Of a stretch of 64,000 nucleotides of DNA, positions 1-64,000 are shown piece after piece. The notes under the pieces are model-generated. The model was not told the DNA's origin. It did no database searches and saw only the letters and a program-made list of their open reading frames with translations. The stretch covers positions 12,470 to 76,469 of the forward strand of contig DXFO01000022.1 in assembly GCA_019114415.1 (NCBI GenBank). The letters run 5' to 3'. Source of the stretch: Candidatus Gemmiger faecavium. Its GTDB lineage: Bacteria > Bacillota > Clostridia > Oscillospirales > Ruminococcaceae. Positions within the stretch are counted from its first letter, which is position 1, and every line of letters begins with the position of its first letter. Position numbers and translations under genes: made by a program.

Positions 1-485
1 TCATCGCCGGCGCTTCCATCACCGACGAGCGCAAGGAATCCGGCTGGATCTTCTCCGACGGTTACTACAACGCCACCCAGACCATCGCAGTTGCTGAGGA
101 TTCCACCATCACCAGCTTCGAGGATCTGCGCGGAACCAGCGTCGCCGTCAAGAACGGCACCGCCGGTGCTGACTACGCTGAGAGCCTGAAAGACGAGTAC
201 GGCTTCACCATCACCTACTTTGACGATTCCCCCACGATGTATCAGGACGTCATCATCGGCAACTCCTCCGCCTGCTTTGAGGATACCCCCGTTATGATCT
301 CCTACATCAAGCAGAAGGGCATCGCCCTGAAGGTTCCCGAGGGCTTGGAGAGCGAGGGTGCTCCTTACGGCCTGGCTATCATGAACGAAGACAACCAGGC
401 TTTCCTGGATATGTTCAACGCCGGCCTGGCCAACATTCAGGCCAACGGCACCTATGATGCGATCATCGAGAAATACCTCGGCTGA
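1..485 (+). CDS. Polar amino-acid ABC transporter substrate-binding protein, 3' part (5' end outside window)
   Basis: Frame open from position 3 (IAGASITDERKESGWIFSDGYY...VAVKNGTAG...YGLAI...FNAGLANIQANGTYDAIIEKYLG*), typical PBPb C-terminal half; followed by permease and ATPase. Confidence 0.88.
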   Translation, partial: IAGASITDERKESGWIFSDGYYNATQTIAVAEDSTITSFEDLRGTSVAVKNGTAGADYAESLKDEYGFTITYFDDSPTMYQDVIIGNSSACFEDTPVMISYIKQKGIALKVPEGLESEGAPYGLAIMNEDNQAFLDMFNAGLANIQANGTYDAIIEKYLG

Positions 486-632
486 TCGCTGAACCCCTGC
501 GGCGAAACAACCCGCCGCAAACTCTTTGCAACACCCCAAAACCAAGAGAGCGCACGGCCGTTATCTGCTGTGCGCTCCCTCTTTGAAAAAAACGGACTTT
601 TAATTCTATACTCGTGGTAAGGAGGGGCCTTC

Positions 633-1301
633 ATGCTGAGAATCATTCAGACCTACGGCACAATGATGGTCGCGGCAATGGGACAGACGCTTCTGCTGGC
701 TCTGCTCTCCCTGTTTTTTGCCTGCCTGCTGGGCCTGTTTTTCGGCCTGCTCAGCACAGTCCGCAATCGTGCCTGCAATATCATCGGAGCGATTTACGTC
801 GATGCCATCCGCGGATGGCCGTTGATTGTTCTGGCATATTTCGTTTACTTCGGCATTCCCATGATGATCCAAGGAATGGGATTCAAGAGTTTCCGCATGG
901 ATAGTCTGCAGGCCGGCGTTATTGCGCTGTCGCTCAACTGCGGCGCCTACATGGCAGAGATCATCCGTGCCGGTATCCAGAGCGTCGACAAGGGGCAGAT
1001 GGAAGCCGCGCGCAGCCTTGGTCTGAGCTACGGCAAGAGTATGTTCCGGGTCGTTCTGCCGCAGGCAATCCGCACCATGATCCCCAGCATCATCAACCAG
1101 TTCATCATTACGCTGAAGGATACCTCGATCCTGTCTGTCATCGGTTTCCCCGAGCTGACCAACACAGCGAAAAACGTCTCGGCCATCTTCGGCCTTCCCA
1201 TGCAGGCCTGGCTGTTGTGCGGCCTGATGTATATGGTCGTCATCATTATTCTGAGCAAGCTTTCCAAAAACATCGAGAGGAGGATCAACCGTGGCCGATA
1301 A
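633..1301 (+). CDS. Polar amino-acid ABC transporter permease (HisM/GlnP family)
   Basis: RBS aaggagg; EAA loop '[25 protein letters not shown]', '[11 protein letters not shown]'. Confidence 0.93.
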
Positions 1302-2028
1302 CATCAAAATCCACGTATCCAATCTTGTCAAGCGCTTCGGAAATCTGGAAGTGCTCAAAGACATCTCGATGGACGTCCGTGAAGGCGAAGTCGTTGTTCT
1401 GCTGGGTCCGTCCGGCAGCGGCAAGAGCACGTTCCTGCGCTGCCTCAATCGTCTGGAGAATCCCTCCGGCGGTCAGATCGTCATTGACGGGCATGACATG
1501 ACCGACAAGCACACCGATCTGAACAAGGTCCGTGAAAACATCGGCATGGTTTTCCAGCATTTCAATCTGTTCAATCATCTGACGGTGATGCAGAATCTGA
1601 CGCTGGCCCCCATCGAGACCAAAAAAGCCACCCGTGCCGAGGCCGAGAGCACCGGCCGCAAATACCTTGAAAAGGTCGGCCTGCTGGATAAGGCAGACGC
1701 CTATCCCAGCCAGCTTTCCGGCGGTCAGAAACAGCGTGTTGCCATCGCCCGGGCTCTGTGCATGCACCCCGACATCATGCTGTTCGACGAACCCACCAGC
1801 GCTCTGGACCCGGAAATGGTCGGTGAAGTCCTTTCCGTCATGCAGCAGCTGGCACGCGACGGCATGACCATGGTGGTCGTTACCCATGAGATCGGCTTTG
1901 CCCGCGAGGTTGCCAGCCGTGTCGTGTTCATGGATGGCGGCTACATCGTGGAGGAAGGCACTCCTGAAGAAGTGATCCTGAACCCGAAGGAACCCCGTAC
2001 CATCGACTTCCTGAGCAAAGTTCTGTAA
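1291..2028 (+). CDS. Polar amino-acid ABC transporter ATP-binding protein (GlnQ family)
   Basis: Walker A GPSGSGKS, signature [15 protein letters not shown], Walker [14 protein letters not shown]; GTG start overlapping permease end. Confidence 0.95.
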
Positions 2029-2055
2029 TCTTTCGGTTTTCGTTCCGATCCAAAC

Positions 2056-2091
2056 AAAAAGAGCCTGGCCTGAATGACCGGGCTCTTTTTT
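2056..2091 (+). terminator. Intrinsic terminator after the ABC operon
   Basis: aaaaa-gagcctggcc-tgaat-gaccgggctc-tttttt hairpin plus T tract. Confidence 0.8.
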
Positions 2092-2127
2092 CAGTCTCTT
2101 TCATTGCACCGCTATTTCAACCAATAC

Positions 2128-2169
2128 AAAGCGCCCCTGTTTCTGCACAATCAAAAACAGGGGCGCTTT
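2128..2169 (-). terminator. Terminator hairpin downstream of tRNA-Leu(TAA)
   Basis: Perfect 15-bp inverted repeat aaagcgcccctgttt...aaacaggggcgcttt directly 3' of the tRNA. Confidence 0.8.
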
Positions 2170-2170
2170 G

Positions 2171-2257
2171 TGGTGCCGCTAACCGGGGTCGAACCGGTAC
2201 GGAATTTCTTCCGAGAGATTTTAAGTCTCTTGTGTCTGCCTATTCCACCATAGCGGC
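2171..2257 (-). tRNA. tRNA-Leu (anticodon TAA)
   Basis: Reverse complement: acceptor GCCGCTA/TAGCGGC-A-CCA, D arm GGTGGAATAGGCAGAC, anticodon arm AGAGA-CTTAAAA-TCTCT, long variable arm, T loop GGTTCGACCCC. Confidence 0.97.
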
Positions 2258-2274
2258 ATGACACTGTGAGTATT

Positions 2275-2303
2275 ATTTTACATCACCGCTTCCCCATTGT
2301 CAA
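2275..2303 (-). promoter_or_regulatory. Sigma-A promoter of tRNA-Leu(TAA)
   Basis: TTGACA (2303-2298) -17 nt- TAAAAT (2280-2275). Confidence 0.8.
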
Positions 2304-2314
2304 ACCGCATACGC

Positions 2315-2343
2315 TAGGCAAACTGTGCGGATTATGTTACAAT
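2315..2343 (+). promoter_or_regulatory. Putative sigma-A promoter (extended -10) of the DUF6311-rluA unit, divergent from the tRNA promoter
   Basis: TAGGCA -17 nt- TACAAT with TGn extension. Confidence 0.55.
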
Positions 2344-2403
2344 GCTTATGCTGTGAATGTGATACATTTCCATAAACTTTTCAGGCAAGGAGGGCTGTCG
2401 CTC

Positions 2404-4392
2404 TTGGCATCAAAACTTTCCTCCAACAGAAAAATCTTACTCTTTTTTGCAGGCGGTTTGCTCGGCGTATTGGCTTTTTTGCTTATTTACGGCATTTCGC
2501 CGCTGGACTTTACCAACGATGCTTTTTGCCGTGGCGGATACATTGAAAAAGACATCCAGCAGCACTATGCGGGCTGGCTTTTTTACCGGCAGAGCGACCT
2601 GAGTTTCCCGTTCTGTGTCACACAAAACCTCAATTATCCTGATGGGCTCAGCGTCGCTTACACCGACTCGATCCCGCTGTTTGCCGCTTTCTTCCGCCTT
2701 CTTTCCCCGATCCTTCCGGATACTTTCCAGTATTTCGGATTGTTTACCCTGCTTTGCTTTTTCCTGCAGGGTGCGTTCGGTGCCCTGCTGACTGGCCTGT
2801 TTGCCCGCGGCTTTCTCGTCCCGCTTTTGGGCGATATTCTGTTTGTCACAAGCCCGGTCCTGTTGGAACGTGCCTTTCGCCACACTGCCCTGGGGGCACA
2901 GTTTTTTATCCTGGCAACGCTTTACTACTATTTTGATCGCAGACGGCAGAATCGTATGCCCGGTGCGGGGCTGTTTCTCTTGAATGTTGCCGCCATCACG
3001 ATCCATCCTTATTTTCTGCCCATGACCTACGCCGTGACCCTGGCGTTGCTGGCAGAATACGCTGTCACAAAGCGGAAGTTTACCATGCCCGCTCTCTACC
3101 TGATTGCTGATCTTGCTGCAACGCTGGCCGCAGGCTGGGCATTCGGGCTGTTCCATGGCTCCGCCTCCGGAGGCAGCGACGCGCTGTACGGCTATTTCGG
3201 GCTGAACCTCAACGCCCTGTGGAATCCGGTAGGTGTCAGCGGAGTGCAGTGGAGCCGCCTGCTCCCCGCACAGAATCAGGTAGGCGGAAACTACGATGCT
3301 TTCGCCTACCTGGGCCTTGGCGTACTGATTGTTTTGCCGGTCGCCGCATTCGTTCTTGCCTTGCAGCGAAAGCTCAAAGTGAAAGCCTTGCTGCGCAATC
3401 ATTGGATGCTCGTCATTGTATGCGCCTTGCTGTCCATCTTTGCGGTCAGCAATGTTGTGACCGCAAACGGAGCCACCCTTCTGAATCTTCCCCTACCTGC
3501 ACAGCTGCTGTCCCTCTGTTCCATATTCCGTTCAAGCGGCCGTCTTTTCTGGCCTGTTTACTACCTGCTCATGCTGGCCGGATTTGTTTTTACCGTGAGA
3601 GCTCTTTCCGAGAAGCGTCAATATTATCTTCCGCCGATCATTCTTGCCGTTCTCTGTGCAGTACAGCTTTGGGATATCTCTCCCGGTATCCTTCAGCGCC
3701 GAAATGCCATGCAGCAGGCCCAAACCCAGGATGCTTTCCCCACAAGCCTTGTCAGCAGCTTCTGGCAGGAGGCACAAATCCGCTATGACCATATCTTTTC
3801 CCTCAACGGTCTCCAGGACGACGCGCTGCATCTGGCGCTTTATGCGGCAGACAACGGCATGACGACAAACGATCCCTTTGCCGCACGATATGATGCCAGC
3901 GCTTTGGAAGCGTCCCGCCAATCCGCTCTTGAACGCATTTTGTGCGGCGAGTTGGATACTGACACGCTGTACCTGTTCCACGACGAAACCGAATTTCTGA
4001 AGTATGCCGACGCGGCCGCAGAGATTGCCTGGTGCGGAGAGGTTTCTTCTCCTGACGATACCGCACACTGGTACGTAATTGCACCCGGGATGCAGGATTT
4101 TGTCGGAGATGAATTCTGCACCCCTTACGGGGAGAACTATCCCCTGCGCCTGGCGGACTATACCGATCAGCTGTGGAATCGAGGGGTTCTGGGCAGTGAC
4201 AAAAAGACGGTCTGCTTTGCGGACTCCGCCTTTACCCGTTCAAGGCTGGAGAATGCCTCCGCCATCTGCGCTGACGGTCAAGTTTATGAGATCCTGAAAT
4301 TTGACGACAGCGACCCCGGCTGGCTCATGCTGACACTGGACATCGACGACGCCACTGTATTGTGGGATAAAGAACTGGAGACGATTTCATGA
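2404..4392 (+). CDS. DUF6311-type multi-pass membrane protein (putative GT-C glycosyltransferase), paralog 1
   Basis: Many TM segments; motifs DIQQHYAGW, YTDSIP, FQYFG, IHPYF, NLNA, YLGLG, FRSSGRLFWP; TTG at 2404 with RBS aaggaggg preferred over ORF-track start 2266. Confidence 0.75.
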   Translation: MASKLSSNRKILLFFAGGLLGVLAFLLIYGISPLDFTNDAFCRGGYIEKDIQQHYAGWLFYRQSDLSFPFCVTQNLNYPDGLSVAYTDSIPLFAAFFRLLSPILPDTFQYFGLFTLLCFFLQGAFGALLTGLFARGFLVPLLGDILFVTSPVLLERAFRHTALGAQFFILATLYYYFDRRRQNRMPGAGLFLLNVAAITIHPYFLPMTYAVTLALLAEYAVTKRKFTMPALYLIADLAATLAAGWAFGLFHGSASGGSDALYGYFGLNLNALWNPVGVSGVQWSRLLPAQNQVGGNYDAFAYLGLGVLIVLPVAAFVLALQRKLKVKALLRNHWMLVIVCALLSIFAVSNVVTANGATLLNLPLPAQLLSLCSIFRSSGRLFWPVYYLLMLAGFVFTVRALSEKRQYYLPPIILAVLCAVQLWDISPGILQRRNAMQQAQTQDAFPTSLVSSFWQEAQIRYDHIFSLNGLQDDALHLALYAADNGMTTNDPFAARYDASALEASRQSALERILCGELDTDTLYLFHDETEFLKYADAAAEIAWCGEVSSPDDTAHWYVIAPGMQDFVGDEFCTPYGENYPLRLADYTDQLWNRGVLGSDKKTVCFADSAFTRSRLENASAICADGQVYEILKFDDSDPGWLMLTLDIDDATVLWDKELETIS

Positions 4393-5330
4393 AAGAGATC
4401 CGTGTAAAGAGTCTGCTCCCGGTCCGGCTGGACAAGTATCTGTCCGAGCAATATCCTGTTTTGGGGATCGGCCGCCTGAACAAAGCTCTCCGCGAAAACA
4501 AAATCAAACTAAACGGCAAAAAGCAGCCGCTTTCCACACGCGTTCAAAACGGTGATATGATCCGTCTTTACCTGACCGACGAGCAGCTCGGTCTGGCTGC
4601 CAAAAACGGTCCCGCCTTCCTCTCTTTGCGTCCTGCCGAACTGATTTATGAGAATGACGATCTCATTGTGGCGAACAAGCCCGCAGGCATTCCGGTGGAA
4701 GGCCCGGACGCCGATACCCTGGTCAACCGTGTCTGCAAGGCGCTGCACGATGCCGGGCGCCTGGATTCCCGCGCACTTCCGCGGTTATGCCATCGTCTGG
4801 ATACCGGTACCAGCGGCCTGGTGCTTCTGGCGAAAACGCCTCAAGCGGAGGAGTTCCTTCTGGAAGCCATCCGCAAGCGCAGCATCCGAAAACGGTATCT
4901 CTGTGTGACGTTTGGACGCCCGCAGCCCGCAGAAGCCACTTTGCACGACTATCTGCTGAAAGATGCCGAAAGCGGCACCGTACACGTCATAAAATCTGCC
5001 CGTCCTGGTGCAAAAGAGATCATCACCCAGTACGAGACCCTCTCCGTAAGCGGGCGTCTGGCGCTGCTGCGAGTCGAGCTTGTGACGGGACGGACACACC
5101 AGATCCGCGCTCACCTTGCCAGTATCGGATGCCCGATTTTGGGGGATTCCAAATACGGCAACAACGCTGCGAACCGGGAGTTGAAGCTCAAATATCAGGC
5201 CCTCTGCGCCTGGGAGATTGCTTTTCCCCAACAAATCGAATCGCCTGCCTTCCGCTATCTTGAAGGCAAAAGTTTCCATGCGCCGAAACCATGGTATTAC
5301 CAGCAGGTCCTGGACGGCACATTGAAATAA
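4389..5330 (+). CDS. RluA/RluC/RluD-family RNA pseudouridine synthase with N-terminal S4-like domain
   Basis: 'NKPAG', catalytic 'CHRLDTGTSG', 'TGRTHQIRAH', 'HPILGD'-like 'CPILGDSKYG'; ATGA overlap with upstream gene. Confidence 0.93.
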   Translation: MKEIRVKSLLPVRLDKYLSEQYPVLGIGRLNKALRENKIKLNGKKQPLSTRVQNGDMIRLYLTDEQLGLAAKNGPAFLSLRPAELIYENDDLIVANKPAGIPVEGPDADTLVNRVCKALHDAGRLDSRALPRLCHRLDTGTSGLVLLAKTPQAEEFLLEAIRKRSIRKRYLCVTFGRPQPAEATLHDYLLKDAESGTVHVIKSARPGAKEIITQYETLSVSGRLALLRVELVTGRTHQIRAHLASIGCPILGDSKYGNNAANRELKLKYQALCAWEIAFPQQIESPAFRYLEGKSFHAPKPWYYQQVLDGTLK

Positions 5331-5348
5331 GCTCAACAAATCTATGCA

Positions 5349-5398
5349 AAAAACAGGCATGCCTCTTTTCCACCTTCGGAAAAGGCCATGCCTGTTTT
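5349..5398. terminator. Bidirectional terminator between convergent rluA and rnmV-like genes
   Basis: aaaacaggcatg...catgcctgtttt inverted repeat with A/T tracts on both sides. Confidence 0.75.
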
Positions 5399-5399
5399 G

Positions 5400-6032
5400 T
5401 TATTTGATAGGTTCTTTTTGCGTCTCGGAACTTCCTTGATGTACCGCTTCACACTCACGTTCCAATGCATCGCGGGTATACAGGATATTCAAAACCTCAA
5501 GCAGTTCCTTTTTACTCAAGCGAGGCGGCAGCCCCAACCGACGGAGAAACTCCCGGCGAAACTCCGAGCAGTCGGGACGCCCGGAAAGCCCCCACTCATA
5601 CAAATCGCTGTACGAAATGGATTGCGGGCATTCCCCATCCTCAGGCAAAGGCAAATCGGCCGCCGTTGCTGTGCGAAGGCCTTCCAGGATCAGTTCATTG
5701 GGTATCCCTTCCACGCCGAGCAAGCCCTCCTTGCCCGGCTCGGCCTTGCGCTTTTCTTTGCCGGGCAAAGCCGGCACATACGCCTGTGCAACATGGGCAG
5801 CACCGACCAGTTTGGTCACGAAATGCCGGATACGAAATCCCGCCGCATCGGAATCCGTCAGCACAATTAACCCCTGGGTCCGTCCCAGCCGCTTAAACAG
5901 CTGCTGCATTTCCTTGTCCTTGAAGATGGCAAAACCGTCCGTTGTCAGGATGGTTCCCTCCACAATGCCTGCCAGGCGGGCTGCGTCATATTTTCCTTCC
6001 ACCACAATGGCTCGGTTTGTCTTGAACTTCAT
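5400..6032 (-). CDS. rnmV: Ribonuclease M5-like Toprim protein (DUF4093 C-terminus)
   Basis: Toprim 'IVVEGKYD' and 'LTDSDAAGFRIR'; 'KEGLLGVEG'; 'LGLPPRLSKKELL'. Confidence 0.8.
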   Translation of the reverse strand: MKFKTNRAIVVEGKYDAARLAGIVEGTILTTDGFAIFKDKEMQQLFKRLGRTQGLIVLTDSDAAGFRIRHFVTKLVGAAHVAQAYVPALPGKEKRKAEPGKEGLLGVEGIPNELILEGLRTATAADLPLPEDGECPQSISYSDLYEWGLSGRPDCSEFRREFLRRLGLPPRLSKKELLEVLNILYTRDALERECEAVHQGSSETQKEPIK

Positions 6033-7060
6033 CGGCGTCCTCCTGCCAGCGCCAACTCACACAGCGCCTTTTGGAGCAAAAGGTCATTGTCCAGTTTGCT
6101 GCGTTTCAGATCAAGATCCAGCTGCTGCAAAATATTCAGGCTCTTCTCAATCTGACGGCGGTCAAAGCGTGCGGCGGCTTTTTCTGCGTTCCCCAAACGG
6201 TAGTTCCATTTGCCGGAGTATCCGAAATCTTTGGCCAGTTCCGCCATCTGGCGGCGGCTTTTCCGTGCGATGAACGCACGATAAATATCAAGATAGTTAC
6301 CGATGAGCGCACCAGCGATCAAAATCGGATCATTCTGCAAAGCCAGCAGGACTCTCAGCTTTTGCAGGGCTTTTGCCGTCTGTCCCGAAGTGACGAGCTT
6401 GACCATGTCAAAGGTATCTGCATCCAGCGTGACCGTGCCCAGTTTGCGGATCATGTCGGGTGTGATGGTCTCGTAATCTGCCAAAGCTGCGAGTTTTTCA
6501 ACCTCGTTTCGCAACAGGAACTGATCTTCTCCGCATCGGTCGATCAAAAGGCTTTCCGCCCCCGGTGCAAAGGATGCACCGATTTCCTGCGCCCAGTCCC
6601 GCAGCATGCCCTGCAGCGCCGTGCGGCCCGGCTTTGCGACCTGCGCACAATAGCCCAGCTTTTCACACGCGGTAATCAGTTTCTGTTCCCGCTTGCCGGG
6701 TTTGATTTTGCCGTAATGCTCTTCCAGAACACTAGTCAAAATAAAGACTGCGTTCTCGGTATCCGTCAGCGTATCACAAAATTCCTGCAGATCCTTATCC
6801 GAATAGGCGGACGGCTTGACCAGCGGCATTAATACCAGACGCTTGCCGCCAAAAAAGGAGATCGTACCTGCCGCCAATACAATTTCTTCAACGCTCGGCG
6901 TAGGTCCCGAAAGTACCGTTGTCTCGGGATCGTCCTTGGACAGCGCGTGTTCCGTTTTCGCCGCCGCATCACGGACCAGTGCCTCGTCGGAGGCATAGAA
7001 ATAATATACGGCACAGCCTGCTTTGATCCGTTTATTCAGTTCATTCTCACTGTATAGCAT
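6029..7060 (-). CDS. holA: DNA polymerase III delta subunit
   Basis: 'ISFFGGKRLV', 'LRNEVEKLA', C-terminal 'LQQLDLDLK'; follows comEC as in Firmicutes. Confidence 0.88.
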   Translation of the reverse strand: MLYSENELNKRIKAGCAVYYFYASDEALVRDAAAKTEHALSKDDPETTVLSGPTPSVEEIVLAAGTISFFGGKRLVLMPLVKPSAYSDKDLQEFCDTLTDTENAVFILTSVLEEHYGKIKPGKREQKLITACEKLGYCAQVAKPGRTALQGMLRDWAQEIGASFAPGAESLLIDRCGEDQFLLRNEVEKLAALADYETITPDMIRKLGTVTLDADTFDMVKLVTSGQTAKALQKLRVLLALQNDPILIAGALIGNYLDIYRAFIARKSRRQMAELAKDFGYSGKWNYRLGNAEKAAARFDRRQIEKSLNILQQLDLDLKRSKLDNDLLLQKALCELALAGGRR

Positions 7061-9155
7061 GTTCCGTCACTCCGTCAAAAACAGCCGATGTGCCCGGCCG
7101 TATGGTCAGTTCAGGGATATCTGCCGCATACAAAAGGCGGGCTTCACCGACCTCCTCCAGCCAGGAGACCGCTCGGGATGTATAGAGGATCGTTCCGGCA
7201 TCGATGTTATCCGGATAGGAAGCCCCGGCGCAGTAAACGTCAATGACAAGTGCTTCCTCCGTTTTGATCTTGCCGGACTGGATACCAACAGTATACCCGC
7301 TTATTTCCATCACTGCAAGGTTGCCGCCGGAGGTGTGCCACAGTTCCAGTACAACATCCTCCCAGACTTCCACCCGTTCGACGCCTTCTTCGGCAGTGTC
7401 CATCTCAATGACCCGGTCGGCGTCAAATTCCATTTCTCGGGGTGACTGCCGCAGATCTACCAGAATCGTCTGCGAAAGTCCGCCTTCGTCGGCCAGGTAT
7501 TCTTCCACCGCACGGAGATTGGAATCCCCGCCCCGGAACAAAACAACCGCCTGACCATCGTGTGTCATCACTGCGCAGCCGTTTCCCGCCGTGCCTACCA
7601 CTGCGATGCGTACCACATCCCGCTGCAGGGCAAATCCCAGCCCGATCGCAGCGGCCGAGCACAGCAATGCCGCCGGCAGATACCACAGCATCCGCCTCAT
7701 CTTCCAGAATATCAGCGCCAGAAGCCCAAGCACGGCAAGCACAAACAAGGTATAGGTTTCCGGCAGGGCAAGGCGCGCAGCCGGCAGTGACGCGCACCAC
7801 TGCACAACGGCATACATCCACTTTAACCAGACGGCAAGCAGCAGGCTGAACGCTTTCATACAGGGCGCAAGAATGGGCAGCAGCGAAAACAGTACCACTG
7901 CAATTCCCAAGACCAGGGCCGGGCTCAGCATCCAGACGACAAGCAGGTTCGTCAAAACGCTTACCCCGCTGGCCGTCATGCCATGGGCAAGCAGAACCGG
8001 CAGCGTGGCAAGGCTTGCCAATACGGTACACTGCAGCGTGCCAAGTCCCGAAAGAGCAAACCCTCGCACAAGTTCTCCACGCTCCGTTTCCGGCTGAGGA
8101 AGCGTTCTGTCCTCCCAGCGAGAAATTGCAGATGCCGCCTGTACGCCAAGGACTGCGCTGAAAGAAAGCTGGAACCCCAGATCACACGGAAAATAGGCGT
8201 TTTGCATTCCCAGAACGATTGCCACCAGTCCCATGGAAGTCAGCGTATCCGGCGGCTGTATCAAAAACCGCCCCAGCAGCGTGATGAGAAAAACGCATCC
8301 TGCGCGGACTGCCGATACCGGGAAGCCGATCAGTGCCATATAAAATATCAGCAAAGCCGCCTGCATCAGGATCCGTGGTCTGGAAAAGCGGCGGCGGATG
8401 TCCCGTTCCGAAACAAGCAGCCCGCACAAAAGCGCCACATGCAGGCCGGACACAGCCAAAAGATGGGATACTCCGGCCACCCGAAAGGTATCTTCCACCT
8501 GGTCATCCAGATATATTTTGTCACCCAACAGCATTGCCGCTTCCACCCCGGCGGTCTGACGCGGCAGATACATCCGCAAGCGGCGGGAAAGTTCCATCCG
8601 AAGCCGGTACAGTCCGAATTCCAGATCGTCGCTCTCCCCCAGATATTCATATCCATCCAGGTATTCTGCGTTGAGGTAAACACCGTCGGCATAACGGTTC
8701 ATGCGGTAGGCATCCGCTTCCATTTCTTCCAGTGTGACCCGTGCGGAAAACACCTCTCCCGCAGAAGCTCCGGGAAAGGCTGAACAATATACCCGAAGGT
8801 CCGCTTCTTCGCCGTCCAGTTCCGTGACATGGAGCGTGGCAGAGATCATGCCCTCCCGATAAGATGCGGATGCGTCTGTCTGAACCGTTGCGACGATTTC
8901 CGCGGTCCTGCCGGAGAGGTTCAGCGCCGGGCGCACCACAAACCACTGATACAGCGTGCTGCACGCCAGGGCCAGAAGCACGGCCAGCATCAGCGGCACT
9001 GCCACAACACGGGCATCTTCGGAACGGATGGCCGCCATCACTCCCACCGCAACGAAAATAGCCGCTGCCAGCCAAACAGCCGACAGCGGCAGATAAGCCG
9101 CGGAAAGTTCCGTCAATGCAAATGTCAGACCAAAAACCGCGAGCTTGCGCGCCAT
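7047..9155 (-). CDS. comEC: ComEC/Rec2-family competence membrane protein
   Basis: Competence domain 'FRVAGVSHLLAVSGLHVALL', 'SAVRAG', 'DLGFQLSFSAVLG'; start set at ATG 9155 (MARKLAVF) just after the PRTase stop. Confidence 0.85.
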   Translation of the reverse strand: MARKLAVFGLTFALTELSAAYLPLSAVWLAAAIFVAVGVMAAIRSEDARVVAVPLMLAVLLALACSTLYQWFVVRPALNLSGRTAEIVATVQTDASASYREGMISATLHVTELDGEEADLRVYCSAFPGASAGEVFSARVTLEEMEADAYRMNRYADGVYLNAEYLDGYEYLGESDDLEFGLYRLRMELSRRLRMYLPRQTAGVEAAMLLGDKIYLDDQVEDTFRVAGVSHLLAVSGLHVALLCGLLVSERDIRRRFSRPRILMQAALLIFYMALIGFPVSAVRAGCVFLITLLGRFLIQPPDTLTSMGLVAIVLGMQNAYFPCDLGFQLSFSAVLGVQAASAISRWEDRTLPQPETERGELVRGFALSGLGTLQCTVLASLATLPVLLAHGMTASGVSVLTNLLVVWMLSPALVLGIAVVLFSLLPILAPCMKAFSLLLAVWLKWMYAVVQWCASLPAARLALPETYTLFVLAVLGLLALIFWKMRRMLWYLPAALLCSAAAIGLGFALQRDVVRIAVVGTAGNGCAVMTHDGQAVVLFRGGDSNLRAVEEYLADEGGLSQTILVDLRQSPREMEFDADRVIEMDTAEEGVERVEVWEDVVLELWHTSGGNLAVMEISGYTVGIQSGKIKTEEALVIDVYCAGASYPDNIDAGTILYTSRAVSWLEEVGEARLLYAADIPELTIRPGTSAVFDGVTEHAIQ

Positions 9156-9156
9156 A

Positions 9157-9705
9157 TCAATGGAAGAAAAGCGGCAGCGGTTCCAGGAAGAAGATATCGG
9201 TGCGCTTGGCAGCATCACCCTCCGCCAGAGCTGCACAGCAGCCCACGACGGTGCCGGTGCTGCGTGCGGCCAGCGTCTCCAGCGCATGCAGAGAGCCGCC
9301 CGTAGAGATCACGTCATCCACGATCAGGATGCGCTTGCCGTTCATGCACTCAATGTCCTTGCGGTCAATGACCAGCGTCTGCTTTCCTGCCGTAGTGATG
9401 GATTCATCTTCGATGATGACCGGATCACGCATATACAGCTTCGCTCCCTTGCGGGCAGGAATCCACTGTTTTCCGCTTTGACGGGCCATTTCGTAGGCCA
9501 GAGGAATTCCCTTTGCTTCCGCAGTCAGGATCACATCAAACTCCGGGCACTTTTTCAGCAGCTCCCGGGCACAGGCCACGGTCAGCTCCACATCGCTGAA
9601 CATGATGAACGCCGCAATGTCCATATGATCGTTGACCTTGCAGATGGGCAGTTCACGAGTCAGACCCGCCACATGGAGAGTATAGGTATCTTGCATGTTT
9701 TTCAC
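9157..9705 (-). CDS. Type I phosphoribosyltransferase (adenine PRTase-like)
   Basis: PRPP-binding loop 'ILIVDDVISTGGSL', 'TAEAKGIPLA', 'ARK'. Confidence 0.85.
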   Translation of the reverse strand: MKNMQDTYTLHVAGLTRELPICKVNDHMDIAAFIMFSDVELTVACARELLKKCPEFDVILTAEAKGIPLAYEMARQSGKQWIPARKGAKLYMRDPVIIEDESITTAGKQTLVIDRKDIECMNGKRILIVDDVISTGGSLHALETLAARSTGTVVGCCAALAEGDAAKRTDIFFLEPLPLFFH

Positions 9706-9743
9706 TCTTTCTTTTTGGCAAACATAACACGGATGGCCGGTTC

Positions 9744-10085
9744 TCAGCCCGGAGGCCAGGCAAGGCTGCGCTTGGCCAGCACATGGAAGTGCAGGTGGGG
9801 TACGCTCTGTCCCCCATCCGCTCCCACATTGGTGACGACACGGTAACCGCCGTCACAGCCGAGCTTGGCGCAAAGGGATGCAATCGTGGCAAACACGTGC
9901 CCCAGCAGTTCGGCTTCCGCTTCGGTCAGAGCCGCGGCAGACACAATGTGCTGCTTGGGGATGACCAGGAAATGCACCGGAGCCTGGGGATCGATGTCAT
10001 AGAAAGCGAGCAGACGATCGTCCTCATACAGTTTGTTGGACGGGATCTCCCCTGCCGCAATCTTGCAGAAAAGGCAGTCCTCCAT
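9744..10085 (-). CDS. Histidine triad (HIT) nucleotide-binding protein
   Basis: 'CLFCKI', 'GGQSVPHLHFHVL', C-terminal WPPG. Confidence 0.95.
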   Translation of the reverse strand: MEDCLFCKIAAGEIPSNKLYEDDRLLAFYDIDPQAPVHFLVIPKQHIVSAAALTEAEAELLGHVFATIASLCAKLGCDGGYRVVTNVGADGGQSVPHLHFHVLAKRSLAWPPG

Positions 10086-10144
10086 GATATTGCCCTCCTT
10101 TATTGTGGAATATGGAAAATGCCGTTGTACTTATTGTATCGCAA

Positions 10145-12805
10145 TCAAGCATTTTTTTCCAGTTCTGCCCGGATAATGCCGGAAACTGCGGACAACGCCT
10201 CGTCAATCTTGGTGTTGTCCCGGATACCGGCCATGGCAAAGTCCGGCTTGCCGCCGCCGTTGCCGCCGGCGATGGCCGCAATCTGTTTGGCCAGCAAGCC
10301 GGCTTTCAGACCACGGGCCTGCGCGTTTTTGCCGACGCTCACCGCCAGAGTGGTCTTGCCCGCGTCGCTGCCGATCAGCGCTGCCACAGCGTTGGGGGTA
10401 CGGTCGCGGATCTTGTCCAGCATACCGCGCAGGGCATCCGCGCCGGTGCCGGTGAAGTAAGCGGAAATAATACGCACGCCGTCCACCATCTCGGCCTTTT
10501 CAAACAGACCGTCGATCTTGCTGGCAGCGATGCTGGCCTTGGCAATGTCAAGCTGTTTGCCGGTCTCTTTCAGTTCCGCCATAACAGCCGCCGCACGGGT
10601 GGGCACATCTTTGAGGTTACCGACCTTGAGGGTCTGTGCAGTCTGGGCCAGAGCCTCGGTGCGCTCGTCCAGCAGACGCAGAACGCCGAAGCCGGTGGTA
10701 GCCTCGATACGGCGGATACCGGCCGCAACGCTGCTCTCGGACAGGATCTTGAAGCATCCAATCTCGGAAGTGTTTTTCACATGGGTGCCGCCGCAGAACT
10801 CGGTGCTCCAGCCGCAGACGTCCACAACACGGACCACATCGCCGTACTTTTCGCCGAACAGAGCCATAGCGCCCATCTTCTTGGCTTCCTCAATGGGCAG
10901 ATTCTGGACGCTCACCGGGATCGCGGCGAAAATCTTTTCGTTGACGCGGCGCTCGACCTCAGCCAGTTCTTCGGGGGTGACCGCGCTGAAATGGGTGAAG
11001 TCAAAGTGGGTGATCTTGTCATCCTGGTAGCTGCCGGCCTGGCGGACATGGTCGCCCAGGACCTCACGCAGTGCTTTCTGGAGCAGGTGGGTGGCCGTAT
11101 GGTTGCGGCAGATAGAGGCACGGCGTGCCTGATCCACCGACGCAGTCACAGAGTCGCCGACCTTGATGGTGCCTTCCAGAAGAGTGCAGGTATGGACAAA
11201 GTAGCCCTTGGGCGTCTTTTTGACCATATTGACGCGCAGCTTGGCGTCGCCGGAAACCAGGTAACCGGTATCGGCAACCTGACCGCCCATTTCCGCATAG
11301 AAGGGCGTGCGGTTCAGGACGACCAGAACGCCGTCCTTCTGCTCAATGTCCGTAGCAACGGCATCAGCAAGTTCTTCGCCCTCAGACAGTGCCACGACTT
11401 CAGCGCGCTCGTCGGTGGTGTCATAGCCGTCGAACACGGTGGGTTCAGCGGTCAGCTCGCCGAACAGGTCGGCCGCCCAGCCGGAGATATCCTTTGCCAG
11501 GCGCTCCGCACGGGCGCGCTCACGCTGCTTGGTCATCTCCTTATGGAATGCTTCCTCGTCCACGGTGATGCCGAACTCGGAAACGATCTCACGGGTCAGA
11601 TCCAGGGGGAAGCCGAAGGTATCGTTGAGTTTGAAAGCTTCCTCGCCGGAGAGCAGCTTTTCACCGCCCTCGCGGATCTTTTCGATCAGGCCGTTCAGAA
11701 TTGCCAGGCCGGCGTCGATGGTTTTGTAGAAGCGCTCTTCCTCGGTGCTGACGACCTTCTTGATATAATCCTCATGCTCGCGCAGCTCGGGATAGCCCTG
11801 CTCGCTGGAGGTAATCACGGTATCCACCAGCTCCGTCAGGAAGGGATGGTCGATGCCCAGCATACGGCCATGACGGGCGGCACGGCGCAGCAGACGGCGC
11901 AGGACGTAGCCGCGGCCCTCGTTGGAAGGCAGGATGCCGTCAGACACCATGAACACGGTGGAGCGGATATGGTCGGTGATCACGCGGATGGAGATGTCAT
12001 CCTTCTCGTTAGCACCGTAAGTCTTTCCGGAGATGCGCTCCACATGGTGCAGAACCGAAGCCACGGTATCGACCTCAAACAGGTTGCCAACGTTCTGCAT
12101 CACGCAGGCCAGGCGCTCCAGGCCCATGCCGGTATCGATGTTGGGCTTGGCCAGGCGGGTATAGGTACCCTTGCCGTCGGAATCGAACTGGCTGAACACC
12201 AGGTTCCAGATCTCCATATAACGGTCGCAGTCACAGCCCACACCGCAGGTCGGTTTGCCGCAGCCATACTCGGGACCACGGTCATAGTAGATCTCAGAGC
12301 AGGGACCACAGGGACCGGAACCATGCTCCCAGAAGTTGTCCTCCTTGCCGAAACGGACCATGTGATCCTCGGGGATGCCGACTTTCTTGGTCCAGATGTC
12401 ATACGCCTCATCGTCGTCCAGGTAGACCGAGATGTACAGCTTTTCGGCGGGGATTTCAAGAGTCTGGGTCAGGAACTCCCATGCCCAGGGAATGACCTCT
12501 TCCTTGAAGTAGTCCTGGAAGCTGAAGTTGCCCAGCATTTCAAAGAAAGTGCCGTGGCGTGCCGTGATGCCCACGCGCTCAATGTCCGGGGTACGGATGC
12601 ACTTCTGGCAGGTGGTGACACGGTGGCGAGGCGGCTCCTCCTGGCCGAGGAACCATTTTTTCATGGGCGCCATGCCGCTGTTGATCAGAAGCAGGCTAGG
12701 GTCATCCTTCGGGACCAGCGGGAAACTGCCCAGACGCAGGTGGCCCTTGCCCTCAAAAAAGTGCAGATACTTTTCTCGCAGATCATTAAGTCCTGTCCAT
12801 TGCAT
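10145..12805 (-). CDS. alaS: Alanine--tRNA ligase
   Basis: 'GITARHGTFFEMLGNFSF', 'IDTGMGLERLA', editing 'NHTATHLL' and 'EFCGGTHV', 'GGGGKPDFAMAG'; start 12805 or 12823. Confidence 0.98.
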   Translation of the reverse strand: MQWTGLNDLREKYLHFFEGKGHLRLGSFPLVPKDDPSLLLINSGMAPMKKWFLGQEEPPRHRVTTCQKCIRTPDIERVGITARHGTFFEMLGNFSFQDYFKEEVIPWAWEFLTQTLEIPAEKLYISVYLDDDEAYDIWTKKVGIPEDHMVRFGKEDNFWEHGSGPCGPCSEIYYDRGPEYGCGKPTCGVGCDCDRYMEIWNLVFSQFDSDGKGTYTRLAKPNIDTGMGLERLACVMQNVGNLFEVDTVASVLHHVERISGKTYGANEKDDISIRVITDHIRSTVFMVSDGILPSNEGRGYVLRRLLRRAARHGRMLGIDHPFLTELVDTVITSSEQGYPELREHEDYIKKVVSTEEERFYKTIDAGLAILNGLIEKIREGGEKLLSGEEAFKLNDTFGFPLDLTREIVSEFGITVDEEAFHKEMTKQRERARAERLAKDISGWAADLFGELTAEPTVFDGYDTTDERAEVVALSEGEELADAVATDIEQKDGVLVVLNRTPFYAEMGGQVADTGYLVSGDAKLRVNMVKKTPKGYFVHTCTLLEGTIKVGDSVTASVDQARRASICRNHTATHLLQKALREVLGDHVRQAGSYQDDKITHFDFTHFSAVTPEELAEVERRVNEKIFAAIPVSVQNLPIEEAKKMGAMALFGEKYGDVVRVVDVCGWSTEFCGGTHVKNTSEIGCFKILSESSVAAGIRRIEATTGFGVLRLLDERTEALAQTAQTLKVGNLKDVPTRAAAVMAELKETGKQLDIAKASIAASKIDGLFEKAEMVDGVRIISAYFTGTGADALRGMLDKIRDRTPNAVAALIGSDAGKTTLAVSVGKNAQARGLKAGLLAKQIAAIAGGNGGGKPDFAMAGIRDNTKIDEALSAVSGIIRAELEKNA

Positions 12806-12851
12806 GTTTTTCTGAATCTCCATTCCTTGATACTGTCAAAGCGCAGGCCAC

Positions 12852-13097
12852 AAAAAAGATAGCCTCCGCCCCTGCATTACAGGGACGAAGGCTGAACGCT
12901 TCCGTGGTACCACCCGGTTTGCAGGTCCTGGGACCTGCCGCTTTTCCCGCATTAACGCTGCGGACACGCCCGTTTCTTCCGGGGGCTCAGGGGCGGCGAT
13001 GATCCGGTTTCCGTGAGACGCTTTTCAGCCTTGCAGCGTCCTCTCTGCACACGAAACTTCCGTGAAATTGACCCCGTCTTTGCCTGTTTTCATTTAT
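12852..13097 (-). promoter_or_regulatory. T-box riboswitch leader of alaS
   Basis: Minus strand: AGAGA and GCUGAAA stem-I motifs, T-box GGGUGGUACCACGG (12915-12902), terminator agccttcgtccctg...caggggcggaggct plus U tract (12893-12852). Confidence 0.92.
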
Positions 13098-13103
13098 ATT
13101 GCT

Positions 13104-13132
13104 ATTATATGCCGTCGCAACGGCAATGTCAA
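13104..13132 (-). promoter_or_regulatory. Consensus sigma-A promoter of alaS
   Basis: TTGACA (13132-13127) -17 nt- TATAAT (13109-13104). Confidence 0.9.
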
Positions 13133-14736
13133 CCATTTTCCAGTGCACACAGCGCATCGGCCACCCGCGCAAAGATCCCGGCACTGGAGGTTTCCGGTTC
13201 CAGGGTCGCGTCCTGGAGCACCGTGATCACATACCGGGGTTCCTCCGCAGGATAAAAACCGGAAAACCAGTAATTCAGAAGTTCCTCCCCCTGAGAGTCG
13301 TACTGCCCGGTCTGTGCCGTTCCCGTTTTGCCGCCTGCCGTCCCCTCTTTCGGTGCAGCGTCCGATCCGATTCCCTCTTCCACAACACTTTGCAGCATAT
13401 CCCTCAATACGCGCGCCGTATCCTCGCTGCAAACCCGCTGCGGCTGCTGCGTCACCGCCGCATCCAGAAGTTCCAACGTTTCGCTGTCCACAGTGCCGCG
13501 CACGAATGTCGGCTGACGATAGCTGCCATCCCCCGCCACCGTGAGCATCATGGCCGTCACCTGAAGCGGCGTCACTGTCAGTTCCCCCTGGCCAAAGGAG
13601 AACATTGCCAGCTGTCCGATGCTTTCCAGGCTGTCCCGGTCAGGAAGTGTACCGGCACTCGTTTTCAGTCCGCCCGCAACGGCGGTCGCCCGGCCAAAGC
13701 CGAACTTTTCCGCCATCTCAAGGATCCTGTCCGCACCAAGAGCCTGCCCCAATGCCACAAAATAGCAGTTACAGCTTTGTTCCAGTGCGCCGCGCAGATT
13801 CACCGTACCATGCGCCTTGCCGAGTGCGCACCGGTATGTCTGGTCGCCCACCTCGATGGAACCCTGGCAATCATGGGTAAACCAGTCAAGTCCCGCCTCA
13901 TAGGCCGCAGCCCCCAAAACCACCTTGAACACCGACCCAGCATTGAACGCCGAGAACGCCCGATTGATGAGCGAGGTATCATCCGCATCAATGCTTTTCT
14001 GGATATTTTCCGGATCAAATTCCGGCATACTGACGCTGGCAAGGACCGATGCATCCGAGACATCCGCCACCAGGATACAGCCGCGCTGTATGGAAGTCTG
14101 TGCAATCCCTTCACAGGCGCGCTGGATCTTGGCATCCAGGGTGAGCTGGACCCCGGAACCGCTGCCCTGCGTTTCCACTGCAATGTCCGGCGACGTGCCG
14201 TTGAGCAGCCCTCCCTGGGCGGTGGTCGCACATTCCACGACCTGCGCATCCGCTGCGCTGCTGAGAATATCATCGTAGGCCAGTTCCAGCCCCGACACCC
14301 CATGCCCATCGCCGTCAAGGTAGCCGATCAGATGTGTGGCAATGGGAACTTGCAGGTAGCGCTGACGGATGGGATAGGTATAAATCCCGCTGTTATTCAG
14401 ATCGTCAGAGACTTCGATCAAAAACGGGATGGAGCTGTTTCGGTTCTCATATAACAGGTTCTGCTGTTCATACGGAACATAGGGAAACAGTTCCGAATAG
14501 CTGGAATCCCCGGGGATACACAGCGCATACCATCCCACCTGCATCCCGGTAAGGCGCATCCCGTTGCGATCAAAAAAATCGCCCCGTTCTCTGGGCAGAG
14601 CCGTCGTGGACGTCGTCTGCGCCCCGGCACGCACCGCATAATCGGCGTCTGTGGAAATCCAGAGCACGCGGCAGAGCACAATACCGAACAGGCAGACAAA
14701 TGCGGCGTACAAAGCAAACAAGCGGCGTCGTGTCAT
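13129..14736 (-). CDS. Class B penicillin-binding transpeptidase (FtsI/SpoVD-like)
   Basis: N-terminal TM anchor, 'RGDFFDRNG', active-site SxxK (GSVFK), SxN (SCN), KTG (GKTGTAQ). Confidence 0.88.
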   Translation of the reverse strand: MTRRRLFALYAAFVCLFGIVLCRVLWISTDADYAVRAGAQTTSTTALPRERGDFFDRNGMRLTGMQVGWYALCIPGDSSYSELFPYVPYEQQNLLYENRNSSIPFLIEVSDDLNNSGIYTYPIRQRYLQVPIATHLIGYLDGDGHGVSGLELAYDDILSSAADAQVVECATTAQGGLLNGTSPDIAVETQGSGSGVQLTLDAKIQRACEGIAQTSIQRGCILVADVSDASVLASVSMPEFDPENIQKSIDADDTSLINRAFSAFNAGSVFKVVLGAAAYEAGLDWFTHDCQGSIEVGDQTYRCALGKAHGTVNLRGALEQSCNCYFVALGQALGADRILEMAEKFGFGRATAVAGGLKTSAGTLPDRDSLESIGQLAMFSFGQGELTVTPLQVTAMMLTVAGDGSYRQPTFVRGTVDSETLELLDAAVTQQPQRVCSEDTARVLRDMLQSVVEEGIGSDAAPKEGTAGGKTGTAQTGQYDSQGEELLNYWFSGFYPAEEPRYVITVLQDATLEPETSSAGIFARVADALCALENG

Positions 14737-14812
14737 TTTGGCTCTCCCCCTTTTCTTAATTCGGTCTCCGGCTCAAAATTGCCGCCAAAAAGAGGATGCC
14801 CAAAATATCAAA

Positions 14813-14862
14813 AGCCATACGAACAGTCGATGCAACGCTCGGCACTCCGTATGGCTTTTCGC
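14813..14862. terminator. Hairpin/terminator downstream of the VanZ gene
   Basis: aaaagccatacg...cgtatggctttt inverted repeat. Confidence 0.6.
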
Positions 14863-14866
14863 CTTT

Positions 14867-15355
14867 TCACTGTTCAGTTTGCCGCCTTTTTCTGCAATGT
14901 CTGTACCACAGCGCACAGACCAGCAGGATGCCCGGCATAAAGCCCAGGGCATCCACCAGCACGTCACTGGCCAGGCAGGCCCGCCCGGGCACAAAATACT
15001 GGTGCAGTTCATCCCCTGCCGCATAGGCAAAACAAATGATCGCCGCGTATCCACCACAGCGGAACGCCGCACCTGCCGGTCCGTTCCGCCACAGCTTTTC
15101 CGCAAAGGATGCTACCGTAAGCGCTGTGCTGACCCCCAGCATGGCATACAAATACACATGCGCCCATTTTCGCACATTGGCGTGAAAGTTTTCGCTGAAC
15201 CAGGCCGGAACCATCGACTGTGAAGCAGTGTTTTCCTCGATCTGCTGTACAACACTCTGACTGAGCGCGTAAGACCTCGCGCCTTCCTGCGAGGACAGCA
15301 CAAATATCGTCCCCATCAGCAGCAGCGTGACAACAAGAAAGATCCACTTTTTCAC
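14867..15355 (-). CDS. VanZ-family membrane protein
   Basis: 'IFVLSSQ', 'VRKWAHVYLYAMLG', 'YAAGDELHQYFVPGR...DVLVD'. Confidence 0.88.
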   Translation of the reverse strand: MKKWIFLVVTLLLMGTIFVLSSQEGARSYALSQSVVQQIEENTASQSMVPAWFSENFHANVRKWAHVYLYAMLGVSTALTVASFAEKLWRNGPAGAAFRCGGYAAIICFAYAAGDELHQYFVPGRACLASDVLVDALGFMPGILLVCALWYRHCRKRRQTEQ

Positions 15356-15376
15356 GCAGTTTCCTCCTGTATGTCT

Positions 15377-16315
15377 TTACAGGATATGATTGTCCTGCAA
15401 AAACACCTTGATTTCCTGTGCGTAACGTTCCGGGTCAGACAGCAGGCTCATTGCATGGGCCGCTCCGGGGAAAACCACCTTGCGTCGAGCCCCTGTCCGT
15501 TTTGCCTTATAGTTTTCATCCAGCATGAAGAACGGCACATAGGTATCGGCATCCCCATGGATGAACAGCATGGGGGTGTCACCGCTCTTTGCCACAGCCT
15601 CGGCGGGTTCCACCTGAGAGAAGCGGACACCCGTGCGCAGCCATGCCACCCCCATGCAAGGGTACAAGAGCAGGGCCGGCGGCAGATGGTAGCGCGTCCG
15701 CATCACATACGCCAGCTGACGCTTCAGACTGGAATATCCGCAGTCCTCAACCACAAAGGCAAGGCCGTGATCCATGGCGCTGTGCAGCATAACGGTGGCG
15801 GCTCCCATCGACTCGCCGTGAGTTCCCAGAAGGCAGCTTTTGCCGAAGCGCCGGCGCGCCCAGGCACAAACTGTTGCCAGATCATCCGCTTCCCGCCGCC
15901 CCATAGTGGTCAGGGCTTTATCGGATGCGCCGTGGTTGCGCTGGTCATAGACGATGGTCTCAAACCCGAGGTCGCGAAACACCTTGGCGTACTTCATGCT
16001 GGAGCAGCGGTTTTCGCCATGTCCATGTACAATAACCGCCACCCGCGTGCGCCCGTCCTCATGCCTGACCTGAGGATTTTTGGGAATCAGCGTGCAGCGC
16101 AGCTTGTATCCGTAACGGCTTTTGATTGTAAAGTCTTCACGGTTCCAGTTTTTCTCCATATCTTCGGGGTCGATTCCGGAGATCCTGAGTTCTTCCCTGC
16201 ACTTTTCTTTGGTATCCAACTGCTGACGGGGTTTGATCGCAATGTCAGAGAGTTTCCACTCCGCCGCGAAAAGAGCCGCTGCTCCTACCGCGAGATATTT
16301 CCAGGCCTTTGCCAA
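15377..16315 (-). CDS. Alpha/beta hydrolase (YqkD-like)
   Basis: 'VHGHG', 'DQRNHGAS', nucleophile GESMG, 'FIHGDADTYVP', 'GAAHA'; TTG start with RBS gaggtg. Confidence 0.85.
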   Translation of the reverse strand: MAKAWKYLAVGAAALFAAEWKLSDIAIKPRQQLDTKEKCREELRISGIDPEDMEKNWNREDFTIKSRYGYKLRCTLIPKNPQVRHEDGRTRVAVIVHGHGENRCSSMKYAKVFRDLGFETIVYDQRNHGASDKALTTMGRREADDLATVCAWARRRFGKSCLLGTHGESMGAATVMLHSAMDHGLAFVVEDCGYSSLKRQLAYVMRTRYHLPPALLLYPCMGVAWLRTGVRFSQVEPAEAVAKSGDTPMLFIHGDADTYVPFFMLDENYKAKRTGARRKVVFPGAAHAMSLLSDPERYAQEIKVFLQDNHIL

Positions 16316-16510
16316 GGTCGTCACCTCCGATTCTGATATCCGATGCCAAAAAGCCCAATGCTTTGACACAGTGTCTTGAATTAAGCATAGCAAGTTCTTT
16401 GCTTTTTTGCAAGCCACACCCTTGCCCTGTTCTTACTATGGTATGCCGCCGAACAATACCATGACAGCCTCACTTGTACAGTATGACCTGCTTTGCTGTC
16501 TGCCAAATCC

Positions 16511-16549
16511 AAAAAAGCCCGGCACTCACAAAAGCAAGTGCCGGGCTTT
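16511..16549 (-). terminator. groESL terminator
   Basis: aaaaaagcccggcact...agtgccgggcttt hairpin. Confidence 0.85.
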
Positions 16550-16609
16550 ATTTATTGGATTATGCGCACAGGGCCATGTTACTGGCTATTCTGCCCCTTA
16601 AGGGAAGAA

Positions 16610-18256
<1,647 letters not shown>

Positions 18257-18277
18257 TTAAAATGCTGTTATCAAAGA

Positions 18278-18589
<312 letters not shown>

Positions 18590-18609
18590 TCAAATCGAGC
18601 CATTTTGTT

Positions 18610-18636
18610 TTAGCACTCGCTTTCCTTGAGTGCTAA
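18610..18636. promoter_or_regulatory. CIRCE element (HrcA operator)
   Basis: Exact TTAGCACTC-N9-GAGTGCTAA, just downstream of a TTGATT-17-TACAAT promoter (18669-18641, minus). Confidence 0.97.
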
Positions 18637-18934
18637 ACATATTGTAGTCACTTGCCGGCAAAAAATCAAGCCCTGATTTTGGATTTTTTTTGAATTCACA
18701 AAAAGTTTATACTTTTTCTGCTGCTTCCCGCCTTTGCCGCCCGTGATTTTGCCCAAAGTCAGGCCTTTTGCACGCCTCTTTGCCTTTTATTGATTTTCTC
18801 CGAAACCCATTTTCTGTCCGGCCATATATACACCTTGTGAATCCTCTTTTTCAGTGCCTTTGATGGCAGACTTTGGCATACAGCGCCAATTTCTTTTGTT
18901 TTATGCCCTTTTGACAGACTTGTGCCACAGATGC

Positions 18935-18973
18935 AAAAACAGCCGGAGAGCGGGAAAGCTCTCCGGCTGTTTT
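18935..18973 (-). terminator. clpX terminator
   Basis: aaaaacagccggagag-cgggaaag-ctctccggctgtttt. Confidence 0.85.
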
Positions 18974-18990
18974 ATGTGTTCAGGCCTGGC

Positions 18991-20328
<1,338 letters not shown>

Positions 20329-20345
20329 GAAAAGCCCCCGTGCTT

Positions 20346-20936
20346 TCAGTGTTTCGAGATGATCGCATCCACCAGGCCGTAATCCACAGCCTGCTGTGCG
20401 GTCATATAGTTATCGCGCTCGGTGTCGTGCTGGATCACTTCCAGCGGCTGACCGGTGTACTCGCTCAGAAGCGTGTTCATGCGGTTTTTGATGTGGACAA
20501 TGTGATCCGCATGGATCTTGATATCCGTCGCCTGGCCGGAGATCCCGCCGCCGGAAATCAGCGGCTGATGGATCAGGATCTCGGAGTTGGGCAGTGCAAA
20601 GCGCTTGCCCTTGGTTCCGCTGGCCAGCAGGAATGCGCCCATCGAAGCCGCCATGCCGACACAAATGGTCGATACGTCGCACTTGATGTACTTCATGGTA
20701 TCATGGATGGCCATGCCGTCCGAGATGGAACCGCCCGGGCTGTTGATATAAAAGCTGATATCTTTTTCGGGGTCCTGGCCCTCCAGATACAGAAGCTGCG
20801 CCACGACAACGCTTGCAGAGCTGGGATTGACATCCTCGCTCAAAACGATGATGCGGTCGTTCAGCAACCGGGAAAAGATATCGTAGCTGCGCTCACCGCG
20901 CGCGGTCTGCTCAACAACATACGGTACAAGGCTCAT
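20346..20936 (-). CDS. clpP: ATP-dependent Clp protease proteolytic subunit
   Basis: '[25 protein letters not shown]', 'YINSPGG', '[11 protein letters not shown]', 'IHQP'; RBS aggagg. Confidence 0.98.
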
Positions 20937-21044
20937 AGTAGGTCCCCTCCTGTACAAAAAGAGTCGTTTGCATTTTTTCACGGATAAACGAACCGATACG
21001 GCAGCAAACGTACCGTATCGGTCCCGTGGTCGCCGGAGTCAGAC

Positions 21045-22352
21045 TCAGGCGTTTTCTTCTTCCTTCACCTGTTCGGTGGTGATGTTGGCTTTTTCCTTGA
21101 CGAAGTCGATCGCCTTGTTGACGGCCAGATCCTTCTTCACAGCGTCAGCGTCAACGATGGCCTTGACCTTTTCGGTCTCCATCTTGTACGCATCGGCAAT
21201 GCGCTGGACCTCAGCATCGAATTCCTCGTCGCTGGTGACGATGTTCTCCTTGTCAACGATGGCTTCCATCGCCAGACGCATCTTGACCTGCTTCTCAGCC
21301 TGGTCAGCGAACTGAGCACGCAGCTGATCCATGGTCATGCCCATGTACTGCAGGTACATGTCCATCTTCAGGCCCTGCTGGGAGAGACGGTACTCGAAGT
21401 CGCGGACCAGTTCGTCCACGCGGCTGTCGTACATAGCCTGGGGGATCTCAGCCTGCATGCCGTTGACAACCTGCTCGATCAGGTCATTCTCGACCTGCTG
21501 ATCGGCCTGACGGTCGTTGTTCTCCTCCATGCCCTTGCGGATGGAAGCCTTCAGCTCGTCGAGAGTGTCGTACTCGCTGACATCCTTGGCAAAGTCGTCA
21601 TCCAGAGCGGGCAGCTCCTTGTACTTGACTTCATGCAGCTTGATCTTGAAGGTGGCATCCTTGCCGGCCAGCTCGGAAGCCTGATACTCCTCGGGGAACT
21701 TGACGTTGATGTCAAACTCCTCGCCGGCAGCGTGGCCAACCAGCTGATCCTCGAAGCCGGGGATGAAGGAGTTGCTGCCCAGCACCAGAGAGTAGTGCTC
21801 AGCCTTGCCGCCCTCAAAAGCGGTGCCGTCCACAAAGCCCTCGAAGTCAATGTCGACGGTGTCGCCGTTCTCAGCCTTGCCCTCACGGGTCAGCAGACGG
21901 CCGTTGCGGTCCTGCATACGGGCCAGCTCTGCGTCAACAGCGCTGTCTTCCACAGTCTTGACCTTTTTGGTAACGCTTAAACCGGCGTAGTCGCCCAGCG
22001 TGACCTCGGGCTTGACGGCGACCTTGACCTTCAGGGTGGCGCCCTCAGCCTCGGACATGGAAACGACCTCGGGCTCGGGAGCACCGACGACCTCGATGCC
22101 GGCGGCCTTGACAGCCTCTTCATACTGAGCGGGGAACAGATCGTTGACAGCGTCGTAATGGAAAATATCGGCGCCGTACATCTTCTCGATCATCGCGCGA
22201 GGAGCCTTGCCCTTGCGGAAGCCGGGGACATTATATTTTTTGCTTTCACGCTTGAACGCTGCGCTCACAGCATTTTTGAAAGTGTCGGCGTCAATGGAAA
22301 ACTGCAGCTCGACCATGCTTTTTTCGAGCTTTTCACAAGAAATCAGATTCAT
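21045..22352 (-). CDS. tig: Trigger factor
   Basis: 'PGFRKGKAP', FKBP domain 'IDFEGFVDGTAFEGG', 'FIPGFEDQL'; ATG 22352 with RBS ggaggag. Confidence 0.97.
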   Translation of the reverse strand: MNLISCEKLEKSMVELQFSIDADTFKNAVSAAFKRESKKYNVPGFRKGKAPRAMIEKMYGADIFHYDAVNDLFPAQYEEAVKAAGIEVVGAPEPEVVSMSEAEGATLKVKVAVKPEVTLGDYAGLSVTKKVKTVEDSAVDAELARMQDRNGRLLTREGKAENGDTVDIDFEGFVDGTAFEGGKAEHYSLVLGSNSFIPGFEDQLVGHAAGEEFDINVKFPEEYQASELAGKDATFKIKLHEVKYKELPALDDDFAKDVSEYDTLDELKASIRKGMEENNDRQADQQVENDLIEQVVNGMQAEIPQAMYDSRVDELVRDFEYRLSQQGLKMDMYLQYMGMTMDQLRAQFADQAEKQVKMRLAMEAIVDKENIVTSDEEFDAEVQRIADAYKMETEKVKAIVDADAVKKDLAVNKAIDFVKEKANITTEQVKEEENA

Positions 22353-22448
22353 TAGAATACTCCTCCAAACATAGCGGTACAAGGTATTATAGCACACGTC
22401 TTTGCAGAATGCCATAGCAAATTGGAATTTTTTCGTGCAATTTTGCGT

Positions 22449-23132
22449 TCAGGCGCGTATCTTAAGCGGGCAAAAGGCAATCCCGTCGGCGGAAAGCAGG
22501 CGGTATTCGATGCCGTCATGGGTTCCCTGCACCGCATACCGCAGCGCCTTGCCGTGCAGGTGTCCGTACCAGCACCGGGTAACGCCAAAGTTTTGCAGTA
22601 CGTCCACGATCTCCTGTGCGCAGGCGCCGGGATAAACCGGAGGATAGTGCAGAAACGCCAGCTTGGGCAAATCCCCGGCCGCTTCCAGCGACATTTTCAG
22701 CCGCCCCGCTTCCCGGGCCATGACTTTGGCATCCTGGGCGGCGGTATCGTCAAAGGGCCAGCCTCGCGTCCCGCACAGCGCCACACCGTCCACAATGCAG
22801 GCGTTATTGTGCAGGATATGCAGTGAGGAAAAGCCGTTTTCCTGCAAAAAAGACTCCATCTTTTTGCGGGTGGTCCACCAATAATCGTGGTTGCCTTTCA
22901 AAAGCCATTTCTGCCCCGGAAGGCTTTCCAAAAAAGAGAAATCCGCTTTGGTGTCCTTCAGGTGCATTGCCCAGCTGGTATCTCCCACCAGAACCACCGT
23001 ATCTTCCGGGGCGATCAGCTTGCGCCAGTTGGCTTCCAGCTTAGGCAGGTAGCCCTGCCACCCCGGGAACACATCCATCGGCTTATCGGCCCCCAGAGAC
23101 AAGTGCAGGTCACCGATTGCAAAAATTGCCAT
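22449..23132 (-). CDS. Calcineurin-like metallophosphoesterase
   Basis: 'GDLHL', 'GDTSW', 'GNHDYWW', 'HYPP', 'GHLH'. Confidence 0.9.
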   Translation of the reverse strand: MAIFAIGDLHLSLGADKPMDVFPGWQGYLPKLEANWRKLIAPEDTVVLVGDTSWAMHLKDTKADFSFLESLPGQKWLLKGNHDYWWTTRKKMESFLQENGFSSLHILHNNACIVDGVALCGTRGWPFDDTAAQDAKVMAREAGRLKMSLEAAGDLPKLAFLHYPPVYPGACAQEIVDVLQNFGVTRCWYGHLHGKALRYAVQGTHDGIEYRLLSADGIAFCPLKIRA

Positions 23133-23142
23133 GTACCCTCCC

Positions 23143-23172
23143 GTATAGCCCGCGGCCTCCTGTGCCATACTA
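23143..23172 (+). promoter_or_regulatory. Putative sigma-G (forespore) promoter of the small Cys-rich ORF
   Basis: GTATA (23143-23147) -18 nt- CATACTA (23166-23172), matching the B. subtilis sigma-G consensus. Confidence 0.65.
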
Positions 23173-23197
23173 ACAGGCGAAAGGAGGTTGACAGACC

Positions 23198-23356
23198 ATG
23201 AATCACGATAACAACGTCATCAACGGCATCTGCTGCGACGTCGAGAACTGCGTCTACAACAACGGTTCCTGCTGCTGCACTGCCAAAGAGATCCACGTCA
23301 AGAACCGCAGCGCCGAGTCCGGCGAGACCATGTGCGAGACGTTCTCCGAAGTCTGA
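23198..23356 (+). CDS. 52-aa Cys-rich protein, DUF1540-like (not in ORF track)
   Basis: RBS aaggagg; MNHDNNVINGICCDVENCVYNNGSCCCTAKEIHVKNRSAESGETMCETFSEV*; C-x-V-x-N-C-x-Y-N...C-x-A-x-x-I-x-V...T-x-C-x-T-F pattern. Confidence 0.82.
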   Translation: MNHDNNVINGICCDVENCVYNNGSCCCTAKEIHVKNRSAESGETMCETFSEV

Positions 23357-23543
23357 CACCAGTCTTGTCCGAAAAAAGCCACTGAGCACAGCCGTGCGCT
23401 GAGGCTTTGAACAAAACGGCGGGCCATCCGGTATGCCCCACAAGAAAACACAGCCGCAAAACAGCGTCAAAACGCCCATTCAAGGGCCTGTGCTTTCTTG
23501 TCTCGGCACACCGTCCATGGTCCGCCGTTTTTTGTCGTTTTGA

Positions 23544-24992
23544 TCAGCGCAGGGCTGCGTCCCGGATCTGCGCCGGGGCAATGACCTCGGTAAAGCGGAC
23601 CGGCATTTCCCGCAGGCAGCTCAGCGCTGCGGGCGCGGCACAGCCGGTCTTTTCGGTCAGCATCCGCATGGCCTCAAAGTCGCTTTCCGGTGCCTCGCTC
23701 CCCAGGGCGTGCAGAACATCGCGGGGGAACTTGAACGGGCTTGCCGTGGACAGCACGACCATAGGCGCAGCGCTGCGGCAGGCTTCTGCCACGCAGAAGG
23801 CCACCGCCGTATGAGTGTCGCAGAGATAACCGTCGTGCTCAAACCGGTCACGGATCTGCTGTGCGCCCTGTGCATCATCGGCACAGCCGCAGGCAAAGCT
23901 TTCCTGAATACCCGCCAGCGTCTGTGCATCGACGGTATAATATCCCTGCTCGTTCAGGTCCTTCATCCAGGCGGCGACCTTCTCGGCGCTGCCGGATACA
24001 TGATACAGCAGGCGCTCCAGGTTGCTGGAGATCAGGATGTCCATGGACGGCGACGCCGTCTTGTGGAACTCACGGCGCGCATCATAGGTGCCGGTACGGA
24101 TGAAGTCTGTCAGCACGTTATTTTCATTGGATGCACAAACCAAACGGCCCACGGGCAGCCCCATGCGCTTGGCATAGTAACCGGCAAGGATATCGCCGAA
24201 GTTTCCGGTAGGAACACAGAAGTCCACCGGCTCGCCCCAGGCGACAGCGCCGTTCTCTGCCAGACGGAAGTAGGTATAGAAGTAGTAAACGATCTGCGGA
24301 ACCAGCCGTCCCCAGTTGATGGAGTTTGCGCTGGAAAGGCGGATGCCGCGCTGTTCAAGCGCTTCCGCCACCGACGTGTCGGCAAAAACTTTTTTCACAC
24401 CGGTCTGGGCGTCGTCAAAGTTTCCGTCCACCGCGTAAACATGGACGTTTTCTCCCTGCTGGGTCGCCATCTGCAGGCGCTGGATCTCACTGGTGCCGGC
24501 ATTGGGGTAAAAGACCGAAATCTCAATGCCCTCAAGCCCGGCATAGCCCGCCAAAGCCGCCTTGCCGGTATCCCCGGAAGTTGCTACCAGGATCCGGGTC
24601 GTCTCAGTGCGGCCCAGATTCTTTTTTCCCTGGAGCAGCAGCTTGGGCATCAGCTGAAGGGCGTAGTCCTTGAACGCGCAGGTGGGCCCGTGCCACAGTT
24701 CCAGCGAGTACATGCCGTCATGCACTTTCTCCACATGACCGGCTTTTCCCGCAAAGGCAGCACCATAAGTAGTCTCCGTTGCCTGCGACAGGAACACAGG
24801 GTCGTAGTCGGTCAGGAAAGAGCCGACCACCTTCTCGGCAAGCTGCGGGTAGGAAAGGTTCTTCCATGCCTGCAGATCCGCCTTAGGGAAGGACTGAGGA
24901 ACATACAGACCGCCGTCCGGAGCCAGTCCCCGAACAATTGCCTCGGACGCCGAGACGCCACATGCTCCACCGCGTGTGCTTTGATAATCCAT
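23544..24992 (-). CDS. thrC: Threonine synthase
   Basis: 'GLAPDGGLYVP', PLP lysine 'HGPTCAFKDYAL', 'VATSGDTG', 'NSINWGR', 'PTGNFGD'. Confidence 0.96.
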   Translation of the reverse strand: MDYQSTRGGACGVSASEAIVRGLAPDGGLYVPQSFPKADLQAWKNLSYPQLAEKVVGSFLTDYDPVFLSQATETTYGAAFAGKAGHVEKVHDGMYSLELWHGPTCAFKDYALQLMPKLLLQGKKNLGRTETTRILVATSGDTGKAALAGYAGLEGIEISVFYPNAGTSEIQRLQMATQQGENVHVYAVDGNFDDAQTGVKKVFADTSVAEALEQRGIRLSSANSINWGRLVPQIVYYFYTYFRLAENGAVAWGEPVDFCVPTGNFGDILAGYYAKRMGLPVGRLVCASNENNVLTDFIRTGTYDARREFHKTASPSMDILISSNLERLLYHVSGSAEKVAAWMKDLNEQGYYTVDAQTLAGIQESFACGCADDAQGAQQIRDRFEHDGYLCDTHTAVAFCVAEACRSAAPMVVLSTASPFKFPRDVLHALGSEAPESDFEAMRMLTEKTGCAAPAALSCLREMPVRFTEVIAPAQIRDAALR

Positions 24993-25035
24993 GCCTGAAC
25001 ACCCTCCATCTTTTTATTTTTTACTGCCATATCGG

Positions 25036-25389
25036 TCAACAGGAAAATGCATCGGGAATACAATGGATCTGCCATGCCCCGTTTTGCGGGAACACCTCGA
25101 CCACATCGAACCTTACCCGGGAATCGGAATAAGGGCTTTGCTGAAGATAATAGGCTGCGGCTGCGATCAGGCGACGCTGCTTATGCGGGCCGACTGCTTC
25201 CGCTGCAAGAATGGGACCTGTACGGCTGCGGGTTTTGACCTCGGCAAAGACGATGGTATCGTCCTTGTATAAAACCAGGTCCAACTCCCCCATCCGGGTC
25301 CGATAATTATGGTTCAGGAGCAGATATCCTTTCTGGATATAATATTTGGCGGCAATGGCCTCCCCCGTCTGCCCGAGAGTACGGCTCAT
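25036..25389 (-). CDS. YraN-family protein (UPF0102)
   Basis: 'GEAIAAKY', '[12 protein letters not shown]', 'FAEVKTR', 'RFDVVEV'; ATGA overlap with rnhB. Confidence 0.9.
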
Positions 25390-26015
25390 TTCCAATACCC
25401 CTGCTTTTTCAAAAAGCTGCGGCGATAAAACGGCTGGATGCCGTACTGTTCAATCAGTTCGTAATGCAGCTTGGTGGGATAACCTTTATGCTTGGCAAGC
25501 TGGTACTGCGGGTATTGCCGATCCAGTTCCAGCATGTACCGGTCACGGCTGACCTTTGCCAGAATGGAAGCTGCGGCAATGGAAGCGCTGTTTGCATCCC
25601 CCTTGACCACCGTCTCCCCCGGTTGGGACACTGCGGGCGGATAGCGGTTTCCATCCACCAGCACGTAGGCCGGAGCCGGTTCCAGCCCGGCCACTGCCCG
25701 TGCCATGCCGTCCATGGTCGCCCAGAGAATATTTTTCTCGTCGATCTCTTCCGGCGGGACAAACACGACCTGCCATGCCAGGGCCTTTTCCGTGATTTCC
25801 TCATAGAGTTCTTCCCGGCGTTTGGCACTGAGTTTTTTGGAATCGTTGACCCCTTCCACGGGATTCTGCGGATCCAGGATCACCGCCGCGCAGCAGACAG
25901 GCCCGCACAGGGGGCCTCGTCCTGCCTCGTCCACACCGCACAGCAAGCCATGCCGTGTGCGGATCTCTTCGTCAAAGGCATAGAGGGCGGTGCTGTCAAT
26001 CTTCCTCGAGGCCAT
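25386..26015 (-). CDS. rnhB: Ribonuclease HII
   Basis: '[14 protein letters not shown]', 'NDSKKLS', 'LVDGN', '[14 protein letters not shown]'; start MASRK at 26015. Confidence 0.96.
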
Positions 26016-26922
26016 CGTCGTCCTCCTCATGTACGATCTGCGGCGGACGTTCCAGCGAGATGCGCCCCCATTTACTGGCACGGAACTCACCGACCAGCAT
26101 ACGGGCAGCCCGCTCGGAATCCACCTCGCCGCCGGAGACCAGCATTCCACGCTTTGCACCGATGGCCAGCAACAGGTCATAGGGCGGCAGTTCCAGCACT
26201 TCGGCATCCAGTTTGTATCGTTCCAGCAAACGCTGAGGATAAATGCCCCGCACACTGCTCAAAAGACCGCAGGCCAGTTCCTCAATATCCAGAATATCAT
26301 CCCGGATGGAACCGATAAACGCCAGATTCGTCGCCGTCTCCAGCGTATCGAATTTCTTCCAAAGCACGCCCGGCATGTCCATCAGATCAAATTCATCCAC
26401 CGTGATCCACTGTTTGCCGCGGGTGACGCCGGGCTTATTTGCGGCCTTGGCACGGGCTTCCCCCGCAAAGGAATTGATAAAAGTGGATTTTCCCACATTG
26501 GGAATGCCGACGACCATTACCCGGGTCCGTGCACCGGTCATGCCGCGGTTGCGACGGCGCTCCAAAAGGGCAGAAAGTTCCGCAATGATGGGCTTCTTCA
26601 CCGCATTTGCCGATTTTTTCTGCCGCGCATCCATGGCGATGCATCCTGCATCGGCAGCCTTGAAATATTCCAGCCACTGTTTCGTGATATCCGGATCGGC
26701 CAGGTCGGCCTTGTTCAGCACATACAAATGCGGTTTGCCGCCGGTAATGCGCTCAATCTCCGGGTTCAGGCTGGAAAGCGGAATCCGCGCATCCAGAATC
26801 TGCAGCACGCAGTCAACGTTACGGATCTCCTTTTCCATCATGCGCAGCGTCTTTGTCATGTGACCAGGAAACCACTGGATCACACGGCGGTTAACGCCCG
26901 ACATATCGTTCATCGCTTTCAC
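25996..26922 (-). CDS. rbgA: Ribosome biogenesis GTPase RbgA/YlqF
   Basis: 'IQWFPGHM', 'LNKADL', 'GIPNVGKST', 'PGVTRGKQW', 'DMPG'. Confidence 0.95.
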
Positions 26923-26990
26923 GCTCCTTTCCGCGCGGATTTTTTCACATCCGCGGCGTTTCCCCTCTATGTTTTTACGGCTTTATCTTG

Positions 26991-27524
26991 TCATCCGATC
27001 AGACCGAATTTATTAAACGGCGTCAGGCGCAAAACCGCCTGTCCCAAAACATCTCCCTCGGACACACATCCGATCTCAGGAGAGCGGCTGTCCTTGGAGT
27101 CGTTGCGGTTATCTCCCATGATAAACAGCATCCCTTCCGGGACGGTAATGGGGAATGTGGCGCCCTCCGACAGGTAGGTCTTGTCTGCCGTATACGGTTC
27201 CTCCAAAGCCTCGCCGTTGCGGTAAACGATGCCCTGTTCAAAGTCGATATCGATCACGTCGCCGCTTTTTCCGATCACACGCTTGATGAGCAGTTTGCCG
27301 TAATCGGTATAGCTGTCGATCACCACTACATCGCCGTATTCCGGTTCATAGGGCAGGCTGGACAGAAGAAGCCGTTCCCCATCCACCAAGCCGGGGTTCA
27401 TGGAGGAGCCATCCACCTGGACGACACGAACACCGAATGTAAACACCAGTGCCAGGACCACAACGGCAAAAATGATGGAATCGACCCATTCCAGCAAGCC
27501 ACGGTTGGCCTTCATTCGTTCCAC
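26991..27524 (-). CDS. lepB: Signal peptidase I
   Basis: N-terminal TM, Ser box 'VDGSSMNPGL', Lys 'LIKRVIG', 'MGDNRNDSKDSR'; GTG start with RBS aggagggg. Confidence 0.93.
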   Translation of the reverse strand: MERMKANRGLLEWVDSIIFAVVVLALVFTFGVRVVQVDGSSMNPGLVDGERLLLSSLPYEPEYGDVVVIDSYTDYGKLLIKRVIGKSGDVIDIDFEQGIVYRNGEALEEPYTADKTYLSEGATFPITVPEGMLFIMGDNRNDSKDSRSPEIGCVSEGDVLGQAVLRLTPFNKFGLIG

Positions 27525-27629
27525 GGCAGTTCCCCTCCTTATACCGCAAATCGGCAGCATACAGTTACAGATAATAGATAATAAAAGAAAAAGGGAGAAC
27601 GAACAGACGTCCTCCCCTTCTTCTTGTCG

Positions 27630-27971
27630 TCAGATACGAGCCTTAACCTTGGCAGCCTTGCCGGTGCGCTCACGCAGGTAGAAGAGCTTCGCACGACGGA
27701 CCTTGCCGCGGCGAACGACCTCGACCTTCTCGACGAACGGGCTGTTGACCGGGAACACACGCTCCACGCCGACACCGTAGGAAGTACGGCGAACGGTAAA
27801 GGTCTCAGCGATGCCGCCATGCTTCTTGGCAATGACGGTGCCCTCGAAAGCCTGGATACGCTCCTTGTCGCCTTCCTTGATGCGGACGGAGACGCGAACG
27901 GTATCGCCGATTTCGAACTTAGGCTGATTCTCTTTGATCATGCCCTCGGTAAGAGTCTTGAATGCGTCCAT
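27630..27971 (-). CDS. rplS: 50S ribosomal protein L19
   Basis: '[23 protein letters not shown]', '[10 protein letters not shown]', '[12 protein letters not shown]'. Confidence 0.98.
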
Positions 27972-27990
27972 GAATGTTCCTCCATTTTTT

Positions 27991-28027
27991 GCGACGTTCA
28001 TACCCGAAAAATCGGCAGAGGACCGCC
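27991..28027 (-). promoter_or_regulatory. Putative L19 autoregulatory leader RNA
   Basis: GCGGUCCUCUG-[CCGA/UCGG stem]-AUGAACGUCGC just before the rplS RBS, resembling the Firmicutes L19 leader; promoter TTGCAA-17-TATTAT at 28112-28084. Confidence 0.55.
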
Positions 28028-28125
28028 TGTTTAATGATTTGTCATTATCCCGCCGGTGGTGCCGGCGGCGCTAACGCTAAAATATAATATCACAACGCAG
28101 CCTATTTTGCAAGAACTTTTTGTCC

Positions 28126-29397
28126 TTACAGCTTAAGTTTTTTATAAAACGGAGTGATATCCAGGGTAGCAAAGTAGTCTGCCGGGGTCTCGGCGCGGCG
28201 GATCAGTTTATGGCTGCCGTCCTCGCACAGAAGGACTTCCGCGCTGCGGAGCTTGCCGTTATAGTTGTAACCCATGGAAAAACCGTGAGCGCCGGTGTCA
28301 TGGATGACCAGGATGTCGCCCTTGTCAATTTTGGGCAGCATACGGTCAATGGCAAACTTGTCGTTATTCTCACACAGGCCGCCCGTGACATCGTACTTGT
28401 GATCGCAGGGAGCATCCTCCTTACCAAGCACCGTGATATGGTGGTAGCTGCCGTACATGGCGGGGCGCATCAGGTTTGCGGCGCAGGCATCCACGCCGAT
28501 GTATTCCTTGTAGATGTGCTTTTCATGGATGGCTTCGGTGACAAGGCAGCCGTAAGGAGCCAGCATAAAACGGCCCATCTCGGTAAAGATGGCCACGTCG
28601 CCCATGCCCGCCGGAACGAGGATCTCCTCAAACTTTTTCCGCACACCCTCGCCGATGGCCATAATATCGTTGTTCCGCTGCTCCGGACGGTAGGCAATGC
28701 CCACGCCACCGGACAGGTTGATATAGCGGATGTTTGCACCGGTACGCTTGTGCAGGCGGACAGCCAGTTCGAACAGGATACCGGCCAGTTCCGGATAGTA
28801 GTCATCCGTGACAGTGTTGCTGGCCAGGAACGCATGGATGCCGAAATTCTCAGCGCCAAGGGCCATCAGGCGGGTATAGGCTTCCGCCATCTGGTTCTCG
28901 CTCATGCCGTATTTTGCGTCGCCGGGGTTGTCCATGATGCCGTTACCCAGGTCAAAGGTTCCGCCGGGATTGTAGCGGCAAAATACGGTTTTGGGAATAC
29001 CGGCCGTTTTCTGGAGGAAATCCACATGGGTCAAGTCGTCCAGATTGATGTAGGATTCCAGCTCGTAGGCCTTTTTCATATCCTCCGCAGGCGTATCGTT
29101 GGAGGAAAACATGATATCGCTGCCGTGGAAGCCGCAGGCCTCGGCCAGCAGCAGCTCGGTATAGCTGGAGCAATCAACGCCGCAGCCCTCTTCCTGCAGG
29201 ATCTGCAGAAGATACGGGTTGGGCGTGGCTTTTACGGCAAAGTACTCCTTAAAGCCTTTGTTCCAGGCAAAGGCCTGGTTGACGCGGCGGGCATTTTCCC
29301 GGATTCCTTTTTCGTCGTACAGGTGAAACGGCGTAGGCACATCCGCAATGATATCCTGCGCCTGATCCAGCGTGATAAACGGTTTCTTGTTTGACAT
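28126..29397 (-). CDS. lysA: Diaminopimelate decarboxylase
   Basis: PLP lysine 'YFAVKATPN', 'DAKYG', 'NLSGG', 'EMGRFM', 'GGLCENND', 'GAHGFSMGYNYN'. Confidence 0.93.
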   Translation of the reverse strand: MSNKKPFITLDQAQDIIADVPTPFHLYDEKGIRENARRVNQAFAWNKGFKEYFAVKATPNPYLLQILQEEGCGVDCSSYTELLLAEACGFHGSDIMFSSNDTPAEDMKKAYELESYINLDDLTHVDFLQKTAGIPKTVFCRYNPGGTFDLGNGIMDNPGDAKYGMSENQMAEAYTRLMALGAENFGIHAFLASNTVTDDYYPELAGILFELAVRLHKRTGANIRYINLSGGVGIAYRPEQRNNDIMAIGEGVRKKFEEILVPAGMGDVAIFTEMGRFMLAPYGCLVTEAIHEKHIYKEYIGVDACAANLMRPAMYGSYHHITVLGKEDAPCDHKYDVTGGLCENNDKFAIDRMLPKIDKGDILVIHDTGAHGFSMGYNYNGKLRSAEVLLCEDGSHKLIRRAETPADYFATLDITPFYKKLKL

Positions 29398-29461
29398 ACT
29401 TCCTCTTCCCCTCATTGCTCCGCAGAACGAGAGATCTTCCTCCCTGCGGATATGATACATC

Positions 29462-29490
29462 ATTATACGGCTTTTCACTGCACACGGCAA
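29462..29490 (-). promoter_or_regulatory. Sigma-A promoter of lysA
   Basis: TTGCCG -17 nt- TATAAT. Confidence 0.7.
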
Positions 29491-29493
29491 GCG

Positions 29494-31584
<2,091 letters not shown>

Positions 31585-32232
31585 CTAAGCGTCACCCTGG
31601 GAGTAGTATTCCGGTGTTGTGCCATCCATCACCAGGTACGCCACCGGGACCGTATCGTTCACATACAAAAGATGGGTGTCGCCGTCCAGGATCATGTTGA
31701 TCGCAGTGGTAAGCGTCAGGTCAATGGAGTATTCCACCTTATTGATTTCGATCTGCCGGACGCTTTCCCGAATCTCCCCATCCACGTATCCGCGGGGCTG
31801 AATGCACAAGCTCCAGCTCGGTCCCCGGTCATTGAGAAGCGCACTGTCCAGCAGGCTTCCCCATGGAATCTCCAGCTCTGTTTCGGGCAGTTGCTGCAGT
31901 GCCTGCGTCGCCGCGTCGATGAGATATGCCCTGGCCCGGTTCAGGGCGACGGAGTCCGCCTCCACAGAAAGCATGTCACCATCCTGTCCATAGGTAATGG
32001 TATACAGGTCCTCATATCTCTCCGGATGTTCTTCCATTTCCCGGGCAATCGCCGTATTTATGGCCTCCACCGTTGCGGCTCGGCTTTCATATTCGGCCAG
32101 TTCCTGCAAAGCCGGCTGTATCCGGGCGTCCAGTGCCGTCCCTGCATACCATAAAATCACCGCAACCAGCAAAACGCCCACTACGCGCAGCCGCTTTTTC
32201 AGGCGCGGCATTGTCGGGGTCGCCCTGCGCAT
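31585..32232 (-). CDS. yunB: Sporulation protein YunB
   Basis: N-terminal TM; 'AINTAI', 'EIPWGSLL...GP', 'PRGYV', 'EIN'. Confidence 0.78.
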   Translation of the reverse strand: MRRATPTMPRLKKRLRVVGVLLVAVILWYAGTALDARIQPALQELAEYESRAATVEAINTAIAREMEEHPERYEDLYTITYGQDGDMLSVEADSVALNRARAYLIDAATQALQQLPETELEIPWGSLLDSALLNDRGPSWSLCIQPRGYVDGEIRESVRQIEINKVEYSIDLTLTTAINMILDGDTHLLYVNDTVPVAYLVMDGTTPEYYSQGDA

Positions 32233-32312
32233 CCTCCTCCCCCCTTTCGGAAAACTGTCGTGCTTTCCATGCTATGCCGCTTTTTTGCCCCTGGTTCCCC
32301 GCAAATGCACAG

Positions 32313-32350
32313 CAAGCGGAGACTTTGACACATTTCAAAGTCTCCGCTTG
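32313..32350. terminator. 16-bp perfect hairpin downstream of the second ABC operon
   Basis: caagcggagactttga-cacatt-tcaaagtctccgcttg. Confidence 0.7.
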
Positions 32351-32413
32351 TTTCAAAGCATATTGTTCAGAGCAGCCCCGTACGGGCTGCCCGTCAGGCA
32401 CAGGAACGCCTGA

Positions 32414-33196
32414 TCATGTATTGTAATGAGCCAGGAAACGGCGGGTACGTTCCTCCCGGGGATGGTCGATGACCTGATAGGCAGGGCCTTCTTCCACCAC
32501 CACACCGCCGTCCATAAACAGAATACGGTCCGCCACATCACGGGCAAAGGCCATTTCGTGCGTCACGATGATCATAGTCGTCTTTTTGGCCGCCAGTTCC
32601 CGCAGAACACGCAGCACCTCGCCCGTCAGTTCGGGGTCAAGGGCGCTGGTAGGCTCGTCAAAACAGAGAATATCCGGCTCCAGTGCAAGGGCGCGTGCAA
32701 TCGCCACGCGCTGCTGCTGACCGCCCGAAAGCTGATGGGGGTAGTGTCCCGCACGATCGCTCAGCCCCATCTGCTCCAGAAGGCCGCGGGCCTTGCTCTC
32801 CAGCTCATCGTGGATCTTGCGGCGGTTTGCCTTGTAATCCGGCCGTTCTTTCGCCAGCAGCTCCCCGGCCAGCATCACGTTTTCCAACGCGGTATACTGG
32901 GGGAACAGATTGAAGTTCTGAAACACCAGTCCAAAGTGCAGACGCTTTTTACGCTTTTCGCTTTCCTTGTGGGTCTGCGGGTCCGCAGCATCCCACAGGG
33001 TCTTACCGTCGACCACAATGCGTCCGGTGTCGGGTGTTTCCAGAAAATTCAGGCAGCGTAGAAGCGTCGTCTTTCCCGAACCGGAGGAGCCGATGATCGC
33101 CAGCGCCTCGCCTTTTTCCAGGGACAGAGAGATATCTTTCAGCACATGGGTGCTGCCAAAATTTTTACCGATACCGGTAGCTTCCAGCAAAGCCAT
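32414..33196 (-). CDS. Polar amino-acid ABC transporter ATP-binding protein
   Basis: [35 protein letters not shown]. Confidence 0.95.
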   Translation of the reverse strand: MALLEATGIGKNFGSTHVLKDISLSLEKGEALAIIGSSGSGKTTLLRCLNFLETPDTGRIVVDGKTLWDAADPQTHKESEKRKKRLHFGLVFQNFNLFPQYTALENVMLAGELLAKERPDYKANRRKIHDELESKARGLLEQMGLSDRAGHYPHQLSGGQQQRVAIARALALEPDILCFDEPTSALDPELTGEVLRVLRELAAKKTTMIIVTHEMAFARDVADRILFMDGGVVVEEGPAYQVIDHPREERTRRFLAHYNT

Positions 33197-33209
33197 ATCT
33201 CTGCCCTCC

Positions 33210-33869
33210 TTACTTAAAGTAGTCCAGTTTCTTTTCCAGTGCGCCGAACACCAGTGTCAGCACACCGACAAAGACCAGGAAAAAGATTGCCGTCGAGAAC
33301 AGCGGCCAGATCAGTCCCTTGGCGCTGTATTCCTTGGCCATCATGATGATTTCCTTATTGGAGATCACGTTGGCCAGCGCCGTGTCTTTTACGAGGGTGA
33401 TGACCTCGTTGCCCATCGGGGGCAAGATCCGCTTGATGACCTGCAAAAGCGTCACCCGGAAGAAGATCTGCGGCCGGGTCATGCCCAAAACCTGCCCGGC
33501 TTCTGTCTGGCCTTTGGGGACCGCCTCGATGCCGCCGCGGTAGATCTCCGAGAAATAGCAGGCATAGTTGATGACAAAGGCCACCACCGCCGCCCACAAA
33601 CGGCCAAAACTGCCCGAAGGCCACGGCGTCCCCCAGCCCATCAGGCCGGGGCCGAGATAAATGACAATAATCTGCAACATCAGCGGCGTACCGCGGATGA
33701 CCCAGACAAACGTGCGCACCACGCCGCGCAGCGGTGCAAAGCGGCTCATGGAACCAAATGCCACCACCAGGCCCAGCGGCAGCGCAAAAGCCAGCGTCAA
33801 AAGGAAAAGCTGGGTATTCAGCCAGAAGCTTTCCGTCAGGCGGCCCCATATCACCAATGCTTCACTCAT
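33210..33869 (-). CDS. Polar amino-acid ABC transporter permease
   Basis: 'IRGTPLMLQ', 'YFSEIYRGGIEAVPKGQTEAG', 'NEVITLVKDT'. Confidence 0.93.
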   Translation of the reverse strand: MSEALVIWGRLTESFWLNTQLFLLTLAFALPLGLVVAFGSMSRFAPLRGVVRTFVWVIRGTPLMLQIIVIYLGPGLMGWGTPWPSGSFGRLWAAVVAFVINYACYFSEIYRGGIEAVPKGQTEAGQVLGMTRPQIFFRVTLLQVIKRILPPMGNEVITLVKDTALANVISNKEIIMMAKEYSAKGLIWPLFSTAIFFLVFVGVLTLVFGALEKKLDYFK

Positions 33870-33991
33870 TTTTTCCACTTCCCCACTCCGGACGGCCATC
33901 GCCAAAGCTATGCCCCGGTATGTCTCAAATATACAAAGGGGCCTGCGCACAACCGGCATTGCCGCCGTGCGCAGGGCCTGTTGGATACGGT

Positions 33992-34852
33992 TTAGTCCGC
34001 GAGTTCCAGGTTGTATTTATCGGCAAGAGCCTGCATGGTGCCATCTTCACGCAGAGCGGCAAAGGCCTCGTTGACCGCATCAGCCACGTCACTGCCCTTA
34101 CGGAAAGCAACGCCGTATTCTTCGACGTTCAGCTCATCCTTGATCTCCAGATCGGTATAGCTGGTGCCTTCCCCGATCATGGCATTGGCCAGGGTCAGGT
34201 CCAGGACCGCCGCCTGGCAGCTTCCGGCCTTGACTTCCGGCAGGCAATCCGCCTGGGTCGCCATGGGGACCAGATCCGCCTGAGAAAGATTTTCTTCCGC
34301 CTCAATGGTCTCCTGACCGGCAGAGCCCGCCTCATAGGCGATGCTTGCGCTGACCAGATCCGCAGTGCCGGTATATTCGGCATCCTTATTCATCACAATG
34401 ACCTGCGCGTTTTTGGCATAGGCCTCGGTGCAGGCGGTGTTTTCCATAATGTCCTCGGTCAGGGTCATGCCGTTCCAGATGCAATCGATGGTACCGGCAT
34501 CCAATTCGATGACCTTGGTCTCCCAGTTGATCTCCTGGAATTCCGGCGTAACGCCCAGCTTTTCACAGACTGCAGTGGCAAGTTCGGTGTCGAACCCGGT
34601 AAAGTTGCCCTCGTCATCGGTGTAGTTCATGGGGGCGTAGACCGTATAGCCGATGATCAGCGTGCCTTTTTCCTGAATGTAGGCAAGGTCGCTTTCCTCT
34701 GCATCGGTGTCACCGGCAGCGTCCGAAGAAGTTTCCGCCGTGACCGCTTCGCTGCTGTCATCCGCTGCGGAAGTCCCCGCATCGCCGTTGGAACAGGCGG
34801 CCAGGCTCAAAACCAGAGCAGCTGCCAATACGGTGCTGACAATTCTTTTCAT
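33992..34852 (-). CDS. Amino-acid ABC transporter substrate-binding lipoprotein
   Basis: Lipobox LAAC, acidic linker, 'YAPMNY...GFD', 'IDCIWNGMT', 'EEYGVAFRKG'. Confidence 0.93.
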   Translation of the reverse strand: MKRIVSTVLAAALVLSLAACSNGDAGTSAADDSSEAVTAETSSDAAGDTDAEESDLAYIQEKGTLIIGYTVYAPMNYTDDEGNFTGFDTELATAVCEKLGVTPEFQEINWETKVIELDAGTIDCIWNGMTLTEDIMENTACTEAYAKNAQVIVMNKDAEYTGTADLVSASIAYEAGSAGQETIEAEENLSQADLVPMATQADCLPEVKAGSCQAAVLDLTLANAMIGEGTSYTDLEIKDELNVEEYGVAFRKGSDVADAVNEAFAALREDGTMQALADKYNLELAD

Positions 34853-35024
34853 GATGATCTCTCCTCCTCAATCACTATGCCGGCTCTGCGATTTAACACA
34901 GTAAACCGGCAATGCACCTTATTATAGTAATATAAACATTGGCATTGCGCAAGTAGTCCCGGACAAAAAACAGCATATATCGTGCTGTTTTCTGTATATT
35001 TTTTCGATTTTTCTGTTTCCGACA

Positions 35025-35067
35025 CAAAAAAGGCACCGTATTTCAAAAAGCATAGAAATACGATGCC
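35025..35067 (-). terminator. Terminator downstream of the NYN gene
   Basis: ggcaccgtatttc...gaaatacgatgcc stem followed by U tract on the minus strand. Confidence 0.6.
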
Positions 35068-35134
35068 CTGATGAATGCTCAATATCGGGGTACACCCCAA
35101 TGCGCCGGGAGCTGCCGCGCGTCGAACCTTTGAG

Positions 35135-35965
35135 TCAGTTTGACTTTTTGCGCACGGTATGTTTTTTGCTTCCGGGACGCGGCGTCACTTTGCGGCCGGT
35201 CTTTTTGGGAGCGGGCTGTGGACGGATACGGACAAACTGAATGGGATTGCCGTTGGAGAGCATCCGCTCTTCCACCTCCAGCCCCGGCAGCGCGGCCAAA
35301 AAACGGTTCAGGCTCTTGCTGCCGAAGTTTCGCACGTCAAAGTCCGGATAGCGCTTGATGAGCTGATCGCCGATCCGGCTGGTACGCACCCAACCGGTGC
35401 CGTCGTCCATCTCGTCGATCATGCCGTGCACCAGGCGGCCCACAGAATCCCGATTGATGGCGGTATCGTCGCTGGCTGCCTGCAAGGTTTCCGCAGCGGT
35501 CGGCACGATGGTTTCTTCAGGCGTTTCGGTGTTGTCGAGGATCAGGTCAAGGTACTTAAACTGGTCGCAGGCTTTTACAAAGGGCCCCAGGGTTTTGCTT
35601 TCTCCCATGCCGATCACCAGCTTGCCGGCTTCCCGCAGGCGGGCAGCCAGTCTGGTAAAGTCGCTGTCCGAAGAGACGATGCAGAAGCCGTCCAGATTAC
35701 CCGAATACAAAAGATCCATCGCGTCAATGATCATGGCGGAGTCGGTGGCATTTTTGCCCGTGGTATAGCTGTACTGCTGCACCGGAATGATGGAGTTGTT
35801 CAGCAGGACGTCTTTCCAGCTTTTCAGACGGCTGTCGCTCCAGTCGCCGTAAATACGCTTGCAGGTAGCAACACCGAAGGACGCAGCCTCATCCAGAATG
35901 GCCTTGACATATTTGGGCGAAATGTTATCGGCGTCGATCAGGACTGCCAGTTTCAAATCTTCCAC
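35135..35965 (-). CDS. NYN (LabA/DUF88) domain protein with C-terminal OST-HTH/LOTUS domain
   Basis: 'AVLIDADN', 'RIYGDW', 'GKNATDSAMIIDAMD', 'SSDSDFTRLA', 'PDFDVRNFG'. Confidence 0.9.
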   Translation of the reverse strand: MEDLKLAVLIDADNISPKYVKAILDEAASFGVATCKRIYGDWSDSRLKSWKDVLLNNSIIPVQQYSYTTGKNATDSAMIIDAMDLLYSGNLDGFCIVSSDSDFTRLAARLREAGKLVIGMGESKTLGPFVKACDQFKYLDLILDNTETPEETIVPTAAETLQAASDDTAINRDSVGRLVHGMIDEMDDGTGWVRTSRIGDQLIKRYPDFDVRNFGSKSLNRFLAALPGLEVEERMLSNGNPIQFVRIRPQPAPKKTGRKVTPRPGSKKHTVRKKSN

Positions 35966-37169
35966 CGGAAAGGCCTCCTTTATTTCTTGCGGCCGGGTAC
36001 TGCGGCGCGTTGTTCTTGCCCGCCTGACCGCGAGGTTGAAAGTACATATACAGCTGGCAAGGGATCATTCCATTATAGATCTTGCGCCGCTTGGTCGCTT
36101 TGGCTCCGAAGTGCTCCTCAAACGCCGCGTCGGCGGTGATGGCATACAATCCCGAACCGGGCGCCAGCCGCCAGGCCTGTCCCAGAACACGGGCCAGGGA
36201 CGCTGCCTGTTCGGCATCTCCCAGGCGCTCCCCGTAGGGCGGATTGGTCAGCACGACTGCCTCCGGCGATGCATGGAAGTCCTTTACATCCGCCACTTCA
36301 AACCGGCAGCGCTCCCCCACGCCCGCCAGCTTGGCGTTGGCGTTGGCCAAGGCTACCGCCGCCGGATCGATGTCGTATCCGACACCTTCAAACGCCGCGT
36401 CCATCCGGGCGGCTTCCAGGGCTTTGCGCCGTTCCTGCGCCCAGACATCCTTGGACAGGAATCCGAACGCTTCTGCCGCAAAGCGCCGGCGCAAACCCGG
36501 TGCAATGTTCAGCGCTTTCTGGGCAGCTTCGATCACCATGGTACCGGAACCGCAGAACGGGTCCTGCACGAAGGTGTCCCGGCGGACATGTCCCAGGTCC
36601 GCAATGGCTGCAGCCAGCGTCTCCTTGATGGGGGCCAGGGTCGCGTTGCGGCGGTACCCCCGTTTGTGCAGACCGTCACCGGAGGTGTCCAGCATGATCT
36701 CCACAACATCCTTGCGCAGAGCAAACCGGACTTTATACAGCGCGCCCGTCTCGGGCAGAACGGACACGTGATGTCCCGCCATAAGGCGTTTGACGATCGC
36801 CTTTTTCACAATGCTCTGGCAGGCAGGCACGCTGGAAAGCGTGCTGGACAGGCTGGAACCCTTGACCGGGAACTGCGCATCCGGCGGCAGGAGGTCCTCC
36901 CACGGAATGCTGTAAACACTGTCAAACAGCTCGTCGAAAGTGACCGTGCGCGCGGTTTTGAGCAGAAGCAGCACACGTTCCGCCGTGCGCAGGTTCAGGT
37001 TGGCCGCCGCGATCAGCGAGGCATCTCCCTCAAACGCGATACGGCCGTCCGTGACCTTGATATTTTCCGCCCCCAGGCGCTTGATTTCAAAAGACAAAGT
37101 GGATTCTGTTCCAAAAAAACAGGGCGCAACAAGAGTGTAACGCTCAGGCATAGCAATTCCTTTCTGCAA
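35925..37169 (-). CDS. THUMP-domain class I SAM-dependent RNA methyltransferase (RlmL/YpsC-like)
   Basis: 'LHKRGYR', 'APIKETLAAA', 'DPFCGSGT', 'TNPPYGERL'. Confidence 0.9.
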   Translation of the reverse strand: MQKGIAMPERYTLVAPCFFGTESTLSFEIKRLGAENIKVTDGRIAFEGDASLIAAANLNLRTAERVLLLLKTARTVTFDELFDSVYSIPWEDLLPPDAQFPVKGSSLSSTLSSVPACQSIVKKAIVKRLMAGHHVSVLPETGALYKVRFALRKDVVEIMLDTSGDGLHKRGYRRNATLAPIKETLAAAIADLGHVRRDTFVQDPFCGSGTMVIEAAQKALNIAPGLRRRFAAEAFGFLSKDVWAQERRKALEAARMDAAFEGVGYDIDPAAVALANANAKLAGVGERCRFEVADVKDFHASPEAVVLTNPPYGERLGDAEQAASLARVLGQAWRLAPGSGLYAITADAAFEEHFGAKATKRRKIYNGMIPCQLYMYFQPRGQAGKNNAPQYPAARNKGGLSGGRFETGSPDRRR

Positions 37170-37279
37170 TGTTTCAAATCATATTGGGTTGCCGGCAGAT
37201 AACCCAAAAAGGCCCTGCGTCCAAATCACGGGAGACAACAGAGCCTTTCTTTGTTTACGGGTCAGCCAGCGATGACAAA

Positions 37280-37741
37280 TCAGCCGCGGCGACGGGAATA
37301 TCCGCCCCGGCGATTTTCGGTAACGCGCTTCAGATCCGCGATTTTTTCTTCGCTTTGAGTCTTGTAGCGTGCCATCATATCCTCAAAGCTCATCTCGCCC
37401 TTGGGCTGGGACGGTTTGGGCTGCCAGACACGCGGAGGAGCTTCGCGGCGCTGCGGACGAGGTCCACGGCCATTGCCTCCGCCCTGGCGCTGGCCGCGCT
37501 CGGGAGCCGGCTGGGTGCGCTTGATCGACAGTGCGATCTTTCCGTCCGGCGCAATGTTCAGGACCTTGACCGAAACGGTCTGGCCTTCCGACAAAACCGT
37601 GGAAAGATCCTGGACAAACTCATACGAAACTTCCGAAATGTGGACAAGTCCGGTCTTGTTCTCCGGCAACGCAATAAATGCACCAAACGGTTTGATGCCG
37701 GTAACTTTACCTTCCAGAATGTCCCCTACCTGTAATGCCAA
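37280..37741 (-). CDS. S1 RNA-binding domain protein (YabR/GSP13-like)
   Basis: 'GKVTGIKPFGAF', 'GLVHISEVS', 'KIALSIK', 'SFEDMM'. Confidence 0.92.
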   Translation of the reverse strand: MALQVGDILEGKVTGIKPFGAFIALPENKTGLVHISEVSYEFVQDLSTVLSEGQTVSVKVLNIAPDGKIALSIKRTQPAPERGQRQGGGNGRGPRPQRREAPPRVWQPKPSQPKGEMSFEDMMARYKTQSEEKIADLKRVTENRRGGYSRRRG

Positions 37742-37813
37742 ACTGTAATACCCCTTTTTGCTGTTCGCTGTATTTTCAGAAAAAGGCCCGCAAAGCCATT
37801 TCTGTCACAAAAA

Positions 37814-38095
37814 TCACTTGCCGCTGATATCGTAGAAGATCCGCTCATTGGGACGGGCATAACCCTGTTCCCGGGCAATGCGCTCGATGATGGCAGATTC
37901 TCCATCGGAAAGCGCCCGGTTCAGTTCCTCATTGTCCGCCTTCTGCTCCTCGACCTGAGTCTGGATGGATTGCAGTTCCTGGCGTTTGGAACCAATGGTC
38001 ACCTGGCATCGGATCACATTGACCACAAGGTATCCGCACAGCAGACAAATCATTGCCGGCAGAAACCACTTCGGCATCTTTTTGCGTTTTTTCAT
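37814..38095 (-). CDS. divIC: Septum formation initiator (DivIC/FtsB family)
   Basis: Basic N-terminus, TM, coiled coil, 'IERIAREQGYARPNERIF'. Confidence 0.85.
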   Translation of the reverse strand: MKKRKKMPKWFLPAMICLLCGYLVVNVIRCQVTIGSKRQELQSIQTQVEEQKADNEELNRALSDGESAIIERIAREQGYARPNERIFYDISGK

Positions 38096-38159
38096 GGCCG
38101 CGATCCGACCTCCCTCCGGTTGCATCCTCGGCAATGCAGGCAAATACGCCTGCGTGTTT

Positions 38160-38639
38160 TTAATTATATAATATCCGTTTTGGATTTTGCAACATTTTTT
38201 TCTGTTTTTTTCTCTTTTTTCCCTGCTTTCGGCGGCTATGCTTTTGTTTTGCCGAAAACACAGCCTGTATCAGCTTTCTTTTGATGGGCCGAACCACCTT
38301 CTGCGCCGTCCAATGCAAAGGAAACGCCAGGATTCGCAGCAACAATTCCATTCCGTGATGCAGCAGCGGCGATGCTGTAACGCTCCACCCCAATGTTCCC
38401 AACGCCATGGCCGCCGCCATGTACCATCTTGCCGTACCGCTGGCCGACAGCTGCGCGGCAAAACCGCACACCGCAATCGCAGCGGCAGCAAACCCAGCAA
38501 GATCCAGCACAAAGCGGACAGGCCGGCTTTCCCCGAAAAGCAGCCCCAGCGCGTCGCGCCCGGCCGCGATACACAACCCGATCCCCAGACACCAGAGCAC
38601 GTCCGTCCAGACCGCCCAAAACGGCGGAGAAGCCGTCAT
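38160..38639 (-). CDS. yabQ: Spore cortex biosynthesis protein YabQ-like
   Basis: Hydrophobic protein with basic tail between yabP and divIC (conserved order). Confidence 0.65.
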   Translation of the reverse strand: MTASPPFWAVWTDVLWCLGIGLCIAAGRDALGLLFGESRPVRFVLDLAGFAAAAIAVCGFAAQLSASGTARWYMAAAMALGTLGWSVTASPLLHHGMELLLRILAFPLHWTAQKVVRPIKRKLIQAVFSAKQKHSRRKQGKKRKKQKKMLQNPKRILYN

Positions 38640-38646
38640 TGCCCCC

Positions 38647-38946
38647 TCACCCGAACAAGCGCTTGAAAAATCCGCCGGAAGTCTGGCGGTTTTCCGCATA
38701 CTGCAAAAATTCGATCTTTCCGGAAATATGGACTTCTCCGGTGCGCACTGAAAGTTCCCCCACCTGGATTTCCTGTCCACCGATGGTCAGATTTCCCTGG
38801 GTGGTTTCCAGCGCCGCCCCTGTCTCGTCACAGCTGATGACCCGTGTGACCCCTGTGGCAACAAGGGTGTGCCGGTTTTCCAGCATCAGGGTATGTGCCT
38901 GGACCGGAAGTTCCGCCTGTGGTAACTCATTTTGTCTGGCCGCCAT
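38647..38946 (-). CDS. yabP: YabP/YqfC-family sporulation protein
   Basis: 'HTLMLENR', 'TGVTRVISCDE', 'GNLTIGG', 'ISGKIEFLQY', 'GGFFKRLFG'. Confidence 0.88.
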   Translation of the reverse strand: MAARQNELPQAELPVQAHTLMLENRHTLVATGVTRVISCDETGAALETTQGNLTIGGQEIQVGELSVRTGEVHISGKIEFLQYAENRQTSGGFFKRLFG

Positions 38947-39017
38947 GACTGCCACCTCCTGGTTTCTCGGGGCGGCACAAAGGGCCGGGCCCGCACATTC
39001 GCTTGGTTTCCCTAGCT

Positions 39018-39045
39018 ATATATGCGGGCCCGTTTCAAATTATTC
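39018..39045 (-). promoter_or_regulatory. Putative sigma-E promoter of yabPQ
   Basis: GAATAAT -14 nt- CATATAT; yabP is sigma-E-dependent in B. subtilis. Confidence 0.6.
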
Positions 39046-39049
39046 CGGT

Positions 39050-39295
39050 TCAGCCGGAGATCACTTCATACAATTCCCGGGCAACATCCTTGCCGCGGGG
39101 TTCTTCCACCGAGAGTACGCGTACCTTGACAGGCTTGTTGCCGAACGTGATCTCGATCTCGTCGCCGGTCTTGACCGTGTAGCTGGCCTTTGCTGCCTTG
39201 CCGTTGACAAGCACCCGGCCGGCATCCGCGACCTCATTGGCCAGCGTGCGCCGTTTGATAAGACGGCTCACCTTGAGATATTTATCCAATCGCAT
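39050..39295 (-). CDS. S4-domain RNA-binding protein (YabO/RqcP/Hsp15-like)
   Basis: 'MRLDKYLKVSRLIKRRTLA', 'GRVLVNGKAAKAS'. Confidence 0.93.
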   Translation of the reverse strand: MRLDKYLKVSRLIKRRTLANEVADAGRVLVNGKAAKASYTVKTGDEIEITFGNKPVKVRVLSVEEPRGKDVARELYEVISG

Positions 39296-39434
39296 GTATC
39301 TTCCTCCTGTGACGGCCGGGCCGTCCGCGTTACGATACGCAAACGCCCGCCGCTTGGGCAAACGTACGTCCAAATCACTTTGGGCTTACTTTTACCTTAC
39401 AGCGGCGGGCAATGCTTTTTGGCTAACGCCTCTC

Positions 39435-39707
39435 TTACTGGACCGCGTCCTTCAGAGCCTTGCCGGCCTTGAAAGCCGGGAGCTTGGAAGCAGGAATGGT
39501 GATCTCCTGCTTGGTCTGGGGATTGCGGCCCTTACGCTCCGGGCGCTCACGCACTTCAAAGGTGCCGAAGCCGACCAGGGAGACCTTTTCGCCGTTCTTC
39601 AGCGCCTCGGTGATGGCGTTGACTGCACTGTTGACAGCCTTCTCGGCATCCTTCTTAGTCAGGCCGGCATCAGCGGCAACTGCGGCAATCAGTTCAACTT
39701 TGGTCAT
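39435..39707 (-). CDS. hup: DNA-binding protein HU
   Basis: '[11 protein letters not shown]', '[10 protein letters not shown]', 'GRNPQT', '[11 protein letters not shown]'. Confidence 0.98.
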
Positions 39708-39793
39708 TGTTTTTACCTCCAAGTAATTTATCTGCAAAAAGCGCTTTGCAGCCTCTCCATTCCGGCAGGCCGTTTGCTTTTTGACTGGTAATA

Positions 39794-40504
39794 TTATGCC
39801 CCGGTATCCGGGGTCTCCGGCTGTGGGATGGTTTTCATTCCGGCCACAAACCGGGCGTTCTGCTTCTGCAGCGCCTGTTCCGGGTCGACCCCGGCAGCTC
39901 TGGCCAGTCTTACCACTTCAAACAGCAGCTTTCCCACAGCGTCCTCCGCCATATCCGGTGCGGCATCCACCGCATCGGCAAGGGCTTTGGACAGGTTCCG
40001 GTCATTGACCGGCTGGTCGCCCAGGCGGCGCTGTGCCCGTTTTTGCAGCTTTGCCGCACGCATCAGTGCAGGCATTGCTTTGGGCACGCTTTCCAGATCC
40101 TGAGCAAGCGTCGTGCGTCCCTTTTCCTTATTCTTGAGCGCATCCCAGTCGTTTATGCCTTCGTTTCCGGGTTCTGCGCCAAAAATATGAGGGTGACGGA
40201 AAATCAGCTTGCGGCAAACGCCGTCGCAGACGTCCTGCCAGTCAAAGCGTTCCCGTTCGGCTTCGATGCAGGTATGAAAAACGACCTGCATCAGAACGTC
40301 GCCCAATTCCTCGCACATAAGCTCTGCATCATCGCAGTCCAGCGCATCCACCGCCTCATAGGCTTCCTCCAGGAAGTTCATGCGGATGGAGGAATGCGTC
40401 TGCACCCGATCCCAAGGGCAGCCGGTCTCCGGCTGGCGCAGGATCCGGATGATCTCGACGAGATCATCCGCGGTGTAGTGATCTTTCGGCTGATATTCTA
40501 CCAT
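39794..40504 (-). CDS. mazG: MazG-family nucleotide pyrophosphohydrolase
   Basis: 'GCPWDRVQT', 'EEAYE', 'EELGDVL', '[11 protein letters not shown]'. Confidence 0.9.
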
Positions 40505-40517
40505 CTTTGCCCGCAAA

Positions 40518-40988
40518 TCACAACTGTGCGCCGCAATGATTGCAGAACAGCGCCTCGGCATCGACTTCAGAGTTGCACACCGGGCAGGTCTTGGTCTCGC
40601 CGCGGGGGCGGTCAGGCTCCTCCTCGACGATTTCCTCTTCCTCAGTCGCCACGATGGGTTCCTCTGCCTCAGCCTCAGCGGCTTCGGCCTCGGCGCGCTC
40701 GGCGGGAGTCATGTGTGCCTTGATCTCCTCGATATTCTTCTCGATCTCGGCAATGGCCTCAATGTACTTGTCGACCAGAGGCTGGTTCTCTTCACCCGCC
40801 TTGTGCAGGCTGTAAACCAGAGCGCCAAGCTGACGCTGGGACTTGGAAAGGCGGGCCTGCTGGTTCAGGAGTTCCAGCTGGTTCTTGCCCTTGTCCGCAA
40901 TGTCGATGGCGGTCTTTTTGGCGGTATCCATAATCTGAAGGCCCTGCTCTTTGAGCATCTCAATATCCAATTCAAACATGTTATACAC
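40518..40988 (-). CDS. Coiled-coil protein with acidic linker and C-terminal zinc ribbon
   Basis: C-terminal CPVC...FCNHCG; E/A-rich linker; RBS gaggtg. Confidence 0.75.
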   Translation of the reverse strand: MYNMFELDIEMLKEQGLQIMDTAKKTAIDIADKGKNQLELLNQQARLSKSQRQLGALVYSLHKAGEENQPLVDKYIEAIAEIEKNIEEIKAHMTPAERAEAEAAEAEAEEPIVATEEEEIVEEEPDRPRGETKTCPVCNSEVDAEALFCNHCGAQL

Positions 40989-41070
40989 CTCTTTCTATGC
41001 TACCGAATAGCAGCTGCCAGGTTGCAGGATCTCCCGGCAGAATGCGCCGGGCGGCAGCTTATTTATCTGC

Positions 41071-41099
41071 ATTATAGCGTATCCCTTTCGGCTTTGCAA
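41071..41099 (-). promoter_or_regulatory. Sigma-A promoter for the zinc-ribbon gene and mazG
   Basis: TTGCAA -17 nt- TATAAT. Confidence 0.75.
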
Positions 41100-41166
41100 C
41101 GCCCTGAAAGGCCTGATTTGTGTACGTTTCGTTAATTCTTTCGGTTTTTCCGGCCGATTTTGCGGT

Positions 41167-42102
41167 TTAACCGATAAATTCTCTCAAAATGCTGCGCTGC
41201 GGCACTGCCTGCCCGGCAATAGGCGTAAACGGCTGCAGCTGAGCGCACAGCGCCGCCAGGCGTGCGGCATGCTTGCTTTCCGGGTCGACCGTCTCCAGCA
41301 TGGGACCGAGCATGCCGCTCCACAGACAGGGCTCATAACTGAAGGAGGTATCCAGCACAAGGTCCGCACGATTTTTGAACACCTTGATATAACGGTTTTC
41401 CGAAGAGCAGACATGGGGCCACAGGTTGAGTGTGAAGTCCGCACCATGTCCCCGGAACAGGGCGTCCCGGGTCAGGCGGCGGGCCAGGCGGATATCGCGG
41501 GTCGCAACGGTGCGCGCCCCGATGGTATCGCAGTATTCTTCCCGGAGGCTGGCATAGATCAGCAGGCGCGCGGTCTGCGGCAGATGATCGGTCAGAACCG
41601 GATTGAAGGCGTGAAGACCTTCCACAACGGCTACGCCGTCACGGCAGTCCACATGGTGCGTTTTTCCCGAAGGTTTCTGGGTCAGGAAGTCAAATTGCGG
41701 AACGTCGCACTCCCCGGTCTCGGCCAGCTCCCGCAGGCAATCCTGCAAAAGCGGGATGTCCAGCGCCTCGACGCATTCATAGTCATCACTGCCGTCCGGG
41801 CGCTTGGGATAGCGGCCTTCCCCCACAAAAAAGTCATCCAGGCTGATGACCTCGCTGCGTCGGCCGCTGTTCCGGACAACCTCCGCCAAACGTTTGGCCG
41901 AGGTCGTCTTGCCGGAACTGGAAGGTCCCGTAAGCAGCACAAGTCCGCGGCCGGAGTCGAGGATCGTTTCAACAGCGCGCCGGACCCTGGCGTCGTACTG
42001 GTTCTCACACAGTTCCATAAACTCCGCGGGACGCTGTGCGGCAAAATTGACGATCTCACTGCTGATGAGACGCTTCGGAATCTGGACCGGCGAAATCGGC
42101 AT
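41167..42102 (-). CDS. Nucleoside (uridine) kinase-like P-loop protein
   Basis: 'TGPSSSGKTT', 'SLDDFF', 'VEGLHAFN', 'RRLTRD'. Confidence 0.82.
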   Translation of the reverse strand: MPISPVQIPKRLISSEIVNFAAQRPAEFMELCENQYDARVRRAVETILDSGRGLVLLTGPSSSGKTTSAKRLAEVVRNSGRRSEVISLDDFFVGEGRYPKRPDGSDDYECVEALDIPLLQDCLRELAETGECDVPQFDFLTQKPSGKTHHVDCRDGVAVVEGLHAFNPVLTDHLPQTARLLIYASLREEYCDTIGARTVATRDIRLARRLTRDALFRGHGADFTLNLWPHVCSSENRYIKVFKNRADLVLDTSFSYEPCLWSGMLGPMLETVDPESKHAARLAALCAQLQPFTPIAGQAVPQRSILREFIG

Positions 42103-43546
42103 AGAATTGTTTCACTCCTTTCTTGCGTGCAAGAACGGTGTCAAATTGTCCAATGTATTCATTGGGATACTTATAATTGAAGATACGCTCGATCCTGGCG
42201 TGACGGACACCGGGCTGGACCAGCTTGGTAGAACCGCCCGCTCCCGCCGAGAGGATCGTATGTACTTCTTCCATGATGTAGATATTGTAAAGACCCTCGT
42301 ACCCGGGCTTGCACCAGCCCACATTTTCAAGATTCTGAAGTGTGCCTTTCTGGCGGTAGAGATAATACGGCCGGTAGCCCGCCTTTTCCAGCAATTCGCA
42401 GTGGGAAAGCATCCTTGCCACATCATCGTATGCATCGGGGCGGTGTTCAACCACAAGATTGGATGCCCGTTTGAGGGTCAGCGTATGGACCGTGATGTTT
42501 TCCGGTTCCAGGGAGATGGCCGTCTCCAGGCTCTTGCGGAAGCCTTCCACCGTATCCCCCGGAAGCCCTGCGATCAGGTCCATGTTGATGTTGTCATGGC
42601 CCGCCGCCCGTGCTTCGGCAAAGCAGTCCAGAATATCCTGGGCGCTGTGACGGCGGCCGATATTTTTGAGCACCTGGTCGGAGAACGTCTGAGGATTGAT
42701 GGAAATGCGCGTGGCACCGTATTCTTTCAGAACCCGCAGTTTTTCCGCATCGGTACAGTCGGGGCGCCCCGCCTCCACCGTGTACTCGCTCAGGCTCTTG
42801 AGATCAAACAGCTCTGCCAGACAGCCCATAAGCTGCCGGAGCTGCTCTGCCGAAAGGCTGGTGGGCGTACCGCCGCCAATATACAGCGTCTTGAGGTTAA
42901 GCCCGCAGTCATCCGCAACATCGCGCATGGCTTCCAGTTCTCTGCAAAGGCAGTCCACGTAGGGCTGAACCAGCGCCTGCGTTGCCTTGTCTCCCACGGT
43001 GCGGGACACAAAGCTGCAATAGCTGCAGCGGGACGGACAAAAGGGAATGCCCGCATAGAGACTGTAATCCATGGGCTTTGCCTGGGCCAGAATCGGGCGC
43101 TGGACTTCCGCAATGCGCAGTGCGGTGTCAAAGCGTTCGGGCGTGCATTCAAAGTGGTCGACAAACCGCTGGCGGATCTCCTCTTCGGAGGCGCCCGCCG
43201 CCCGCATATCATGGATGATCCGGACCGGGCGAACCCCCGTCATCATTCCCCACGGAGGACGAATCCCCGTCTGCTCCTGCAGGAAATGATAGACCAGACG
43301 GCACAGAGCATATTCCCGGTCGGCGGGTGTCTCCTGCGGGGATGCCGGGCAGGCTGCCCAGCGTGCTTCGCCATCGAGACGCAGGTAGACCATCTGTGCG
43401 TGCGCCTTGGATAAAATCAGGAGGCAGTCCCCCTCCCCAGGGATTGTCTCAGCACGCTGCAGGCTCGAAAAGAACATCCGGGCCGTATGTTCCGCCTCAT
43501 ATCCGGCCATGCCGTTGAGGATCAGACTGATCGGTTCCTTTGCCAT
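42056..43546 (-). CDS. hemZ: Radical SAM HemN-like protein HemZ
   Basis: 'PWGMMTGVRP', CxxxCxxC 'CPSRCSYCSF', 'YIGGGTPT', 'EAGRPD', 'YLYRQK'. Confidence 0.9.
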   Translation of the reverse strand: MAKEPISLILNGMAGYEAEHTARMFFSSLQRAETIPGEGDCLLILSKAHAQMVYLRLDGEARWAACPASPQETPADREYALCRLVYHFLQEQTGIRPPWGMMTGVRPVRIIHDMRAAGASEEEIRQRFVDHFECTPERFDTALRIAEVQRPILAQAKPMDYSLYAGIPFCPSRCSYCSFVSRTVGDKATQALVQPYVDCLCRELEAMRDVADDCGLNLKTLYIGGGTPTSLSAEQLRQLMGCLAELFDLKSLSEYTVEAGRPDCTDAEKLRVLKEYGATRISINPQTFSDQVLKNIGRRHSAQDILDCFAEARAAGHDNINMDLIAGLPGDTVEGFRKSLETAISLEPENITVHTLTLKRASNLVVEHRPDAYDDVARMLSHCELLEKAGYRPYYLYRQKGTLQNLENVGWCKPGYEGLYNIYIMEEVHTILSAGAGGSTKLVQPGVRHARIERIFNYKYPNEYIGQFDTVLARKKGVKQFYADFAGPDSEASHQQ

Positions 43547-43549
43547 TGC

Positions 43550-44149
43550 TCAGTACCACTCTCCCAAAAGATACGGATTTTGCCGGCGCTCTTCCCCCAG
43601 CGTGGAGAAGTACTCATGTCCGGGCATGACTTTGGTCTCTCCGGGCAGAGGCAGCTTTGCCAGCATGGAAAGGCTGCGGCGCATTTCCGCGGCACTGCCG
43701 CCCGGCAGGTCCACACGTCCGCAGCTGCCCGCAAAGAGGGTATCGCCGCTGAACAGCACGCCGTCGCAATACAGGCAGACGCTTCCCGGCGTATGGCCCG
43801 GCGTATGCCAGATACGAAATTCCAGCTCATCAATGCGCAGGATGCCGTCCTCGGGATAAGCCTTTCCTATGCGGGGCAGCGGGAACATGGGCGGCTTTGC
43901 AGTATCCACAGGTTCCACGTATACCGCTGCGCCGGTCTGCTTTTCCAGCTCCACCACCGCGCCTACATGATCGTAATGACCATGGGTCAGAAGAATATGG
44001 GTCAGCTGGGCGCCCTCCTGCTTCAGGCGGCGGAGATATACCTCCGGGTCGGCGGCAGGATCGATGACGATGCCATGGCCCGCCTGGGTCAGAATCAGGA
44101 ATGTATTGGTGAAAAGCGGCGCGGAGGCCGTAATGTGAATGAGATTCAT
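43550..44149 (-). CDS. MBL-fold metallo-hydrolase (glyoxalase II-like)
   Basis: 'THGHYDH', 'PGHTPGS', 'SGDTLF', 'PGHE'. Confidence 0.92.
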   Translation of the reverse strand: MNLIHITASAPLFTNTFLILTQAGHGIVIDPAADPEVYLRRLKQEGAQLTHILLTHGHYDHVGAVVELEKQTGAAVYVEPVDTAKPPMFPLPRIGKAYPEDGILRIDELEFRIWHTPGHTPGSVCLYCDGVLFSGDTLFAGSCGRVDLPGGSAAEMRRSLSMLAKLPLPGETKVMPGHEYFSTLGEERRQNPYLLGEWY

Positions 44150-44183
44150 AAAAGTGTTCCTTTCCCCGCTGCTGCGGACCAGG

Positions 44184-44639
44184 TTATCGGTTCCAGTCGT
44201 CGGTATCGATCCAGATCGTTACCGGGCCGTCATTAACAAGATCGACCTGCATATCCGCCCCGAACTCTCCATGTTCCACTGCGGCCAGCCCCTGTGCGGA
44301 CATCTCTTTCAGAAATGCCTCATAGGCATCCACCGACAACGGCGGTTTTGCCGCACGGATAAAGCTGGGACGGCGGCCCCGGGCGGTATCTCCGTAAAGG
44401 GTAAAATTGCTCACCACCAGCGCCGAATATCCCAGCTCCGCCGCGCTGCGGTTGAGTTTGCCCTGCTCATCCTCAAAGATGCGCAGATGCGCACATTTTT
44501 CGGCCAGTTTAGGGACAATGTCAAGAGTGTCGGTGTCCCCGACGCCCAGCAAAATCACAACGCCTCTGCCGATGGTGCGGGGTTCTCCCCCGTTCACCGT
44601 CACAGATGCGCGGGAGACCCGCTGAATTACCGCTCTCAT
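44184..44639 (-). CDS. dtd: D-aminoacyl-tRNA deacylase
   Basis: 'MRAVIQRV', 'SNFTLYGD', 'FGADMQVDLVNDGPVT'. Confidence 0.96.
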   Translation of the reverse strand: MRAVIQRVSRASVTVNGGEPRTIGRGVVILLGVGDTDTLDIVPKLAEKCAHLRIFEDEQGKLNRSAAELGYSALVVSNFTLYGDTARGRRPSFIRAAKPPLSVDAYEAFLKEMSAQGLAAVEHGEFGADMQVDLVNDGPVTIWIDTDDWNR

Positions 44640-44668
44640 AAAAACCTCCATCCGTACCGTGCCGCGGT

Positions 44669-46402
44669 TCAGGCCGCAGGCACCGGCACAAGGAAATAAC
44701 AGGAATCTGTCACAAACAGCGAAACGCCGGGATCTTCCGCGAAGATCTGCTGCCAGCGGTTGTACTGGGACTCATCCGTGGTAACGTAGACTGTGGACGG
44801 ATCATATTGACCGCCGTCCAGCAGTTCCCCGGCATCCAGCGCGGACTGTTCCGCCTGAGGATAGCTGCCGGATACCGCAATGGAAATATTGGTTGCAAGC
44901 CCCTGCTTGCCCGCCAGGATCGCCAGACGGCGGGTCCGGTCCTCCCTCAGCAGAGATGCAGCAAGCAGACTGCTGTGTCCGCTGCCCAGGGTTTGTGTCT
45001 GTTCGGCGTTGACCACAGTCGCTTCCACCGGCTGTTCAAAGATCTGCCGCTTTTGCTGCGCCACAGCCGAAAGATCCCACAGCTGCACTGCTGCCACCAC
45101 GGCAAGCAGAACGCACGCCAGAACCCGCCCCCGCCTGGAATTGCCGCAGGCATCCCGGACGACGTACACACCGAACAGCACGATGCAGGCCCCCACCAGA
45201 TAGAACATCCGGCCGCTGGAACGGAAGATACCGCACAGTTCGGTCAGTGCCTGCGGAATGGGAATGCTGATTTGCCAGCTTCCCAGCGTCAGGTTATTGC
45301 TTGCCGCAAACAGCGTCAGGAACGCACACGCTACTACAAGGGGGAGATTGCGCCGCCACCATTGGGCCGTCTGCCGGGGCGAGCGCACCGTGCGCCAAAG
45401 GCTGTACAGCAGTGCTGCGACCGCCAGTACCAGCACGCCCAACCCCAGATAATTGAAGCCGTCATACTGTCCCGGATACTGATGCTGCTGGGGCAGAAGT
45501 TTTGACCATGTATATCCGCCGCGGGAACTGGGGTTCAAAACGGCGTTGAGGTTCATGGACAGTTCTCCATAGCCATGGCGGGAGACATCTACCCCGCTGC
45601 CAAGCGCGCCGGTGATCACGCCGCCCGCCACCGCGGCCGCAAGGCTCAGACCGAAAAGCCCTGCCCCCGCAAGCCGCTTGTGCGCGATGCGTGCCAGATC
45701 GACAGCCGCCAGAAGGCTGCACATCATGACCGGCGGCAGGAAATAGGGATGGATTCCCACCGCGGTAAACCCCAGCAGCGGGAAAATCACCCAGGCATAC
45801 CGGGGATGCTTGCCATCCCGCAGAGCGGTGCGGTATTCCAGATAAAAGTAAAGGGCAAAAAGGAACAGATACTGCGACGCCAGTGCCACATGCCGGAAAG
45901 CCCGTTCCCACAGGGTCGGCAGGCAGGCAAACAGCAGTCCTCCCAACGCCGCAAAGACGGGCGCCGCACGGGATGCCAGCATTTTGCCCCGGGTACACAG
46001 CAGCGCACCTGCTGCGCCCTGCATGGCAAAGCAGAACAGCGTATACCAGCCGAACCACTGAAAAGTGGAGGGCAGGATCCCGCGCAGCAGCTTCAGACCG
46101 ATGCTCACCCACGGAAGGCTGTCCGTGTAAGAGATCATGGTTCCGTCGGGCGCTGCCAGGGTATCGCACATTCCCAGCGGGAAGGTCCAGTGGGAATTGC
46201 GGAACAGCAGCCAGCCGGCATAGTGCTGCTGGATGTCCGTCTCATCGTATCCGTTGAGGATCCATCCGTCGTTGGCCACGTCCAAAGTGACCGTGCCGTA
46301 CAGCATCAAAAATACCGCGATCCCGGCAGCTGCGCCAAGCAGCGCGCACGCCACCCGGCCAAGCACGATATTTCGATGTTTTCGCATACAGTTTCGCTCC
46401 AT
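44669..46402 (-). CDS. DUF6311-type multi-pass membrane protein (putative GT-C glycosyltransferase), paralog 2
   Basis: Same motif series as 2404-4392: DIQQHYAGW, YTDSLP, FQWFG, ERAFRH, IHPYF, NLNA, YLGLG, FRSSGR. Confidence 0.75.
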   Translation of the reverse strand: MERNCMRKHRNIVLGRVACALLGAAAGIAVFLMLYGTVTLDVANDGWILNGYDETDIQQHYAGWLLFRNSHWTFPLGMCDTLAAPDGTMISYTDSLPWVSIGLKLLRGILPSTFQWFGWYTLFCFAMQGAAGALLCTRGKMLASRAAPVFAALGGLLFACLPTLWERAFRHVALASQYLFLFALYFYLEYRTALRDGKHPRYAWVIFPLLGFTAVGIHPYFLPPVMMCSLLAAVDLARIAHKRLAGAGLFGLSLAAAVAGGVITGALGSGVDVSRHGYGELSMNLNAVLNPSSRGGYTWSKLLPQQHQYPGQYDGFNYLGLGVLVLAVAALLYSLWRTVRSPRQTAQWWRRNLPLVVACAFLTLFAASNNLTLGSWQISIPIPQALTELCGIFRSSGRMFYLVGACIVLFGVYVVRDACGNSRRGRVLACVLLAVVAAVQLWDLSAVAQQKRQIFEQPVEATVVNAEQTQTLGSGHSSLLAASLLREDRTRRLAILAGKQGLATNISIAVSGSYPQAEQSALDAGELLDGGQYDPSTVYVTTDESQYNRWQQIFAEDPGVSLFVTDSCYFLVPVPAA

Positions 46403-48571
<2,169 letters not shown>

Positions 48572-48592
48572 CTTCCTTCCTCCCCTGTCCGC

Positions 48593-50659
48593 TTATTTTT
48601 CCTGTGCCGCATCGGCCAGCTCCGTCCCCGCTTCCGCCATGCGGCGCAGGATCGGAGCACTCATAAGATCCCGTTTTCCATCTACTGCCGCCGGAAGATA
48701 CCGGGCTCCGCGGCGTTCCACAAGCCCGAGTTCCCGCAGGGCCTCCAGGCTGACAAGCAGTTTGCCCGCCTTATCACTGCCTAAGGCTGCAAAGACAGGC
48801 TGCAGATCCTCGGCATATACATTTCCCGCCTGGATCATTCGGTACAAGGTCACCGTGTCAGTCCTCGCGGGCAGGAACTCCTGTGCCTGTTCTTTTGTCA
48901 GGGCTCGTCCGGACAAAAAGTCCTCCAGCTGCACCGCCTGCCGGACCGGGCCATCGTCCAGGCCCGCGGGACGCAGCGCCCGGATATGCACCGACACCGC
49001 CGGCCCGCTTCGGCCCGCATAAATTCCGGCCTCCACCGCGGCATCCACCACGGTTCCCACACGGTAAGGCAGATCTTCCGGGGCCGTCCCGAACAAAGAG
49101 GCAAAACAGCAATCTGCCCCCTGCCGCAGACGAATGCGGCTATGGCGTTTCTCAGCGCCCATGGGCCAGACGCCGTCCACCACCGCCCCCTGGATCAGGA
49201 ACAGCGGCTGGTGATTTCCGCCGCCAAACGGAGCCAGTTTTTCAAGCTGCACAACTTCCTGTACGGTAAGTTCCGCAACCGCCGCCGGGGCATCCAGTTC
49301 CAGGACCGGAGGCTGTGCTTCCGGGTATGTCTGCACCGCCCAACGGTTGATCGCCTGCCGGAAAGCCGGCAGATTTTCTTCGTCAATGGTCAGGCCTGCC
49401 GCAGCCGCGTGACCGCCGTAGCGGCTCAGCAGGCTGGCACAGCCCTGTAATGCACCGTGGAGATTGAAGCTGCGCGGCGCACGTCCGCTGCCCCGGCCTT
49501 CTCCATCGGCAAGGGAGATCACAATGGACGGGCGTCCAAAGCGTTCCGTCAGGCGGCTGGCCACAATGCCCAGCACACCGGGATGCCAGTTTTCCCCCGC
49601 CACAACGATCACACGGTCATGGGCCCGGGAAGGCTCCGCGTCAAGCTGACTGAGAGCCGCCGCCAGAACTTCCTGCTCGGTATGCTGGCGCTGGGTGTTG
49701 ATCTCCGTCAGGCGGGCAGCAATACCGGTAGCCTGCTCCTCATTGCCGCACAGCAGCAGTTTGAGGGCGATGGCCGCGGTATCCATCCGTCCCGCCGCAT
49801 TGAGCCGCGGCGCAATGCTATACCCCACCGTCTCGGCGGTGACCGCCTTGCCTGCACAGCCCGAAGCCTCCAACAGTGCGGCCAGACCGGGGCGGACGGT
49901 ATCCTGAAGCAGGCCCAGGCCTTCCCGGACAAGGGTCCGGTTTTCCCCCACCAGCGGTACAACGTCCGCGATGGTTCCGATAGCCGCCAGATCTCCGCAG
50001 ACATCCAGAAGCTCGTCGGGGTCACATTCTTCCATAGCGGCACAGAGCTTGAACGCCACCCCGGCACCGCACAGAAACTTGAACGGGCTTTCATCGTCGG
50101 GACGATTGGGATCCACGACGGCCACCGCCTCGGGAAGTTCTCCCGACGGCAGATGGTGGTCGGTGATCACCAGATCGATGCCCAGCTCTTTTGCATAGGC
50201 GGCTTCCTCCACCGCCGCAATGCCGTTATCCACCGTAACGATGAGCTTGAAACCTTTATCCGCCAGCTTTTTCAGCGCCGTACGGTTGAGGCCGTAGCCC
50301 CCCTCCGTGCGCAGCGGCAGTTTGCACCGGACCTGCGCGCCCAGGTTTGTAAGGTATTCATACAAAAGCGCGGTGGCTGACACACCGTCCACGTCATAGT
50401 CGCCGTAAATAACAATGGGTTCTTCCTCCGCAAGCGCACGGCGCAGACGTTCCACGGCCTTGTCCATATCCTTGATGAGATACGGATCGGACAGCGGTGC
50501 TGTTTCATCCAGCAAAGCCTGGGCCTGCTCCGGCGTGCGGCATCCGCGGGAGACAAGCACCCTCGACAGCAGCCGGCCGCAGCCCGCTGCCGCCAGTTCC
50601 TGTTCCGCCTGAGCGTCCTGCTCCTTTTGCTGCCAGACGCGATATCCCATGTTCCTCAT
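48593..50659 (-). CDS. recJ: Single-stranded-DNA-specific exonuclease RecJ
   Basis: 'IYGDYDVDG', 'TVDNG', DHH 'ITDHH', 'PRLNAAGR', 'YGGHAAAAG'. Confidence 0.96.
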   Translation of the reverse strand: MRNMGYRVWQQKEQDAQAEQELAAAGCGRLLSRVLVSRGCRTPEQAQALLDETAPLSDPYLIKDMDKAVERLRRALAEEEPIVIYGDYDVDGVSATALLYEYLTNLGAQVRCKLPLRTEGGYGLNRTALKKLADKGFKLIVTVDNGIAAVEEAAYAKELGIDLVITDHHLPSGELPEAVAVVDPNRPDDESPFKFLCGAGVAFKLCAAMEECDPDELLDVCGDLAAIGTIADVVPLVGENRTLVREGLGLLQDTVRPGLAALLEASGCAGKAVTAETVGYSIAPRLNAAGRMDTAAIALKLLLCGNEEQATGIAARLTEINTQRQHTEQEVLAAALSQLDAEPSRAHDRVIVVAGENWHPGVLGIVASRLTERFGRPSIVISLADGEGRGSGRAPRSFNLHGALQGCASLLSRYGGHAAAAGLTIDEENLPAFRQAINRWAVQTYPEAQPPVLELDAPAAVAELTVQEVVQLEKLAPFGGGNHQPLFLIQGAVVDGVWPMGAEKRHSRIRLRQGADCCFASLFGTAPEDLPYRVGTVVDAAVEAGIYAGRSGPAVSVHIRALRPAGLDDGPVRQAVQLEDFLSGRALTKEQAQEFLPARTDTVTLYRMIQAGNVYAEDLQPVFAALGSDKAGKLLVSLEALRELGLVERRGARYLPAAVDGKRDLMSAPILRRMAEAGTELADAAQEK

Positions 50660-50701
50660 TCCTTCCTGTTTCGGTGGGCAAATTCGGGCAACGCCCCCGC
50701 T

Positions 50702-51901
50702 TTACCCCTGCGCGCCGAAATCACTGGCGAAATCATGGGTCAGGCCATCCTGACGGAGCATGGTTTCCAGTGTATCGATCTCGGTGGAAACGTCCATGGA
50801 CACTTCCTCAAGCAGTGTATCGTACAATTTGACGTAAGCCATATTGAGCGTGTGCAAAATACCGGTAATGTCCCGCCGGATCGCCTTTGCGTTTTCCGAT
50901 TCCGTTGCGCTGAGCCCCAGAGCGGTATCCAGCAGCTTGCGTGTGGTGGGCAGATAATACTCCGAAAAGCGCCGCACCCGGTCCAGCTGATCCGGATGGT
51001 TATGAATGAAACCGAGAATCTGTGCACAGGTCTTTTCCATCTGCACAAGCTCCTCGTCGGCCGCAGGGTCCAGTTTTCCCTGGCACTTGCCAAGGTAGCT
51101 CAAAAACTCCGCGCCGTCTTTCTCAAACAGTTCCAGCGGGGTCAGGGCCGGCTGGGAGCCCTGTTCCGTTTTTATTTCTGGCTCCGAAGAAGATTCCTGC
51201 TGCGGGGTGTAGAGCTGTTCTTTGAAATAGATGGTGTTTCCGTCGTCACTCAGGCAGACACCCGGCAGCTTACCGTTTGCGATTGCCATAGCCAGCTCTT
51301 TTCGTACCGTGTTAACGTCCCCAAGTGCCGCGCGGGCCAGCGCAGGAACGGAACAGACCCAGTCCCGCGCCCCGTGAATGTAGCGGCGCAATCTGCCGTA
51401 GTAGCGATAACGGCTGACACCAATTCCGCCCATAATACCAAATCCGACCGTGAATACGGAAAACATCGCTCCAAGTAGAGGAAATGTCAGGAAATCGCCT
51501 TCCGGGATACCGAGCGGCGCCGCTCCCACCGCTGTCAGCGTCAGCATCACCAATGCAGCAATACCAAAGCTTGCAGCAAAGAACCATCCTCCAACCGCGG
51601 CTCCTAGCCAGCCTGACTGTTCAGACTTTTGCAAACGGCGGTCCATCGCGCTGCGCCACTGAGCAAACGTCTGCTCTTTCTGCTTGCCGCGGCGGCCCAG
51701 CCCATTGCCGAGTTCCCCCAGAACATCCGAGAGACTGCGCAGGACTGTGGATCCGATCTCTTCTCCGGCGGACACGATGTCCTGCACCGCCGTTTCGAGA
51801 TCATGTTCCCAGTCGCCGCCCTGACGGCCCGAGCCGGTTGTCTCCCCATTGCGGGGCGGCTCCTGTCCTCCGTTTTCCCTGTAAGGGTGGCCGTATGGCA
51901 T
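50702..51901 (-). CDS. 5-bromo-4-chloroindolyl phosphate hydrolysis (XpaC-like) family membrane protein
   Basis: Two N-terminal TM segments; C-terminal 'RRFSEYYLPTTRKLLDT...DVSTEIDTLETMLRQDGL'. Confidence 0.75.
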   Translation of the reverse strand: MPYGHPYRENGGQEPPRNGETTGSGRQGGDWEHDLETAVQDIVSAGEEIGSTVLRSLSDVLGELGNGLGRRGKQKEQTFAQWRSAMDRRLQKSEQSGWLGAAVGGWFFAASFGIAALVMLTLTAVGAAPLGIPEGDFLTFPLLGAMFSVFTVGFGIMGGIGVSRYRYYGRLRRYIHGARDWVCSVPALARAALGDVNTVRKELAMAIANGKLPGVCLSDDGNTIYFKEQLYTPQQESSSEPEIKTEQGSQPALTPLELFEKDGAEFLSYLGKCQGKLDPAADEELVQMEKTCAQILGFIHNHPDQLDRVRRFSEYYLPTTRKLLDTALGLSATESENAKAIRRDITGILHTLNMAYVKLYDTLLEEVSMDVSTEIDTLETMLRQDGLTHDFASDFGAQG

Positions 51902-51955
51902 AGTATATACACTTCCCTCTTTCTGCAAACTCTGCGTCGTTGTTTTGGGTCAACC

Positions 51956-53551
51956 TCAACCGCCAGACGGCGTATTGCGGGACATCAGCTGTGCGGCACA
52001 GCGCACACCGTCCACCGCCGCTGTCATGATGCCGCCTGCATATCCAGCGCCTTCTCCGCAGGGATACAGCCCCGGCATGCCGAGGCACTGCAAGTCATCG
52101 CCCCGCAGCAGGCGGACCGGGCTGGAGGTTCGGGTCTCAAAGCCCGTCAGTACCGCATCCGGTGCGCGGTATGCGGCCATTTTTCTGCCAAAGGCCCGGA
52201 GCCCGTCCCTCAATGCGCCCGAAAGTTCATCGGGCAGAAGGCTGCCCAGATCCTGCGGGACAATGCCGCGGGGATAGGTGGGCTGCACCGATGCCAGTTC
52301 CAGGGCACCGCAGCCTTCCAAAAAGCTGCCGACCGTCTCTGCCGGAGCGGCATACGGGGCCTGATGCTCCCCTGCCAGGTAGGCTGCCCGTTCCAGTTTG
52401 CGCTGGAACTGCACCGCTTTGACCGGGTCCCCGTCAAAATCACGGCCGTCCACGCTGACGACCACCGCCGCATTGGCATTGGGGCCGCTGCGTGCGTGGT
52501 AGCTCATGCCGTTTGTCACGACGCCGCCTTCCTCGCTGGCAGCAGCCACGACCCGGCCGCCCGGACACATACAGAAGGTGTAAACACAGCGGTCTCCCAC
52601 ATGCTGGCTGAGCTGGTATTCACCGCGAGGCAATGCCGGGTGTCCCGCCGCGGCATGGTACAGGCTCTTTTCGATCTCGGATTGCAGGTGCTCCACACGC
52701 ATGCCCACCGAGAACGGTTTGCATTCCATGGGCAGTTCCATGCCGTGCAGCATGGAAAAAGTATCCCGTGCGCTGTGTCCCACCGCCAGAATAAGCGTGT
52801 CGCAGGGGATTTCCCCGTCGGGCGTTACCGCCGCGGACAGCTTTCCGTTTTGGGTGCGCAGACCGGTGAGAGGCGTCTCAAAGCGGACCGTGCCGCCCAG
52901 GCGTTCGATCTCCCGCCGGATGGATGTAATTACCCCCTGCAGAAGATCCGTACCCACATGGGGTTTCTGACGCCAGGCAATATCCTGGGGTGCACCGTGT
53001 TCCAGCAGCGCCTGAGTGACAAAGGCGCAGAGCGGGTCTCCCACGCGGGTGGTCAGCTTTCCGTCGGAAAAGGTTCCGGCGCCGCCTTCCCCGAACTGAA
53101 GGTTCGCATTGGGGTCAAGAATACCGGTCTTTTCAAAGTGTTCCACCGCCTGAACGCGCTTGTCCAGTGCAGGGCCGCGCTCCAGTACGATGGGGCGGTA
53201 TCCGTTGCGGGCAAGAAGCAGGGCTGCAAACAACCCTGCCGGTCCCAAGCCGCAGACAATCGGGCGATGCGCAAGGGGTGTCCCCCCTGTCTGGAAAGAA
53301 AAAACCGGTTTGCGGGAAATACAGACATAGGGCGAGGCCCCGGCAAAAGCCGATTCCTCACCCTCGTCCTTGAGTGTGACTGCGATCGTATATACCAGAA
53401 CCGGAGCACCTCTGCGGGCGTCCACCGACAGTTTGGCGACGCCGCAGTGTGCCACCCGGCCCGGAGCCAGGCGCAGCATTTTGAGCGCCTTGGCTCCGGC
53501 TTCCTGCTCGCCGCAGGACAGCGGCAGGCGGATGTTTCTGACTAGGATCAT
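51956..53551 (-). CDS. FAD/NAD(P)-dependent oxidoreductase (conserved, function unassigned)
   Basis: GxGxxG 'CGLGPAGLFAA', 'FGEGGAGTFSDGKL', 'YTFCMCPGG', 'ETRTSSPVR', 'GEGAGYAGGI'. Confidence 0.88.
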   Translation of the reverse strand: MILVRNIRLPLSCGEQEAGAKALKMLRLAPGRVAHCGVAKLSVDARRGAPVLVYTIAVTLKDEGEESAFAGASPYVCISRKPVFSFQTGGTPLAHRPIVCGLGPAGLFAALLLARNGYRPIVLERGPALDKRVQAVEHFEKTGILDPNANLQFGEGGAGTFSDGKLTTRVGDPLCAFVTQALLEHGAPQDIAWRQKPHVGTDLLQGVITSIRREIERLGGTVRFETPLTGLRTQNGKLSAAVTPDGEIPCDTLILAVGHSARDTFSMLHGMELPMECKPFSVGMRVEHLQSEIEKSLYHAAAGHPALPRGEYQLSQHVGDRCVYTFCMCPGGRVVAAASEEGGVVTNGMSYHARSGPNANAAVVVSVDGRDFDGDPVKAVQFQRKLERAAYLAGEHQAPYAAPAETVGSFLEGCGALELASVQPTYPRGIVPQDLGSLLPDELSGALRDGLRAFGRKMAAYRAPDAVLTGFETRTSSPVRLLRGDDLQCLGMPGLYPCGEGAGYAGGIMTAAVDGVRCAAQLMSRNTPSGG

Positions 53552-53593
53552 ACTTTGTGTTATAGCTCCCCCTTACAGCAGGTTGACTCTTGA

Positions 53594-54895
53594 TTACCGG
53601 GAAGAGATCTGGCACTGCACCGTATAGCTGCCTACCGCAAAAATACGGGAGGACGACGGTACCTGGATCGTGACGGGAAGCGTCTGCTGGCCTGCCGAGA
53701 CCTGGAGATTCTGGCAGTCAAGCTGTGCAACCACGCTTTCGGGCAGAAGTTGCTCAATCTCCTCCTTGGGTCCGTAGAGCGTCACATTGCTGACACGCTC
53801 AGACTGTACGGTAATATCATAGTTGCTGGGCATATTGACGACACGGATATTGGGGACATTGATGGTCACGCTTGCCATATCCGAGGTATCAAAGCTGAGT
53901 GTCACGCTGGTGGTATCATCCTGAGCAACAAGACCGCTGGGAAGTTCCACCGGCAGCTGATAGTCGCGGTCAAAGGCGAACTGACGGCCCAGGTCAAAGC
54001 TGATCACACTGAGCTCCGTCAGTGCGCTGACCGTGCGCGTCGGCCCCGCGACCACCATCGTCTCCTGACTGAGAGTATAATCCAGACTGGAGGTATCAAA
54101 ACCGGTAGGCACATTGATAAAGTCGATGGCAAGGGGCAGTTCCCGCACCTGGTAAACCGTCAGCGTGACGTTGGCGCTGTTGGAATCCAGCGAAGCATAC
54201 TGCGGCGAAACCACATTGCCGTTTTCATCGCGCATTTCCAGCGAAGTCGTAACGCTGGTGCTGTCGGACAGTTCGCCGTCCACCGTAACCGGCGCCACCA
54301 CAGAAGTAATGGAGTCGAGTTCGGACTGCGGTCCCGAGATCGTGACTTCCGCCGGGACGGTGCTGCTGCGATACAGCATAAATCCGTCAGCAACGCTCAG
54401 GTCAGAGCTTTCGACCGTAACGGGCAGAGTCTTTTCTCCGATCTTGTCAAACACGACCGTGACCTGGGTGGGCGACACCACCTGCACCTCAATGTTATTG
54501 GTAGAAAACTGGGAATTGGATACACGGGCCTGCAGGCTGAGGGTCTGCTCCCCCGCGCCCGTTACCGTCGAATAGTTGGGATATACGATCAGGTCGCTGG
54601 CCTGCAGCTGACCGATGACGGTGCCGCTGCCTTCCACCTTGACCTGAATGCTGCCCACCTGCTCGGTCTCGACAATATCCAGTCCCAGCGAGGTGTACAG
54701 GTTGGAGTTGTAACTATAGCTGATTTCCGACACGGTAAAGGTCTTGTCTCCCTCCGGGTCGAGCGTCAGCGTGACGATGCTCCAGGAAATGATCGCGCAT
54801 AATAGCGACACAGCCAGAACAAACAGCTTACTGTCCCAAATGGAGTGCTTTTTGGCCGCCTGTTCCGCTTTGGGCGCTTTATTTTTGCTTACCAT
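53594..54895 (-). CDS. cdaR: CdaR/YbbR-domain diadenylate cyclase regulator
   Basis: N-terminal TM, repeated 'P..VT[IV].GP' YbbR units; overlaps the cdaA end. Confidence 0.85.
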   Translation of the reverse strand: MVSKNKAPKAEQAAKKHSIWDSKLFVLAVSLLCAIISWSIVTLTLDPEGDKTFTVSEISYSYNSNLYTSLGLDIVETEQVGSIQVKVEGSGTVIGQLQASDLIVYPNYSTVTGAGEQTLSLQARVSNSQFSTNNIEVQVVSPTQVTVVFDKIGEKTLPVTVESSDLSVADGFMLYRSSTVPAEVTISGPQSELDSITSVVAPVTVDGELSDSTSVTTSLEMRDENGNVVSPQYASLDSNSANVTLTVYQVRELPLAIDFINVPTGFDTSSLDYTLSQETMVVAGPTRTVSALTELSVISFDLGRQFAFDRDYQLPVELPSGLVAQDDTTSVTLSFDTSDMASVTINVPNIRVVNMPSNYDITVQSERVSNVTLYGPKEEIEQLLPESVVAQLDCQNLQVSAGQQTLPVTIQVPSSSRIFAVGSYTVQCQISSR

Positions 54896-55769
54896 GTACG
54901 GCTGTGCCTCCTTTGTCGAAAAGCTGCTGAAGGATGCTCTGTTCCTTGTCGGCGCCTTCCTCCGGCGGGACGATCTCCTCCTGCAGCAGGCTGAACAGAT
55001 TCTGACGGTCCAGACGACGGATCAGGACCCCGTTTTTGGCCAGAGAGATGATGCCGGTTTCCTCACTGACCACCACAACGACCGCGTCGGAGTTCTCGCT
55101 CATGCCAAGGCCCGCACGGTGACGGGTTCCCATGTCCTTGCCCATTTCCAGGTTGTTGGACAGCGGAAGCACGCATCCCGCGGCGACGATCTGGCCGTCC
55201 CGGATCACAACAGCGCCGTCGTGCAGCGGGGTGCCTTCATAAAAGATAGTTCCCAGCACTTCCGGTATCACGTTGGCGTTGAACTGGGTGCCGGTATGTA
55301 TGATCTCTTCCAGATTGTTTTTGCGTTCAAGGACCATCAGCGCGCCGGTACGGGTATCCGAAAGCTGCTCCGCCGCGTCACAGATTGCCACAATGGCACT
55401 TTGCCACTGGCCGCGGAGGGTAGGTTCCATCTTACGGGTAAACAAGAGTTTGCTTGCCCAGTTGGTGCTCTGGCCCAACCGTTCAAGGGTTCGGCGCAGT
55501 TCCGGCTGGAACAGGACCACCGCTGCCACAAAAGCGATCTGCATAACATTGCTGAGGACCCATTTCACGGTGCGCAGGCGGAAGTAGAACGCCATTGCAT
55601 AAAATGCCAGAAACAGCAAAACGCCCTTGACAAGCTGTCCCGCGCGGGATTTGCGCGCAAACAGAATCAGCTCATAAAACGCCACCGCAATGATGATGAC
55701 ATCCAGCAGATCCCGTGTCCAGTCAAATGAACGGAAATTGCTGATGATATTGACCAGCTCATTGTTCAT
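54879..55769 (-). CDS. cdaA: Diadenylate cyclase CdaA
   Basis: Three TM helices, 'FQPELRRTLE', DGA 'PLHDGAVVI', RHR 'GTRHRAGLG'. Confidence 0.96.
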   Translation of the reverse strand: MNNELVNIISNFRSFDWTRDLLDVIIIAVAFYELILFARKSRAGQLVKGVLLFLAFYAMAFYFRLRTVKWVLSNVMQIAFVAAVVLFQPELRRTLERLGQSTNWASKLLFTRKMEPTLRGQWQSAIVAICDAAEQLSDTRTGALMVLERKNNLEEIIHTGTQFNANVIPEVLGTIFYEGTPLHDGAVVIRDGQIVAAGCVLPLSNNLEMGKDMGTRHRAGLGMSENSDAVVVVVSEETGIISLAKNGVLIRRLDRQNLFSLLQEEIVPPEEGADKEQSILQQLFDKGGTAVHGKQK

Positions 55770-55889
55770 CAGCGCGCAGTCCTCCTCTCCCTGCCGTATC
55801 TTACGGCATCCCGGCATGTGTCGGGATTCTTTTCAGTATAGCATACATCGTGCCGTCCGCAAAGCGTTCCGGCCGATTTTCACGGTTCT

Positions 55890-57026
55890 TTACCCAATCA
55901 GCGCAACAGCATGGGCCGCAATGCCTTCTCCTGCTCCGGTAAAGCCCAGTTTTTCCTCTGTGGTCGCCTTGACGCTGACCGCATCCACAGGCATGCCCAG
56001 AGCTGAAGCGATATTTTCCCGCATGGCAGAAATATGCGGCGCAAGCTTGGGTGCCTGACACAAAATCGTCGCATCAATATTGCCGACCGTATACCCCGCC
56101 TTGTGCAGAAGCTCCCCGACTTCATGCAGCAGCATGAGGGAATCGGCGCCTTCATAGCGGGGATCGGTATCCGGGAAATGCTTCCCGATATCCCCCAAAG
56201 CCGCCGCGCCCAGCAAGGCATCAGAGATGGCATGGAGCAAAACATCCGCGTCGGAGTGCCCCAGAAGTCCCTTTGCATACGGGATCTCCACCCCGCCAAG
56301 AATCAGTTTACGCCCCTCGACCAGCCGGTGGACATCGTAGCCATGACCAATACGCATACGGCTTTCCCCTTTCAAATCATCGACGGTTGTGATTTTGATA
56401 TTTTCATAGTCGCCCTGCGTCAGCCGAACCGGAAAGCCTGCAAGTTCAAACAGGCTGCAGTCATCCGTAACGGCAGAGGCACGATCTGCCGTCACCAGTT
56501 CCAGTGCCTGCAGATATTTCTGTCTTGAAAAGCACTGGGGTGTCTGGACCGCAAACAGCCGGGACCGGTCCGGAGTCTGCTGCACCGTGCCGTCAGAGTT
56601 GACCAGTTTGATCGTATCCTTGACCGCCACGGCAGGAGCTGCCGCACCGGTCCGGGCAGCCTCCGCGATGGTCTGCGAGATCACGTCCGCGCTTACAAAG
56701 GGGCGGGCCGCATCATGAATCGCCACCAGTTCCCCTTCCGCTACGCGGAGCCCTGCGCAGACACTGTCCGCACGGGTCTCACCGCCGGCAACTACCTGCG
56801 CAGGCTTTTTGCACCGCAAAGCGATCTCCTCACAGGTCTCTTTGTTTTTGCCGGCAACCAGCACAAGCTGGCCCACATCCGGGTGTGAATCAAAGGCCTG
56901 CACACTGGCTTCCAGAACCGTCCTGCCGTCCGGCAAACGATGACTGAGCTTGTCAAATCCCATTCTGCGTGATGCGCCCGCAGCCACAATGATCGCAGTG
57001 ACATACGGCTTGGCTTGTGGATTCAT
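55890..57026 (-). CDS. ispDF: Bifunctional IspD/IspF (MEP cytidylyltransferase fused to MEcPP synthase)
   Basis: IspD 'AAGASRRMG', 'IHDAARP', 'QTPQ', 'NIKIT' in frame with IspF '[12 protein letters not shown]', 'GHSDADV'. Confidence 0.95.
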
Positions 57027-57248
57027 GGAATGCTCCTCCTGTCAGGCACAAAAAATGCAGTGATATAGTCCCATTATACAGGCTTACAGACAAAAAATCC
57101 ACCGTCGCACCCTGCCTAGGAAAATAATTTTTACAAAAGGCAAATCATATCAAAAAACCTCCCGCGCCTTTACAGAAAGGCTGTCGGGAGGCTGCTGATA
57201 CATGATGCGCCGGGAAATGTTCCGGGCCCATCACGCCATATGCAAGCG

Positions 57249-58010
57249 TCAGGCGCGGCGCTTTTTATCCAGACGGATCTTGTCCGAGATCATGGCAATA
57301 AACTCGGAGTTGGTGGGCTTGCCGCGGAGATTGTGTATGGTATATCCGAAATAGCTGTTGAGAGTATCCACGTCGCCCCGGTCCCAGGCCACCTCGATGG
57401 CATGGCGGATGGCGCGCTCCACACGGGATGCCGTGGTCCCGTTGCGTTTGGCGATCTCCGGGTACAGGCGTTTCGTCACTGCATTGATATATTCATGATC
57501 CTCGATGGTCAGAAGAATGGCGTCCCGCAGGAACTGGTATCCTTTGATATGCGCCGGCACACCGATCTGATGCAAAATTTCGGTCACAACAAGTTCGTCG
57601 CTGTCCTGGGAAAAGGTGATGTGCTGTGCAGGCGTTCCCGCCGACTTGAGCACCCGTGCAGTCAGGACACTTTCATCAAAAGGTTTTACAAAGAAGAAGG
57701 AAAAGCCGTTATCGAGAAGTTCCTGTTCCACCGCTTCATTCTGGAAAGCGCCCGTCACAAAGAACGTAGTTTTGGGGCCCTGACGGCCAACCTGCGCTTC
57801 ATAGCGCTGCTTCACCGTGATGGCATCCAGATCCGGCATGAACGCATCCAGAAGCGCCGCCTGCGGGCGGGTCTCCAAAAGAGTTTCCAGCGCCTTGGAG
57901 CCGTTGCGCTCGCAAACCGTCACGGCAACGCCCTTTTCTTCAAGGGCCGCCTTGCACAGTGCCGAGATGTCAGCCCCGGTGTCCGTCATCACAAACTTGA
58001 TTCTCTCCAT
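57249..58010 (-). CDS. spo0A: Sporulation master regulator Spo0A
   Basis: Canonical C-terminus 'GVPAHIKGY', '[18 protein letters not shown]', 'KPTNSEFIA'; downstream of spoIVB. Confidence 0.95.
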
Positions 58011-58259
58011 AACATGCAATCTCCTTTATGTGAATGTCTGCGTCTTCGTGACAATGGAAATTTTACCATATTTTTCCATATCTTGCAAGACAATTTCGCG
58101 AAAAAATCGGTCATTTTCAAATGTTTTGTCCGACTTTTTTCACGTCACAGGCTCACGTATCGTCACAACAGCCCGAAATTCGACTTTGTCCGGGTGCAAA
58201 CGTGCTGTTTCTTATTTTGGAAAATAATTGTCTTTATTTCCCAATCATGCCATTGTGTG

Positions 58260-59495
58260 TCAGTTTGTGGCTGTTCCTGCCGTTTGACAGGCATCCGCCG
58301 CGTTGAGCATCGTTTGTGCAAAAATGGCATATCCCCGGGACGGGTCATTGATGAGGACATGAGTCACTGCCCCCACCAGGCGGCCGTTCTGGAGAATGGG
58401 GCTGCCGCTCATGCCCTGTACGATACCGCCGGTGGCTTCCAGCAGTTCCGGGTCTGTGACTTCGATCATCATATTCCGGTTGGGATCGCTGGCATTAAGA
58501 TTGACACGCTCGATCCGGATATCATAAAGCTTGGCCTGTCCCCCCGCGATGGTGGTAAGGATCTGCGCTTCCCCGACAACGACCTCCTGGCTGTTGGCAA
58601 CCGGGTACCGCGTTCCCTCTACCGAAGCACTCAAAGTTCCGTAAACTCCGGTCTCATCGTTTGCCAGAACTGTCCCCAAAACCGTTTCCCCGGAAAATTC
58701 TCCCCGCAGCTCTCCGGGCGCACCTGCCGTACCGCGCACATATCCGGTGACGTTGACAGGGACGATCTCCCCTGAGAGAAGAGAAATGCTTGTCCCTGTA
58801 TCTGTATCACTGATGGCATGACCCAGACCCGCAAAAGTTCCGCGCTCCGTATCGGCAAACGTCAGGGTTCCGATTCCTGCCGAGGAGTCCCGGACCCACA
58901 CACCAGCCTTGTATACTCCGTTCTGATCCGCCACCGGCGTCAGCATACATCGGCATTGTTCGCCGTCGCGCAGATATACCACTTCCATGGCACTGCCGGC
59001 AGCCTCGGAAATCGCCGCACTGAGCTCGTCATTATTGCGGACGGCATGTCCGCCTGCCGAAACGATCAGATCTCCCAGACGCAGACCGGCTTCCTTGGCG
59101 GGATTCTCACTTCCCAGATTGGTATACAGATCAGAGAACGCCACGACCAGCGCCCCGTTGGAAAACATTTTTATGCCGAAAGGAGTTCCGCAGACAACCA
59201 CTTCCCGACGTTCCACCGAAACCGTGCGCACCGTTTTTACAGGAATCAGATCAAACAACGCCAGTGTGCAGTTGCCGCTGGTATCCTGGCTGACATTGCC
59301 GGCTGCAATTTTATGGGATGTGCTGCTTTTTTCTTTCAGCCAGGGCATAGATGCAATCGTAAGCGACTCGCCTTGCTGTACATAAAAAGTGTCCGGCAGC
59401 GAGCGATTGAGCGCGTAAACGCCAACCCCCGCCGCCACTGCAGCGGCAAGAAACAGTCCCGCCGCCCGCCGGAACAACTTGTGCATTTTTATCAT
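58260..59495 (-). CDS. spoIVB: SpoIVB serine peptidase (S55)
   Basis: PDZ 'GLRLGDLI', 'VRDSSAGIGTLTF', 'LGHAISD', 'GGIVQGMSGSPILQ'. Confidence 0.95.
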   Translation of the reverse strand: MIKMHKLFRRAAGLFLAAAVAAGVGVYALNRSLPDTFYVQQGESLTIASMPWLKEKSSTSHKIAAGNVSQDTSGNCTLALFDLIPVKTVRTVSVERREVVVCGTPFGIKMFSNGALVVAFSDLYTNLGSENPAKEAGLRLGDLIVSAGGHAVRNNDELSAAISEAAGSAMEVVYLRDGEQCRCMLTPVADQNGVYKAGVWVRDSSAGIGTLTFADTERGTFAGLGHAISDTDTGTSISLLSGEIVPVNVTGYVRGTAGAPGELRGEFSGETVLGTVLANDETGVYGTLSASVEGTRYPVANSQEVVVGEAQILTTIAGGQAKLYDIRIERVNLNASDPNRNMMIEVTDPELLEATGGIVQGMSGSPILQNGRLVGAVTHVLINDPSRGYAIFAQTMLNAADACQTAGTATN

Positions 59496-59507
59496 CTCCC
59501 TGCTTTA

Positions 59508-59537
59508 GAGTATGTGCAGCGGCAGGGCGAATTATTG
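59508..59537 (-). promoter_or_regulatory. Putative sigma-F/G promoter of spoIVB
   Basis: CAATA -18 nt- CATACTC, one mismatch in each box to the sigma-G consensus. Confidence 0.5.
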
Positions 59538-59603
59538 TATTTTTTGTTTTTCCTGTTTTTTCGCAGGGCAGTGATATCATAAAACCGCATTCCGCCGGGA
59601 GAA

Positions 59604-59632
59604 TTGACAAACACGGTCCCTGTTGGTAAACT
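59604..59632 (+). promoter_or_regulatory. Sigma-A promoter of tRNA-Leu(TAG)
   Basis: TTGACA -17 nt- TAAACT with TGn extension. Confidence 0.78.
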
Positions 59633-59671
59633 AGGTTTCATGGTCTTGCTTCTGTTTCCACTATAAGATAT

Positions 59672-59754
<83 letters not shown>

Positions 59755-59781
59755 CATTGGAATGGACTTTGCTCCATTCAA

Positions 59782-59808
59782 GAAGCCCAGCCTTTTGGCT
59801 GGGCTTTT
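59782..59808 (+). terminator. tRNA terminator
   Basis: aagcccagcc-tttt-ggctgggc-tttt. Confidence 0.85.
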
Positions 59809-59978
59809 GATATTTACTGCGCGCAATACGCTTGCGATTCTACTCGGTTGTTCGTGTTTGCGCCTGTGTCTCCTTCAGACCATATTCCCCTATATCTTTG
59901 CTTCGGAACAGGCTTTCTTTCCCGGATTATTTGGAGTAAAATATAAAAAACTTAACGTTCCGAGAAAGGTACCGCGTC

Positions 59979-60623
59979 ATGGAATTTCAAATCATAGACC
60001 AACAAGCCTGGCCCCGAAAAGAATACTTTGACCACTACTTTTCGGCTGTTCCCTGCACATACAGCATCAATACCAAGCTGGACATCACCGCCATTTTACA
60101 AAAAGGCATCAAGCTGTACCCTGCCATGCTGTACGCAATCACCACCATCGTAAACCGCCACAGTGAATTCCGAACCACTTTAACACCCGATGGCGAAGTG
60201 GGGGTGTTTTCCGACATGATACCCTGCTACACGGTTTTTCACAAGGACAACGAGACATTTTCAAACCTCTGGACGGAGTATCATCCCCGGTTTGGAGACT
60301 TTTTGCAGGCCTACCGGCAGGACCTGGAACAATATGGCGATATCCATGGAATGGAGCCAAAGCCCGGCACGCCGGCGAATACCTTTCCGGTCTCCATGGT
60401 TCCCTGGGTCACCTTTGACGGGTTCAATCTGAACCTGCAGAACGGTTACAATTATCTGCTCCCGATTTTTACCATGGGGAAATATTATACCGATCAGGAA
60501 CGCTGCCTGCTTCCGCTGGCCATTCAGGCTCACCATGCCGTCTGCGACGGGTTTCATGTCTGCCGTTTTATCAATGAATTGCAGGAGCTGATTTCGAAAG
60601 AAGAAACCTTTGCAGACGCCTGA
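59979..60623 (+). CDS. cat: Type A chloramphenicol O-acetyltransferase (CatP/CatD-like)
   Basis: 'W.RKEYFDHY', 'PCTYS', 'KLYPAMLY', 'NRHSEFRT', 'SMVPW', 'PIFTMGKY', catalytic 'HHAVCDGFH'. Confidence 0.92.
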   Translation: MEFQIIDQQAWPRKEYFDHYFSAVPCTYSINTKLDITAILQKGIKLYPAMLYAITTIVNRHSEFRTTLTPDGEVGVFSDMIPCYTVFHKDNETFSNLWTEYHPRFGDFLQAYRQDLEQYGDIHGMEPKPGTPANTFPVSMVPWVTFDGFNLNLQNGYNYLLPIFTMGKYYTDQERCLLPLAIQAHHAVCDGFHVCRFINELQELISKEETFADA

Positions 60624-60725
60624 ACCGGGCTTTCCCTTTGCCGTTACCTCGCAATCGTTCCTGGCGTGCCGTACCATTTCATGGACATCCTTCCCAGCAA
60701 TGGCACTACTTTTGATACATACTAT

Positions 60726-60776
60726 AAAAACAGAGATCTTCACCGGCAGAATCAGCTGATGAGATCTCTGTTTTTT
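60726..60776 (+). terminator. Terminator between cat and the MarR gene
   Basis: aaaaacagagatct...agatctctgtttttt. Confidence 0.75.
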
Positions 60777-60839
60777 GTCTTGGCCCATCTTTGCATTTTA
60801 TTTTTGACACAACTTCCCGCAAAATTTTTCACACTTTTA

Positions 60840-60886
60840 TACTTGACTTAGTCAAGTAAAGAGCCTATACTTGACTAAGTCAAGAA
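60840..60886 (+). promoter_or_regulatory. Sigma-A promoter overlapped by two 19-bp palindromes (candidate MarR/BilQ operator)
   Basis: TACTTGACT-T-AGTCAAGTA (60840-60858) and TACTTGACT-A-AGTCAAGAA (60868-60886); -35 TTGACT (60843-60848) -17 nt- TATACT (60866-60871). Confidence 0.88.
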
Positions 60887-60904
60887 AAGGAGTTGACTGT
60901 TTTC

Positions 60905-61357
60905 ATGTTTCAAACTCTGGCCTATTACGCCACTGTATTCCATCGCAGTTTTGTCGGCTACACCACAGAGCGGCTTCAAACGCTGGGGTTGAACTTCGGG
61001 TCACTGTTTCCGGTCATTTACGTCGGCAAGCACCCTGGATGCACCCAGGCAGAGCTGACCGCGGCCCTGCATCTGGACTGGGGCTACTCCCAGCGCTGCA
61101 TCACCAAGCTGGTAGAGACCGGGTTTCTTACCCGGGAAAAATCCTCGCGTGCTTATCACCTGAACCTGAGCGAAAAGGGCAAGGAAGCTTTTGCGGCAAG
61201 CCATCAGGTCTTTTTCGATTGGGATGCCGAAATGCTGACGGCTCTGGACGAAACGGAACGGGAACAGCTGTTCTCTCTCTTGACAAAAGTAATCCGGAAA
61301 GAAGCAGAATCCTCATGTATGAAACGATCCAAAGCCCCTTCAACTACGGAGGGCTGA
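60905..61357 (+). CDS. bilQ: MarR-family transcriptional regulator (BilQ-like)
   Basis: wHTH pattern 'HPGCTQAELTAALHLDWGYSQRCITKLVETGFLTR...LNLSEKG'; first gene of a MarR-OYE-flavodoxin triad. Confidence 0.82.
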   Translation: MFQTLAYYATVFHRSFVGYTTERLQTLGLNFGSLFPVIYVGKHPGCTQAELTAALHLDWGYSQRCITKLVETGFLTREKSSRAYHLNLSEKGKEAFAASHQVFFDWDAEMLTALDETEREQLFSLLTKVIRKEAESSCMKRSKAPSTTEG

Positions 61358-62427
61358 CGCTGAAAAATCGCATCCTCTTTGCCCCGACCAGCCTTGGGCT
61401 GTCCCAGGAGGAAACACTGGAACGGCTGCGCAGCATTGCAGCCGGCGGCTGTGCCATGATCATTGTGGGAGACGTCCCCGTCCTGCCCCATGGATTCGGG
61501 CCTTCGCTGTACACCAAAAAAGGGCAGGCCTACTACCGTGCCATGGCAGACGCCGTTCATCCTTACGGCTGCAAACTGTGTGCACAGCTGCACCAGTCCG
61601 ACTCCGATCTGAAAGGCATGATCCGATACATCCCCGGCGTGCTGACCAAACGGATCTCCATGGAAGAGCTTCGTCCTTTGCTCAATCAGCAGGTAGGGCC
61701 TTACATCACCGGTTTGTCTGAGAAAAAGATTCACCAAATCACCGAATCTTTCGGCCAGGCGGCAGAGCTGGCTTTGCAGGCCGGATTTGACATGGTACAG
61801 GTCCACGGCGACCGGATGTGCGGAAGTTTCAGCTCTTCCCTGTTCAACCACCGGACCGACTGCTACGGCGGCAGCCCCGAGAACCGGGCCCGGTTTGCCG
61901 TGGAAGCAGTCTCTGCCATCCGCCGCCGGTTTCCCGAACTGCCCATCGATTACAAACTGGCGATTCGCCAGGAAAACCCGCACTACGGAAACGCCGGTGT
62001 ACTGGAAGAGGAACTCCCGGTTTTTGTTCCGCTTCTGGAAAAAGCCGGGGTCACCAGTTTCCATGTGACACTTGCCAATCACGGTGAGTTGAGCGATACC
62101 ATCCCGCCGAAAAGCCATCCCGAATTTGGCGGCGAAGGCTGCTTTTTGAAATTCTGCGACGAAGTCCGCCAGCTGACCCGCTTACCCGTCTGCGCCGTGG
62201 GCGGTCTGACCGATCCCGATTTCATCGAGCAGCAGCTGGCCTGCGGGCGGGTGGATTGCATTGCCATGAGCCGACAGCTCACCGCCGATCCCCAGTGGCC
62301 CAACAAAGTCTGTTCCGGGCGCGTCCGGGAAATCCATCGCTGTGTCCGCTGCAACAAGGAATGTCTCGGCGGCATGATGGCCCATCGGGGCGTCCACTGC
62401 ATTTATGAAAGGAAGGAAACCAAATGA
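61315..62427 (+). CDS. bilR: Old Yellow Enzyme-family flavin oxidoreductase with HGDR motif: bilirubin reductase, short form
   Basis: 370 aa from ATG 61315; 'LKNRILFAP', 'GFDMVQVHGDR', 'NHRTDCYGGSPENRARF', 'AVGGL', 4Fe-4S motif C-x2-C-x3-C-x11-C at the C-terminus. Confidence 0.85.
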   Translation: MYETIQSPFNYGGLTLKNRILFAPTSLGLSQEETLERLRSIAAGGCAMIIVGDVPVLPHGFGPSLYTKKGQAYYRAMADAVHPYGCKLCAQLHQSDSDLKGMIRYIPGVLTKRISMEELRPLLNQQVGPYITGLSEKKIHQITESFGQAAELALQAGFDMVQVHGDRMCGSFSSSLFNHRTDCYGGSPENRARFAVEAVSAIRRRFPELPIDYKLAIRQENPHYGNAGVLEEELPVFVPLLEKAGVTSFHVTLANHGELSDTIPPKSHPEFGGEGCFLKFCDEVRQLTRLPVCAVGGLTDPDFIEQQLACGRVDCIAMSRQLTADPQWPNKVCSGRVREIHRCVRCNKECLGGMMAHRGVHCIYERKETK

Positions 62428-62906
62428 GTTACTCCATTGTATACAGCAGCCGTACGGGTAACACCGCTCTGCTCGCCCAGACCATCCGCGACACGCTGCC
62501 TGCCAGTGACTGCGTCTATTTCGGTGCGCCGGATGCAAAAGCCCTTGCCGCCGACACCATTTATGCAGGATTTTGGACCGACAAAGGCACCTGTGACGAA
62601 CAGGTCGCCCAGTTTTTGCAGAGCCTGAACGGGCAGAAAGTATTTTTGTTCGGCACGGCAGGCTTTGGCGGCGCTCCCGCCTACTTTGAGCAGATCCTGA
62701 ACCGGGTACGGGAGAACCTGCCGGAAACCACCGAACTGATCGGCAGCTACATGTGCCAGGGCAAAATGCCCGCAGCAGTCCGTGCCCGGTATGAGGCTAT
62801 GGAGGACAATCCCCGCCGGGCAGCCATGATCGAAAACTTTGACCGTGCCTTAAGCCACCCCGATGCGCAGGACCTGGACGCCCTTGCCAATGCCGTGCGC
62901 CGTTAA
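62424..62906 (+). CDS. bilS: Flavodoxin-like protein (BilS-like)
   Basis: FMN loop 'YSSRTGNT', 'GFWTDKG', 'FLFGTAGFGG', 'MCQGKMP', 'SHPD'; ATGA overlap with bilR. Confidence 0.85.
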   Translation: MSYSIVYSSRTGNTALLAQTIRDTLPASDCVYFGAPDAKALAADTIYAGFWTDKGTCDEQVAQFLQSLNGQKVFLFGTAGFGGAPAYFEQILNRVRENLPETTELIGSYMCQGKMPAAVRARYEAMEDNPRRAAMIENFDRALSHPDAQDLDALANAVRR

Positions 62907-62945
62907 GCTACCGGTTTGCACTCGTTCTGTTTTTCACACCCTCTT

Positions 62946-62971
62946 GCCCCGGCCTTCCGGCCGGGGCTTTT
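62946..62971 (+). terminator. Terminator after bilS
   Basis: gccccggcc-ttcc-ggccggggc-tttt. Confidence 0.85.
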
Positions 62972-63056
62972 CTGTATCAACCAAGGTATTATCTGCTTTC
63001 GCTTTTGCTGCGCCTTCGGTGTTGCCCGACAAACGAGGCAAAATCCCGTCTATCGG

Positions 63057-63085
63057 TAGACAGCACTGTCGTATCATGCTACAAT
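63057..63085 (+). promoter_or_regulatory. Putative sigma-A promoter of the AI-2E gene
   Basis: TAGACA -17 nt- TACAAT with TGn extension. Confidence 0.6.
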
Positions 63086-63167
63086 ATTTCCCAGATTGGC
63101 GGCTTTTTACAGCCTTTTTCCCGGCCGTAAAATTGCTTTCCGCCATTTGTGGAAAGGAACTTCCGTT

Positions 63168-64000
63168 ATGCACAATAAAAAGCCTTTGATTTTTCTGCTT
63201 TGCGCTGCATTGCTGGCGTTGATCGTCAAGTACAGCGATCAAATTTTCCAGGCCGTGCGGATGGCGATGACTCTTCTGATGCCCATTTTCATCGGCTGTG
63301 CCATTGCGTATGTGCTGAACCTGCTCATTGTCCGGCTGGAACAGCTGCCCGCTCTTGCCAAAGAAAGCAGCCCTCTTTACCGTTTTCGCCGTGTGCTGAG
63401 CATCTGCGGCGCGCTCATTATCATTGTGGCCGTTCTGGTCTTGCTGGTTGCCATCATCATTCCCCAGTTGGTGGATGCATTCCGCGTGATGCTGCTGGGC
63501 ATTCCTCCCCTGCTGGATGAATTCTCCAAGTGGATCAGCTCTTTCGGCAATCCCACGCCCCAGATCCAGCAATGGCTGAACAGCCTGGACATCAACTGGC
63601 CGCAATTTCTGGAGAAAGCCGGCAGTTATTTGACCTCCGGCGTCGGCAACATCTTCTCCTCCGCCGTTTCCATCGTAAGCAGCGTGGGCGGCGTGGTCAT
63701 GCAGTTCATCATCGCGTTCATCTTCGCGCTGTATCTGCTTGCAGGCAAGGAGCGGCTGGCCGGGCAGTTCCGGTCTTTGGCCGAGGTATATCTGAAAGAG
63801 AAAACCTATCAGCGCCTGATGTATCTGCTCTCCACTGCCAACGATACCTTTTCCAAGTTCTTTATCGGCCAGTTTACTGAGGCCATCGTCATCGGTGTGC
63901 TGTGCACACTGGGCATGCTTTTGTTCCGTTTCCCTTACGCCACCATGGTGGGCACCCTGGTCGGCGCCACTGCTCTGCTGCCGGTTGTCGGTGCGTATCT
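63168..64000 (+). CDS. AI-2E (PerM) family transporter, runs off the window (absent from ORF track)
   Basis: RBS gaaagga; MHNKKPLIFL...'PIFIGCAIAYVLN', 'IIPQL', 'FIFALYLL..KE', 'FSKFFIGQFTEA', 'ALLPVVG'. Confidence 0.88.
   Translation, partial: MHNKKPLIFLLCAALLALIVKYSDQIFQAVRMAMTLLMPIFIGCAIAYVLNLLIVRLEQLPALAKESSPLYRFRRVLSICGALIIIVAVLVLLVAIIIPQLVDAFRVMLLGIPPLLDEFSKWISSFGNPTPQIQQWLNSLDINWPQFLEKAGSYLTSGVGNIFSSAVSIVSSVGGVVMQFIIAFIFALYLLAGKERLAGQFRSLAEVYLKEKTYQRLMYLLSTANDTFSKFFIGQFTEAIVIGVLCTLGMLLFRFPYATMVGTLVGATALLPVVGAY

Follow-up and report, generated by a model that had tools for sequence, protein, structure and literature searches.

Twin palindromes over the bilQRS promoter as putative operators of the MarR-family regulator BilQ

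MarR of Escherichia coli is the founding example of its family. It represses its own operon through dimers bound at marO sites I and II, which lie over the -35/-10 region and near the ribosome-binding site, and small ligands relieve this repression. The arrangement proposed here for BilQ is similar, in that dimers would occupy two palindromes in the promoter from which the operon of the regulator is transcribed. However the half-site sequence differs between marO and the BilQ sites, and the mar operon carries resistance functions whereas the bil operon carries a reductase system. The NCBIfam MarR model scores 24.7 bits with the BilQ of C. difficile (cut-off 240), and gives no match with the BilQ of the window, i.e., the 64,000-nt stretch of Candidatus Gemmiger faecavium DNA analyzed here. 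FabT, a MarR-family repressor of fatty-acid synthesis, recognizes a palindrome of the TTGA...TCAA type with a shorter spacer and has a multi-operon regulon; in contrast, the BilQ sites are confined to the regulator's own system. FabT is the third-best NCBIfam match of BilQ, with 24.5 bits against a cut-off of 200.

The nearest described analogue of the BilQ operator appears to be that of MexR, which recognizes GTTGATCCAGTCAAC and GTTGACCTTATCAAC, a pair of boxes located in the promoter region of its own gene, between mexR and mexA of Pseudomonas aeruginosa (10.1101/2024.04.02.587325). The MexR boxes PI and PII, of the form GTTGA-N5-TCAAC, and the BilQ sites, cTTGAC-N3-GTCAAg, have a TTGA-N5-TCAA geometry in common. 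The MexR boxes are 31 bp apart and predicted to be on the same DNA face, whereas the BilQ sites are 28 bp apart, an offset that goes with a 17-bp promoter spacer. In addition, MexR acts between divergent genes and controls an efflux pump, whereas the BilQ sites lie in a single promoter for regulator, reductase and flavodoxin. MexR is not a close relative of BilQ and is absent from the PDB and NCBIfam matches of BilQ.

Bilirubin reduction by gut bacteria was assigned to a gene only in 2024 (PMC10769871). The activity, which reduces bilirubin to urobilinogen, was demonstrated for the enzymes of C. symbiosum, C. difficile and R. gnavus, with the BilR clade defined by the motif HGDR (PMC10769871); a related vinyl reductase, BilV, has AHAH in its place (PMC13252198). 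BilQ is named in Hall et al. (PMC10769871) and the corresponding preprint, as a MarR family transcriptional regulator, and no other naming was found in the literature searched. The bilQRS operon of that paper has the same three genes as the window, in the same order and with a short-form BilR with HGDR; BilQ appears there without a binding site, ligand or regulatory data, and the operator presented here is new information. The author of the earlier note was not aware of a described BilQ site, and the literature search likewise found no description of a binding site, a ligand or regulation for BilQ, nor of how bilR is switched on in the gut. Mechanistically the BilQ operator would be a textbook case, well supported by the comparisons below and not surprising.

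The gene names proposed for the window are borne out, as all three proteins score above the NCBIfam equivalog cut-offs (Table 1). The remaining NCBIfam matches of BilQ are all to MarR-type models, and PDB chains of the MarR family are matched with a best E value of 6e-9. In Pfam, BilQ is slightly below threshold for both MarR_2 (26.6 bits, threshold 27) and MarR (23.2 bits, threshold 24.6). BilR is an OYE TIM barrel with PF00724 as its sole Pfam family and a VHGDR motif in the translation. It is 48% identical to the BilR of C. difficile, and its bilirubin reduction is predicted from sequence. The three genes are on the same strand, overlap, and have terminators on both sides. The overlap of bilQ and bilR (61315-61357) is 43 nt, compared with about 25 nt in most relatives, and the bilR stop codon overlaps the bilS ATG (ATGA, 62424-62427). 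These overlaps suggest translational coupling along the operon.

Table 1. Features of the bilQRS locus, with positions given in the window.
Feature	Position	Strand	Basis or remark
Intrinsic terminator after upstream cat gene	60726-60776	+	-24.4 kcal/mol, z = -4.4, followed by U run
Site 1 (distal operator, putative)	60840-60858	.	TACTTGACTTAGTCAAGTA; perfect 19-bp palindrome
-35 hexamer TTGACT	60843-60848	+	Consensus scan
-10 hexamer TATACT	60866-60871	+	Consensus scan; shares its last two bases with the start of the site 2 core
Site 2 (proximal operator, putative)	60868-60886	.	TACTTGACTAAGTCAAGAA
Predicted transcription start	60877-60879	+	Inferred, 6-8 nt past the -10
Shine-Dalgarno GGAG of bilQ	60889-60892	+	Sequence; AAAGGAG kept in orthologous leaders
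bilQ, MarR-family regulator, 150 aa	60905-61357	+	NCBIfam NF045593 equivalog, 159.8 bits (cut-off 125)
bilR, short-form bilirubin reductase, 370 aa	61315-62427	+	NF045592, 556.5 bits (cut-off 425)
bilS, flavodoxin-like, 160 aa	62424-62906	+	NF045594, 226.2 bits (cut-off 155); PF12641, E = 1e-51
Operon terminator	62946-62977	+	9-bp all-GC stem, then T run (terminator scan)

The two palindromes that had been pointed out upstream of bilQ, with starts 28 bp apart, can be read directly from the sequence. Site 1 is a perfect 9+1+9 palindrome, TACTTGACT-T-AGTCAAGTA. Site 2 reads TACTTGACT-A-AGTCAAGAA; its 7+1+7 core (60870-60884) is perfect and there is one outer mismatch. The 15-bp cores of the two sites are reverse complements of each other, with T at the center of one and A at the center of the other, and in each 19-bp palindrome the centers of the half-sites CTTGAC and GTCAAG are 9 bp apart. 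The degenerate core, CTTGACTWAGTCAAG, has no exact matches in the window other than sites 1 and 2. With up to three mismatches it has 6 matches in the window against 0.69 expected, a number reached in none of 100 shuffles. Across the 2.55-Mb assembly there are three exact copies of CTTGAC-N3-GTCAAG, sites 1 and 2 among them, whereas base composition predicts 0.12. The third, together with all 13 one-mismatch matches, is within open frames of at least 245 codons. The twin palindromes are confirmed as real and are not a product of chance. A contig from a chicken-gut metagenome carries a strain variant, T>C at 60876, which changes the variable center of site 2 from TAA to CAA, a form found in many relatives, and leaves the half-sites intact.

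The consensus scan also agrees with the placement of the palindromes in the earlier note, with the -35 TTGACT contained in site 1, and with site 2 beginning inside the -10 TATACT and spanning the predicted start and early leader. The predicted promoter has a 17-bp spacer and matches the consensus at 10 of 12 positions. The palindromes end 19 nt upstream of the bilQ ATG (60905). In four public RNA runs from chicken gut and other gut sources the locus corresponds to assembled contigs with no readable 5′ ends, and the start site is a predicted one; one of these runs looks like DNA, with the intergenic region and the upstream gene evenly covered. The terminator between this gene and the promoter is matched in stability by none of 200 shuffles in RNA folding, and would insulate the bilQ promoter from cat read-through. 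The upstream gene itself (59979-60623) is an intact type-A chloramphenicol acetyltransferase (Pfam CAT, E = 2e-79).

A scan upstream of other bilQ genes, the check proposed along with the original observation, finds the motif at nearly all of them. The BilQ of the window was searched against one genome per species, which gave 80 loci with 47-80% protein identity, mostly from Oscillospiraceae and Ruminococcaceae; a second scan, seeded with the BilQ alignment, added 27 non-redundant loci, and the total is 108 species-level loci. With up to two mismatches allowed in the 12 positions of each site, and within 200 nt upstream of bilQ, a pair of sites is present at 83 of the 108 loci and a single site at 22. 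The offset within the pair is 28 bp at 74 of the 83 loci, 27 bp at eight and 29 bp at one. At the same loci, the DNA upstream of bilQ (21.5 kb) contains 143 exact matches and the other 618 kb contain 1. Three of the 108 loci have no site within 200 nt; one of these is on a truncated contig, and at the other two a site is found farther upstream, ahead of an inserted first gene. In the latter two the operator-bearing promoter is 0.7-1.5 kb upstream of bilQ (L058:1519 and L145:1419), and the extra gene is an ORF of 483 aa in L058 and, in L145, one of 215 aa with a lipoprotein-like product.

The 120 nt upstream of 75 orthologous bilQ genes were aligned with MAFFT, with the motif not used as a guide. 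Mean column identity in the alignment is 29%, and columns with no variation, or almost none, are those of the four half-sites, the -10 and the start codon; there are no other conserved intergenic columns. Half-site columns, including those of the right half-sites GTCAAG, are at least 90% conserved. In the -10, T82 is invariant and A83, T84, C86 and T87 are almost so (alignment columns). Columns within the sites carry 1.3-2.0 bits of information, compared with about 0.1 bits for those directly next to them; the three central bases of the sites are A/T-rich and variable. At 24 of the 83 pair loci the center triplets of the two sites are reverse complements of each other, against 9.5 expected from shuffling, which shared ancestry could explain.

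It should be noted that the promoter by itself would account for part of the conservation of the left half-sites, given that the -35 consensus is TTGAC and that site 2 borders the -10. The independent conservation signal is that of the right half-sites. This bears on the possibility that there is no protein operator at all, and that the pattern reflects promoter conservation with symmetry that arose by chance, or else a structure formed by RNA or DNA, for example a leader hairpin or a cruciform. The coincidence of the left half-sites with promoter elements is in line with this, as is a third TTGAC at 60893-60897, 3′ of the Shine-Dalgarno sequence, for which pairing with the GUCAA of site 2 is conceivable in the leader. 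However the strongly conserved GTCAAG half-sites are not promoter elements, and two exact 15-mers 28 bp apart compare with 0.12 expected per genome. The third TTGAC is found at only 15 of 90 loci and is confined to the closest relatives, the predicted fold of the leader RNA is no more stable than shuffles (z = +0.79), and no more than about half of site 2 would be in the transcript. A leader hairpin as the explanation is rejected on the fold and the 15 of 90 count, and an origin of the palindromes without any protein operator is considered exceedingly improbable.

The reading preferred here is that the twin palindromes are BilQ operators and that dimers at both would repress the regulator's own promoter, i.e., bilQRS autorepression; comparative genomics strongly supports the earlier suggestion that they serve the adjacent MarR regulator, and this reading is very probably correct. 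The sites, the consensus promoter that they overlap, their strong conservation and their occurrence together with bilQ are observed, whereas we infer BilQ binding, a stoichiometry of two dimers, repression rather than activation, the start site and a ligand. In the proposed mechanism, one BilQ dimer would bind each palindrome, with its recognition helices reading the inverted TTGAC and GTCAA half-sites in a recognized core of tACTTGAC-W3-GTCAAGt. A dimer on site 1 would block the -35, and a dimer on site 2 the edge of the -10 and the +1 region. Occupied sites would exclude RNA polymerase, with bilQ, bilR and bilS repressed together in negative autoregulation, and some signal that lowers the DNA affinity of BilQ would turn the operon on. 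The 28-bp offset is about 2.7 helical turns and would place the dimers on different DNA faces, and thus a cooperative contact between dimers is not obvious. The offset may simply be tied to the 17-bp promoter spacer.

The sign of the regulation should also be considered. BilQ could bind the same sites and yet be an activator, or have a dual role, instead of acting purely as an autorepressor. Activators do occur in the MarR family, and about a third of the loci have the distal site only, over or slightly upstream of the -35, where activation is conceivable. However the sites in the window and at most loci overlap the -35 and the predicted -10/+1 region, which is a geometry of steric repression, and a promoter so near to consensus should need no activator. 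Activation by BilQ is thus judged unlikely, and autorepression from both palindromes is kept as the working model.

The operator extends to BilQ proteins that are much more divergent. In loci anchored on BilR, with a BilQ only 30-43% identical to that of the window, the twin TTGAC-N3-GTCAA is still placed on the -35 and the -10, with the outermost base relaxed; carriers include Hungatella hathewayi, H. effluvii, an Anaerorhabdus MAG, Erysipelotrichaceae MAGs and others. In a further 42 non-redundant loci with an adjacent bilQ, at least one site is present at 41 and a pair at 19. One-site BilQ loci make up about a third overall, and the twin layout is common, not obligatory. When 400 evenly sampled genomes of the class were searched for BilR, only two carriers were found, too few for a control set; the C. 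difficile locus came from this search. The BilQ of C. difficile is 24% identical to that of the window, yet scores above the same BilQ equivalog cut-off. Its promoter has TTGACT at the -35 and GTTGATATAGTCAAA right after the -10, and these sites are invariant in four genomes of the C. difficile group. Three loci (L174, L186 and L227) have operators with GTCAG(A) in place of GTCAAG, and all three encode a BilQ whose recognition helix reads 'GHTTRSIDKL', a pattern that could come from protein-DNA covariation or from one shared lineage.

The earlier note also offered the motif as a means of finding a wider regulon. In this 2.55-Mb genome there is no other intergenic copy, and the remaining near-matches are inside long open frames; the regulon here would be the bilQRS operon itself. 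In 80 relatives the genome-wide motif counts equal those of the reversed-pattern control, and only two of these relatives, besides this genome, have exact pairs 28 bp apart. The expectation thus fails for the present genome and holds for some others, where the motif marks an unlinked bilR or bilRS.

Such unlinked genes are informative. Among nine bilR loci without an adjacent bilQ, twin sites are directly upstream of bilR in four and absent in five. The nine genomes were searched with a BilQ alignment profile. All four with sites at the unlinked bilR encode a strong BilQ elsewhere (154-216 bits), and these four bilQ genes have twin sites of their own in three cases and one single variant site in the fourth. 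All five with a siteless bilR give only weak, generic MarR matches (49-56 bits). Unlinked bilR(S) and bilQ that both bear the operator would form a natural BilQ regulon of two promoters. Separate genes of this type are found in Faecalibacterium sp. An122 (L189 with L159/L247), Subdoligranulum sp. UMGS795 (L221 with L069/L249) and two further genomes (L184 with L248, and L207 with L250). In F. gallinarum a separate bilR has its own pair of sites. A Faecalibacterium MAG has divergent bilR and bilQ genes with back-to-back promoters that each carry a twin operator, and four palindromes fall within 130 bp (L130:120-245). Loci that have only bilQ and bilS, or bilQ by itself, carry the operator as well.

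The motif thus follows the regulator and not the enzyme across unlinked and divergent loci, as would a true operator of that regulator, which is hard to reconcile with conservation of the promoter only or with another factor. The latter would be a global or local transcription factor that binds the palindromes, with BilQ recognizing something else. TTGA-type inverted repeats are common to several regulator families. However the motif is confined to bilQ-associated promoters, with one intergenic locus in this genome and background counts in the 80 relatives. Sites at an unlinked bilR occur only where BilQ is encoded (four of four versus none of five), and the motif persists with bilQ across several Bacillota families. 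The GTCAG-variant operators that all go with one recognition helix add a possible covariation. Binding of the palindromes by another factor is judged highly unlikely, and BilQ is retained as the protein that would bind both sites.

The earlier note proposed bilirubin or a related ligand as the signal that releases BilQ. In M. gnavus bilR is induced by bilirubin, the one published case (10.64898/2026.06.10.731317), and bilQ is absent from the R. gnavus operon that Hall et al. show (PMC10769871). Bilirubin or a close bilin can be proposed as the inducer of BilQ only tentatively. The proposal is weakened because 20 of 22 genomes with bilQ and bilS, or with bilQ alone, have no BilR-like gene (E <= 1e-50). 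Oscillibacter sp. PC13 and Gemmiger formicilis An723, both isolates, belong to this group. Of the two exceptions, one encodes just a long-form HGDR enzyme that is unlinked and lacks an operator. Nine regulators sampled from the bilQ(+bilS) genomes all score above the BilQ equivalog cut-off. Since carriers that lack BilR pass the BilQ model, the unit of BilQ, operator and BilS is independent of the reductase, and the signal of the family may differ from bilirubin. It is conceivable, with some reserve, that BilQ, the TTGAC-W3-GTCAA operator and BilS are an older, self-contained module for another redox, flavin or tetrapyrrole-related signal, into which BilR was recruited, either between bilQ and bilS or in trans at unlinked promoters. 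If so, in many genomes that are unable to reduce bilirubin the NCBI name 'bilirubin utilization transcriptional regulator' is an over-annotation. BilQ-type regulators with the same operator are in any case common in genomes without BilR, and a 'BilQ' annotation should not be taken as a sign of bilirubin metabolism. A cysteine in the sequence 'KHPGC', conserved in most BilQ proteins, was considered as a redox or bilin-adduct sensor and rejected; the residue is Ser in one BilQ (L173).

The delimited operator can serve as a reagent in binding and ligand-release assays for what BilQ senses, and as a sequence tag for BilQ-controlled promoters, even where bilR is unlinked from bilQ. The compact pair of repressor and operator could also be developed into a biosensor that reports the inducer.

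The loci with bilQ and bilS only are L026, L031, L047, L060, L062, L075, L079 and L080, and those with bilQ alone are L054-L058, L066 and L069. Five of the bilQ-alone loci, from the Gemmiger/Subdoligranulum group (L054, L055, L057, L066 and L069), have a single variant site, ACTTGACC-N2-GGCAAGT, and TATACTGG. These loci adjoin a convergent gene for a MATE-like transporter and a two-component system. Lastly, three tandem copies of TTGAC-N3-G(G/A)CAA, 31 bp apart, are found near an unrelated MarR gene in genome G481 (L254:1292-1370), and may be another MarR operator array.

Follow-up and report, generated by a model that had tools for sequence, protein, structure and literature searches.

A short, split-form bilQRS operon in Candidatus Gemmiger faecavium with divinyl-urobilinogen as its predicted product and a putative BilQ operator

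The bilQRS locus and its surroundings

We analysed a stretch of 64,000 nucleotides of Candidatus Gemmiger faecavium (positions 12,470 to 76,469 of contig DXFO01000022.1, assembly GCA_019114415.1), which we call the window. At 60905-62906 of its plus strand lie three co-directional, overlapping open reading frames (ORFs), bilQ, bilR and bilS, which encode a MarR-family regulator, a bilirubin reductase and a flavodoxin. A previous reading made from the letters of the DNA (the sequence-only reading) had described MarR, OYE and flavodoxin genes over this interval, and every element that it described was found where it had been placed. The operon and its flanking features are as follows.

59672-59754, upstream of bilQRS: tRNA-Leu(TAG)
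59979-60623, upstream of bilQRS: cat, type-A chloramphenicol acetyltransferase gene (NF000491, 309 bits against a cut-off of 270)
60838-60861, plus strand: operator box 1, palindrome TATACTTGACTTAGTCAAGTA, overlapping the -35 hexamer TTGACT; putative BilQ site
60843-60871, plus strand: predicted sigma-70-type promoter, TTGACT, 17-nt spacer and TATACT, with 10 of 12 consensus matches
60866-60889, plus strand: operator box 2, palindrome TATACTTGACTAAGTCAAGAA, overlapping the -10 hexamer and the stretch up to the ribosome-binding site
60885-60892, plus strand: ribosome-binding site AAAAGGAG, preceding the bilQ ATG
60905-61357, plus strand: bilQ, ATG at 60905 and stop at 61357, 150 aa, MarR-family transcriptional regulator
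61315-62427, plus strand: bilR, 370 aa, short-form bilirubin (bilin methine-bridge) reductase, FMN TIM barrel with a C-terminal 4Fe-4S motif
61804-61815, plus strand: codons of the HGDR active-site motif (H164-G165-D166-R167)
62341-62400, plus strand: codons of the predicted 4Fe-4S ligands (C343-x2-C346-x3-C350-x11-C362), invariant cysteines that align with those of FadH
62424-62906, plus strand: bilS, 160 aa, Flavodoxin_3 flavodoxin
62946-62977, plus strand: intrinsic terminator, stem GCCCCGGCC/GGCCGGGGC of 9 bp, all GC (hairpin 62946-62967), then TTTTCTGTAT

One predicted promoter and one predicted terminator serve the three genes. The last 43 nt of bilQ are shared with bilR, and the start codon of bilQ is also kept in Gemmiger gallinarum. 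At the next junction, the ATG of bilS and the TGA of bilR overlap as ATGA, an arrangement consistent with translational coupling and in agreement with the coupled flavodoxin of the sequence-only reading.

All three proteins score above the cut-offs of their NCBIfam equivalogs. BilR reaches 556.5 bits against NF045592 (bilirubin reductase domain; cut-off 425, E = 2.7e-167), with the match spanning profile positions 1-363 of 363, and this E value can be set beside the family threshold of Hall et al. 2024 (E < 1e-100); in 14 control genomes, no protein scored above the cut-off of the BilR profile. BilQ scores 159.8 bits against NF045593 (cut-off 125) and BilS 226.2 bits against NF045594 (cut-off 155). 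With the generic models of Pfam, BilS matches PF12641 (Flavodoxin_3; E = 1.3e-51), and the models for BilQ fall just under their gathering scores (MarR_2, 26.6 versus 27; MarR, 23.2 versus 24.6). The gene order, as had been proposed earlier, is that of the published operon.

To place this arrangement among its relatives, species-representative genomes were scanned with a diverse BilR alignment, which returned 80 related loci, nearly all from Oscillospirales; the matches are close relatives only (68-88% identity), none of them from an assayed species. The order bilQ-bilR-bilS is kept in 66 of the 80, with bilS missing in seven, bilQ in five and a contig end cutting two. Counting the 66 complete operons, the five with bilR and bilS and the two cut by a contig end, bilS lies, or possibly lies, 3' of bilR in 73 loci.

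The tRNA and cat genes noted by the sequence-only reading are real neighbours of the operon, and a gene for an AI-2E-family permease lies downstream of its terminator. G. gallinarum DSM 109015 shows the same synteny as the window (ispDF-spo0A-spoIVB-tRNA-Leu ... bilQRS-permease). When the two are aligned, homology ends at the end of tRNA-Leu and restarts at the bilQ operator; the intervening 1.1 kb holds cat in the window, whereas in G. gallinarum it holds a P-loop ORF of 176 aa. The cat gene is missing at this syntenic locus, as it is in each of the 80 related ones, and around cat-bilQRS we found no integrase, transposase or other mobile-element gene, nor any att-like direct repeat of the tRNA-Leu 3' end. 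Because it is absent from the related loci and comes without an integrase or att-like repeat, cat is not part of the bil system: it is strain- or species-level variable cargo, and its position beside the operon is incidental.

It could also be argued that cat and bilQRS form one mobile unit inserted by tRNA-Leu, as a resistance-plus-metabolism island, given that the genes lie directly 3' of a tRNA-Leu, that bilQRS contexts vary widely across genera and that a contig from an independent chicken sample, about 98% identical, also links cat to bilQRS. We regard this as very unlikely: not only are an integrase, a transposase and a tRNA-end repeat missing, but G. gallinarum and another Gemmiger species carry bilQRS in the same slot (spoIVB-tRNA-Leu ... 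AI-2E permease) without cat, the 1.1-kb cat segment alone varies, and cat has its own terminator-like hairpin, as bilQRS has its own promoter.

BilR and its relation to assayed enzymes

The sequence-only reading had proposed placement inside or outside the BilR clade as a check. For this, we built a maximum-likelihood tree (LG+C20) of 49 TIM-barrel domains, for which Hall et al. 2024 and the BilV preprint supplied reference sequences in their supplementary tables. Support is 100/100 for each of the HGDR, short-BilR and BilV clades, and the window BilR falls inside the short-BilR clade. It sits deep within it, in the smallest clade that holds both assayed short enzymes, those of C. symbiosum and C. 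difficile, to which it is 65.6% (over the full length) and 49.4% identical, respectively.

Its domain content is likewise that of the short form. Pfam finds PF00724 alone, at residues 7-337, and the 370 aa compare with 375 aa for C. symbiosum BilR (the minimum being 50%). FAD or NAD(P)H domains are lacking because the protein stops eight residues past the last cluster cysteine of its CxxCxxxCx11C motif, which bears out the earlier description of a 370-aa enzyme that ends at the 4Fe-4S motif.

The active-site motif, too, is as that reading had it, with HGDR at residues 164-167 in place of the HxxHGY of typical OYEs. An alignment of 15 BilRs, short and long, shows no variation at G165 and D166, and three of its rows differ at H164 or R167; Cys343, Cys346, Cys350 and Cys362 are likewise invariant in it. 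In a phmmer search of the whole library, all full-length matches among its representatives above roughly 160 bits have HGDR or a near variant, and nearly all of those below have HGAHGY-type motifs. The motif occupies the same residue numbers in the BilR of Ruminococcus (Mediterraneibacter) gnavus, whose D166A/R167A mutant loses activity, as Hall et al. 2024 (PMC10769871) report.

An AlphaFold model of BilR has the TIM-barrel fold (pLDDT 84, pTM 0.86), and its best match in the PDB is E. coli FadH (1PS9; sequence E = 3e-29, TM-score 0.73 on the query), which Hall et al. 2024 (PMC10769871) also give as the nearest fold for BilR; the PDB copy that we searched holds no solved BilR structure. The four BilR cysteines align with the CIGCNQAC...C (CxxCxxxC...C) of FadH. 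In the model, the region around them has low pLDDT, as is expected because the cluster was not modelled. Whereas the FMN barrel and the spacing of the 4Fe-4S cysteines are alike in the two proteins, FadH has FAD/NADPH domains, carries MGSEGY where BilR has HGDR and acts on a CoA thioester.

The closest known system is the bilQRS operon of C. symbiosum WAL-14163 (BilR WP_003504328.1; PMC10769871), with the same three genes in the same order and, as in the window, HGDR, the 4Fe-4S cysteine motif and a separate BilS flavodoxin. The two differ in host, lineage and evidence: C. symbiosum belongs to Lachnospirales, comes from the human gut and has an assayed BilR, whereas the operon of the window belongs to Oscillospirales, comes from the chicken gut and is known from sequence. 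The long BilR of R. gnavus (WP_009244284.1) shares the homologous TIM barrel, the 4Fe-4S cluster and methine-bridge reduction, but has fused flavodoxin-like and NAD(P)H-binding domains, needs no BilS and forms a separate clade (98/87).

Homology thus shows the window BilR to be an FMN and 4Fe-4S TIM-barrel ene-reductase of the validated short-BilR clade. Because the equivalog scores exceed their cut-offs, HGDR is present and the protein lies in the short-BilR clade, the identification of 60905-62906 as an intact bilQRS operon of the short, split form is fully supported at the level of sequence.

Little of this is new to the lineage, although the sequence-only reading had suggested that its presence here might be. 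The window BilR is identical over 370 of 370 residues to 'GCA_019114415.1 Gemmiger faecavium, Short' in the Supplementary Table of Hall et al. 2024, where its N-terminal peptide occurs once, and the two almost certainly represent one gene from a single metagenome-assembled genome or species. The entry lists the same BilR protein by itself, without operator, BilQ, BilS or neighbourhood. Further short BilRs in the same table (PMC10769871) belong to Gemmiger sp014982805, G. formicilis, G. formicilis_A, Gemmiger sp900545545 and Gemmiger_A avium, so that four or more Gemmiger species besides this one are covered. In our own search, a BilR above the cut-off was found in 16 of the genomes covered, which were 36 of the same genus together with that of the window, and both short and long forms occur among these BilRs. 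Hall et al. 2024 had already published the enzyme family, the split architecture of bilQRS and its spread in Oscillospirales, as well as the exact protein; beyond that publication, our analysis contributes a corrected product prediction and comparative support for a putative BilQ operator, and otherwise adds little. Candidatus Gemmiger faecavium is a recognised species name, and the annotation by NCBI names close homologues 'bilirubin reductase'.

Predicted product and substrate

Whereas BilR was first described as urobilinogen-producing (Hall et al. 2024, PMC10769871), two 2026 preprints (PMC13252198; 10.64898/2026.06.10.731317) report that it reduces only the methine bridges, yielding divinyl-urobilinogen, and that urobilinogen needs BilV, an OYE with an AHAH motif that reduces vinyl groups. 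By LC-MS/MS, only divinyl products were obtained from R. gnavus BilR, C. difficile BilRS and C. symbiosum cultures (same preprints). BilV shares the OYE superfamily and the pathway with BilR, but belongs to another clade, carries AHAH and acts on the C3 and C18 vinyl groups (PMC13252198; 10.64898/2026.06.10.731317).

We therefore searched the assembly, which is 92% complete, for BilV, with the AHAH motif and membership of the BilV clade as criteria, and did not find it. The genome has only two PF00724 genes, bilR and one on contig C31 that encodes a long-form OYE of 683 aa. In six-frame translation, the assembly has no frame that carries AHAH, and its best tblastn match is 28-31% identical. 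Likewise, no BilV lies within 6 kb at any of the 80 related bilR-short loci, and bilV is reported to be co-encoded in only 0.4% of bilR-short species (PMC13252198). The genome of C. symbiosum WAL-14163 also lacks BilV, whereas that of R. gnavus encodes it.

The second OYE was considered as a candidate BilV and rejected: it has HAVHEGY rather than HAAHAH/AHAH, is 28-31% identical to five BilVs and groups in the tree with OYEs that lack HGDR, outside the BilV clade.

Since no BilV was found in the 92%-complete assembly, the predicted product is divinyl-urobilinogen and not urobilinogen, and the conversion of bilirubin to urobilinogen assumed by the sequence-only reading has to be revised. From its sequence, the organism is predicted to make divinyl-urobilinogen from bilirubin or biliverdin, and not urobilinogen on its own. 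The same prediction would apply more generally to any genome with short bilRS and without bilV.

That the organism alone takes bilirubin fully to urobilinogen, with BilRS reducing vinyl groups as well as methine bridges, we consider improbable. It would agree with the original description of BilR as a urobilinogen producer by Hall et al. 2024 (PMC10769871) and with the positive zinc-fluorescence assay of short BilRS; against it stand the exclusively divinyl products seen by LC-MS/MS in two independent preprints and a genome with neither BilV nor an OYE bearing the AHAH motif.

The identity of the host bears on the substrate. Birds excrete mainly biliverdin, in their gut microbiomes bilR-short predominates and bilV is depleted, and with C. 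difficile BilRS biliverdin ends up as the same divinyl products as bilirubin (all PMC13252198). Biliverdin is thus probably a relevant substrate in a bird host, and, because birds excrete mainly this pigment and C. difficile BilRS accepts it, it may be the main one in the chicken gut.

A reading in which this BilR-clade ene-reductase acts on something other than a bile pigment, such as another conjugated enoate or a dietary or plant tetrapyrrole, and in which the name BilR has been over-propagated, has some points in its favour: very few BilRs have been assayed, bilR genes also occur in aquatic and soil Flavobacteriales according to Hall et al. 2024 (PMC10769871), and the host bird excretes little bilirubin. 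We nonetheless give it a very low probability, as the full-length identity to one assayed enzyme reaches 65.6% and the protein is nested between two of them, the operon matches the assayed ones in kind both in the active-site motif and in its dedicated BilQ and BilS partners, and the pigment that birds do excrete is a demonstrated BilRS substrate.

The reading that we prefer, which we hold at a probability of about 90%, joins these lines: a bilQRS operon whose BilR is a short-clade ene-reductase, with divinyl-urobilinogen as product and biliverdin perhaps as main substrate. By analogy with FadH and the long-form BilR, reduced BilS flavodoxin would hand electrons to the 4Fe-4S cluster of BilR, which would relay them to FMN; in the work of Hall et al. 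2024 (PMC10769871), bilR and bilS were expressed together. Hydride from FMNH2 would then be transferred to the C5 and C15 methine-bridge double bonds of bilirubin, with the D166/R167 pair of HGDR as the likely source of the proton. The resulting divinyl-urobilinogen would be left for full reduction to neighbours in the community that carry BilV.

Promoter and putative BilQ operator

Upstream of bilQ, the window has twin 24-nt repeats placed 28 bp apart, each an inverted repeat that contains the palindrome CTTGACTnAGTCAAG (operator boxes 1 and 2 above). The promoter that they overlap has the same position relative to bilQ in G. gallinarum.

In 74 of the related loci the available sequence reaches far enough upstream, and 69 of these carry one or more exact copies of TTGAC-N3-GTCAA within 160 bp upstream of bilQ. 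Two copies are present in 34 loci, spaced by 28 bp in 32 of them and by 27 bp in the other two. The motif is also specific to this position: of 109 matches in 930 kb of loci, 103 fall within the windows upstream of bilQ. This is strong comparative evidence for the twin palindromes as the predicted BilQ operator, and their conservation offers a concrete experimental handle on the regulation of bilQRS by BilQ.

From the positions of the two boxes over the -35 and -10 elements, we infer that BilQ may bind them as a MarR-type dimer and thereby repress bilQRS, including its own promoter, with a bile pigment presumably releasing it from the operators. More tentatively, biliverdin may be both the natural inducer of BilQ and the substrate of BilRS, in an operon that would serve as an electron sink ending at divinyl-urobilinogen, and the slot adjacent to tRNA-Leu may be a small recombination hot spot that acquired cat in poultry-associated strains; taken together, we see this as possible but on balance doubtful.

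Operon sequence is also present in Logan contigs from a single run; this run bears the label 'RNA?', but DNA may be included in it, and it is a record of presence rather than proof of expression. The sequence itself stems from chicken gut metagenomes, and one run from 2017 matches it without differences.

The variable slot upstream of bilQ

Between the tRNA-Leu gene and the bilQ operator lies a variable stretch that contains a chloramphenicol acetyltransferase gene (cat), with the following features in the window:

59755-60840, the variable slot itself, 1.1 kb
59979-60623, cat, encoding a type-A chloramphenicol acetyltransferase that scores 309 bits with NF000491, whose cut-off is 270
60726-60775, perfect 14-nt inverted repeat AAAAACAGAGATCT / AGATCTCTGTTTTT with a 22-nt loop, followed by T residues

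Whereas the window carries cat here, the equivalent slot of Gemmiger gallinarum holds an open reading frame for a 176-residue P-loop protein. Searches around cat and bilQRS for mobile-element genes and att repeats found none, and cat is linked to bilQRS on a roughly 98% identical contig from an independent chicken-gut sequencing run. The inverted repeat lies about 100 nt 3' of the cat stop codon and probably acts as the cat terminator, which would set cat apart from the bilQRS promoter.

Gene overlap and possible transcription of bilQRS

Within the operon, the first two genes overlap in different frames:

61315-61357, bilQ/bilR overlap, 43 nt

In G. gallinarum this overlap is 40 nt, compared to 43 nt in the window. 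As the BilQ profile match stops at residue 132 of 150, the overlapping tail of BilQ lies outside the conserved domain.

Contigs from a second chicken-gut run, roughly 99% identical to window positions 60805-62604, span bilQ, bilR and bilS. This run is labelled 'METAGENOMIC RNA-Seq', a run type that is a guess, and DNA may be present; if it is truly RNA, in vivo transcription of bilQRS would follow.

BilR forms and the second OYE

Gemmiger encodes both short (roughly 370 residues) and long (646-654 residues) BilRs, all above cut-off, in genomes G013, G016, G021, G026 and G030, with one of them, G021, carrying the two together. The sole OYE other than BilR in the window's own genome is encoded on another contig, C31 (78337-79476 region), next to a ferredoxin-reductase-like gene:

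L002:610-2661, minus strand, second OYE, 683 aa
L002:2678-3844, minus strand, BenC-like ferredoxin-reductase-like protein with a 2Fe-2S domain, 388 aa

This second OYE is long-form (TIM barrel plus FAD/NAD domains), carries the motif HAVHEGY and resembles an enoate reductase; it scores below all NCBIfam cut-offs (343 against 750 for BilR-long, and 339 against 825 for BaiCD).
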